Source: Bacteroidales bacterium
Lineage (GTDB): Bacteria; Bacteroidota; Bacteroidia; Bacteroidales; VadinHA17
Reading direction: 5' to 3'
DNA: 45,477 nt
NCBI GenBank assembly: GCA_012513795.1
Contig: JAAZBN010000214.1
Coordinates: 1-45,477, forward strand
Shown here: in pieces, positions 1 to 45,477 of the stretch
Layout: each line of letters opens with the position of its first letter
Numbering within the stretch: the stretch's first letter is position 1
Program-made: the position numbers and the translations under genes
The notes under the pieces: generated by a model
Seen by the model: only the letters and a program-made list of their open reading frames with translations
Databases searched by the model: none
Told to the model about the DNA's origin: nothing

Positions 1-375
1 GTACTGCTGGTTGATGATGATCCCGATTACCTTTTCCAGGTAGCCTTTTACCTCCGTAAGGAAGGTTTCGAGGTGATTGCCGTGGAGAGCCAGGCTGAAG
101 CGGAGCAGGTCATTGCAAAGATGAAACCGGACATTGCTGTCTTTGATCTTATGATGGAGAGTGATGACAGCGGCTTCATTCTCTGTTACAAACTAAAGAG
201 GAGGTATCCCGAAGTGCCGGTGATACTTGCTACGGCAGTATCACGTGAAACCGGTATAACCTTCGGACTCAGCGGGGAGCAGGACCGCGACTGGATCAGG
301 GCTGATCTCTACCTTGAGAAAGGGGTCAGGCCCGAACAACTTGAACAGGAGTTAAGAAAGCTCTTAAAGATCTGA
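1..375 (+). CDS. Stand-alone response regulator receiver protein (5'-truncated by window edge)
   Basis: Frame is open from base 1 (VLLVDDDPDY...), upstream of the ORF-track start at 73. Acidic pocket DDD, phosphoacceptor FDLMM, Thr in ATAV, Lys in LEKG; no output domain. Confidence 0.85.
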   Translation, partial: VLLVDDDPDYLFQVAFYLRKEGFEVIAVESQAEAEQVIAKMKPDIAVFDLMMESDDSGFILCYKLKRRYPEVPVILATAVSRETGITFGLSGEQDRDWIRADLYLEKGVRPEQLEQELRKLLKI

Positions 376-377
376 CC

Positions 378-1526
378 ATGGCACAGCTGAAGATATTGGT
401 TGTAGATGACGAACCGGGAATCCGCTCCGGCGTATCAAGGATACTGGGTAATTTCCATGTGACCTATCCTTTTATGGATGAGGATTATACGTTTCAGATA
501 CTGGAAGCAGCCACAGGCGAGGAGGGTATAGAAATAATTGACCGCGAGATGCCTGATATACTGCTTCTTGACAATAAGCTGCCGGGGATACAGGGGGTTG
601 AGGTGCTGGAATATGTCAGGAAAAAGAACTATGATATTGTGGTGGCGATGATCACATCATATGCTTCCATTGATGTCGCTGTAAAAGCGCACAATGACGG
701 AGCTATAGATTTTATACCCAAACCATTCACGCCACAGGAACTGAAGTCTTCCATTGAGCAGATTACCAAGCAGCAATACCTGCGCCGTATAACCCATAAG
801 CTCAAGGTTGAAGGCAGGAAGGTGCGGTTTCAGTTCCTCTCTGTACTGTCGCACGAACTGAAGGCCCCGCTGAATGCAGTTGAAGGATACCTCAAGATGA
901 TGCAGGAGAGACAGATGGGTGACTCCCTCGATGAGTATTCATCTGCCATAGAAAGGTCACTTCAGCGGATAGACAGCATGAGACACCTGATAATGGATCT
1001 GCTCGACTTCACCAAGGTAAGTTTTGAGAGGCAGATGGAAAAGATGCAGAACGTTAACCTCCGTGAGCTGGCTTCGATGGCAGTGGTGACCGTCAGTCCC
1101 TATGCCATACACAAAGACATCCGCTTTGTTACCGAGGTCAACGGATGTGAAACCATCTGGGCAGATCCCAATGATTTCGAGATAATCATGAATAACCTCG
1201 TTTCAAATGCCGTCAAGTACAATAATCACGGAGGTACGGTAACGATAACCCTCGACTGCAATGACAATGAGTTCTCGCTCTCGGTGGCAGACACAGGCAT
1301 AGGAATGAACAATGAAGAGCGTGACATGCTTTTTGAAGAGTTCTCAAGGATACGCAATGACAAGACCCGCAACATCAGCGGCAGCGGTCTGGGCCTCTCC
1401 ATAGTCAAAAAGGTAGTCGATCTATATCATGGCGTGATAAACGTGGAGAGTAATCCGGATAAAGGGTCAGTCTTCACGGTGATAATACCAAGGTCACAGG
1501 TTTCCAATTTAAAGACCGGAATATGA
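378..1526 (+). CDS. Hybrid receiver-histidine kinase (REC-HisKA-HATPase), no sensor or TM domain
   Basis: N-terminal ILVVDDE...LLDNKLPG...KPF receiver; H-box SHELKAPL, N-box NLVSNAVKY, G1 DTGIG, G2 GSGLGL. Confidence 0.9.
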   Translation: MAQLKILVVDDEPGIRSGVSRILGNFHVTYPFMDEDYTFQILEAATGEEGIEIIDREMPDILLLDNKLPGIQGVEVLEYVRKKNYDIVVAMITSYASIDVAVKAHNDGAIDFIPKPFTPQELKSSIEQITKQQYLRRITHKLKVEGRKVRFQFLSVLSHELKAPLNAVEGYLKMMQERQMGDSLDEYSSAIERSLQRIDSMRHLIMDLLDFTKVSFERQMEKMQNVNLRELASMAVVTVSPYAIHKDIRFVTEVNGCETIWADPNDFEIIMNNLVSNAVKYNNHGGTVTITLDCNDNEFSLSVADTGIGMNNEERDMLFEEFSRIRNDKTRNISGSGLGLSIVKKVVDLYHGVINVESNPDKGSVFTVIIPRSQVSNLKTGI

Positions 1527-2161
1527 AGACACTCCCCGGAAAGACAGTTGAACGTCTCAGTCAGTACAGGAGAGCCCTTGCCGCCACCCTGGCTGCCAAT
1601 CGCAACTATGTGTTCTCGCATGAGCTTGCAGCAATGCTGCATATCACAGCCGTACAGGTGCGTCGCGATCTTATGCTTATTGGCTACGGCAGCGTGATGC
1701 GAAAAGGTTATGATGTGAGAGAACTGATAAAAACAATCGGACTGATAATTGATGCCCCCAGCGGACTCAATGTGGCAATCATAGGCATGGGTAACCTGGG
1801 GCGAGCAATTACGGGTTACTTTAAGGGCAAGCGCACCAATATGAATGTGGTGGCTGCCTTTGATGTTGATCCCCAAAAAGTTGGCAAGGTAGTGGCCGGA
1901 GTCAGATGCCATAATATTAACCAGTTAAGGAGCCTGCGCGAGGAGCTTGACATCTCTGTCGCCGTTCTGACCGTTCCGGCTGATCAGGCGGTCTCTGTGG
2001 CCTCTACGCTGGTAAGTAACGGAATAAGGGGTATAATGAACTTCACAACCGTTTCGCTGAACGTCCCGGATAACGTTTACCTTGAAGAGTTTGACATGAT
2101 AACCTCAATAGAGAAAGTGGCATACTTCGTCAAAGAAAACCAGCAGCCTGCAGGGTTATGA
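1523..2161 (+). CDS. rex: Redox-sensing transcriptional repressor Rex
   Basis: N-terminal wHTH (TVERLSQY...SHELA...QVRRDL...GYDV), Rossmann IIGMGNLGRA, AAFDVDPQKVG, GIRGIMNF; 4-bp overlap with upstream kinase. Confidence 0.9.
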   Translation: MKTLPGKTVERLSQYRRALAATLAANRNYVFSHELAAMLHITAVQVRRDLMLIGYGSVMRKGYDVRELIKTIGLIIDAPSGLNVAIIGMGNLGRAITGYFKGKRTNMNVVAAFDVDPQKVGKVVAGVRCHNINQLRSLREELDISVAVLTVPADQAVSVASTLVSNGIRGIMNFTTVSLNVPDNVYLEEFDMITSIEKVAYFVKENQQPAGL

Positions 2162-3069
2162 GAATTTTCAGGAGCTTTGAGGAGGCATCTGTAATACAAT
2201 CCCCCGTAGTGACAACGGGTACTTTTGACGGTGTTCACATTGGCCACAGGACAATCATTAAAAGGCTGAAAAAGCTTGCCTCCGAACATGACGGGGAGAG
2301 TGTGCTGATAACATTCCATCCTCATCCAAGGGTGGTCCTCTATCCCGAGACAGCCGGCAAGGGGCTAAAGCTGATCTGTTCACAGGAAGAGAAGATTGAA
2401 CTGCTGCGCAAGGCGGGACTGGACAATATCATTATTATTGAGTTCACACGCCATTTTGCGCGGATCACCAGCGAAGAGTTCGTGAGAGACATCCTCTGTG
2501 GCACCCTTGGAGCAAAGGTTATAGTGGTGGGTCATAATCATCATTTCGGGTTTAACCAGCAGGGCGACTATCGTACGCTGTGGGCCTGGAGGGAAAAATA
2601 TGGCTTTGAGGCCGAAGAGATACCCATGCAGGAGGTGCAGAATGAGACTGTCAGCTCTACGCGTATCAGGCAGGCGCTGACAGAGGGATATATCCAGCGC
2701 GCCAATGCTTATCTGGACCATTTCTATCTTGTCATTGGCACCGCAGTAGAGGAGGATCCGGCTATAAGTCCACAGGTGCCGATGATACGTATTCCCGTAT
2801 CTGATGTCACCAAGCTCCTGCCTGCACCGGGCCTGTACGCAGTATCATGTGCGGCAGAGACATACTTTTCAAGGGGTATGGCGTTTATTCCTGACAACGC
2901 TGCGCCGTTGCCTGATCTCTTCCTTCACCTGGAGAATTATGAGAGTGATATCCCGGGCAAAAGAATGACTCTATTTTTTCATAAACGGCTGGATGCGAGC
3001 CGAATGACGGCTGATGCGGCTAAAGCCCTTATCGCAGGAGCAGGGGAGATGAGGGAGCTTATCTTCTGA
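2158..3069 (+). CDS. RibF-like FAD synthetase (FMN adenylyltransferase) with degenerate riboflavin-kinase domain
   Basis: Intact GTFDGVHIGH, ITFHPHP, VGHNHHFG, VSSTRIR motifs; C-terminal half lacks GFPTAN and E-x-H motifs. Confidence 0.8.
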   Translation: MRIFRSFEEASVIQSPVVTTGTFDGVHIGHRTIIKRLKKLASEHDGESVLITFHPHPRVVLYPETAGKGLKLICSQEEKIELLRKAGLDNIIIIEFTRHFARITSEEFVRDILCGTLGAKVIVVGHNHHFGFNQQGDYRTLWAWREKYGFEAEEIPMQEVQNETVSSTRIRQALTEGYIQRANAYLDHFYLVIGTAVEEDPAISPQVPMIRIPVSDVTKLLPAPGLYAVSCAAETYFSRGMAFIPDNAAPLPDLFLHLENYESDIPGKRMTLFFHKRLDASRMTADAAKALIAGAGEMRELIF

Positions 3070-3162
3070 TATGCCTGATCAAAGAGCTGATCACCGTTCC
3101 TCCTCTACTGACTGCGTGATAGGAAAATCACCGTTCCTGACCTCACTCAACGCGATAGACCG

Positions 3163-5739
3163 TTAATATCCGTACCTTCCTTCCGGTCTCAGAGTCTGGC
3201 CGAAAAATACTGCATTCATGAACAGTTTCGAGGTGCCGAACCATATGGCCCTGAAGTTGGTGTCGTCATAGATCGAGATCACCCTCCCCGCACCCGGATG
3301 AACAGCCACAACGGCGCTGCCGGCAATCCGCTGCAGATTCTCTTTTGAGCAGTACCCGCTAAGCAACGGGTCAGATATGTATTTAACCGGAGTGTTATAG
3401 CTTCTTCCTGTTACCTTCACGGCCGATGCATCAGTCTTGAATACCGGCAGGTATTGTTGCGTGTACCCGTAACAGAGTGGATGAGTGATATCAACCTCTG
3501 CCCTGAAGATCGTCCCCGGAACTGACTGTATAGCCCTTGCTGCATTTCTCCCGGAGAAAATACTCTCCTTTTCCGGATCAGTTCCTGCGGCTTCAATGTA
3601 ACTAATGTCCGCAAAATCGTTTGCCGCCAGCCAGCGGTTGCCTCCACGGTAGCCTATAATGGTTCCTCCCGAGCGTGACCAGTTGCGCAGACCCTCAATC
3701 ACGACGGGTGACATAGACGGATTGCCGGCAATGATTATCACGTTGTATTTGCTAAGATTGGCCGACCCCATTCTTGACGGAGTGACCAGAGTGACAGGCA
3801 TGCCGTAGCGCACATCCAGGAGGTGCCAAATCTCACCTGCATCATCCACCGGTGTACCATCCTCAATAACCAGCATCACTGACGGCCTGCTCAGGACCGT
3901 GAACCCTCCGCTGCCAAGGTCTATTCCTGCCGTGGTCAGTCCGGAGGTGACGCCGTGAACAGTTATGCCACACTCCGCTGCCACCCTGCGGAGAGTAGCG
4001 GTGATCTTTGCGGAAGTGAGCAGATTCTCTCCCCGCTGAACCATGATAGTACCGTAACCGAAGTTCTTTTCCTTCCCGTCATTTGTAACTGCAGTGAATG
4101 GTGCCATTGCAACCCTGGTGGTCAGGCCGGCCGACTGGATCATGTAAAGTGCCTTCGGTGCATATGTGTCACCCCACTCGAAGAGCCATGCATAATCAGT
4201 TTCCGTGCTGTTGACTGTTCCGGCAGGGAAAAGCGGTGCCGTCACCCGTTCTCCTGCAATGCCGGCCGCCTCGGTGCTGCCCAGTGAGGTGTAGCTGAGG
4301 TTGAAGGCCATCGGCATGACCCAGGTGGAGATATCATAAAAGACGGTGTCCGAAAATGTCTTTACCGTTTCGAACAGGGTTCTGACGAAACGATATTCCT
4401 TCTGTCTGGCAGGAACAAAATAACTGTCGCCGGGGCTGTAGGTGACGCCTCCTTTGGTGATCTGGCGGCTGCACCTGTATACCTCTATCCTGTGACGCAG
4501 CAGATTCTCGATAAAATGAGCACAGGCACTACGGTCGGTGCCGGCGTTGAAGAGATAGCCCTTTACAGGGGCAGCAGCAGCTTCCCTGAGCGCAGAGAGA
4601 TAAAACTCACGCTGCATATCCAGCAGTCTGACCCTCATGTTTATCCCTGCCTCTATGGTTGAGAGTGAAACGGTGAACTGGTTCCTGATTGCAAAGGGAA
4701 AGGAAAGCACTCCGCCCGGCACCTCGCGCAGGTGCCCTTTGGTGCCGGCCTGCTCGAAGAGAATTCCAACTGACCCGTGAATATCCGGATAGGAAGAGCC
4801 CTTCCCGAGGTAGTAATCGTCAAAACTCTCCTCAGTGTAATAAAAGCTGCCGATGGAGTCAAGATACCTTGCATGGTAACTGCCAATCTCAGCAGTAAGT
4901 ATCTGGTTGTCCGGTGGGACCACGGGGTTGTTGCGCGACTGTACGCCGGGCTGGAAGAAGAATGTGGAGTTGGCGCCCATTTCATGATGGTCAGTGTTGA
5001 TGTTGGGCATCCAGGAGTAGTATGCATCAACGCGGCCTACGCTTTCCGGGTGCTGAAGCATGAGATAGTCGCGGTTAAGATCAAACCAATAGTGGTTGGT
5101 CCGGCCTCCGGGCCACGCTTCGTTGAACTCACGGCCTGAAGGATCGGTGGACAGAGTCATTCCCCGGTGCATATTGACCCATGTTGAGTGACGCTGCAGT
5201 CCGTCAGGATTGAGCGAAGGGTCCACCAGTATGATGCATCTGTCAAGTATTTCATCAATTTTGGTTCCCTGACCCGCGACAAGATAATAAGCTGTAAGGA
5301 GTGATGCGTTCTGGGCACTCGACTCGTTGCCGTGCACTCCGTAACCAAGCTTGATGATCAGCGGCATCTCAGCCGTGTTGATGCTTTTGGCAACCGCCGG
5401 ATCGGATAGCTTCAGGTGCTCAAGCCTTATCTCCTCAAGGCGGGCCATGTTCTCTTCAGAGGTAATGATCAGCTGCCCCAGTGGCCTTCCTTCCCAGCTC
5501 TTGCCATACTCTTCCCATTTTGCTCTGTCCGAGACAGCATCCAGCTGTTTCATGTAACCCACCAGCTTGTCATGGGTGACATGCCATTCGCCGACCTCAT
5601 GACCGATGGAGGCGGGTGGAGGAATGCTGCTGTCAAAGGAGACTCCTGCTGGCATATAATATTCAAGTGTCGGGTGTGTCTGACCAAAACTTATCAGTGA
5701 TGCCAGCAGGATCACTGATGAAAGGAGCGTTCTCTTCAT
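3163..5739 (-). CDS. Secreted M14-family zinc carboxypeptidase
   Basis: Signal peptide from ATG 5739 (MKRTLLSSVILLASLISFG); GVHGNE zinc motif, NPDG, DLNRD, DHHE. Confidence 0.85.
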   Translation of the reverse strand: MKRTLLSSVILLASLISFGQTHPTLEYYMPAGVSFDSSIPPPASIGHEVGEWHVTHDKLVGYMKQLDAVSDRAKWEEYGKSWEGRPLGQLIITSEENMARLEEIRLEHLKLSDPAVAKSINTAEMPLIIKLGYGVHGNESSAQNASLLTAYYLVAGQGTKIDEILDRCIILVDPSLNPDGLQRHSTWVNMHRGMTLSTDPSGREFNEAWPGGRTNHYWFDLNRDYLMLQHPESVGRVDAYYSWMPNINTDHHEMGANSTFFFQPGVQSRNNPVVPPDNQILTAEIGSYHARYLDSIGSFYYTEESFDDYYLGKGSSYPDIHGSVGILFEQAGTKGHLREVPGGVLSFPFAIRNQFTVSLSTIEAGINMRVRLLDMQREFYLSALREAAAAPVKGYLFNAGTDRSACAHFIENLLRHRIEVYRCSRQITKGGVTYSPGDSYFVPARQKEYRFVRTLFETVKTFSDTVFYDISTWVMPMAFNLSYTSLGSTEAAGIAGERVTAPLFPAGTVNSTETDYAWLFEWGDTYAPKALYMIQSAGLTTRVAMAPFTAVTNDGKEKNFGYGTIMVQRGENLLTSAKITATLRRVAAECGITVHGVTSGLTTAGIDLGSGGFTVLSRPSVMLVIEDGTPVDDAGEIWHLLDVRYGMPVTLVTPSRMGSANLSKYNVIIIAGNPSMSPVVIEGLRNWSRSGGTIIGYRGGNRWLAANDFADISYIEAAGTDPEKESIFSGRNAARAIQSVPGTIFRAEVDITHPLCYGYTQQYLPVFKTDASAVKVTGRSYNTPVKYISDPLLSGYCSKENLQRIAGSAVVAVHPGAGRVISIYDDTNFRAIWFGTSKLFMNAVFFGQTLRPEGRYGY

Positions 5740-5819
5740 CACATCAGGTTTATGTACATCGAGCAATTTCGGAAAAAAGAGGATTGGTTGTTACGGCAGC
5801 TGCTTGTTCTGCAGCATAA

Positions 5820-6908
5820 TCACCTCACGGTCCGCCGCCTGCCGTAGTGGGGAGTATCACCCCATATGCCCAGCTCTACGGTTGTTCCTGGTAGCAGATC
5901 GAGGTTCAGTCCGCTGACATTTGACTCATCTGCCTCACGATATCCGGGCTTGCCTTCATAAATCAGATAGCCTGACCTGTATCTGGCGGGAGTGAGATTG
6001 GGCATCACCACATTGGCTCCGCATGATATTGCCTTCTCACGACCGGCAGGATCAATGGTCTGCATGGCTGTGGAGGCTACAATATTGATATCCTTCATGA
6101 TGATCCTCAATACTGCTATCATCCTGAGAGTCAAATTAAAACGTTCATTAAGGAACAGGTTGTCCGTACCTCTTGATCCCAGCGGAGTGTCTGAGTGCTC
6201 AATAAATGGCCCCATACCGCACATGTCAATATCAAAATCACGCATGAAAACAAGATCATCCGCCAGGTCGCTCATGGTCTGGTTAGGCAGTCCCACCATC
6301 ACACCTGTGCCGGTCTGGTAACCGGTCTCCTGTATTGCCTTCAGGCATTCAAGCCTCCTGTGGTACCTGTGCATGTCATCATCAGGGTGCACCCTCCGGT
6401 AGAGAGCCTCGCTGGAGGCTTCAATCCTCAGCAGGTAGCGGTGGGCGCCGGCGTCAAACCATCTTTGATAAGTCTCCCTGCTCTGCTCGCCGAGAGAAAG
6501 TGTTATTCCAAGCCTGTTATCAGTCATCTTCCGGATAGACCTTACCAGTTCCTCAACAGTTTCAACAATACTGTTTGATGAGTTTTCTCCTGACTGTATG
6601 GCTATTGAGCCCAGATTGAGTTTGTAGGCAGTCATTGCAGCTTCCAGCACCTCCTCCCGTGACATGGTGTACCTTTCAATCTTCACGTTGTCACTTCTGA
6701 CGCCACAATAGAGGCAGTTCTTGCCGCAAATGTTAGAATATTCAATGAGTCCCCTCAGGTAAACATGATTCCCCACATAGCGATCCCTGACGGCTGCTGC
6801 TCTGCGATAGAGCAGGGGAGCCTCCTCCTCATTGCACTGAAGCATGGCAAGTATGTCTGACCGGTCAGGGTTTGCCTTTCCCAGAACAGATGCTATGGAG
6901 TCCCCCAT
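5820..6908 (-). CDS. hydE: HydE-like radical SAM protein ([FeFe]-hydrogenase maturase family)
   Basis: RGLIEYSNICGKNCLYCG (CxxxCxxC), ITLSLGE, YLLRIEAS, GMGPFIEHSDTPL, GANVVMPNLTP...YLIYEGK, typical of HydE/PylB-type enzymes. Confidence 0.75.
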   Translation of the reverse strand: MGDSIASVLGKANPDRSDILAMLQCNEEEAPLLYRRAAAVRDRYVGNHVYLRGLIEYSNICGKNCLYCGVRSDNVKIERYTMSREEVLEAAMTAYKLNLGSIAIQSGENSSNSIVETVEELVRSIRKMTDNRLGITLSLGEQSRETYQRWFDAGAHRYLLRIEASSEALYRRVHPDDDMHRYHRRLECLKAIQETGYQTGTGVMVGLPNQTMSDLADDLVFMRDFDIDMCGMGPFIEHSDTPLGSRGTDNLFLNERFNLTLRMIAVLRIIMKDINIVASTAMQTIDPAGREKAISCGANVVMPNLTPARYRSGYLIYEGKPGYREADESNVSGLNLDLLPGTTVELGIWGDTPHYGRRRTVR

Positions 6909-6975
6909 CTTACTTGTGAATTGTATAACGTTAACAAGCGGGACCCTGAAGAGTTCACCTACGGTATCAATTAAA

Positions 6976-8610
6976 TCAGAATCCCCTGCCGAACATCTGC
7001 CAGAATTCTGCTTTCATTTCCTGCCAGCGGCTCATGGCGCCATGAGCAAATGCGTTGGTATATTCCGTTACCGCCTTTCTGGCCTCATCGTTTTTGCCTT
7101 CCTTAACCAGTCCTTTCACTCTCTCTTCCAGTGCTGGCAGTTCGGCAAGCGCTTTCTGTTCCATTTCGGCAACAGCCGGTTCCAGAAGTTTGCGACCGCG
7201 GTCCCAGTTCACCGCTGACAGCCTGTTGGCTTCGCGGAACGACCATATGGCTGCGTCTTCGCGATAGCGGTGCTGCCCGCATATGCGGAAGCTCTGCGGC
7301 AGTGCCATGGTGCCGGAGAAGATCGGGATGCGGGGGCTCTGGCCCGGGTTGTCAAACGAGAACCATGCCACAGCACCAACCTCGTCAGGCAGCCATGAAC
7401 GGCATTGTATGACGTGCGAGTATGAGCAACCGGCGATTGCAATTGTACGCTGCCTCTCGATGGTGCCTGGCTTCAGCTCGTTGATGAGGGTGCGGATGTC
7501 ATTATTCATCCAGTTGTTGAAGGCGGGTGACTTTACCGTATCGGTAACCTCATTGCCGGCTTCATCCTTTTTCCTAACAGTAATCATCAGGTTTTTCGTC
7601 ATGTCATATGGTGTGCCCTCGTAGGTCTCGCGGAAGAGAGCCATCACATCACTGACAGAGAGCTTTTTCTCCGGCTTCACCGAGAAGGGGAGTTCTTCCA
7701 TCTCCATCGTCAGGTTCAGTCCGGGTGCGAGGGTGCTGAGCACGAAAAAATCGCGGATGGCGTAGGGCTTCCCGGTGCCTATTACCTTGTAGAATTTGAA
7801 CGGTTCCTTCCCGTCCCAGAAACCAAGATCTTTTGCCTTTTTGCGCAGGTCGGCGGAGGTCATGAAGTGATCGGGGTCCTTGAAATTCACTTCGGAGATT
7901 CTTGGAATGTTGGCGGCAATACCAACATGGTCATCAGGTATCCTCTGAGCCACCCAGAGTGCCGAGGGTTTACCCGGTCCCGAGCCGGCTATCTCAAGCT
8001 GCCACACCTCCTGCGGGTCTGCAATTGTGATGCATTCGGCAAGGTCACCGTAACCATACTCTTCTGCCAACGATCCTATTAGTGCTATTGCCTGGCGTGC
8101 CGTTGTACAGCGCTGAAGCGCTATCCTCTCAAGCTCCTCAATCAGGAATAGACCATCCTGGTTGATCAGATCCCTCTTGCCGTAAATGGTTGTTTCCCCG
8201 ATGGCGAGTTGCTTCTCGTTAAGGCAGGGGTATGCCGTGTTGAGGTATGCGTATGTCTCCTTCACCTCGGGGACTTCGCCCTTGCGCGTCACGTTGGTCA
8301 TGTCCCAAGACTCCTCGGTGTGCATGGTGCCCCAGTAGACAGGGTGCACAGTGTCTCTTTCGAAAGTCATTGCCGGAACCACTTCGAGCCAGGTGCGGTA
8401 TCTTCCGTCGCAGGTGTGAGAGGTCATCACCGACCCGTCGGTGGAAGCCAGTCTGCCGACCATGATGCTGGTGCAGTTTTCGGCGTAGCCGGGTCCGTCA
8501 GGGTCAATGTTTTTTCTAGTTTGTGAATAGGAAATCTGGGTAAAATTCAGTAACAGGATCGTCAGAGCGGCGGAGTAGAATCGGAAAGTTGGTTTCATGT
8601 GAAAAAGCAT
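6976..8610 (-). CDS. Secreted C69-family dipeptidase (Ntn hydrolase)
   Basis: Signal peptide, then CTSIMVG...STDGSVMTSHTCD (nucleophile Cys), LNEKQLAIGETT, WVAQRIPDD. Start may be the second Met (8598). Confidence 0.85.
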   Translation of the reverse strand: MLFHMKPTFRFYSAALTILLLNFTQISYSQTRKNIDPDGPGYAENCTSIMVGRLASTDGSVMTSHTCDGRYRTWLEVVPAMTFERDTVHPVYWGTMHTEESWDMTNVTRKGEVPEVKETYAYLNTAYPCLNEKQLAIGETTIYGKRDLINQDGLFLIEELERIALQRCTTARQAIALIGSLAEEYGYGDLAECITIADPQEVWQLEIAGSGPGKPSALWVAQRIPDDHVGIAANIPRISEVNFKDPDHFMTSADLRKKAKDLGFWDGKEPFKFYKVIGTGKPYAIRDFFVLSTLAPGLNLTMEMEELPFSVKPEKKLSVSDVMALFRETYEGTPYDMTKNLMITVRKKDEAGNEVTDTVKSPAFNNWMNNDIRTLINELKPGTIERQRTIAIAGCSYSHVIQCRSWLPDEVGAVAWFSFDNPGQSPRIPIFSGTMALPQSFRICGQHRYREDAAIWSFREANRLSAVNWDRGRKLLEPAVAEMEQKALAELPALEERVKGLVKEGKNDEARKAVTEYTNAFAHGAMSRWQEMKAEFWQMFGRGF

Positions 8611-8656
8611 TACAGTTCAGCAACAAAAATAATCAGGCTTCCCAATCAGGCTCGCT

Positions 8657-8664
8657 CAAAGATA
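8657..8664 (-). promoter_or_regulatory. Bacteroidota sigma-A -7 box for the C69 peptidase/hydE/M14 unit
   Basis: TATCTTTG on the minus strand (TAnnTTTG), ~50 bp upstream of the gene. Confidence 0.55.
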
Positions 8665-8772
8665 ATATTCTACAACATACCGGTGATCATAACTGAATTG
8701 CACAACATGTTTAACATATCATTTGGTAAGTTTTAAAATGTTTCTACCTTTCCAGCAACAGAGACCCCAGTT

Positions 8773-10881
8773 ATGATCAGTGCTAAATTATTGAATCCTA
8801 AAAGTATAGTCGTTGTCGGCGGATCAGACGACATCACCAAGGCTGGAGGCAAGGTACTCAAGAACCTTCTGAGCGGCGATTTTCCCGGTAGCCTTTATGT
8901 TGTAAATCCCAAAGCGACTGTTGTCCAGGGGCTGACGGCATATGCCGATGTGTCACTGGTTCCCCGTACCGACCTGGCAGTGATTGCCGTTGCTGCCCGC
9001 TATTGCCCGGGAATTGTCAGGACGCTGGCAACGGAGAAGGGCACTGGCGGATTCATTATTCTTTCTGCAGGATTCAGCGAGGAGAATGAGGAGGGAGCTG
9101 CCCTGGAAAAGGAGATTGTTGATATTATAAACAGTACCGGGGGTACTCTTATTGGCCCCAATTGCATAGGCTACCTCAACAATATTTATCACGGGGTCTT
9201 TACGGAGCCCATACCCAGGCTCTCGCCGCAGGGCATTGACTTCATCTCAGGCTCGGGGGCGACGGCTGTTTTTATTCTTGAAACGGCCATTACCGGAGGA
9301 CTTCCCTTCTCAAGCGTATGGTCGGTCGGCAACAGCGCTCAGACCGGTGTGGAGGATGTGCTGGAACACCTCGATAATACATTTGACCCGCTGACCAGTT
9401 CACGGATCAAACTACTGTATATTGAGAACATCGCAGATCCGCAGCGGTTCCTGAGGCACTCAGCCTCACTTATCAGAAAGGGGTGCAGGATTGCTGCCAT
9501 CAAGGCAGGTTCATCAGAGGCGGGGTCCAGGGCCGCATCATCACACACGGGAGCGATGGCTTCACCCGATACTGCAGTGGATGCGCTTTTGAGAAAGGCT
9601 GGTGTTGTAAGGTGCTACAGCCGTACCGACCTGGCTACAGTGGCTGCACTATTTACATATAAACCGCTTAAAGGAAAGAGAATTGCTATAGTAACACATG
9701 CCGGAGGCCCTGCTGTGATGCTGACCGATGCTCTCAGCGAGGGAGGGATGGAGATACCCCATCTGTCAGGACCGGAAGCAGAGAGGCTCCTGGAAAAACT
9801 TTTTCCGGGCTCATCGGTGGCTAACCCCATCGATTTTCTGGCCACAGGAACCGCCGAACAGCTCGGACATATTATTGATGCATGTGAAAACGACTTTAAC
9901 GAGATTGATGCTATTGCGGTCATCTTCGGCAGCCCGGGACTCTTTCCGGTGGATGATGTCTATAACCTGCTCCACGAAAAGATCCGCAGCTGCAAAAAAC
10001 CGGTTTATCCCGTCATGCCGTCAGTCATCAACGTGAAGAGGGAGATAGCTGATTTCATTGCCAGGGGCAATGCCATCTTCACTGACGAGGTGCTCTTTGG
10101 AAGGGCACTCTGCCGGGTCAACGCAACACCTGCCCCGGCAGTGCCGGAGAAAATGGAGGATGTCACGGCCGGATCATCTGATCTGAATGGCAGCTCTGCA
10201 CGAACTGACATGAGAGTGATCAGGGAGGTCATTGATGGCGCCGGAGACGGATACCTTCCGCCCGAAAAAGTCGGGCTACTATTAAGGGCTGCCGGCATTG
10301 AGACGGTGCCCGAGAGTGTTGTCACCTCTGCCGAAGAGGCCGTCAGGACTGCTGGCGCGATGGGTTACCCGGTAGTGATGAAGGTGGCAGGTCCGGTGCA
10401 TAAGTCAGATATTGGCGGGGTTGCACTGAACATCAGCGGAGAGGAGAGGGTCAGGGAGGAGTATGCGAGAATGATGGCACTTCCGGAAGTGACCGGTATA
10501 CTGATCCAAAAGATGATCAGCGGTAGCGAGCTCTTCTGCGGCGCCACCGCCGAGGGCCGCTTCGGCCACCTGGTGATGGCCGGTATGGGAGGGATATTTA
10601 TAGAGGTCTTTAAGGATGTGGCCACAGCGCTGATACCTGTCTCAGAAAATGAAGCCAGATCAATGATAAGGTCACTCAAGTCATATAAGATAATTAAGGG
10701 TGTGCGGGGTTCAGAAGGGGTCAACGAAGAGGCGTTTGCCAGGGTGATTACCTCTTTGTCGGACCTCCTTGCCCTGGCTCCGGAGATAGCCGAGATGGAT
10801 ATCAATCCGCTGCTGGGAACTCCTGATAAGATAGTTGCAGTGGACGCCAGGATAAGAGTCGGCAGTAAAGACAGAAAATAG
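8773..10881 (+). CDS. ADP-forming acetate/acyl-CoA ligase (fused alpha-beta, ACD family)
   Basis: CoA-binding N-terminus (LNPKSIVVVGGS, IGPNCIG), catalytic His in ASSHTGAMA, NPIDF, ATP-grasp (GYPVVMK, HKSDIGGV, MDINPL, DARI); no GNAT domain. Confidence 0.9.
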   Translation: MISAKLLNPKSIVVVGGSDDITKAGGKVLKNLLSGDFPGSLYVVNPKATVVQGLTAYADVSLVPRTDLAVIAVAARYCPGIVRTLATEKGTGGFIILSAGFSEENEEGAALEKEIVDIINSTGGTLIGPNCIGYLNNIYHGVFTEPIPRLSPQGIDFISGSGATAVFILETAITGGLPFSSVWSVGNSAQTGVEDVLEHLDNTFDPLTSSRIKLLYIENIADPQRFLRHSASLIRKGCRIAAIKAGSSEAGSRAASSHTGAMASPDTAVDALLRKAGVVRCYSRTDLATVAALFTYKPLKGKRIAIVTHAGGPAVMLTDALSEGGMEIPHLSGPEAERLLEKLFPGSSVANPIDFLATGTAEQLGHIIDACENDFNEIDAIAVIFGSPGLFPVDDVYNLLHEKIRSCKKPVYPVMPSVINVKREIADFIARGNAIFTDEVLFGRALCRVNATPAPAVPEKMEDVTAGSSDLNGSSARTDMRVIREVIDGAGDGYLPPEKVGLLLRAAGIETVPESVVTSAEEAVRTAGAMGYPVVMKVAGPVHKSDIGGVALNISGEERVREEYARMMALPEVTGILIQKMISGSELFCGATAEGRFGHLVMAGMGGIFIEVFKDVATALIPVSENEARSMIRSLKSYKIIKGVRGSEGVNEEAFARVITSLSDLLALAPEIAEMDINPLLGTPDKIVAVDARIRVGSKDRK

Positions 10882-11062
10882 AATCACATGGAAATTGGTT
10901 GTAGACCAATAAGAATTGTAGGAGACAGGCCCCGCCCACCCGCCCCTTTATTCCCGGGTGACATGTTTATACAATTCTTGATCCGCTTCGCGCATCCGGT
11001 CTGCAGTAAAGACAGAAAATTGAATCACATGGAAATTGGTCGTAGACCAATAAGAATTGTAG
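10862..11062 (+). repeat. 60-bp direct repeat (10862-10921 and 11003-11062, 2 mismatches)
   Basis: GCAGTAAAGACAGAAAAT(A/T)GAATCACATGGAAATTGGT(T/C)GTAGACCAATAAGAATTGTAG seen twice; the first copy includes the last codons and stop of the acyl-CoA ligase. Confidence 0.9.
10894..11061. repeat. Three copies of a 27-bp stem-GNA-stem-AAGAATTGTA element (10894-10920 +, 10970-10996 -, 11035-11061 +)
   Basis: ATTGGTT-GTA-GACCAAT-AAGAATTGTA; minus strand GATGCGC-GAA-GCGGATC-AAGAATTGTA; ATTGGTC-GTA-GACCAAT-AAGAATTGTA. Confidence 0.8.
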
Positions 11063-11089
11063 AATAGCATGCCCAAAACCCCAACCCCA

Positions 11090-11124
11090 AAATCGCAATT
11101 CGAAAATCGCAATTCGCAAATCCA
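11090..11124 (+). repeat. Heptamer tandem array (AAATCGC-like, 5 units)
   Basis: AAATCGC AATTCGA AAATCGC AATTCGC AAATCCA immediately before ATG 11126. Confidence 0.7.
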
Positions 11125-11125
11125 T

Positions 11126-11833
11126 ATGAAGCGTTCTGATATAATTTTTATTCTCGTTTTTGTCGGATTGTTTGTGCCGTTTTTCCTGTCTGACAAACTA
11201 TATGATTTCTTTATCTGGTTCAGTACCGAATGGGCTTTTACTGCAAGCTTCATGAAGTTTGCAATCCTTGCCACCATGGGCGAGATGCTCGGCAGCAGGA
11301 TCAGAACAGGCATTTACCTGCCGGCGGGTTTTGCACTGTTGTACCGGGCCGTTGTCTGGGGATTCCTCGGTATGACCGTCAAGGCAGCCTTCGTGATCTT
11401 CGCCGGCGGTACACCCCTGATATTGGAACACCTGGGCATGAAGAATGCCGCTGTGGTCATGGCTGGTCCGGTCACCGGCACCAGGGTGCTGCTTGCCTTT
11501 TCAATCAGCACATTCCTGAATATCTTTTATGCGCCGGTGCTGATGGTGACCCATCGTATCAGTGACCTTCATATTGCCTCCGCAGCAGGAGACAGGCGGA
11601 AGCTTCTGACTGTACCCGATGTGAAAGGATTGTTTGCATCAATCGACTGGAACAGCATGTGGGGTATTGTGCTGAAAAAGAGCATACCACTCTTCTGGAT
11701 ACCGGCACAGACAGTCAACTTCCTTCTCCCGGAAGAATTCAGGATCCTCATCGCCGCCCTCTACAGTACCGTGCTGGGAGTGATACTGGCGCTGGCTGCG
11801 GGAACAGGCAGGAAGCCGGAAGGTCTGAGGTAA
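11126..11833 (+). CDS. Mpv17/PMP22-like integral membrane protein
   Basis: Multiple hydrophobic helices; C-terminal FWIPAQTVNFLLPEEFRILIAALYSTVLGVILA resembles the Mpv17/PMP22 W-P-x-Q-xx-NF-xx-P-xx-R signature. Start set at MKRSD because the longer start runs through the heptamer repeat. Confidence 0.65.
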   Translation: MKRSDIIFILVFVGLFVPFFLSDKLYDFFIWFSTEWAFTASFMKFAILATMGEMLGSRIRTGIYLPAGFALLYRAVVWGFLGMTVKAAFVIFAGGTPLILEHLGMKNAAVVMAGPVTGTRVLLAFSISTFLNIFYAPVLMVTHRISDLHIASAAGDRRKLLTVPDVKGLFASIDWNSMWGIVLKKSIPLFWIPAQTVNFLLPEEFRILIAALYSTVLGVILALAAGTGRKPEGLR

Positions 11834-11907
11834 CTCGGTCTTGCTCTCTTGCGGTCAAAGGATCAGAACAGAAGGATTGCAAGACTGCATGACGGAGCGA
11901 AGCGACA

Positions 11908-12003
11908 GACCTTCCGACCTTCCGACCTTCCGACCTTTAGACCTTTAGACCTTTAGACCTTTGGACCTTTAGACCTTTGGACCCTTGTACCGTCAGACCT
12001 TTT
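11908..12003 (+). repeat. Octamer tandem array, 12 units of GACCTTNN
   Basis: GACCTTCC x3, GACCTTTA x3, GACCTTTG, GACCTTTA, GACCTTTG, GACCCTTG, TACCGTCA, GACCTTTT. Confidence 0.9.
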
Positions 12004-12085
12004 TGAAATATGACAAATAGCAGCAATCGTTCACTTATAAATTTTTATCTTAGGGCCTCAGATGAGGGCACTAAATAAAAAATTT

Positions 12086-13408
12086 ATGAAAAACACCCCC
12101 ATTAATCGTCAAACAGTAAGCAATGCCATAGTATCCAGCGGCATCACAGACCTGGGGCGCGCAAGCATAAGAGAGATAGTCAAGCTGGTGAATGTACTTC
12201 GCCGTGAGACAGGGGTGGAGTTCATAAGGATGGAGATGGGTGTTCCCGGTCTCCCTTCGGCAGAGGTGGGAGTAAGGGCAGAGATAGAAGCCCTGAGAAG
12301 AGGCGTCGCCTCTGACTATCCTGACATCGAAGGCCTGCCGGAGATGAAAACGGAAGCATCAAAATTCGTAAAGAGTTTTCTCGATATTGATGTGAAGCCC
12401 GAATGCTGCGTCCCCACCGGCGGCGCCATGATGGGAGGGATGGCAAGCTTCATGGTGGCAAACCGCAATGACCACACAAAGGAGGGAACACTCTTCATTG
12501 ACCCGGGCTTCCCTGTGCAGAAAACCCAGACACGTATACTCGGACAGGATTTCAGGTCGTTTGACGTATATAATTACCGCGGAGAAAAGCTCGGGCCAAA
12601 GCTGGAATCGATACTTGAGTGCGGAAAGGTGTCAACCATTCTCTATTCCAACCCCAACAACCCGTCATGGATCTGTTTCACTGATAACGAGCTCCGTACA
12701 ATAGGCACCCTGGCCAAAAAGTATGACGCAATCGTAATTGAAGACCTTGCCTATTTCGGGATGGACTTCCGTGAAGACTACTCGGTTCCCGGCCAACCGC
12801 CCTTCCAGCCTACTGTGGCAAGATATTGTGATGACTACATCCTCCTGATCTCCAGCTCAAAGATATTCAGCTATGCCGGGCAGAGAATAGGACTGCTGAT
12901 CATGTCTGACCACCTGTATAACAGGCGTTACCCGGATCTTCTAAGATATTATTCATCGGAGATTTTCGGCAGGGCCATGATCTTCGGGGCACTATATGCC
13001 CTCTCCTCAGGGGTGAGCCACTCGGCACAGTACGGTTTTACAGCAATACTGAAAGCTGTCAATGAGGGTCTCTACAATTTTGTGGACAACACAAGGGTAT
13101 ACGGTGAAAAGGCTGCCAGAATGAAGGAGATGTTCACAAGCAACGGCTTTAGGATTGTTTATGATATGGACATAGACAGGCCCGTTGCTGACGGATTCTA
13201 TTTTACCATCTCCTACCCCGGCATGAGCGGCGGAGAGCTCCTTCAGGAACTGCTGGCTTATGGAATAGCAGCCATCACGCTCAATATCTGCGGCAGCGAG
13301 AGACATGAGGGACTCCGGGCATGCGTTTCGCAGGTAAGGAGTAAACAGCTTCCATTGCTGGAAGAACGACTCGCACTGTTCAGTGAAAACAATCCGATAG
13401 AAAAATAA
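12086..13408 (+). CDS. PLP-dependent aminotransferase, class I/II
   Basis: YSNPNNPSW, IEDLAY, SSSKIFSYAGQRIG (PLP Lys), C-terminal LRAC; start MKNTP after an A-rich leader. Confidence 0.9.
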   Translation: MKNTPINRQTVSNAIVSSGITDLGRASIREIVKLVNVLRRETGVEFIRMEMGVPGLPSAEVGVRAEIEALRRGVASDYPDIEGLPEMKTEASKFVKSFLDIDVKPECCVPTGGAMMGGMASFMVANRNDHTKEGTLFIDPGFPVQKTQTRILGQDFRSFDVYNYRGEKLGPKLESILECGKVSTILYSNPNNPSWICFTDNELRTIGTLAKKYDAIVIEDLAYFGMDFREDYSVPGQPPFQPTVARYCDDYILLISSSKIFSYAGQRIGLLIMSDHLYNRRYPDLLRYYSSEIFGRAMIFGALYALSSGVSHSAQYGFTAILKAVNEGLYNFVDNTRVYGEKAARMKEMFTSNGFRIVYDMDIDRPVADGFYFTISYPGMSGGELLQELLAYGIAAITLNICGSERHEGLRACVSQVRSKQLPLLEERLALFSENNPIEK

Positions 13409-13445
13409 ATAATACATTTAAACCGCAGTAAAATTCATAAGAGAT

Positions 13446-13673
13446 ATGGCAAAGATAAAAGGAGCAGTTGTTGTTGACCGCGAGCGGTGCAAGGGTTGTG
13501 AGGTGTGCGTTGTTACATGCCCCACCGAAACACTTGCACTGGCAACGGAGGTAAACTCAAAAGGCTATCATTACAGTTATGCGGCTAATCCCGATGCGTG
13601 TATCGGCTGCGCTAACTGCGCTGTTGTCTGTCCTGACGGCGTGATAACAGTATATAAAGTAAAGGTTGGATAA
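13446..13673 (+). CDS. 2x[4Fe-4S] ferredoxin, delta subunit of 2-oxoacid:ferredoxin oxidoreductase
   Basis: CKGCEVCVVTCP and CIGCANCAVVCP; adjacent to the OFOR alpha subunit. Confidence 0.9.
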   Translation: MAKIKGAVVVDRERCKGCEVCVVTCPTETLALATEVNSKGYHYSYAANPDACIGCANCAVVCPDGVITVYKVKVG

Positions 13674-13694
13674 GAAAAGAAACAATATAGATTA

Positions 13695-14762
13695 ATGGAA
13701 AAGGAACTGAGACTGATGAAGGGCAACGAAGCTATCGCCGAGGCGGCGATACGCGCCGGTGCTGACGGTTATTTCGGGTATCCCATCACTCCGCAGAGCG
13801 AGATACTTGAATATCTTATGGAGGCCAACCCACAGGCAACTACCGGGATGGTGGTCCTGCAGGCGGAGAGCGAGGTGGCTGCCATCAATATGGTTTACGG
13901 AGGAGCTGCCTGCGGCAAGAAGGTGATGACCTCATCTTCATCCCCCGGCATAAGCCTCAAGCAGGAGGGCATAACCTACATCGCAGGTGCGGAATTGCCC
14001 TGCCTGATAGTGAATGTTGTGCGCGGCGGCCCGGGACTGGGAACCATTCAGCCGGCGCAGAGCGATTATTTCCAGGCTACCAAGGGAGGCGGTCACGGCG
14101 ACTATCACCTGCTGGTCCTTGCACCCTCATCAGTCCAGGAAATGGCTGACTTCGTCGAACTGGGCTTCGACCTGGCCTTCAAATACAGGAATCCGGCCAT
14201 GATCCTCTCTGACGGCGCCATCGGGCAGATGATGGAGAAAGTATGGCTCAAACCTCAGAAGAAGAGGTCGGAAGAGATCCTTCCCTGGGCAACTACAGGG
14301 AAACCTGCCACGCGCGAGCGTAACATAATCACATCGCTTGATCTTGACCCCGCCAGACAGGAAAAATTCAACCTGAAATTGATAGCCAAGTACCGGGAGA
14401 TGGAGGAAAATGAGGTCCGGTACGAAGAGTTCATGACAGAAGATGCTGATTATATCTTCGTGGCATACGGTACCAGCTCAAGGATATGCCAGAAAGCGCT
14501 GCAGCTGGCAAGGGCTGAGGGAATCAAAGCCGGGCTGCTGAGACCGATAACACTGTTCCCGTTCCCGAAGAAGAGACTCAATGAGCTCGCAGACAGGATG
14601 AAAGGCATGCTGGCTGTGGAGATGAGCGCCGGTCAGATGGTTGAGGACGTGATGCTCTCAGTAAACGGAAAAACAAGGGTTAGTCACTTCGGAAGGATGG
14701 GAGGCATGATCCCGACTCCCGAAGAGGTGGTTGAAAACCTGAAATCATTCATTAAAGGATAA
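13695..14762 (+). CDS. vorB: 2-oxoacid:ferredoxin oxidoreductase alpha subunit (VorB-like, 2-ketoisovalerate type)
   Basis: MKGNEAIAEAA, GYPITPQSE, QAESEVAA, TSSSSPGISLKQE, RGGPGLGTIQP. Confidence 0.85.
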   Translation: MEKELRLMKGNEAIAEAAIRAGADGYFGYPITPQSEILEYLMEANPQATTGMVVLQAESEVAAINMVYGGAACGKKVMTSSSSPGISLKQEGITYIAGAELPCLIVNVVRGGPGLGTIQPAQSDYFQATKGGGHGDYHLLVLAPSSVQEMADFVELGFDLAFKYRNPAMILSDGAIGQMMEKVWLKPQKKRSEEILPWATTGKPATRERNIITSLDLDPARQEKFNLKLIAKYREMEENEVRYEEFMTEDADYIFVAYGTSSRICQKALQLARAEGIKAGLLRPITLFPFPKKRLNELADRMKGMLAVEMSAGQMVEDVMLSVNGKTRVSHFGRMGGMIPTPEEVVENLKSFIKG

Positions 14763-14767
14763 GAAAG

Positions 14768-15544
14768 ATGGCAGAGATAACATTCAATGATATAATCAAG
14801 CCCGAGAACCTGGCATATAAGAGGTCAAAGCTGATGACAGACAATGTCATGCACTACTGCCCGGGCTGCGGACACGGAACGGCACACCAGGTGCTGGCTG
14901 AGGTGCTGGAGGAGGAAAACCTCCAGGAAAGGACCGTGGGGATCACTCCGGTAGGATGCTCAGTGCTGATGTACAATTATATAGATGTCGACTTCCAGGA
15001 GGCTGCACACGGAAGGGCGCCTGCGCTGGCAACAGCGGTAAAACGACTGATGCCTGAGAAGTTTGTCTTTACCTACCAGGGTGACGGTGACCTGGCTGCT
15101 ATAGGCACCGCGGAAACCATCCACACCTGCAACAGGGGAGAGAATATACTGATCATCTTCATCAACAACGGCATCTACGGTATGACAGGAGGCCAGATGG
15201 CACCCACAACCCTGCCCGGGATGAAATCTTCAACTTCCCCCTACGGCCGCGATGTCTCAATGATGGGCTCACCCATCAAGATGGCAGATATAGTGGCAAT
15301 GCTTCCCGGCACATGCTATGTCACCAGGCATAGCGTCAATACAGCCGGCGGAGTAAGGAAATTCAAGAGGGCTCTGAAGAAAGCGGTTCAGTATCAGAAT
15401 GAAAATAGAGGCACATGCTTTATCGAGGTGGTCTCAAACTGTCCTTCAGGATGGAAGATGACCCCTGTTGAATCAAATAAATGGCTGGAGGAGAACATGT
15501 TCCCATACTATCCTCTTGGAGATATAAAGGTGCCGGCTGAATGA
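14768..15544 (+). CDS. 2-oxoacid:ferredoxin oxidoreductase beta (TPP-binding) subunit
   Basis: YCPGCGHG, PVGCS, HGRAPA, TPP motif QGDGDLAAIG...INNGIYGMTGGQMAPT. Confidence 0.9.
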   Translation: MAEITFNDIIKPENLAYKRSKLMTDNVMHYCPGCGHGTAHQVLAEVLEEENLQERTVGITPVGCSVLMYNYIDVDFQEAAHGRAPALATAVKRLMPEKFVFTYQGDGDLAAIGTAETIHTCNRGENILIIFINNGIYGMTGGQMAPTTLPGMKSSTSPYGRDVSMMGSPIKMADIVAMLPGTCYVTRHSVNTAGGVRKFKRALKKAVQYQNENRGTCFIEVVSNCPSGWKMTPVESNKWLEENMFPYYPLGDIKVPAE

Positions 15545-15614
15545 AACCACTCGCCGGGAGGAGTCAGATCACCCGGCAGGCAGAAGTAAAAATGATGATT
15601 TAATCAAGCAGATC

Positions 15615-16157
15615 ATGACAGAAGAAATTATTATAGCAGGTTTTGGCGGGCAGGGAGTGCTCTCAATGGGAAAAATCATGGCCTATTCAGCCATGATGCA
15701 GGACATGGAGGTTAGCTGGATGCCCTCTTACGGTCCCGAGATGAGGGGCGGCACCGCCAACGTCAACGTGATACTCAGCGATGAGCGGATCAGCTCACCG
15801 ATTCTCCGCAGCTTCGACACGGCCATCATCCTTAACCAGCAGAGTATGGACAAGTTCGAGAAGTCAGTCAAGCCGGGCGGTACGCTCATCTATGACGGTA
15901 ACGGCATCACACGCCATCCCGAACGAAAGGATATAACAATATACCGCATAGATGCCGCCGAAGAGGCTTCAAAGCTGAAGATGCAGAAGATGTTCAACAT
16001 GTTTGTCCTGGGCGGATTCATGAAGGTAAAGCCGATCCTTAAAACAGATTATGTCCTAAAAGGTCTGAAAAAATCGCTCCCCGAACGCTACCATAACCTC
16101 ATACCCAAGAACGAGGAGGCAATCAAGCGGGGAATGGAACTAATTAATAAAGTTTGA
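15615..16157 (+). CDS. 2-oxoacid:ferredoxin oxidoreductase gamma subunit
   Basis: IAGFGGQGVLSMG, PSYGPEMRGGTAN. Confidence 0.9.
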   Translation: MTEEIIIAGFGGQGVLSMGKIMAYSAMMQDMEVSWMPSYGPEMRGGTANVNVILSDERISSPILRSFDTAIILNQQSMDKFEKSVKPGGTLIYDGNGITRHPERKDITIYRIDAAEEASKLKMQKMFNMFVLGGFMKVKPILKTDYVLKGLKKSLPERYHNLIPKNEEAIKRGMELINKV

Positions 16158-16173
16158 TCCTGGCATCGGGAAA

Positions 16174-16278
16174 TCGGCAGTCGGCAGTCGGCACTCGGCA
16201 GTGAGTATCATATTAACTGACCGCTGACTGCCGACTGATACTGCCGACTGATACTGCCGACTGCTGACTGGTACTGCC
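16174..16278. repeat. Inverted heptamer arrays (TCGGCAG x4 facing ACTGCCG-type units) between convergent genes; possible bidirectional terminator
   Basis: TCGGCAG TCGGCAG TCGGCAC TCGGCAG at 16174-16201, then ACTGCCG/ACTGAT alternation from ~16216 to 16278. Confidence 0.8.
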
Positions 16279-16871
16279 TACTCGTAAAAATGCATCTCCC
16301 TGATGTACTTCCATACGGCAGGGGGGAGAAACCACGAGACATCTTTTCCCTCACGGATGGCGCTGCGGATGAATGTGCCCGAGATCTCCATTATGGGTGC
16401 GTCAATCTCCTGTACTGAGGCCATGGCCAGTATCTCCTGCAACCTCTTGCTGCTGCGCCTGCCAGGGTATAGCCTGGGATAGACAACTATAGGGCATTGT
16501 TCTACCAGCAGCTCAGCATTCTTCCACTTATGCAGTGTGGTCAGATTATCCTCACCCATGATGAGGGTGAACCGTCGGGATGGATATTTTTCTGTAAGAT
16601 ATGCCAGCGTGTCAATGGTATAGGAGGGTCGGGGCAGGGTAAACTCTATGTCAGATGCCCTGAACCTCGGATCATCACCTATTGCCAGCTGGGTCATATA
16701 GAACCGGTCCCGTTCTCCGAGAAGAGATTCCTTAACCTTCAGAGGATTGTGCGGACTGACAACAAACCACACCTCCCTGAGAGGGGTATATTCGGTGATA
16801 TAGTTGGCAATGGCCATATGTCCTATATGCACCGGGTTGAATGATCCGAAAAAGAGTCCTGTCTCAGTCAT
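16278..16871 (-). CDS. nadD: Nicotinate-nucleotide adenylyltransferase
   Basis: GLFFGSFNPVHIGH, SPHNPLK, SYTIDTL, IMGEDN, ISGTFIR. Confidence 0.93.
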   Translation of the reverse strand: MTETGLFFGSFNPVHIGHMAIANYITEYTPLREVWFVVSPHNPLKVKESLLGERDRFYMTQLAIGDDPRFRASDIEFTLPRPSYTIDTLAYLTEKYPSRRFTLIMGEDNLTTLHKWKNAELLVEQCPIVVYPRLYPGRRSSKRLQEILAMASVQEIDAPIMEISGTFIRSAIREGKDVSWFLPPAVWKYIREMHFYE

Positions 16872-17449
16872 GGCCTGTCAATAAATTCCCTGACAACATT
16901 GGCAACCGCAATACATGCTTTCTCCAGGTTGTCATTGATAATGATGGTGTCAAAGTGCTCTGCCAGGAGGATTTCCGAGGCAGCCTTCTCCACTCTCATA
17001 GCAATCTTTTCAGGCGAGTCTGTGCCACGGAGCATCAATCTCCTGCCCAGTTCCTCCACTGAGGGGGGCATGACAAATATTGACAGCGCATGGTGGCCGA
17101 AGATCTTTTTCAGGTTAATACCTCCCTGAACGTCAACATCGAAGAGGGGTATCCTGCCCTCACGGCGTATACGGTCTATCTCCTGCCGCAATGTCCCGTA
17201 GTAATGATTCCTGTAGACCTCCTGCCACTCTATGAATTCGTCTCTCTTAATTCTTCTCCGGAACTCGCCGGCAGTGATGAAATAGTATTCCCTTCCGTCA
17301 GCCTCGTTGCCGCGCGGTTTCCTGCTGGTTGCCGAGACAGAAAAGAGAAGAGGCATTCCTGAACTGAGCAGGTAACTGACCAGGGTTGATTTTCCTGCTC
17401 CCGAAGGTGCGGAGATGATCAGTACTTTTTTGTTCTCAGCGCGGCGCAT
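16868..17449 (-). CDS. gmk: Guanylate kinase
   Basis: SAPSGAGKST, SATSRKPRGNEADGREYYF, YYGT, DVDVQGG. Confidence 0.95.
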   Translation of the reverse strand: MRRAENKKVLIISAPSGAGKSTLVSYLLSSGMPLLFSVSATSRKPRGNEADGREYYFITAGEFRRRIKRDEFIEWQEVYRNHYYGTLRQEIDRIRREGRIPLFDVDVQGGINLKKIFGHHALSIFVMPPSVEELGRRLMLRGTDSPEKIAMRVEKAASEILLAEHFDTIIINDNLEKACIAVANVVREFIDRP

Positions 17450-17453
17450 CAGC

Positions 17454-18329
17454 TTAAAGAATATTGAGTGTCAGTTCCTTGATCTTCTCCAGCTCATCCT
17501 TCATCATCACCACCAGCTTCTGCATGGCGGCATCGTTGGCCTTTGAACCGATGGTGTTGATCTCACGGCCCATCTCCTGAGAAATAAAGTTTAGCATCTT
17601 GCCGTTGGTGCCTTCGGTCTTCATTGTCTCCAGAAAGTAGTCACAGTGCTTCTTCAGCCTGACCTTCTCCTCGTTGATATCGAACTTTTCAAGGTAAAAG
17701 ATCAGCTCCTGCTCAAAGCGGTTCTTGTCTATGTTTTCCGATCCCACAGCCTCCTTAAGGGTGGCTGTCAGCTTTTCGCGCATGCGCGAGATACGGTCGC
17801 CCTCAACGGCGCCCAGGTTATCAAGATAATTGAGTATGGAGGCAACAGATTTTGAGAGGTCTTTTTCCATGGCCTTTCCCTCCTCAAGCCGGTACAGGTC
17901 GGCCATTGCCAGAGCCTCTTCTGTCAGGCCTGCTATTCGCTGCCACTCATCATCTGTCAGTTCAGGTTTTTCCGTGCGGAGGGTCTCGGGCAGCCGCATC
18001 ACAATAGCCAGCAGGCCGGCGTTGTCTTTGATGCCCAGCTCACTGCTTATCTCCTGCATCTGATCATAATAGCTGCGGACATTGTTTTTGTTTATCACCG
18101 GCGCCTGCTCTCCGTCCATGGTATCAAAACCAATTGAGATATCAATCTTGCCTCTCTCAAGCTTTCTTATGACCATGTTGCGGATATCCAGCTCCTTCTC
18201 CTTGCAAATCCATGGGAGCCTGGTGTTTATGTCTGCCTGTTTGCTGTTGAGCGATTTAATCTCAACGGTGATCTTTCTCTGCGGTGTCTCCAGCATGGCC
18301 TTGCCATAGCCGGTCATCGATCTTATCAT
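17454..18329 (-). CDS. yicC: YicC/YloC-family endoribonuclease
   Basis: MIRSMTGYG, EIKSLNSK, DINEEKVRL, QEMGREINTIGSKAN; usual position upstream of gmk. Confidence 0.93.
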   Translation of the reverse strand: MIRSMTGYGKAMLETPQRKITVEIKSLNSKQADINTRLPWICKEKELDIRNMVIRKLERGKIDISIGFDTMDGEQAPVINKNNVRSYYDQMQEISSELGIKDNAGLLAIVMRLPETLRTEKPELTDDEWQRIAGLTEEALAMADLYRLEEGKAMEKDLSKSVASILNYLDNLGAVEGDRISRMREKLTATLKEAVGSENIDKNRFEQELIFYLEKFDINEEKVRLKKHCDYFLETMKTEGTNGKMLNFISQEMGREINTIGSKANDAAMQKLVVMMKDELEKIKELTLNIL

Positions 18330-18370
18330 TGTGTTGTGGTAATTACAGTGATAAAGATAGGTTTTTTCTC

Positions 18371-19750
18371 TTAGCCAAGGAGGTCAAGTTCCACGGTGAA
18401 GTGCCTCATGATTGGCGCCTCCCACCGTATTGCCAGGCCCCGTTTGACTGTTTCCCTTCTATCCCATACGTTCTGCACAACTGCCGCCACATAGTCCATG
18501 TGGTTGTCAGTGTAAACCCTTCGCGGTATCGCAAGCCTTACCAGCTCCAGCTCAGGGTACCTGTTCTCGCGGGTGACCGGGTCACGGTCGGCCATAAGTG
18601 TTCCTATCTCGGTGCCCCGGATGCCTCCCTCGAGGTATATCTCCACCGCCAGTCGCTGGGCGGGGAATTCGGAAGCCGGTATCTGCGGGTAGAATTTACC
18701 TGCATCAATGAATATAGCATGGCCGCCGATGGGCATCTGTACCGGTATCCCGGCAGCATGCAGTTTCTCTCCCAGCCTCGCCACCTGGCCTATGCGTGCC
18801 TCCAGGTAATCAGATTCGGTCCCTTCATACAGTCCCTGTGCCAGCGCGTTCATGTCGCGGCCTGACATGCCGCCGTAGGTGATGTAACCCTCGAACATGA
18901 TGTTGAAGGTTGAAGCTTTCCTGAAAAGCTCACGGTCCTTCATGCCGATGAATCCGCCTATGTTGACAATGGCATCCTTCTTTGAGCTCATGGTCATGGC
19001 ATCAGCATATGAGAACATCTCGCGGGTGATATCCCTGATGCTTTTTTCCGCATAGCCTTCTTCCCGGGTCTTGATGAAGTACGCGTTCTCGGCAAAGCGG
19101 GCTGAGTCAATGACCAACAGAACGCCGTATTTGTCAGCAAGCTGCCTCACGCCACGGAGGTTGGCCATGCTCACCGGCTGCCCTCCGGCCGTATTATTGG
19201 TGACAGTCATCACTATACAGCCCAGCCTCTCACGCGGAGTCTCCTTCAGCACCTGTTCAAGATGACCGAGGTCGGCATTTCCCTTGAAGGGGTCATTACG
19301 GGTGATATCCCTTGCCCATGAGACGGTGCAGTCAACGGCTTTCGCCTTGCGGAATTCAATATGCCCCTTGGTGGTGTCAAAGTGGGCGTTGCCGGGGATA
19401 ACATCGCCCTCCTTCACCAGTACCGAGAAGAGGACGTTTTCTGCTGCCCTTCCCTGGTGGGTGGGGAGGAAGTATTCAAAACCGGTTATGTCACGTATGG
19501 CTTCTTTCAGTTTGAAATAGGAAGAGGCCCCGGCATAACTCTCGTCGCCGGTCATTATGGCTCCCCACTGCCGGTCACTCATGGCACCGGTGCCGGAGTC
19601 GGTCAGCAGGTCAATGAAAACCTGGTCTGACCGGAGGTTGAACATGTTGTACGAGGCGTTTTTCATCCACTCCTCCCTTTCCTGGCGGGTGCTCTGGCGG
19701 ATGGTCTCGACTGTCTTTATCTTGTATGGTTCACAATATGGTAAATTCAT
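18371..19750 (-). CDS. tnaA: Tryptophanase (tryptophan indole-lyase)
   Basis: IDLLTDSGTGAMS, THQGRAAE, MSSKKD (PLP Lys), RLAIPRRVYT. HFDTT (Asp) and RHFT (His) match tryptophanase rather than tyrosine phenol-lyase (FTTT/RFFT). Confidence 0.85.
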   Translation of the reverse strand: MNLPYCEPYKIKTVETIRQSTRQEREEWMKNASYNMFNLRSDQVFIDLLTDSGTGAMSDRQWGAIMTGDESYAGASSYFKLKEAIRDITGFEYFLPTHQGRAAENVLFSVLVKEGDVIPGNAHFDTTKGHIEFRKAKAVDCTVSWARDITRNDPFKGNADLGHLEQVLKETPRERLGCIVMTVTNNTAGGQPVSMANLRGVRQLADKYGVLLVIDSARFAENAYFIKTREEGYAEKSIRDITREMFSYADAMTMSSKKDAIVNIGGFIGMKDRELFRKASTFNIMFEGYITYGGMSGRDMNALAQGLYEGTESDYLEARIGQVARLGEKLHAAGIPVQMPIGGHAIFIDAGKFYPQIPASEFPAQRLAVEIYLEGGIRGTEIGTLMADRDPVTRENRYPELELVRLAIPRRVYTDNHMDYVAAVVQNVWDRRETVKRGLAIRWEAPIMRHFTVELDLLG

Positions 19751-19966
19751 GGGATTGGCTTTTTACAACACTTTAACCGCTAAGCGGTACTGCAGACTGC
19801 AGTATTCTGACTCAGGTCACTTATTAAGATTATTTAACAAAAGCAGGCAGTTCGGTGCACAGCAGCGTGCAACCATGCGGATCAGAACGCGTCCCTGTTC
19901 TTGATGTTACGGAATATCAGCTTCCTGTTTGATGCCCTGTAATGCCGTGAATTCATGGAAATCGGC

Positions 19967-19982
19967 TATTTTTGCAAATATA
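19967..19982. promoter_or_regulatory. Abutting divergent -7 boxes for the DUF3078 gene (+, 19967-19974) and tnaA (-, 19975-19982)
   Basis: TATTTTTG directly followed by CAAATATA (TATATTTG on the minus strand); both match TAnnTTTG. Confidence 0.55.
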
Positions 19983-20030
19983 ATCATTTTACGTTTGGGG
20001 TACAATCCGGAATTGTTTAAACATCTTGAA

Positions 20031-21944
20031 ATGAGACTGGGAACTTTAAAGATTCTTTTGCTTTTGCTTTGCTTCACGGGCACCATTTCCCTTCAGGGGC
20101 AGGTTGTGGATGCACCCGTGGTGCCGCCTGTGGCTGAACCTGTTGCTGATACTCTCGAGGTTACTGAAAGTCTCCTGAGAAAGATCAAGGCTGCTCCCGT
20201 GCCCGGAATAAACGGTCCGCAGGACGTACACCTGGGCAAAGATGAGTCGCTCAGGTATCTTGAGCGGTTCTATGCCACACCAGCGCTCTGGAAGAAGAGC
20301 AATGACCCGTTGCGCGAGGCTATCAGGAACCTGATCTGGCTTGCCTCCAGGCCACCGCAGGACACGGTGATCAGCTACCTGTCAGCATATCCTTTTGAAC
20401 ATATCCGCATACCGGCAGAAAGGTACTATATGTTTGATACGGTACGGATAATTCTGCCCATAGTTGAGCCTGACTCATTGCAGGCTGAAGGTGACACAAC
20501 AGCTGCCAGGGCTGAAGAGATGTTCATCAGGGCCGGAGCAAGAACCGAAAAAGTGAGACTCACCCCTGACTCTAAGCCAATAACCAGGAATGACACCCTC
20601 CGGCTGAATGATTCCGTATATATCCTGATGGGCGATTTTATCCCTGCCAGGTTGCCCCACGCAACCAATGACACTATAGTGCTGGTAATCACTGACACAC
20701 TGCCGGAGGTTTCACTGGCACACACCGGCTTACCCTTCAGATATCTCCGTAATCCGTACATAGCTGATTCACTTCAGGCTGCAGTCAGCTCAGTCATCAG
20801 CTATCTTGAAAAGCGTGATTCAACCGTTATACGCCTCACAAGCGAATCAGGCAGAGGGGCTGATGTTTGGCTCAACAGCCAGTCTGACAATCTTGTGCGT
20901 TTCTGGCTGCCTGACGGCGAAAATGACTCGGTTACCGTGTGGATAGGAAGTCCCGCACGAAACACACTCTCTCTCAGGGCTGAGGAGGGTGTGCTCTTCA
21001 GGAAGCAGGTCTGGCATGACAGGTATGTTGACACCCGGGTCAATGTCATCACGGCTAAGGAGGAGGACCTGAGAAGGGTTGCACTGACAAAGATCAAGCC
21101 TGACCTGTGGAAATTCAAAACAGATCTCTCATACCTGCTCTCGCAGGGTGTGGTCTCAAACTGGGCCAAGGGGGGGGAGAATAATATCTCTTCCGTTCTG
21201 GACGTCACTTCGGCGCTCAATTACAACAACAAGGTGACAAAGGTTAACTCAGCCACCTCTGCAAGATTCGCACTCGGCCTTCAGGCTTCGGGCAAATACG
21301 GTGGTATACGGAAAAACCTGGATATACTGGAGATAAACTCAAAGATCAATCACAAGGCCTTTGGCAAGTTTGACCTTTCAGGCCTCTTCCAGTTCAAATC
21401 GCAGTTCCTTCCGGGATATACCTATCCCAATGACTCAACATCAATCAAGGTCTCGAAGTTCTTCAATCCTGCCACTGTTATCCTGGGTTATGGCCTTGAA
21501 TACAAACCCAATAAGAACACATCAATAAGCTTCTCCCCGGTATCATATAAAGGCACTTTTGTTCCTGACACGGCAAATATCAACCAGACGAAATACGGGA
21601 TTGCAGCAGACAGATGGTCCAAGAATGAGCTGGGGGCATACCTGACAATAAACAGCAAACTGCTTCTTTTTGAGAAAATTAACATGACCAACAGGCTTCA
21701 GCTCTTCTCCAACTTCCTTTCTAAGCCGCAGAACATTGATATTGACTGGGAGATGATTGCCACCATGCCTCTCAACTGGTTCACCGACCTGAGGATGAAT
21801 GTGCACCTGATTTATGATGATAACACTCTTCTCCCGGTATATGACAGGGGAGAACCGGTGCTTGACACTGACGGCAAGCAGAAGAAGGCCCCCATGGTGC
21901 AGTTCAAGGAACTGCTGGGAGTCTCATTCATTTTCAAGTTCTAG
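20031..21944 (+). CDS. DUF3078-like outer-membrane beta-barrel protein with long N-terminal extension
   Basis: Signal peptide from ATG 20031; C-terminal domain SQGVVSNWAKGGEN...SQFLPGY...SKFFNPA...LIYDD...QFKELLGVSFIFKF ending in Phe. Confidence 0.7.
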   Translation: MRLGTLKILLLLLCFTGTISLQGQVVDAPVVPPVAEPVADTLEVTESLLRKIKAAPVPGINGPQDVHLGKDESLRYLERFYATPALWKKSNDPLREAIRNLIWLASRPPQDTVISYLSAYPFEHIRIPAERYYMFDTVRIILPIVEPDSLQAEGDTTAARAEEMFIRAGARTEKVRLTPDSKPITRNDTLRLNDSVYILMGDFIPARLPHATNDTIVLVITDTLPEVSLAHTGLPFRYLRNPYIADSLQAAVSSVISYLEKRDSTVIRLTSESGRGADVWLNSQSDNLVRFWLPDGENDSVTVWIGSPARNTLSLRAEEGVLFRKQVWHDRYVDTRVNVITAKEEDLRRVALTKIKPDLWKFKTDLSYLLSQGVVSNWAKGGENNISSVLDVTSALNYNNKVTKVNSATSARFALGLQASGKYGGIRKNLDILEINSKINHKAFGKFDLSGLFQFKSQFLPGYTYPNDSTSIKVSKFFNPATVILGYGLEYKPNKNTSISFSPVSYKGTFVPDTANINQTKYGIAADRWSKNELGAYLTINSKLLLFEKINMTNRLQLFSNFLSKPQNIDIDWEMIATMPLNWFTDLRMNVHLIYDDNTLLPVYDRGEPVLDTDGKQKKAPMVQFKELLGVSFIFKF

Positions 21945-22813
21945 AGAAGAAGGAGGTCAAGCACCACCGCCACTCCGTAGATGACGCCGGCGATGCCGTT
22001 TGTTGTGCCGAAGGCCATATCAACCCTGCTTAGATCATCCGGTTTCACTATCAGATGCTGGTAGATCAGCATGGCGGTAAATATTGCCGCACCCGTCCAG
22101 TAGAGGTATCCTGCATTGCCTGTGATGCCGGCCGATGCCACCAGAATGATGGTGACAGCGTGCAGTGCGGTTGAGACTGCCAGCGCTCTTCCCCGTGACA
22201 TCACGGCAGGGATTGAGTAGAGCCCTGCATCACGGTCAAACTGGTCATCCTGAAGAGAATAAATTATATCAAATCCACTTACCCAGGTTAGCACGATAAA
22301 GGAATAGATAAGTGGCAGAAGTGCAAAGGCCCCGGTGACAGCAATATAAGCTCCTGTCGGAGCAAGGCTGAGGCCCAGGCCCAGCACCAGGTGGCATAGC
22401 GGGGTGAACCTCTTTGTGTAGCTGTATCCGAGCACCACCAGCAGTGCCACTGGTGAGAGGATGAGAGTCAGCCTGTTCAGGAAGGCTGCAGAGATGATGA
22501 AGAGCAATGAGCTGGCAATTACGAAGATGAGCGCCTGGCGGCGCGAAATCTTTCCTGAAGGGATCTCACGGACCACCGTGCGCGGATTCATTGCATCAAA
22601 CCGGTAATCAGCCCACCGGTTAAAGGCCATGGCTGCGCTGCGCGCGAAGACCATGCATGCCAGCACCAGGAGGAAGGTCCTCAGTGAGAATCCGTAACCG
22701 GGCTCCGTGGCACCGATGAAGTAGCCCGCAAGGGCAAACGGCATGGCAAAGACAGTGTGGCTGAACCTGACCAGTGAGAGATAATCATGTGTCCTGCCAA
22801 GCAGCTTCTTCAT
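21941..22813 (-). CDS. UbiA-family polyprenyltransferase (MqnP-like)
   Basis: VRFSHTVFAMPFA, ARSAAMAFNRWADYRFDAMNPRT..REIP, YSYTKRFT, GFDIIYSLQDDQFD. Confidence 0.85.
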   Translation of the reverse strand: MKKLLGRTHDYLSLVRFSHTVFAMPFALAGYFIGATEPGYGFSLRTFLLVLACMVFARSAAMAFNRWADYRFDAMNPRTVVREIPSGKISRRQALIFVIASSLLFIISAAFLNRLTLILSPVALLVVLGYSYTKRFTPLCHLVLGLGLSLAPTGAYIAVTGAFALLPLIYSFIVLTWVSGFDIIYSLQDDQFDRDAGLYSIPAVMSRGRALAVSTALHAVTIILVASAGITGNAGYLYWTGAAIFTAMLIYQHLIVKPDDLSRVDMAFGTTNGIAGVIYGVAVVLDLLLL

Positions 22814-25260
22814 CGCAGAGTGGCTCCGAATTCGCGCTCGAAGGCCTTGACCAGAGCCCCCATTGTCTTCTCAATGTTCTTTTCAGTAAGAGTCTGCCTC
22901 TCATCACGGAGGATAAAGCTGACAGCATATGACTTCTTATCCCTTCCTATTGTCTCACTCTCATAGACATCAAAGAGATCAACCTCCTGCAGGATGTTAC
23001 GTTCTGTTCTGAAGGCAAGGTCATGTATCTGGCTGAATTTTACTGATCTGTCAACAAGCAGGGCCAGGTCTCGACGGACCCACGGGTATCGCGGCAGCTC
23101 GCTGAACCGGATAGCCCTGGTACCTGTAAGCCTGATAAGGTTCTCCCAGACAATCTCCGCGTAGAAAACATCCTGCCTGATATCAAACATTGACAGGTAC
23201 TTTCTTGACACTTTCCCAAAGGAGGCTACATCAAGACCTCCTGCAGTGTATTGAATGCCTTCGGCGAACCATCCCCCCTGCACTTCAGTTGCCACCATTT
23301 CACGTCGGGTGATTCCGAAGCGTGACAGTACCATCTCTGCATAACCCTTGAGATGGAAAAATCCCGAGGGTGTTTCAGGGGCATTCCAGCGCTTGTCGTT
23401 CATGTTCCCTGTCAGTGCCATGGCAAGCACCTGATTCTCAGCAAAGTTGTCGGTTATCTCCAAGGTGTTTACTCTTCCTTTACGGCGGTAGATGTAACCG
23501 AGCTCGAACAGCCTGAGATTGCTGCTCTGCCTGTTGATGTTCCAGGCTATTGCATTCAACATCCCCGGCAGCAGCGAGAGACGCATGACATTAAGGTCAC
23601 TGCTGAGGGGATTGGCCAGCCTGACCAGGTCTTTGACTTCAAAGTCGCCGGTAGTCTCAAACCATGCGGCAGGAGATAGGGAGTTACACATTATCTCCAC
23701 GAAGCCGTTGGCGGACAGCATCTCAGATAAACTGGCGGCCATCTTCTCACGGTCAGGCTTGTCAGTGTGTGAAAGCATAGTGTGCATCTCATTGCTGATG
23801 CCTATATTGTCATAACCGTATATACGCAGCACCTCCTCGGTAACATCAGCCTCACGGGTGACGTCAACGCGGTAGGTGGGTATCTCAAGTGTCAGTATCC
23901 CCTCTTCTTCAGCCGTGATATTTATGTCAAGGCTGTACAGGATAGTCTTGACGGTCTCAACAGGTATCTCTTTCCCTATCAGCCGGGTCATCCGGTCAAG
24001 AGAGTACCGTACCACGGCTTTCCTTACGGGGGCAGGGTAGACATCAATAATATCACCTGTGACAGTGCCGCCAGCCAGCTCCCTGACAAGCATGGCAGCC
24101 CTCTTAAGCGCGTAGATGGTCATCTCCGGATCGGTCCCTCTCTCAAACCTGTACGAGGCGTCGGTGCGCAGATCATGCCTCCGTGAGGTCCGGCGTACAG
24201 ACACCGGGCTGAAGGTGGCGCTCTCAAGGAACAGGTCTGTGGTGCTCTCTGAGACACCTGAATGGAGTCCCCCAAAAACACCCGCAATACACATGCCCTC
24301 CTCCTGGTTGCATATCATCAGGTCAGTGGATGCGAGGGTGCGTTCCACACCGTCAAGGGTAACGAATCTGGTTTTGTCAGGGAGATGTCTTACGCGGACG
24401 GTCCCTCCCTTTATTGCAGCCACATCAAAGGCATGCAGGGGCTGACCTGTCTCATGCAGAACGAAGTTGGTGATGTCAACTACATTATTGATGGGATGGA
24501 GCCCGATAGCCCTGAGTCTTGTCTGCAGCCATGCCGGGGAGGGGCCAACTTTTATGCCTCTGATTGTCAGTCCCGAGTATCGAATGCATGCCTCCGGAGC
24601 TTCCACAGTTATGCTGATGGCGCCAGTGTCGCTTTCCTTGTCAATGGAGGTTATCTCCGGCAGCCTGGCCCTGACGGGTTTCTGCAGATTGAAATATGCT
24701 GCCAGATCACGTGCCACCCCGAAGTGGGAGCTGCAGTCAATCATGTTGGGCGTCAGCCCTATCTCAAACACCGTGTCAGTGGTTACACCGAAGTATTCAG
24801 CGGCCGGCATGCCCACCCTTGCACTGCTGTCGAGAACCATTATGCCCTCATGATCATCTCCTATACCCAGCTCATCCTCAGCACAGATCATCCCTTCCGA
24901 GAGCTGGCCGCGTATCTTCGATCTCTTGATCTCAAACTGCTCATTGCCATGATAAACCATTGTCCCCGGCAGGGCTACAGCTACCAGCTGGCCGGCAGCA
25001 ACATTGGGCGCCCCGCAAACAATATGCAAAGGGTCAGTACCCCCTGCATCAACAGTGGTTACACTCAGCCTGTCAGCATCAGGGTGCTTCTCACAAATAA
25101 GGACCTTACCCACAACAACACCTTTCATGCCCCCCCTGACAGAGACCCACTCTTCCATGCCTTCCACTTCCAGACCGAGAGAAGTAAGAATAACTGAGAG
25201 CTCCTCCGGTCCGGCATCAAAATCAAGATACTCCCTGAGCCAGTTGTAAGAAATCTTCAT
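22810..25260 (-). CDS. pheT: Phenylalanyl-tRNA synthetase beta subunit
   Basis: MKISYNWL, HPDADRL, IVCGAPNV, NNVVDITN, GQPLHAFD, RFERG, LRIYGYDNI, RRDLAL. Confidence 0.97.
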   Translation of the reverse strand: MKISYNWLREYLDFDAGPEELSVILTSLGLEVEGMEEWVSVRGGMKGVVVGKVLICEKHPDADRLSVTTVDAGGTDPLHIVCGAPNVAAGQLVAVALPGTMVYHGNEQFEIKRSKIRGQLSEGMICAEDELGIGDDHEGIMVLDSSARVGMPAAEYFGVTTDTVFEIGLTPNMIDCSSHFGVARDLAAYFNLQKPVRARLPEITSIDKESDTGAISITVEAPEACIRYSGLTIRGIKVGPSPAWLQTRLRAIGLHPINNVVDITNFVLHETGQPLHAFDVAAIKGGTVRVRHLPDKTRFVTLDGVERTLASTDLMICNQEEGMCIAGVFGGLHSGVSESTTDLFLESATFSPVSVRRTSRRHDLRTDASYRFERGTDPEMTIYALKRAAMLVRELAGGTVTGDIIDVYPAPVRKAVVRYSLDRMTRLIGKEIPVETVKTILYSLDINITAEEEGILTLEIPTYRVDVTREADVTEEVLRIYGYDNIGISNEMHTMLSHTDKPDREKMAASLSEMLSANGFVEIMCNSLSPAAWFETTGDFEVKDLVRLANPLSSDLNVMRLSLLPGMLNAIAWNINRQSSNLRLFELGYIYRRKGRVNTLEITDNFAENQVLAMALTGNMNDKRWNAPETPSGFFHLKGYAEMVLSRFGITRREMVATEVQGGWFAEGIQYTAGGLDVASFGKVSRKYLSMFDIRQDVFYAEIVWENLIRLTGTRAIRFSELPRYPWVRRDLALLVDRSVKFSQIHDLAFRTERNILQEVDLFDVYESETIGRDKKSYAVSFILRDERQTLTEKNIEKTMGALVKAFEREFGATLR

Positions 25261-25289
25261 CGCGGTAAAATTATCTGTTTTTTAAGATG

Positions 25290-25297
25290 CAAAAGTA
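25290..25297 (-). promoter_or_regulatory. -7 box for pheT-ubiA
   Basis: TACTTTTG on the minus strand, 30 bp upstream of ATG. Confidence 0.55.
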
Positions 25298-25354
25298 AGG
25301 AAAAAAGGTTTGCAGCATCAAAGGCTCCGTTACTAAAAGCAACGTCATTATCAT

Positions 25355-25362
25355 TATATTTG
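25355..25362 (+). promoter_or_regulatory. -7 box for the surE operon
   Basis: TATATTTG about 20 bp upstream of ATG. Confidence 0.6.
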
Positions 25363-25381
25363 CACCTCAACAGGGAAGCAG

Positions 25382-26158
25382 ATGAAAGTAGAAGAAAATG
25401 ATAAACTGATTCTCATTACAAATGATGACGGGCTCTATGCAGGAGGATTGAGAACCCTTATCCGCATCATGGAGGATTTTGGCAAACTGGTGGTCATATC
25501 CACCACTGACAGCCGCAGCGCCATGTCACAGGCTCTGACAGTCAAACAACCAATCAGGGTCAAGCTGCTGGAGGAGGATGAACATAAACGCATATTCGCC
25601 TGCAGCGGTACCCCTGCTGATGGTGTCAAGCTGGCGGTGAACCAGTTGCTTGAACGTAAGCCTGATCTGATAGCCTCAGGAATCAACCATGGCTCCAACG
25701 CTTCAGCCAGCATACTCTATTCCGGCACTATGGCAGCCGCACTGGAGGGATGCCTTTACAATATCACCTCGGTGGGTTTTTCACTTAACAGCTACTCATC
25801 CTCGGCTGACTTCTCCGGATGCGATAAGTACATCAGGCAAATATGTTCAATGCTTCTCAGTGAACCTCTGCCTCCGGGTATATGCCTCAATGTCAACTTC
25901 CCTGCCTTGCCGGCAGAAGAGATCAGGGGAATGGTGGTGGCCCGCCAGGCCTCCGGCAACTGGCAGGAGGAGTTTGAGAGGAGAAAAGACCCGGCAGGAA
26001 AGACCTACTACTGGCTGACAGGAAGCTTTATCAATCATGAGCCTGAAGCATCTGATACTGACGACTGGGCAATACAGAATGGATTTGTATCTGTTGTTCC
26101 TGTAACAACCGATATGACTGCCTACAGATATATGGAAACACTTAAATCACGACTCTGA
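25382..26158 (+). CDS. surE: 5'/3'-nucleotidase SurE
   Basis: ILITNDDG, SGTPADGV, SGINHGSN, YSGTMAAALEG, LNVNFP. Confidence 0.95.
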   Translation: MKVEENDKLILITNDDGLYAGGLRTLIRIMEDFGKLVVISTTDSRSAMSQALTVKQPIRVKLLEEDEHKRIFACSGTPADGVKLAVNQLLERKPDLIASGINHGSNASASILYSGTMAAALEGCLYNITSVGFSLNSYSSSADFSGCDKYIRQICSMLLSEPLPPGICLNVNFPALPAEEIRGMVVARQASGNWQEEFERRKDPAGKTYYWLTGSFINHEPEASDTDDWAIQNGFVSVVPVTTDMTAYRYMETLKSRL

Positions 26159-26159
26159 G

Positions 26160-26456
26160 ATGCATTTCAGGCAAAGGTTCAATAATGTTCTTTCCGGAGT
26201 TGCCGCTGGCCTGATAGTACCGATAATCGCTTTCATGGTTTTCTTCCTGATCACACGCCACGGTCTCTCATTGTCTGACTATTACAGGAAGATTGTGGAG
26301 GCAGGCAATATTACCAGCATAATGAGTATCGCTGTCTTTGCAAATATCATCATCTTTCTGCTCTTTAACCGGTTTGATATGCTCAGGGCGCTGAAAGGGG
26401 TGCTTGGTATAACCATTGTCTGGGCTTTTGTCGTTTTCGGGATAAAGCTGTTCTGA
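26160..26456 (+). CDS. Small membrane protein (about 3 TM), unknown function
   Basis: Three hydrophobic segments; exactly fills the gap between surE and lpxB with 1-bp spacers. Confidence 0.75.
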   Translation: MHFRQRFNNVLSGVAAGLIVPIIAFMVFFLITRHGLSLSDYYRKIVEAGNITSIMSIAVFANIIIFLLFNRFDMLRALKGVLGITIVWAFVVFGIKLF

Positions 26457-26457
26457 G

Positions 26458-27585
26458 ATGAAGTACTTCATCATAGCAGGCGAACCATCCGGCGACCTCC
26501 ACGGCTCAAACCTCGTGAAGAACCTCTATAAGGCTGATCCGGATGCGGATATTGCCTGCTGGGGCGGTGAACTGATTAAGAGTGCCGGAGCGCGGCTCCT
26601 TAAGCATTACAATGAGACAGCTTTCATGGGCGTCTGGGAGGTTCTGGTAAATATCCGCCAGGTGCAATCCAATTTCAGGGAGTGCCGTCGCCAGCTGACG
26701 GAGATGAAGCCTGATGTGCTGATACTGATTGATTATCCGGGATTTAACCTGCGGATGGCCCGCTATGCAAAGGAGTCGGGCATACGCGTTTTCTATTACA
26801 TCTCTCCCAAATTCTGGGCATGGCGTGAAGGCAGGGTGAAGAAGATAAAGCAGTTCGTTGACAGGCTTTACATCATCTTTCCTTTTGAGCAGGAGTTTTT
26901 CAGGCGTCATGACTATCATGCCATATACCTTGGCAACCCGCTGGCAGATCATGTTGAGGGATGGCTCAGCAGAGCGCCCGGCCTGCAGGAGATAAGACAT
27001 TCGCTGGACCTCGACAGCCGGCCGGTGGTTGCACTTCTTGCCGGCAGCAGACTGCAGGAGGTGAACAGGATACTGCCCGTCATGGCTGCCATCGCACCCG
27101 CTTTCCCTCACTACCAGTTTGTGGTGGCGGCAATGGATCATCTGCCGGCTGAACTGTACAGGCGATGCACCGAAGGATACCCGGTGAAGATCATCACCGG
27201 CATGACCTACGAGCTGCTGGCCCTCTCCACGGCGGCCCTCGTGACATCAGGCACAGCCACCCTCGAGGCTGCTCTCTTCAACGTGCCACAGGTGGTCTGC
27301 TACTCAACCAGCCCATTGACCTACCACCTGGCAAAATGGTTCATCAGGGTGAGGTTCATCTCGCTGGTCAACCTGATCATGGAGAGGGAGGTGGTAAAGG
27401 AACTTATCCAGGGAGACCTGAACCAGGAGAGACTTCAGAAAGAGCTGACTGACATATTGCCTGAGGGCTCCAGGCATGCACCCGTCCTGAATGATTATGA
27501 TGAGCTTCGTTCTGTTATGGGTGGCAGCGGCGCCTCAGTCAGGGTGGCGAAGGATATGGCAGACAATCTTAATTCAAAAAAGTGA
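26458..27585 (+). CDS. lpxB: Lipid-A-disaccharide synthase
   Basis: IAGEPSGDLHG, IDYPGFN, YYISPKFWAWR, IFPFE, GSRLQE, TSGTATLE. Confidence 0.95.
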   Translation: MKYFIIAGEPSGDLHGSNLVKNLYKADPDADIACWGGELIKSAGARLLKHYNETAFMGVWEVLVNIRQVQSNFRECRRQLTEMKPDVLILIDYPGFNLRMARYAKESGIRVFYYISPKFWAWREGRVKKIKQFVDRLYIIFPFEQEFFRRHDYHAIYLGNPLADHVEGWLSRAPGLQEIRHSLDLDSRPVVALLAGSRLQEVNRILPVMAAIAPAFPHYQFVVAAMDHLPAELYRRCTEGYPVKIITGMTYELLALSTAALVTSGTATLEAALFNVPQVVCYSTSPLTYHLAKWFIRVRFISLVNLIMEREVVKELIQGDLNQERLQKELTDILPEGSRHAPVLNDYDELRSVMGGSGASVRVAKDMADNLNSKK

Positions 27586-27587
27586 AG

Positions 27588-28739
27588 ATGAACAGGAAAA
27601 CTGCACTGATCATCTTGCTTCTGTTAACCTCCCTGGCAGGTTTTTCACAGATATCCATACGTATGTTTGCCCGCACACGCCCTTCCGCCCTCTTCCTGAC
27701 AACTGTCAGCGGAGCCTGCCTGCTTCATGACGAGGCGGAAGGTGAGGTGAGGATAGATGCCGGTGATATTGTGGCTGTCAGCATGCATGACAGCCGGATC
27801 ATCTACAGAACCCTGTCTGGCATCATCGGCGCTGCCGACTCCCTGACCTTTACTCCTGTATCTGCAGGAACGCTGATTAATCTCCGCGCTCCGGGCAGCA
27901 ACGAGCCGGAGAAGACCCTTGAAGGAAAAATCAAGATCAAACCCTTTCCGGGATCACTTCTTATACTTAACATCACCACAGTGGAAAACTGCCTGCCGGG
28001 GGTTGTACGAGCTGAGGCAGGCAAATACGGACCCTCAGACTATTACAAAGCCCAGGCCGTTGTGGCACGTACCTATATTTACAGGAACATTGACAGGCAT
28101 CAGCTTGACGGATATAACATGTGTGATGATACTCACTGCCAGGTCTATCCCGGCGTGGTGACAGACAGCGTCATTGTCAATGCCTGCCGTTACACTGCAG
28201 GGAGGGTTATAACTGATCGTGACAGCCTTCTCATAGAGGCGGCCTTTCATGGTAACTGCGGCGGTGAGACGGCTTCTTCCGCAGAGGTGTGGCTGGCCGG
28301 ATACCCCTACCTGGTGAGGGTGAAAGATCCATGGTGCAGCTACTCGGCATCAGCCAGATGGAGAAAGAGCATCTCACTTGCAGATTGGAACAACTTCCTC
28401 ATGTCAAAAGGAATAACTCCGGGAAGTGAAGGAGCCATCTATGGCCCACAGGAGCCTGACAGGAGAAGGCAGGCTACCCGGAGGGTCCAGGGAAAAACAG
28501 TCACCAGTGAGGAGATGAGGATCCGCTTCGGACTCAGGTCTGCTTTTTTCTCTCTCTCACCTGCCGGTGACAGCATAGCCTTTAACGGAAGAGGCTACGG
28601 TCACGGGGTAGGACTTTGCCAGGACGGCGCAAAGCACATGGCAGAAAAGAAGATGGCTTATGATCAGATCACCGCGTTCTACTATCCGGGGACAATGATT
28701 ATTGATATCAAAAATGCCCGCAAGCCGCCGAGGCCATGA
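27588..28739 (+). CDS. SpoIID/LytB-domain protein (putative lytic transglycosylase)
   Basis: Signal peptide; GVVRAE, KAQAVVARTY, CDDTHCQVY, GRGYGHGVGLCQDGA, FYYPG. Confidence 0.85.
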   Translation: MNRKTALIILLLLTSLAGFSQISIRMFARTRPSALFLTTVSGACLLHDEAEGEVRIDAGDIVAVSMHDSRIIYRTLSGIIGAADSLTFTPVSAGTLINLRAPGSNEPEKTLEGKIKIKPFPGSLLILNITTVENCLPGVVRAEAGKYGPSDYYKAQAVVARTYIYRNIDRHQLDGYNMCDDTHCQVYPGVVTDSVIVNACRYTAGRVITDRDSLLIEAAFHGNCGGETASSAEVWLAGYPYLVRVKDPWCSYSASARWRKSISLADWNNFLMSKGITPGSEGAIYGPQEPDRRRQATRRVQGKTVTSEEMRIRFGLRSAFFSLSPAGDSIAFNGRGYGHGVGLCQDGAKHMAEKKMAYDQITAFYYPGTMIIDIKNARKPPRP

Positions 28740-28749
28740 AAGTTTTGGA

Positions 28750-28757
28750 TATTTTTG
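28750..28757 (+). promoter_or_regulatory. -7 box for the gldFG gene
   Basis: TATTTTTG 16 bp upstream of ATG 28774; supports that start codon. Confidence 0.5.
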
Positions 28758-28773
28758 CACCAAACCCGAAGAT

Positions 28774-31176
28774 ATGTTCACTCTCACCAGAAAGGAGATA
28801 GCAGGTTTTTTCAGCTCACTGACCGGATATGTTGTAATGATAGTATTCCTGCTGGCCAACAGCCTGATCATGTGGATCATGCCGGGCCAGTGGAACCTGC
28901 TTGACAGCGGCTATGCCGGACTGGATACACTCTTTGTCCTTTCTCCATGGCTCTTTCTGTTTCTGGTGCCTGCAGTTACCATGAGGCTGTTCTCCGAGGA
29001 GACGAAAGCCGGAACAATTGAGCTGCTGTGGTCCAGGCCCGTCACTGACGGTGCAGTGATCTATGGCAAATTCCTTGCCTCACTCTTCCTTGTGCTGATG
29101 GCGTTGATTCCGGCAATCATCTTCGTCATTTCCGTATGGATACTGGGAGAGACACCTGGTAACCTTGACAGGGGAGGGACAGCCGGTTCGTTCATCGGAC
29201 TCCTGTTGCTGGCAGCAGTATATTCAGCCATAGGCCTGTTCGCCTCATCACTGACATCAAACCAGGTCATTGCCTTCATCATTGCCGCCGTGCTGTCATT
29301 TATTATGTTCAGGGGCTTTGATTCCCTCTCCCTGCTGCCCGGACTGTCAGCTGCAGGTGAGGAGGTGGCTGCCCTGGGAATAAATGAACATTACAGGTCC
29401 ATTAGCAGAGGTGTGCTCGATATGCGTGACATCGCATACTTCATTTTTGTTACCGTACTCTTCTGTGAAGCAGCAAGGCTAATGCTCCGCCGCAGCAAAT
29501 GGACCAGGGCGGTGGTCATCACCTCTGCCACTGGAGCTGCCTGCATCCTTCTGTCAATGATACATATCCGCGTTGACCTGACTGAAGACAATCGCTTCAC
29601 ACTGTCGGAACCGACTAAAGAGATATTGAAAGGGCTGCAGAGCGATGTCACAGTGAATGTTTACCTTGACGGAGAACTGCCTGTTCCATTCAGGAAACTG
29701 AGGCGAAGCGTTGAACAGTACCTCGATGAGTTTCGCATCACATCAGGAAGGAAGATTAAATATGATTTTGTCAATCCTTCCGGATCACCTGACCGGACTG
29801 AGCGCGACCGTTTCCACACCGATCTGATGAACCGCGGCCTCAATCCGGTCAATGTCATGGCCTCCGACGGCGAAGGAGGGAGAACGCAGAAAAGGATTTT
29901 TCCGTCGCTGACGGTCGCCAGCGGCGAAACGGTTATTCCGGTTAACTTCCTCAGGAACAATCCCACCCTGCCGCCAGAGACCAACCTGCTGCACTCAACG
30001 GAAGGACTCGAGTATGAAATTATACGGGCCATTGCCACTGCAACGGCCGATACGGTCCATACAGTGGCTTTCATTGAGGGTCACGCCGAACTGGATGAAA
30101 TACAGGTTGCCGACCTCACCCTGGAGCTGGCCAAATTCTACAATATTGACAGGGGTGTGATAGGAGGCAGAAGAGGCATAATTGACAGGTACGCTGCTAT
30201 CATTCTTGCTGCCCCAAGGAATGAGATTGATGAAAAGGACAAGTTCATTATTGACCAGTATATAATGAATGGCGGCAGGGTACTGTGGCTTGCCGAGGAG
30301 GTGACGGTTAATCCTGACAGCCTTGCTGCCGGAGCAACGGTAGCACTCTATGAGCCGCTGACCATCAGTGATATGCTCTTCAGATACGGCGCCAGGATCA
30401 ATCCTGTGATAGTACAGGATGCCGACTGTATGCTTATACCCCTGAAAGTGTCCAACCCGGGTGGCGATGCGCAATACGTGCCAACACCATGGGTCTACTA
30501 CCCGCTGTTGAGACCCTCACAGAAACATCCAGTAACAAGGAACCTCAACAGGGTGAAGGCTGAGTTCGCCGGCACCGTTGACACGGTGGGCCGCGATCAG
30601 GGAATCAAGAAAAGCATACTGCTGACCACCTCTCCTGAAGCCCGCACAGTGATGCCCCCAGTGCTCATCTCGCTGGAGGAGGCCGCAGAGATGATGCCCG
30701 ATGAGATGTTCAATGCCGGCCCCCTGCCGGTAGCTGTGCTTCTCGAAGGAACCTTCCGCTCTGCCTTCGCCAACCGGATGGTGGCCAGTATCATGGGAGA
30801 AGAGGGACTGGTGGCGGCCACCGAAAGCAAACCAACAAAGATGATTGTTATTGCTGACGGTGATATCATCAGGAACGAAGTCTCCTGGTCAGGAGGCGCC
30901 CCCGAACCGCTCACCCTGGGACTGGACAGGTACACCATGCAAACCTTCGGAAACAAGGACTTCCTGGTTAACTGCGTCAACTACCTGGTCAATGATAACG
31001 GACTGATTGAAATGCGGTCGAGGGAACTTAAACCTCGATTGCTTGACCAGGCAAGGATAAAGAAGGAGAGAGGACTATGGCAGGCGGTTAACACACTGCT
31101 CCCGGTAATAATCATTATCCTTGCCGGATTGACCTATAACATACTGAGACGCAGGCGCTATCTTTCGGTTAAATAA
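28774..31176 (+). CDS. gldG: Fused GldF (ABC-2 permease) - GldG (ABC auxiliary component)
   Basis: N-terminal KEIAGFFSSLTGY...PAVTMRLFSEE..GTIELL (GldF-like), then RVDLTEDNRFTLS...GHAEL...DQYIMNGG...IADGDII...GNKDFLVN (GldG-like) in one frame. Confidence 0.8.
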   Translation: MFTLTRKEIAGFFSSLTGYVVMIVFLLANSLIMWIMPGQWNLLDSGYAGLDTLFVLSPWLFLFLVPAVTMRLFSEETKAGTIELLWSRPVTDGAVIYGKFLASLFLVLMALIPAIIFVISVWILGETPGNLDRGGTAGSFIGLLLLAAVYSAIGLFASSLTSNQVIAFIIAAVLSFIMFRGFDSLSLLPGLSAAGEEVAALGINEHYRSISRGVLDMRDIAYFIFVTVLFCEAARLMLRRSKWTRAVVITSATGAACILLSMIHIRVDLTEDNRFTLSEPTKEILKGLQSDVTVNVYLDGELPVPFRKLRRSVEQYLDEFRITSGRKIKYDFVNPSGSPDRTERDRFHTDLMNRGLNPVNVMASDGEGGRTQKRIFPSLTVASGETVIPVNFLRNNPTLPPETNLLHSTEGLEYEIIRAIATATADTVHTVAFIEGHAELDEIQVADLTLELAKFYNIDRGVIGGRRGIIDRYAAIILAAPRNEIDEKDKFIIDQYIMNGGRVLWLAEEVTVNPDSLAAGATVALYEPLTISDMLFRYGARINPVIVQDADCMLIPLKVSNPGGDAQYVPTPWVYYPLLRPSQKHPVTRNLNRVKAEFAGTVDTVGRDQGIKKSILLTTSPEARTVMPPVLISLEEAAEMMPDEMFNAGPLPVAVLLEGTFRSAFANRMVASIMGEEGLVAATESKPTKMIVIADGDIIRNEVSWSGGAPEPLTLGLDRYTMQTFGNKDFLVNCVNYLVNDNGLIEMRSRELKPRLLDQARIKKERGLWQAVNTLLPVIIIILAGLTYNILRRRRYLSVK

Positions 31177-31181
31177 ATTTG

Positions 31182-31212
31182 TTTGAGGGAAAGATATTTT
31201 TTTGTAATATTG
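31182..31212 (+). promoter_or_regulatory. Candidate dnaN promoter (-33 TTTG, -7 TAATATTG)
   Basis: TTTG 31182-31185, 19-bp spacer, TAATATTG 31205-31212 (one mismatch). Confidence 0.4.
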
Positions 31213-31291
31213 ATAAACAGGTTCTTAAAGCAGACGATTCTCATAATCAATTAGTTATCGGCATGCCGGGATCAATTTTCGGAAAACTTAA

Positions 31292-32434
31292 ATGAATGAC
31301 AATATGAAATTTGTTGTATCAAGTACAGAACTCCTGGGTCACCTTCAGGCCATAAGCAGGGTAATCAGTTCAAAGAACACCCTTCCAATCCTTGATAATT
31401 TTTTGTTCAATATCAGTGGCAATGATCTGGAGATCACGGCTTCAGACCTGGAGTCGACTCTCATAACACGCATGCACCTTGACAATATTACGGGCAGCGG
31501 GACAGTGGCGTTGCCTGCAAGGATACTGCTTGATACTCTCAAGGAATTTTCCGAGCAGCCTCTCACCTTTGATATCAATCCTGACACGCTGGCTGCAGTC
31601 ATCAACTCGGAGAATGGCCGGTTCAGCATAGTGGGTCAGAACGGCATCGACTTTCCCGTTCTCCCGGTTATAAAGACTGAGAAGCGTTTTGGCTTCACTC
31701 TGCCCGCTGAGGTTCTGCTGGCAGGCATTTCACGCACTCTCTTTGCAACGGCTGATGATGAACTCCGTCCGGTCATGGGTGGAATTCTGGTTGAGGCAGC
31801 AACTACCGGACTGACCTTTGTTGCCTCCGATGCACACAAACTGGTGAGATATCAGAGGGGTGATGCCAAAGCTGATGACAATGCCTCATTTATCCTGCCG
31901 AAGAAGCCTGCTTCTCTTCTTAAAAATATCCTTCCCAAAGAGGAAGGCGTGGTATCGGTGGAGTTTGATGACCGCAACGCCTTTTTTAACCTCTCAGACT
32001 ATAAGGTGGTATGCCGGCTTGTTGAGGGTAACTATCCGAACTACAACTCAGTCATCCCGAAAAATAACCCGAGAAAGGTGCGGATAGACAGACTGGAATT
32101 CTATAATATCCTTCGCAGGGTCTCAGTTTTCTCAAACCAGGCAAGCAACCTGGTGAAGCTCCAGTTCACCCCGAACCAGATTACGGTTTCGGCACAGGAC
32201 GTAGACTTCTCAATATCAGCATATGAGCGCCATAAGTGCCTCTATGAGGGTGACGATATGGAGATAGGATTCAAGTCGGTATTTCTGATCGAGATACTTT
32301 CAAATATAGGATCACAGGACGTTATCATTGAGCTGGCAGACCCGACCCGGGCAGGGCTCTTCCTGCCCGCGGAGTCATCCAATGAGGATGAGGATCTTCT
32401 TATGCTCCTCATGCCCATGATGATCAACGCCTGA
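31292..32434 (+). CDS. dnaN: DNA polymerase III beta clamp
   Basis: MKFVVSS, LPILDNFL, ASDLE, LRPVMGG, ASDAHKL, EGNYPNY, LLMPM; start may be 31304. Confidence 0.97.
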   Translation: MNDNMKFVVSSTELLGHLQAISRVISSKNTLPILDNFLFNISGNDLEITASDLESTLITRMHLDNITGSGTVALPARILLDTLKEFSEQPLTFDINPDTLAAVINSENGRFSIVGQNGIDFPVLPVIKTEKRFGFTLPAEVLLAGISRTLFATADDELRPVMGGILVEAATTGLTFVASDAHKLVRYQRGDAKADDNASFILPKKPASLLKNILPKEEGVVSVEFDDRNAFFNLSDYKVVCRLVEGNYPNYNSVIPKNNPRKVRIDRLEFYNILRRVSVFSNQASNLVKLQFTPNQITVSAQDVDFSISAYERHKCLYEGDDMEIGFKSVFLIEILSNIGSQDVIIELADPTRAGLFLPAESSNEDEDLLMLLMPMMINA

Positions 32435-32447
32435 GAAAAAACCAGAC

Positions 32448-33218
32448 ATGGAACTTAACCTTAAAAAGCCCCTGGTCATCCTTGATCTGGAGACCACAGG
32501 GGTAAATATAGCTACTGACCGTATTGTGGAGTTTTCTGCACTAAAAGTCTCCCCCGGAGGGGGCCAAGAGTGGCTTACACTCAGGATCAATCCGGGCATG
32601 CCCATATCCCCTGAAGCGACACGCGTGCACGGCATCACTGATGCCGATGTGGCCGGTGAACCGCAGTTCAGGGAGGTGGCAAAGAGAGTAGCCTCATTCC
32701 TGGAGGGATGTGATCTTGCCGGGTTCAATTCCATGAAGTTTGACATCCCCATCCTGTGCGAGGAGTTTCTCAGGGTTAATGTCGATTTTAATCCTGCCCG
32801 TCACCGGTATGTTGACGTGCAGGTGATCTTCCACAAGAAGGAGCAGAGAACCCTCAGCGCAGCCTATAAGTTCTACTGTGACAGGGAGCTGGAAAACGCT
32901 CACAGCGCACAGGCTGACACCGCTGCAACCTACGAGATACTCAAGGCACAGCTTGACAGATACCCTGACCTGGAGAACGATATTGAAAAACTGTCAGCAT
33001 ACAGCGCCTTTAACAACAACGCTGACCTGGCCGGAAGAATAATCTTCAATGAGCAGGGACAGGAGGTGTTTAATTTCGGCAAACACAAAGGTAAGCCCGT
33101 GGAGATGGTCTTCAGGGAAGAACCTTCATACTACTCATGGATGATGAACGGCGACTTTCCCCAGAACACCAAACAGGTTATCACCGCTATCAAGCTGCGC
33201 TCATTTGGTAAAGCCTGA
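32448..33218 (+). CDS. DEDDh 3'-5' exonuclease (DnaQ-like)
   Basis: LDLETTG, VHGI, GFNSMKFDIP, HSAQAD, C-terminal FNFGKHKG. Confidence 0.9.
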   Translation: MELNLKKPLVILDLETTGVNIATDRIVEFSALKVSPGGGQEWLTLRINPGMPISPEATRVHGITDADVAGEPQFREVAKRVASFLEGCDLAGFNSMKFDIPILCEEFLRVNVDFNPARHRYVDVQVIFHKKEQRTLSAAYKFYCDRELENAHSAQADTAATYEILKAQLDRYPDLENDIEKLSAYSAFNNNADLAGRIIFNEQGQEVFNFGKHKGKPVEMVFREEPSYYSWMMNGDFPQNTKQVITAIKLRSFGKA

Positions 33219-33309
33219 AAAAGAGACCCTGTGGTGTGGTTTATCTCACCTCGTTGAATGGTTCAGAGGCAGCTTAACTCACACCAGCCGGTTCCAATAA
33301 AACCTGTCT

Positions 33310-33921
33310 ATGAAAATTATCTGTGTTGGCCTGAATTACCGCAACCATGCGGCGGAGATGGGCCGTCCGCTGCCTCCTGAGCCGATGATCTTCCTGAAGC
33401 CCGATTCGGCCCTGCTCAAGAAGAATAAACCCTTCTTTATCCCCGATTTTTCCACCAACATGCAGTACGAGGCCGAGATTGTTCTGCGTATCTCAAAGCT
33501 TGGCAAAGGTATTGCAGCCAGGTATGCCAAACGGTATTATGATGCACTGACGGTTGGGATTGACTTCACCGCGCGTGACCTGCAGCACCGGTTCTCACAG
33601 GCAGGTCATCCCTGGGAGCTCTCCAAGACGTTTGACGGATCGGCGCCAATAGGATCCTTTGTTCCGGCAGACCTTTTCGCGAATCATTCAGATATCAGCT
33701 TCTCACTTGAGGTTAACGGTGAGACGAGGCAGGTGGGGAACACTTCGGATCTGATCTTCAGTTTTGCTGATATCATTGAATATGTCTCAAGATTCTATAC
33801 CCTCAAAACCGGCGATCTCATCTTCACAGGTACACCGTCAGGTGTGGGTCCCGTGAAGAGGGGAGACAACCTTGTTGCCCGGCTGGCAGGGGAGACTGTG
33901 CTCGACTTCTACGTCAGATAG
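33310..33921 (+). CDS. Fumarylacetoacetate hydrolase family protein
   Basis: ICVGLNYRNH, FLKPDSA, YEAE, DFTARDLQ, SKTFD, GDLIFTGTPSGVG. Confidence 0.92.
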   Translation: MKIICVGLNYRNHAAEMGRPLPPEPMIFLKPDSALLKKNKPFFIPDFSTNMQYEAEIVLRISKLGKGIAARYAKRYYDALTVGIDFTARDLQHRFSQAGHPWELSKTFDGSAPIGSFVPADLFANHSDISFSLEVNGETRQVGNTSDLIFSFADIIEYVSRFYTLKTGDLIFTGTPSGVGPVKRGDNLVARLAGETVLDFYVR

Positions 33922-33925
33922 TCAG

Positions 33926-33957
33926 CCTGATCACCCCCCCCTGACAGGGTTATCAGG
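33926..33957. terminator. Hairpin just after the FAA hydrolase stop, between convergent genes
   Basis: CCTGATCACCC...GGGTTATCAGG; no U-tract. Confidence 0.3.
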
Positions 33958-34101
33958 GCAACTGTAATACAGAACCGGCATGTCACTGTGAGAGGTCGTC
34001 TCCCTGAGATCATCGGCAAGCAGGTCAATCAATCCGTGCCCAAACCTTCTGAATTCTTCACTGACATTGACCCGGCTCCGCTTCCTGTCTTCCATGAAAA
34101 T

Positions 34102-35883
34102 CTACCTGACAGTGTTCAACAGGCTCCCGACGTTCATCAGTCTGCCGACAGGGTAGAGCCTGGTCCTCTTCTCCAGCTCAGAGACAGGCGTGTTCTGGTA
34201 TAGCCATTGTAACTGCGCAACCGGGTCAGAGGCTACATCTGCATCTTCCTGTTTAGCCTTTTCAAAAGCTTTACGAAGCTCCGGATTACTGTCAAGCAAC
34301 TCCTTCAGGTGACTCTCAAAGCCCCATACGGAATACCAGTCCTGCCCCTCAAGAAATGAGTCGAAAAAGTTCCATGCAAAGAATCCAGAAGCACTCTGCG
34401 GTTCGAGCATGGTCACAATATACTTTTTCGATTTCTGGTTAACGGGTACCACGTAATCGCCCCTGAAGAAATCAACCTCCTGAGTGACCGTTCTCATTTT
34501 CACGTTGCTGTTGAAATAGTGCCCCTGGGTTGCCCTGCGTGCCGGCTCGTAACTGTCAATATAATATGTCTCCACCACGAGGGTGGTATCATTCTGTAGC
34601 TGCTGCATCTCCACACCATTGACAGTCAAACGCTCAATGACTTCCTCCCATGCGAAGGGAACGATATAGGCTTCCGGTATAGTGACGGTGAGAGAGGGGT
34701 TAAAATAGTTATAGTACCTGATTGTGTCTGAATAAGGCTTATCATGATTGTAGAAGCCTGATCTCCTTCCTGTTATAGGTGTAGTTCTCTCCTCGTACCT
34801 GTAGCCGTGATATTCTGTCAGGTCCCACCGCGTGGAGTCCTGCTCCCAGTCAATGACAAACTCTTTTGCCTCCAGTGTGTGGCGATTGGCTTCGGCGCGA
34901 TGCCGGAGCAGCTCTTTGTTATTCAATGATGCAAATCTTACCAGCTCGGAGATGAACTGGTATGTCCCCTTCACTCGCTCGGGATATGGTTTGTACACAA
35001 GCGTTTCGGTCATGAAACCGAAGGAGTTGAAGAGAGCTGCATAGCCTGTTGAATAGTAAGCATGTTCCTCGAAGCCGGTTATTGCCTTTATCTCGCCTCT
35101 GTCGGTATACTGGACATAGGGTACCATCTCATTGTCATGCTCTTCTTTCATTCTGCCGTAGAGCTCTTTAAGCATCTTCTCCCGGAAGAATTGCTCCATC
35201 TCCGGGTGCATCTTTTCAGGCTGTGTGGCAATGAGTGTCACCGTGAACTGGTGATCAGAGCCGTTTGTGGTATGTGTGTCAAGGAAGAGATCAGGATCAA
35301 GGAAGCGGTATATCTCCGCGAAGGCCCTGGCATCACGCGAATCCTGCTTGACAAAGTCGCGGTTCAGGTCGAGGAACCTTGTGTTTCGCCTTGCGCCCTT
35401 TTCCTCAGGCCCGTTCTGGTTTATGCGCCAATAGCGGCTGCGGGTCAGGGCACCGCCGATATTATACACAGGAATAATGGCCACCGAGCAACTGTGAAGA
35501 TATCTTTTCATTCTGTCTTTGTTGGCCAGCAGGTCAGCCGCAAAGAGGGCGCTGGCGTCAATACCTTCGGGTTCGCCGGGATGAATACCGTTGTTGATGA
35601 GCACTATGGTTTTACCCTGCCTCCGTATCTCTTCCGGATCACTCTCACCGTCTGCTGAGATTATGAAAAGGTGCAGTGGACGGCCTGCATCGGTCATGCC
35701 CATCTCCAGCAGCGTTGCTTCACTATATCTCTCGTCAAGATCACGGTAGAAGGTTATTGCCTCTTCCCAGGTCATGCTCTGGTTCTCGTCATATCTCAGT
35801 TGCGGCTGTTCAGGGTGCTGCTGCCCTGCCAGTCCGGCTGTCAATATAATAAATAACAGGAGGGTGATGAGTTCTCTTTTCAT
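34102..35883 (-). CDS. Secreted M14-family metallopeptidase
   Basis: Signal peptide; NNGIHPGEPEG, DLNRDF, DTHTTNG. Confidence 0.85.
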   Translation of the reverse strand: MKRELITLLLFIILTAGLAGQQHPEQPQLRYDENQSMTWEEAITFYRDLDERYSEATLLEMGMTDAGRPLHLFIISADGESDPEEIRRQGKTIVLINNGIHPGEPEGIDASALFAADLLANKDRMKRYLHSCSVAIIPVYNIGGALTRSRYWRINQNGPEEKGARRNTRFLDLNRDFVKQDSRDARAFAEIYRFLDPDLFLDTHTTNGSDHQFTVTLIATQPEKMHPEMEQFFREKMLKELYGRMKEEHDNEMVPYVQYTDRGEIKAITGFEEHAYYSTGYAALFNSFGFMTETLVYKPYPERVKGTYQFISELVRFASLNNKELLRHRAEANRHTLEAKEFVIDWEQDSTRWDLTEYHGYRYEERTTPITGRRSGFYNHDKPYSDTIRYYNYFNPSLTVTIPEAYIVPFAWEEVIERLTVNGVEMQQLQNDTTLVVETYYIDSYEPARRATQGHYFNSNVKMRTVTQEVDFFRGDYVVPVNQKSKKYIVTMLEPQSASGFFAWNFFDSFLEGQDWYSVWGFESHLKELLDSNPELRKAFEKAKQEDADVASDPVAQLQWLYQNTPVSELEKRTRLYPVGRLMNVGSLLNTVR

Positions 35884-36518
35884 CTGGCTTTATTGTTAAA
35901 ATGGGTGATTACTGTCTCAGCCGCTGACCGCATCTCTTCCACGATGTCAGGGAACATACTGTATGTTGATTCAAGATGCCTGAAGCGTGATCGTACGTTG
36001 GGGATGATCATGCCAGGCATCTCACCGGCCGGAATGCCTCTCATGGAATAGATCTCCTCATACCTGGCAATTCCTGCCTGGCCGAAGGCATCCATGTCAT
36101 CGGCAACGGAGAGGATGGCTGCAAGAGAGGCAGGATTGGAGTGCCCTGAGTACTCCTTGTTATCATGCATCTCTACGGCATTAAGTATCTCGCGGCGGTC
36201 AGACCCTCTGATTCCGACAGTTCGAAGGAAGCCGATGCAGAAATGGCTGCTCTGGGTGCCGTGATCAGGACCGCGATTGACGGTCAGACCGGTATCATGG
36301 AAGAAGGCAGCAATTATGGCCTTCTCTGCCAGACCCGGATCATTAACCATTCCAGCTTCATAAAGCCGCCCGAGAAGGAGGGCAGCGTTTTTCCACACCC
36401 TCTCATGGTGCAGATGATCATGTGAGGGCATATCTGCCCCCGAGAAGATGCGTTGGCATTCATCCCTGAGAAGCTTCCCGTACTTCTGCTCCGCCTGAGT
36501 AATAAAATGATGGGTCAT
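35880..36518 (-). CDS. HD-domain metal-dependent phosphohydrolase
   Basis: SHDHLHHERV, AFFHDTG, ADDMDAFG; ATG 36518 preferred given the -7 box position. Confidence 0.8.
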   Translation of the reverse strand: MTHHFITQAEQKYGKLLRDECQRIFSGADMPSHDHLHHERVWKNAALLLGRLYEAGMVNDPGLAEKAIIAAFFHDTGLTVNRGPDHGTQSSHFCIGFLRTVGIRGSDRREILNAVEMHDNKEYSGHSNPASLAAILSVADDMDAFGQAGIARYEEIYSMRGIPAGEMPGMIIPNVRSRFRHLESTYSMFPDIVEEMRSAAETVITHFNNKAR

Positions 36519-36525
36519 GTCCGAA

Positions 36526-36556
36526 AACAAAAAAGCAAAAGTAGGAACTTTTGCTT
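36526..36556 (-). terminator. Intrinsic terminator of the small HTH gene, containing a -7 box (36536-36543) for the HD gene
   Basis: Minus strand AAGCAAAAGT-TCCT-ACTTTTGCTT-TTTTGTT; TACTTTTG overlaps the loop end and 3' arm. Confidence 0.65.
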
Positions 36557-36581
36557 CTTTGGTTCCATGTGATTGAATGAA

Positions 36582-36827
36582 TTAGCGGGCAAGCATACTC
36601 TCTGCAAGATCAAGAATTGTAGTGTCTTCTATAGTGACTATGCCCCCTTCGGGTCCTTTTTCAATATGGATCCCGGCACTCTGCCCGCGATCAAAGTTCC
36701 AGCCTCCGAAATAGTTCCTGACGGTCTCCTCCTCCATGTCAAGCTTGTCAGCTATCTTTCTTATACTCCCGTCAGGAAGCCGGTCCTTGATCTTCCTCAA
36801 CTGTGAAAATGTCAGTGTTCGTGCCAT
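36582..36827 (-). CDS. Small putative DNA-binding (HTH-like) protein
   Basis: LPDGSIRKIADKLDMEEETVRNYFGG is HTH-like; flanked by its own -7 box (36852-36859, TATCTTTG) and terminator. Confidence 0.75.
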   Translation of the reverse strand: MARTLTFSQLRKIKDRLPDGSIRKIADKLDMEEETVRNYFGGWNFDRGQSAGIHIEKGPEGGIVTIEDTTILDLAESMLAR

Positions 36828-36915
36828 GATTTATAATGGATAGGTTTTGTTCAAAGATACTAAAAATTAGTTGCAGCGAGAAATTTAAACAGGGCTTTAA
36901 AGTTATTTTAACATT

Positions 36916-37353
36916 TTAAAATTCAAGAGATTGAATATTACGGATAATATATACGTCGTAATCGCCAAGGTACTCAAAACCTGCCTTTTTGTAAAGTCTG
37001 ACGGCGGTCTCATTGGTTCTGTGTACCTCAAGCTTGATCTGGTATCCCTTTTCCTTTGCAATGCGAAGTGATTCGCGGAGAAGACTTGCCGCGAGGCCCT
37101 TTCCCTGGTGCTCCGGGATTATCCCGAAATGGTGCAGGTATAGCCGTCGCCCGTCGAAGGTGATCCATGAAGTGCCTGTAATCCTTTCCCCTTCGCTGTC
37201 ATCGCTGAGCATCACCAGCATTGCCCCTCCCATGGCTATGCTTCGTTCTACGGTATTTTCATCATCGCCTCTCTCAGGCCTGCTCAGCCCTGTGGCACTC
37301 CATACCTCCATTATGCCCGGGAAATCACCCTTGCGGTACTCTCTTATTTTCAT
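36916..37353 (-). CDS. GNAT N-acetyltransferase
   Basis: FGIIPEHQGKGLA (motif A), LEVHRTNETAVRLYKKAGF. Confidence 0.88.
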   Translation of the reverse strand: MKIREYRKGDFPGIMEVWSATGLSRPERGDDENTVERSIAMGGAMLVMLSDDSEGERITGTSWITFDGRRLYLHHFGIIPEHQGKGLAASLLRESLRIAKEKGYQIKLEVHRTNETAVRLYKKAGFEYLGDYDVYIIRNIQSLEF

Positions 37354-37407
37354 CCTTGCCTGCTCAGCAAAAAGTGACAGTTATTCAATCTTACGGGAGG
37401 CCGGTTT

Positions 37408-38850
37408 CTATTTTTCCGACTCATCAGCCACCACATACAGCTGTCCCTGCTCCTCCCTTCTCACCACTATCTTTGCGCCTCTGGCGATGAAACCTGTCTC
37501 CGCCACAGCCGGGTAGACATCATCACCTATCATGACCTTTCCTGACGGGCGCAATACGGTGTGTGCCGTACCACTCTGCCCGACCACCGACTGCAGTCTG
37601 CCGGTATCAAAACTGACAAATCCGTCAGCCTGGTTGACTGAGGTTTCCAGCGCCAGGCTGCCGAAGAGCCTGTTGGGGGCAAAGAGCTTTCGCGAGAGCC
37701 ACAGCGAGATAATGAACGCAAGCAGTGCCGCAAGCAGAACAATGGCGAAGGCTCCGACAATCTCCCTTACACCGTCAACGGAGGGGCCGAACCTGAATAC
37801 TATCTTGTCAATCATTACCAGTGCCAGCCCGGTCACTATTCCTATTACTCCCAGGACGCCTGTCACCCCGAAGCCGGGCACAGCGAAGATCTCTACCAGG
37901 AGAAGTATAATTCCTGCGATAAATATCACGATGTGCCAGTTGGCTGCAATGCCTTCAAGATAGAGGGGAGCGAAGTAGAGAACAGCAGCGAAGATGGCTG
38001 CTGCCAGTGGGAAACCCACCCCGGGGCTTTGCAGTTCGAAGTAGATGCCCCCGATGATCAGCATGATCAGCAGGCCGGAGACCACCGGGTTGACCAGCAG
38101 CATTATGATCCGGTCTACCAATGTCAGCTTCAGCTCTTTTATTACATACTCTTTTATTCCTGCGCTCTGCATGACCTCATCCACCGTCTCAGCCTGACCC
38201 TCGCAGAATCCGTAATCTATAGCCTCCAGTGCAGTCAGCGTCAGCACCTGCCCGGTATCCACTATCCCCTCGAGAACTATTGAGGGGTCAACCATTGCCT
38301 GGGCTATCTCGGGGTCACGGTGCCAGACCCATGTGGTGTCACCGTTCTCCACCAACGCCTTCTTGCCATGGGCCTCGGCCGTGGCTCTCATCATGCCCCG
38401 CATGAACGACTGGTACTTATCAGGCATCTTCTGGCCGGTCTGGTCAACCACGGTGGCGGCACCAATGCTTGCCCCGGAGCGCATATATATGCTGTCAGCC
38501 GAAATAGCTATCAGGGCACCCGCCGAGATAGCCTGGTTATCTATGAAGACCAGTACAGGTATGTCATAGTTGAGAATAAGTGTTCGCATGGAGTCAGCTA
38601 TGTCAACCTGCCCGCCGTAGGTGTTCATGTGTATCAGCATGAAGTCGGCATCAATTGAGTCAGCCTCGTCAAAACTCTTCTTGACGCTGCGCCAGAGAGG
38701 AGCGGCAATGTTCTTTTTAATGTCACATTTGTACACCACTGCTGTGGTGTCCGGTCCGGTCTGGGTGGCGGAAAATACCGGTAATGCATACAGCATGGCT
38801 GCTGCCCCTATGGCAATCAGTCCGCTCAGTCTGACAATTGGTCTTTTCAT
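37408..38850 (-). CDS. nfeD: NfeD-family membrane-bound serine protease
   Basis: MNTYGG, AISAGALIA, IGAA, TM block (FELQSPG, EIFAVPGFGV), C-terminal LRPSGKV OB-fold. Confidence 0.88.
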   Translation of the reverse strand: MKRPIVRLSGLIAIGAAAMLYALPVFSATQTGPDTTAVVYKCDIKKNIAAPLWRSVKKSFDEADSIDADFMLIHMNTYGGQVDIADSMRTLILNYDIPVLVFIDNQAISAGALIAISADSIYMRSGASIGAATVVDQTGQKMPDKYQSFMRGMMRATAEAHGKKALVENGDTTWVWHRDPEIAQAMVDPSIVLEGIVDTGQVLTLTALEAIDYGFCEGQAETVDEVMQSAGIKEYVIKELKLTLVDRIIMLLVNPVVSGLLIMLIIGGIYFELQSPGVGFPLAAAIFAAVLYFAPLYLEGIAANWHIVIFIAGIILLLVEIFAVPGFGVTGVLGVIGIVTGLALVMIDKIVFRFGPSVDGVREIVGAFAIVLLAALLAFIISLWLSRKLFAPNRLFGSLALETSVNQADGFVSFDTGRLQSVVGQSGTAHTVLRPSGKVMIGDDVYPAVAETGFIARGAKIVVRREEQGQLYVVADESEK

Positions 38851-39614
38851 GGGATTATCTTTAGTTCCTTAATGTAATCAATGAACCGTGTAAGGGCTTC
38901 CCGCTTTCTGTCATCCAGGCGGTAGTCCATATTATGGTTAAGATAGAATATGACCTCTTCATGCGTAGCCACCGTGCCCTCTTTCAGAAGGGCCACTGAC
39001 TCGTTCCTCCTTGCCAGTCCATCGCCCAGCGCCCTGTTGAAGAGGGTGGTGAACCGTTCCGGCAACAGCCTGGCTGAAACCCAGCAGGCAAAGACAAAGG
39101 GCAGTCCGGTGAACTCCTTCCACTCCAGTCCCAGGTCAAGGCGGTATCTGAAATAGCGGGCATATTCAAAACAGCGGTCGCCTATCATCACAGCAGCCTC
39201 GCCGTGCTGCATGGATGTGATATCAAACTCCTCTGGCGCCGGAAACCACCTGTACTCCCGCTTCCAGGCTTTCGCTGCCAGGATACGGCAGAGAGTCACT
39301 GAACTGCGCGACCGGTAATCGAGATAGATGGTGCTGATCTCCTCAAACGATGTGTTGCTCACAAGCAGAACCGTACGAACCTCGCCGTTGGTGCTCAGAC
39401 AGTAATCGCCCACGAGATGATACTCATCCATGGCAGCAATCATTGCCACAGGGATAAGCCCCAGGTCACTCGTTCCTGCAATGAGCCTGTCAGCGCACTC
39501 CGAGGGGTGGCATACCTCAAGGTCAATCATGCCGGCCACTTCACCGTCGCGAAGACCGATCATAAACGGATAGCTGTTGATGTACTTGACCGCAGAAACC
39601 CTTATCTTTTCCAT
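38847..39614 (-). CDS. mqnA: Chorismate dehydratase, futalosine pathway (MqnA/MqnD family)
   Basis: VSAVKYINSYP, DLGLIPV, SRSSVTL, MIGDRC, DLGLEWKEFTGLPFVFACW. Confidence 0.8.
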   Translation of the reverse strand: MEKIRVSAVKYINSYPFMIGLRDGEVAGMIDLEVCHPSECADRLIAGTSDLGLIPVAMIAAMDEYHLVGDYCLSTNGEVRTVLLVSNTSFEEISTIYLDYRSRSSVTLCRILAAKAWKREYRWFPAPEEFDITSMQHGEAAVMIGDRCFEYARYFRYRLDLGLEWKEFTGLPFVFACWVSARLLPERFTTLFNRALGDGLARRNESVALLKEGTVATHEEVIFYLNHNMDYRLDDRKREALTRFIDYIKELKIIP

Positions 39615-39676
39615 CTCAATATTTCATTCCCCGCATAAATGCAAAGGTTCAATTTTTTTAGACCAGTACAAAATAC

Positions 39677-39684
39677 TATTTTTG
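39677..39684 (+). promoter_or_regulatory. -7 box for the purB operon
   Basis: TATTTTTG 43 bp upstream of ATG. Confidence 0.45.
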
Positions 39685-39727
39685 ATTTTTGATTCACAGG
39701 TAAAACCGTGGTTAGGAAAGGGACAAA

Positions 39728-41065
39728 ATGGACCGTTTAATGGCAATTTCACCGGTCGACGGCCGCTACGGGGAGAGGGTCAGGGAACTGATACCCTTCT
39801 TTTCGGAGTTCGGGTTGATGCGCTATCGCGTGATGGTGGAAACTGAATACTTCATTGCACTGTCACAGGAGCATCTGCCGCAGTTTGATGGATTCCCCGC
39901 AGAGGGTGAGAGGGAACTCCGTGCACTGTGCTGCTCCTTTTCACCGGCTGACGCTGAATATATCAAACAGCAAGAGATCGTTACCAACCATGATGTAAAA
40001 GCAGTAGAGTATTTCGTAAAGGAGAAGGTGTCGGCCATGGGACTTGGGCGGTGGTCGGAGTTCGTCCATTTCGGCCTGACCTCCCAGGATATCAATAATA
40101 CTGCCATGCCAATGGCCATTCGTGATTCAGTCAGGGAGGTGCTCAATCCCATGCTGTTAACTCTTCGCGATGCGCTAAAAGCCATGGGCGCAGAATGGGC
40201 AGATATTCCCATGCTGGCACGTACCCATGGCCAGCCTGCAACTCCTACCAGACTGGGCAAGGAGATGGCTGTCTTTACTGAAAGGCTTGACAATGAGCTT
40301 TCAACTCTTGAAAGCATGAAATACAGTGGCAAGTTTGGCGGCGCCACAGGAAACTTCAATGCCCACAGGGTGGCATACCCGCAGATCAACTGGCCGGTGT
40401 TCGCGGATAAATTGCTCAGGGAAAAGCTGAGCCTGGAGCGACAACAGACTACTACTCAAATAGAACACTATGACGGACTGGCTGAGCTCTTTAACAGTAT
40501 CAGCCGCATTAATACAATTATTACTGACCTCTGCAGGGACATGTGGAGTTATATCTCACTCGACTACTTCAAGCAGACTATTGTCAAAGGTGAGGTGGGT
40601 TCATCGGCCATGCCCCACAAGGTTAACCCGATAGACTTTGAGAACGCGGAGGGGAACCTGGGGGTGGCTAACGCTCTACTTGGACACCTCGCGGCCAAGC
40701 TGCCGGTATCAAGGTTACAGCGTGACCTCACAGACTCTACTGTCATAAGAAATACCGGTGTAGCCATGGCTCACTCACTTATAGCATGGAAGTCAGTTAA
40801 GAAGGGATTGTCAAAGCTGATAGTCAATCATGAAAAGATCCGTAGTGACCTGGAGGAGAACTGGGTTGTGGTTGCTGAGGCACTGCAGACCATTCTGCGC
40901 AGGGAGGGTTACCCACAGCCCTATGAGACACTCATGGCACTTACAAGGACTAACGAGAAAATCACCGGAGAGACCATCAGAAGGTTCATTGACACCCTTG
41001 ATGTCAGTGATGCCGTGAAAGATGAGATGAAGGCTGTCACCCCGTTCAATTACACCGGTTTCTGA
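39728..41065 (+). CDS. purB: Adenylosuccinate lyase
   Basis: AISPVDGRY, TNHDVKAVEY, HFGLTSQD, ARTHGQPA, GSSAMPHKVNPIDFEN, SRLQRDLTDS. Confidence 0.97.
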   Translation: MDRLMAISPVDGRYGERVRELIPFFSEFGLMRYRVMVETEYFIALSQEHLPQFDGFPAEGERELRALCCSFSPADAEYIKQQEIVTNHDVKAVEYFVKEKVSAMGLGRWSEFVHFGLTSQDINNTAMPMAIRDSVREVLNPMLLTLRDALKAMGAEWADIPMLARTHGQPATPTRLGKEMAVFTERLDNELSTLESMKYSGKFGGATGNFNAHRVAYPQINWPVFADKLLREKLSLERQQTTTQIEHYDGLAELFNSISRINTIITDLCRDMWSYISLDYFKQTIVKGEVGSSAMPHKVNPIDFENAEGNLGVANALLGHLAAKLPVSRLQRDLTDSTVIRNTGVAMAHSLIAWKSVKKGLSKLIVNHEKIRSDLEENWVVVAEALQTILRREGYPQPYETLMALTRTNEKITGETIRRFIDTLDVSDAVKDEMKAVTPFNYTGF

Positions 41066-41071
41066 CCCGAG

Positions 41072-42895
41072 ATGAAGAGTATCAGGATACTTCTGCAGTA
41101 CCTCAGGCCTTACAAATGGCTCGCCGTGCAGAATATGGGATTTAACATCCTCAGTGCATTCTTCGCCCTCTTTACCTATACATTGATCGTCCCGTTCCTT
41201 CAGATACTGTTCAACAGGGTGGAGGCCGTTCCTGACCCGGGACCCTTTGCCTTTTCTGCTTCATATATCAAGGACTGGGCAAACTGGTACTTCTCTTCAT
41301 CCATAGACCGTTACGGCGAGATGAGAACCCTCCTTGTCGTGGTCATTGTCTTTGCTGCAGCCAGCTTCATCAAAAACCTGCTCATATTCCTTGCCAACAA
41401 CTGCATGGCCAGCCTCCGGGCAGGTACCGTCAGGGACGTCAGGAACCGGGTCTATAACAAGATATTGAAACTGCCGCTCTCATACTTCTCCGAAGCACGC
41501 AAGGGCGACCTGATGACCAGGGTGTCAAACGACGTTCAGGAGATAGAGGTGTCAGTGATGTCATCGCTCTCAATGCTCTTCCGTGATCCTTTTACCATCA
41601 TTATCTTCGTTACCTATCTCATTGTCACCAGCCCCCAGCTTACTCTCTTTGCGTTGCTCATGCTCCCCCTCAGCGGCTGGGCCATTGCACGTATCAGCCG
41701 CAGCCTCAAGAGCGCATCATTCATTGGGCAACAGGCACTGGGAAGGCTGCTGTCAGTGATGGAGGAGACACTTACGGGACTGCGCATCATAAAAGGATTC
41801 AATGCCGAGGAGAAGATGACTCGCCAGTTTGGCCTTGCCAACGAAAAGTTCACAAAAACCTTCCGGCGTGTGGCAAGGAAAGCCTATCTGGCACACCCTG
41901 TCAGCGAGTTCCTCTCCACTATAGTGCTGCTTATTGTAATCTATTACGGGGGTTACCTGGCATTGAAGGGGACCGGCAACATGTCTCCTGACAGACTGAT
42001 AGCGTTCGTGGTGGTCTTCTCCCAGATAATCCAGCCTGCCAAAGCTATCTCCAGCGCATGGTTCAGCATCCAGAAGGGAATGGCATCAATTGACCGTATC
42101 AACGAGGTGATGAATGCTGGTGAGACTATCACCGAGAAGCCTGATGCCATCAGGCTCACCGCCTTCAGGGAGAGCATTGAGTTCAGGAATGTGTGGTTTG
42201 CCTATAACCATGAACCGGTACTGAAAGATATCTCGCTCACAATCAGAAAGGGTCAGACGGTGGCGGTGGTAGGCCGTTCCGGCGGAGGAAAATCGACCCT
42301 GGTAGACCTGATACCGCGGTTCATTGATCCTGACAGTGGGGCAGTTTATATTGACGGAGTTGACCTGCGCGACGTGAACATCAAGGACCTGCGGCACCTG
42401 ATGGGTATTGTGAGCCAGCAGGCCATACTCTTCAATGACACCTTTTATAATAATATATCCTTTGCCCTGAACGGTGATGCAGGCATGGAGAGTGTGGTCA
42501 GGGCAGCAACGATAGCCAATGCGCACGAATTCATCAGTGAGACGCCGGAAGGATATCAGAACACAGTGGGTGAAGGGGGCAACAAGCTCAGCGGAGGCCA
42601 GAGACAGAGAATAAGCATCGCAAGAGCCATCATGGCCAATCCCCCTGTGCTGATCCTTGATGAGGCTACCTCGGCTCTCGATACCGAGTCGGAACGGCTT
42701 GTCCAGGATGCCATGCTAAGGCTGATGGAGAACCGCACTTCAGTAGTCATAGCCCACAGGCTCTCTACCATCCAGCATGCTGACCTGATAGTGGTTGTGG
42801 AGGAAGGCCGCATTGCGGAACAGGGCACCCATGAGGAGCTTATCAGGAACCCCTCGGGCATCTACAGAAAGCTGTACGAGATGCAGACCTTTTAG
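41072..42895 (+). CDS. ABC exporter, fused TMD-NBD (MsbA-like)
   Basis: N-terminal TM domain; GRSGGGKST, LSGGQRQR, LILDEATSALD, AHRLST. Confidence 0.92.
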   Translation: MKSIRILLQYLRPYKWLAVQNMGFNILSAFFALFTYTLIVPFLQILFNRVEAVPDPGPFAFSASYIKDWANWYFSSSIDRYGEMRTLLVVVIVFAAASFIKNLLIFLANNCMASLRAGTVRDVRNRVYNKILKLPLSYFSEARKGDLMTRVSNDVQEIEVSVMSSLSMLFRDPFTIIIFVTYLIVTSPQLTLFALLMLPLSGWAIARISRSLKSASFIGQQALGRLLSVMEETLTGLRIIKGFNAEEKMTRQFGLANEKFTKTFRRVARKAYLAHPVSEFLSTIVLLIVIYYGGYLALKGTGNMSPDRLIAFVVVFSQIIQPAKAISSAWFSIQKGMASIDRINEVMNAGETITEKPDAIRLTAFRESIEFRNVWFAYNHEPVLKDISLTIRKGQTVAVVGRSGGGKSTLVDLIPRFIDPDSGAVYIDGVDLRDVNIKDLRHLMGIVSQQAILFNDTFYNNISFALNGDAGMESVVRAATIANAHEFISETPEGYQNTVGEGGNKLSGGQRQRISIARAIMANPPVLILDEATSALDTESERLVQDAMLRLMENRTSVVIAHRLSTIQHADLIVVVEEGRIAEQGTHEELIRNPSGIYRKLYEMQTF

Positions 42896-42921
42896 GATTT
42901 GCGATTTGCGATTGTCGATTT
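42894..42921 (-). repeat. Heptamer tandem array (AAATCGC-like on the minus strand, 4 units)
   Basis: Plus strand AGGATTT GCGATTT GCGATTG TCGATTT, starting at the ABC gene stop codon. Confidence 0.65.
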
Positions 42922-42995
42922 TCGTCGTAGACGATACAGAATTGTATATGGCTGTGAAATACCATTAAATTCGTCGTAGACGATACAGAATTGTA
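42920..42995 (+). repeat. Two copies of the 27-bp stem-GTA-stem-CAGAATTGTA element (42920-42946, 42969-42995)
   Basis: TTCGTCGTAGACGATACAGAATTGTA (26 bp) repeated exactly, with a 23-bp spacer. Confidence 0.85.
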
Positions 42996-43037
42996 AAAAT
43001 GTTATCTTCGTGAATATACCTGAATAAATCAACAGCT

Positions 43038-43544
43038 ATGGATACAAAAACCACCACTGACATTCTGAAGGAAGCCATCCTGCTTGAACACCGGGGCAGG
43101 GCATTCTATACCAGCGTTGCTGCCCAGACCGGCTGCGATGCTGTGAGGAGGATATTTACAATCATTGCGAACGAGGAGCAGGAGCACATTCGCTTCCTGT
43201 CAGATCAGTTCAGACACTATCAGAAGCATCACTCCTTTATGAATTTGGAATCACATACAGGCCGGCCGGATGATGAGGTTGCTACCCAGGTCCTCTCCGA
43301 AGAGATGAAGGGTCAGATCAGTGCTGCAGGATTTGAAGCCGCTGCCATCAGTGCTGCAATGGATTTTGAATCAAAGGCCGTTGAGCTCTACTCATCGCGA
43401 GCGGAGGCAGCCACTGACGAGAATGAGAAAGCACTTTACTGCATGCTGGCGGACTGGGAAAGGGGGCACCACCAGTGGCTGGCCCGGATTGATAAGGAAC
43501 TGAGGGAGCAGGTGTGGTACGATAATAATTTCTGGCCCTTCTAG
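43038..43544 (+). CDS. Ferritin-like (rubrerythrin-type di-iron) protein without rubredoxin domain
   Basis: AILLE...FY...ANEEQEH and AMDFE...LY...ADWERGH: two E...ExxH repeats. Confidence 0.85.
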   Translation: MDTKTTTDILKEAILLEHRGRAFYTSVAAQTGCDAVRRIFTIIANEEQEHIRFLSDQFRHYQKHHSFMNLESHTGRPDDEVATQVLSEEMKGQISAAGFEAAAISAAMDFESKAVELYSSRAEAATDENEKALYCMLADWERGHHQWLARIDKELREQVWYDNNFWPF

Positions 43545-43689
43545 CGAATATTTAAGCCGATTATTTTAGAGAGACAGCATTGCCTGTCTGAGAAGGAGGA
43601 GGGATGGTCATTTCAACTATGGCCCCTGCACTGTTTTTCCTCAGTTATTGCTGCTGATGACGTCCGTCACTCAGTGATTCGAAGGACTC

Positions 43690-44559
43690 TCAAACCATCC
43701 GTCTGAATTTGGCAGGGATCTTCGACTCGAAGCGCATTTCCTTCCCTGTGACCGGATGGATGAATGCCAGCAGGCTTGCATGAAGCCCCAGCCTGCTGAT
43801 GGGACTTGATGATGCCCCGTATTTCTTATCTCCCGCTATACTGTGGCCTGTCTCCTGCATATGAAGCCTTATCTGATTCTTTTTGCCGGTCTCAAGGGTC
43901 ACCTCGAGCAGGGAGTACTCGCTGCCGCTCTTCAGAAGCCTCCATCGGGTTATTGCCAGATCACCTTTCTTAGGATCATTTGTGGAATGCATTATCAGCG
44001 ATTTGCTTTCATAGATGTATGACTTGACGATGCCCTCGGGCTCGGTCACCTTGCCCTCCACCAGGGCCACATAGGTGCGTGCCGTGACATTCCGCTTCCA
44101 GTCGCGCTGCAGGAGGCTCTGCACCTTCTCACTGCGGGCGAACATCATTAGTCCGGAGGTGTCGCGGTCAAGGCGGTGCACGATGAAGATCCTGTTCGAG
44201 GGCTTCTGGCTCTTGACGTAGGTGCTGAGTATGTTGTATGCTGTCAGGTACTTCTCATTGTCGGAGGCCATTGAGAGGAGGCCGGCATTCTTGTCAATGA
44301 CTATGAGGTGCTCATCTTCATATACGAGGCGCATGTTGCGTGCCATCAGCCCGCCGGTATGCCTGGCGGCGGAGATGACTACGGTGTCGCCCGGCTTCAG
44401 CTCATGGTTGAACTGTGTCACCGGCTCACCGTTGACCAGCACCTGGCGGTTACGCAGGAGCGACTTGATGTTGTCACGACTCTTGTTTGAAAGTGAGCTG
44501 AGGAGAAAGGGCATCAGTGTCGACGGTTCGGTAATTGTATAGGATATCTCTTTTATCAT
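43690..44559 (-). CDS. RluA-family pseudouridine synthase with S4 domain
   Basis: IDKNAGLLS, VHRLDRDTSGL, LETGKKNQIRLH, GDKKYG, LHA; -7 box TATCTTTG at 44576-44583 (minus). Confidence 0.93.
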   Translation of the reverse strand: MIKEISYTITEPSTLMPFLLSSLSNKSRDNIKSLLRNRQVLVNGEPVTQFNHELKPGDTVVISAARHTGGLMARNMRLVYEDEHLIVIDKNAGLLSMASDNEKYLTAYNILSTYVKSQKPSNRIFIVHRLDRDTSGLMMFARSEKVQSLLQRDWKRNVTARTYVALVEGKVTEPEGIVKSYIYESKSLIMHSTNDPKKGDLAITRWRLLKSGSEYSLLEVTLETGKKNQIRLHMQETGHSIAGDKKYGASSSPISRLGLHASLLAFIHPVTGKEMRFESKIPAKFRRMV

Positions 44560-44665
44560 GTTCGGATTGCTGCCGCAAAGATAGCACAGAATGTGGGATT
44601 ACTCTCCCGACACTTGTGTGTCGGGATCGTGATCCCTTGCGGATGAACCTGCAGACCAAAGCACT

Positions 44666-44703
44666 CACTCATGCACTGTGATGCATGAGTGTCTTTTTAT
44701 TTT
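44666..44703 (+). terminator. Plus-strand terminator-like hairpin with no annotated upstream plus-strand gene
   Basis: CACTCATGCA-CTGTGA-TGCATGAGTG followed by TCTTTTTATTTT. Confidence 0.55.
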
Positions 44704-44744
44704 CCGTCATCACCCACCCGGGCAAGCCCGGTCCGGTATGCCGG

Positions 44745-44780
44745 AAAATAAAAAACCTGTTCCGTCAAGGACGGAACAGG
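44745..44780 (-). terminator. Intrinsic terminator of tRNA-Ser
   Basis: Minus strand CCTGTTCCGTC-CTT-GACGGAACAGG-TTTTTTATTTT. Confidence 0.8.
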
Positions 44781-44794
44781 AGTGCTTTGGTCTG

Positions 44795-44881
44795 CGGAGA
44801 AAGAGGGATTCGAACCCCCGGTCCAGTCGCCCGGACAACGGTTTTCAAGACCGCCGCAATCGACCACTCTGCCATTTCTCC
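44795..44881 (-). tRNA. tRNA-Ser(TGA)
   Basis: GGAGAAATGGCAGAGTGGTCGATTGCGGCGGTCTTGAAAACCGTTGTCCGGGCGACTGGACCGGGGGTTCGAATCCCTCTTTCTCCG: anticodon TGA, long variable arm, G discriminator, CCA not encoded; -7 box TATATTTG at 44924-44931 (minus). Confidence 0.95.
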
Positions 44882-45151
44882 CTGCGGAACCCTGAAGAGT
44901 TTCTCCTAAAGGTTCAGCGGGTGCAAATATAATCTTTTTTTATTTTTCTCCCCGGAGTGAAAAAAATTAAGATTAAGCAACCACTCAGACCACTCTCTGA
45001 TCCCCCTTAAATGCGGGTATGACACGGTTCCGGAGGCCCCTGGCGCCACCAGGCAGCTGTTTTTTGACCTGAAAAGCTCTCATTTGTAATAAAAATCAGC
45101 GTTTCAGGCATAAAAAAGGGTCTAAAAACTTGCTTTTGAATAAGAATGGAA

Positions 45152-45159
45152 TAAATTTG
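45152..45159 (+). promoter_or_regulatory. -7 box for HU
   Basis: TAAATTTG with CTTG 19 bp upstream. Confidence 0.5.
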
Positions 45160-45203
45160 TAGGCAATTAGAGATTTTGGTCTAACCCTAAAATTGAATTG
45201 ATT

Positions 45204-45476
45204 ATGACAAAAAAGGAATTAGTAAGCAGCATTGCAAAAAAAGCAGGACTTTCACTTAAAGATGCCAACATTGCTCTGAACGCTTTCGTAGGCGCATTCG
45301 GTGATGCCATGAAAAAAGGCCAGAGGATTCAGCTCCCCTCAATGGGTACCTTCAAAGTTGAGAAGAGAAGTGCAAGAGTTGTCCGTAACCCGCGCACCGG
45401 AGCCAAACTGAATGTCCCGGCTAAGAAAGTCGTTAAGTTCAAAGCTGCACCGGCTCTTACAAAAGGCCTGAAGTAA
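45204..45476 (+). CDS. hup: DNA-binding protein HU
   Basis: MTKKELVSSIA, GTFKVEKRSARVVRNPRTG, VPAKKVVKFKA. Confidence 0.93.
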   Translation: MTKKELVSSIAKKAGLSLKDANIALNAFVGAFGDAMKKGQRIQLPSMGTFKVEKRSARVVRNPRTGAKLNVPAKKVVKFKAAPALTKGLK

Positions 45477-45477
45477 A

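Follow-up and report, generated by a model that had tools for sequence, protein, structure and literature searches.

REP/RAYT systems are textbook matter for Proteobacteria, and to our knowledge they have been little described for Bacteroidota. In the available text of Di Nocera et al. (2013, PMC3733652), GTAG-tagged REPs are assigned to Proteobacteria, Cyanobacteria, Chloroflexi and the PVC group, while Bacteroidetes appear there only with CGTC repeats. The TnpA-Y1 enzymes are treated by Quentin et al. (2018, PMC6006769), and the accessible portion of that survey gives the signature of subclass 1.2 as DH[IV]H, WQ and Y---Q--HH and characterizes it as a low-copy group from Bacteroidetes and Cyanobacteria without IS properties, with "no" entered for the REP partner in Table 1. 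The automatic REP descriptor of the same work, as given in that portion, looks for GTAG or GTGG 0-2 nt 5' of a GC-rich stem. Class 3 TnpA-Y1, from Solibacter usitatus, is presented there with high-copy atypical hairpins, as an intermediate between IS and REPtron. In IS608, according to the available text of He et al. (2013, PMC3597680), the right end is cleaved 10 nt downstream (3') of its hairpin and the left end 19 nt upstream (5').

Here, a family of dispersed hairpins from a Bacteroidales genome is compared with these systems. In our reading, to which we assign a probability of roughly 0.78, the element is REP-like and its partner is a single-copy, vertically inherited IS200-related HUH/Y1 enzyme of 163 aa with the motifs of subclass 1.2.

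Copies of the element in the window

The window, i.e. the whole stretch of DNA that was analysed, is a contig of 45,477 nt (C176) from a 3.13-Mb draft assembly (317 contigs, 88% complete). The initial annotation described in it five copies of a 27-bp element consisting of a 7-bp stem, a GNA triloop and a fixed tail; their coordinates, strands and sequences are all correct, and so are, as read from the sequence, the counts of 5-7 pairs out of seven and the closure of the loop by C-G in four copies of the five.

Three of these copies form a cluster. Copy 1 (10894..10920, plus strand; ATTGGTT-GTA-GACCAAT-AAGAATTGTA) has a T·G closing pair and a DNA fold of -4.3 kcal/mol, and it starts 12 nt past the stop codon of ORF 8773-10881, within a duplicated 64-nt segment. 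Copy 2 is inverted (10970..10996, minus strand; GATGCGC-GAA-GCGGATC-AAGAATTGTA), with the GAA loop, six pairs of seven and a DNA fold of -4.8 kcal/mol, while for copy 3 (11035..11061, plus strand; ATTGGTC-GTA-GACCAAT-AAGAATTGTA) the fold is -5.1 kcal/mol (z -5.3). Two 64-nt arms of a direct repeat, 95% identical to each other (10858..10921 and 10999..11062, both on the plus strand), constitute a 141-bp duplication, which also carries the inverted copy 2 in the 77 nt separating the arms. Copies 1 and 3 are not independent, since they belong to the arms of this duplication. The flanks and the position of copy 3 are common to it and to the single copy found in G075 and G046; on this sequence comparison, copy 3 is the ancestral copy of its locus.

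Through the same duplication, the acyl-CoA synthetase-like ORF 8773-10881 has acquired a formerly non-coding segment (10858-10881) as its 3' terminus. Its last 8 codons and the stop codon come from the first arm (10858-10921), and therefore the last five residues are unlike those of the closest relative, G075.

The remaining two copies are arranged head-to-tail. Copy 4 (42920..42946, plus strand; TTTCGTC-GTA-GACGATA-CAGAATTGTA) lies 24 nt past the stop codon of the ABC-transporter ORF 41072-42895, and copy 5 (42969..42995, plus strand; ATTCGTC-GTA-GACGATA-CAGAATTGTA) lies 42 nt before the start of the rubrerythrin-like ORF 43038-43544. The spacer between them (42947..42968, plus strand) has 22 nt, which gives a period of 49 nt, and this spacer recurs, with a different stem alongside, in a further array of the genome, at contig ends C115/C203. 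DNA folds of the window copies range from -3.8 to -5.1 kcal/mol.

The genes beside the copies are ordinary ones, encoding an ADP-forming acyl-CoA synthetase-like protein (8773-10881), the ABC transporter and the rubrerythrin-like protein; ORF 11126-11833, also adjacent, is without a Pfam match. The string AGAATTGTA occurs six times in the window versus 0.17 expected, and six occurrences are reached in none of 100 shuffles. The sixth match (36613) is not a member of the family, being located inside ORF 36582-36827 on the minus strand, without a hairpin.

Intergenic tandem repeats with an 8-nt unit are also observed in the window, at 11899-12002 (GACCTT[TC]N, 13 units), 11083-11123 (AAATCGCA type) and 42895-42919 (GATTTGCG type). 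In genus-mates, such 8-mers (GGCAGTCG, GGCAGTAG, GCAAATCG, GGTCTTGC) abound in the orthologous intergenic regions, their copy number differing between species, and element copies often directly adjoin them.

The repeat family in the genome

Copies of the element are not limited to the window. In the 3.13 Mb of the genome, AGAATTGTA is found 141 times, and the filtered family (at least five pairs, a GNA-like loop, a tail with at most one mismatch) comprises 148 copies in 45 loci, the general form being a 7-bp stem, the GTA loop, the second half of the stem and AAGAATTGTA(G). Among 87,464 hairpins of the 7-3-7 geometry, AAGAATTGTA is the most frequent 10-nt 3' flank (112 occurrences versus 14 for the next one), and AGAATTGTA directly follows 102 of 1,216 hairpins with the GTA loop. 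The logo is (G)AT[G/C][C/G][T/C]C-GTA-G[A/G][G/C][C/G]AT-N-AAGAATTGTA-(G/A)AA, so that the element can be written as (G)AT-NNN-C GTA G-NNN-AT-N AAGAATTGTA (G/A)AA with a length of 27-30 nt. Upstream of the hairpin there is no conservation, and downstream it fades three bases beyond the tail; the earlier statement that conservation ends at TTGTA is broadly right, except for the weak G/A-A-A directly after it.

For the structure, 147 copies were aligned without gaps, which gave 131 distinct rows; about five rows look like chance hits (L220, L222, L225, L235, L261) and were kept. In this alignment, 93.6% of the stem cells are paired compared to 66.0% in shuffles, and there are 232 both-side stem changes compared to 79. 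The covariation score is 0.676 versus 0.205 in shuffles and is reached by none of 500 of them, the slid controls giving 0.04-0.18. Our analysis has thus shown that the hairpin is under selection for pairing, as the initial annotation proposed in calling it a structure-selected hairpin with a fixed flank, and that the repeats constitute a genuine family with a pronounced structure. Moreover, G·T wobbles in the stems are more frequent than A·C mismatches (40 versus 17), and therefore the fold is favoured on the strand bearing the GTA loop and the tail (the top strand).

The copies are predominantly intergenic: 111 of 148 lie outside crude ORFs, though crude ORFs cover 91% of the genome, and spurious ORFs running through arrays probably account for the other 37. 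Copies located between co-directional genes follow the orientation of these genes in 26 cases and are opposed to it in five. This bias fits a role in RNA as well as it fits an enzyme substrate, and it is a point against the enzyme reading. The copies could be kept mainly for a host function, such as protection of mRNA 3' ends, tuning of the next gene or binding of host proteins, with the link to the Y1 enzyme being secondary. Besides the shared direction of 26 copies out of 31, this agrees with the position of copies just past stop codons and just before start codons and with the excess of G·T wobbles over A·C mismatches, and such roles of REPs are discussed in the available text of Di Nocera et al. 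(2013, PMC3733652). Still, no T run follows the hairpin, and at five loci searched against Rfam at E up to 1 no RNA family matches the element, the only hit being a tRNA. Host function alone also leaves unexplained that tail variants track enzyme clades and that copies decay at sites lacking the enzyme (see below). We consider it unlikely as the main cause, the host-function and enzyme readings being compatible with each other and not exclusive.

Most neighbouring copies form direct arrays, 92 of 103 pairs being head-to-tail, eight head-to-head and three tail-to-tail. Head-to-tail distances are 47-53 nt in 57 of the 92 pairs, and the array period is 49-51 nt. The 75 head-to-tail spacers, with the most frequent length of 22-24 nt, fall into 50 sequence clusters, six of which are found on more than one contig. 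Uniform length and diversity of the spacers, together with the 27-nt repeats, give the arrays a CRISPR-like appearance; however, stems within one array differ by compensatory changes, unlike CRISPR repeats, many copies are solitary, and the spacers in several arrays are near-copies of one another, so that a CRISPR-like nature of the arrays has a negligible probability. In copies with the same core at different loci, the common sequence ends about 7 nt either side, and extending the similarity between such copies yielded no longer mobile unit common to the whole family.

Arrays are frequent at contig ends, where 41 copies are situated within 300 nt, at 14 of the 634 ends; therefore, the true copy number is probably higher than the one counted. 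The contigs of this assembly that start or end inside element arrays include C7, C12, C133, C197, C203 and C246. The element repeats appear to account for part of the fragmentation of such assemblies.

Five orthologous loci were compared between species: the two window loci and those on contigs C303, C75 and C50, the latter being alignable in two relatives only. At both window loci, C303 and C75, the copy number and the stems differ between species, and some species have a tail variant of their own there, while others have no copy at all. A clean pair of empty and filled sites with exact breakpoints was found at none of the five loci, where species are only about 75-90% identical, and these comparisons revealed no event of cleavage, excision or insertion.

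The Y1 enzyme and its distribution in the genus

A search with the PF01797 profile in five element-rich genus-mates revealed a match (72-76 bits, 163-174 aa) in four of them (G074, G075, G021 and G076). The initial annotation suggested that the hairpins are recognized by an HUH/Y1 enzyme of the IS200 or RAYT kind, and this is supported, at the level of sequence, by the IS200-related Y1 gene flanked by inverted element copies in these four congeneric genomes. The copies are present on both sides of the gene in G074, G021 and G076, while in G075 one side has element-like copies that are either degenerate or some 0.9 kb off. The alternatives offered by the same annotation, i.e. a diversity-generating retroelement (DGR) or a cassette-mobilising system, are unsupported, as neither a reverse transcriptase nor an integrase is present at the enzyme loci examined.

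The protein from G074 has the motifs DHIH, WQ and YIRDQDKHH, and residues H56, H58, W96, Q97, Y116, Q120, H123 and H124 are invariant in all 18 aligned homologues; in two of the 18, the first His is preceded by S or N. By these motifs, the enzyme can be assigned to TnpA-Y1 subclass 1.2 (DHIH, WQ, Y---Q--HH). A profile of the 18 homologues matches, among PDB sequences, the IS608 TnpA (2a6m, E 8e-10) and the ISDra2 transposase (E about 1e-9), and does not match E. coli TnpA-REP at E 0.01; the single 163-aa protein yields nothing among PDB sequences at E 0.01 (phmmer).

In the sample of 65 genomes of the genus, at least nine copies of the element are found in G000, the source genome (111), G075 (83), G074 (64), G021 (62), G005 (41), G076 (34), G067 (21) and G003 (9), one to three copies in eleven genomes, and none in 46. 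Orthologues of the enzyme with at least 78% identity are present in G074 (64 copies), G076 (34), G021 (62), G075 (83), G068 (3) and G003 (9), and in none of the 46 genomes without copies; the genomes of a genus are kin and their counts are not independent, so that this co-distribution overstates the support. For the orthologues from G068 and G003, no canonical copy was found within 1.5 kb. Outside the genus, 16 further families of the order, represented by one genome each, contain one chance-level match in total.

All six orthologues adjoin the same neighbour gene, and in three of them tRNA-Val is on the other side. In the three element-rich genomes without the gene, a contig end falls at this syntenic site: in the source genome, C203 ends 270 nt beyond the neighbour gene, in an element array; in G005, contig C26 ends inside an element copy; and in G067, the contig ends within the neighbour gene. 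Where the site is intact and the enzyme absent, element copies are shown to decay: in G046 and G073, only degenerate remnants remain at this place, and the genome counts are three and one.

The initial annotation placed the enzyme outside the window, and indeed the window contains no such gene. In the whole source assembly, a gene of the subclass 1.2 type was not found either (PF01797 search; best tblastn E 4.1), because the syntenic site falls on the contig break inside the element array. Synteny and the position of the break point to the gap that follows contig C203 as the most likely place of the gene in the source genome.

The source assembly has a single Y1 gene, an ORF of 252 aa (G000:C279:14104-14859; PF01797, 40 bits; REP_Tyr_transpos, 79.1 versus the cut-off of 80). 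It was rejected as the partner: no element is situated within 1.5 kb, the ORF is present in only two of the 61 genus genomes searched (G000 and G003), and its motifs, NHVH, WE and YIHMN, fit subclass 2.1, which is reported without REPs. This ORF (locus L001, 1462-2220) resembles subclass 2.1, or RAYT group 1, and is unrelated to the 163-aa enzyme.

The Y1 gene and the hairpins might also be seen as an ordinary active IS200-type insertion sequence, with the dispersed copies being its solo ends or miniature derivatives. In line with this, the best NCBIfam match of the enzyme is transpos_IS200 (50.3 bits versus the cut-off of 55), its best matches among solved structures are the transposases of IS608 and ISDra2, and the hairpin followed by a 10-nt tail resembles the right end of IS608. 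However, each of the six species with a close orthologue has a single match, always at the same syntenic site; the copies beside the gene are in inverted orientation, while the IS200/IS605 ends are on one strand; and copies with the same core at different loci have only about 7 nt in common either side. Moreover, subclass 1.2 is described without IS properties in the available text of Quentin et al. (2018, PMC6006769). Such an insertion sequence is thus very unlikely, and we prefer the REP-like element with a vertically inherited enzyme. The low copy number concerns the close orthologues: order-wide, some genomes hold up to 12 matches to the enzyme family.

More distant homologues have hairpins of their own. 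The genus-mates with homologues of 62-69% identity contain zero copies of AAGAATTGTA, and the hairpins flanking the homologues there are of the 7-GTA-7 type and have A(A/G)GTATTGTAG tails, namely AAGTATTGTAG, AGGTATTGTAG or CAGTATTGTAG. The variant-tail hairpins are dispersed over the genomes (111 copies in G070, 46 in G004 and 38 in G015), while the backwards-pattern controls give 0-1, and they are also found in two genomes of other families (13 copies each in G119 and G260). The tail variants are thus shown to go together with enzyme clades.

Comparison with known systems and distribution in the order

The system shares many features with the REP/BIME elements and TnpA-REP (RAYT) of the E. 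coli REPtron and with the REPIN-RAYT of Pseudomonas. As in these, a conserved GTAG accompanies short extragenic hairpins, which number from tens to hundreds and vary in the stem by compensatory changes; the Y1 HUH gene, single-copy and inherited vertically, is located between inverted copies (G074, G076, G021 and partly G075); the repeat variants track enzyme lineages; and copies decay upon loss of the enzyme. The differences are as follows. GTA(G) lies 7 nt 3' of the stem here, whereas the GTAG/GTGG of classical REPs is on the 5' side, 0-2 nt before the foot of the hairpin; in this family, the three nucleotides preceding the hairpin are unconserved. The basal part of the stem is AT-rich, again unlike classical REPs. 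Arrays are head-to-tail in 92 of 103 neighbouring pairs, whereas REPINs and BIMEs are mainly inverted dimers. Finally, all 18 homologues of the enzyme have the class 1 signature Y---Q--HH, and not Y---NP of the REP enzymes (class 2). The system is best read as one that works like a REPtron or REPIN-RAYT, failing three defining features of classical REPs.

As in the right end of IS608 and other IS200/IS605 elements, the hairpin is formed on one strand and is followed by a linker of about 10 nt ending at the edge of conservation, and the enzyme is closest to the transposases of these elements. Unlike in them, there is no transposon body between two ends on the same strand, the enzyme gene is single-copy and syntenic, and no conserved 5' guide tetranucleotide is observed. 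The family can be regarded as standing midway between REPs and the ends of IS200.

If the enzyme behaves like TnpA of IS608 and TnpA-REP of E. coli, it would bind the hairpin formed by the top strand in its single-stranded state, and it may cut where the 10-11-nt tail ends on its 3' side, following TTGTA or TGTAG. Binding and cutting, if they proceed as in these relatives, could let the enzyme copy, move or maintain the units. The 10-nt tail matches the right-end linker of IS608, and the 22-24-nt array spacer is close to the 19-nt left-end linker; in arrays, putative cut sites would thus lie on both sides of each hairpin at distances comparable to those of IS608, from which the fixed array period could follow, as a matter of speculation. 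Two observations speak against a strict IS608 model: the four nucleotides before the hairpin are unconserved, with no guide tetranucleotide evident at the 5' foot, and the copies around the enzyme gene are inverted.

With subclass 1.2 the enzyme shares the motifs, the length of about 150-165 aa, the low copy number and the occurrence in Bacteroidetes. The subclass as surveyed has no REP-like partner, whereas the genes studied here are flanked by a genome-dispersed hairpin family. This family, with GTAG 3' of the stem and an AT-rich stem base, would escape the descriptor of Quentin et al.; neither TTGTAG nor ATTGTA occurs in the two text supplementary files of that survey (PMC6006769). Class 3 TnpA-Y1 is similar in that the Y motif of the enzyme is class-1-like and atypical, high-copy hairpins are found on its flanks; here, however, the enzyme class and the phyla are different, and the 5' CnGA foot of class 3 is replaced by a 3' tail ending in GTAG.

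No description of the family or of its pairing with subclass 1.2 was found in the literature searched, most subscription journals being outside the reach of the search. The initial annotation called the system undescribed, which is too strong for the kind, since REP/RAYT REPtrons are known, and fair for the family and its enzyme pairing. Subclass 1.2, listed without a repeat partner in the accessible portion of the survey (PMC6006769), gains a candidate DNA substrate with defined rules (a 7-bp stem, the GTA loop, a fixed 10-nt tail and a fixed array period), in which one tail base differs between enzyme clades. Hence, the function of an orphan enzyme subclass becomes directly testable in vitro.

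The enzyme family is present in 165 of 301 genomes of the order. Among 30 order-level loci, 13 carry 7-GNA-7 hairpins followed by N5-7 GTA[GA] (38 hits), compared to two hits in two loci in the reversed-sequence control; at the other 17, no hairpin was found under the fixed 7-3-7 geometry. It is possible, albeit doubtful, that subclass 1.2 enzymes run their own REP-like class across Bacteroidales. Its units would be right-end-only (the hairpin and a 10-nt tail ending in GTAG), and the mobile or amplifying unit would be single-stranded DNA of 49-51 nt, released by cuts at one tail and the next, which would make it the smallest unit described to be mobilised by an HUH enzyme.

One locus from another family of the order, L196 (G031:C26), has 11 head-to-tail copies directly adjoining the Y1 homologue. 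This array has the GGA loop, the ATGTATTGTAGGA tail, a period of 48-49 nt and two alternating stems; therefore, the fixed period is not peculiar to the source genus.

In public genomes, among the matches listed, the exact pattern is found in several Bacteroidales/Bacteroidetes MAGs, often many times per genome. At least five exact copies, arrayed on one contig, are among the matches listed for L052, a MAG labelled as Proteobacteria, and at least two, likewise on one contig, for L019, a MAG labelled as Bacillota; these arrays could be mis-binned Bacteroidales contigs or transfers. Eight Winogradskyella records (L010, L018, L027, L036, L039, L064, L071, L081) have, among the matches listed, one exact match per genome, which looks like a single conserved site and not a repeat family.
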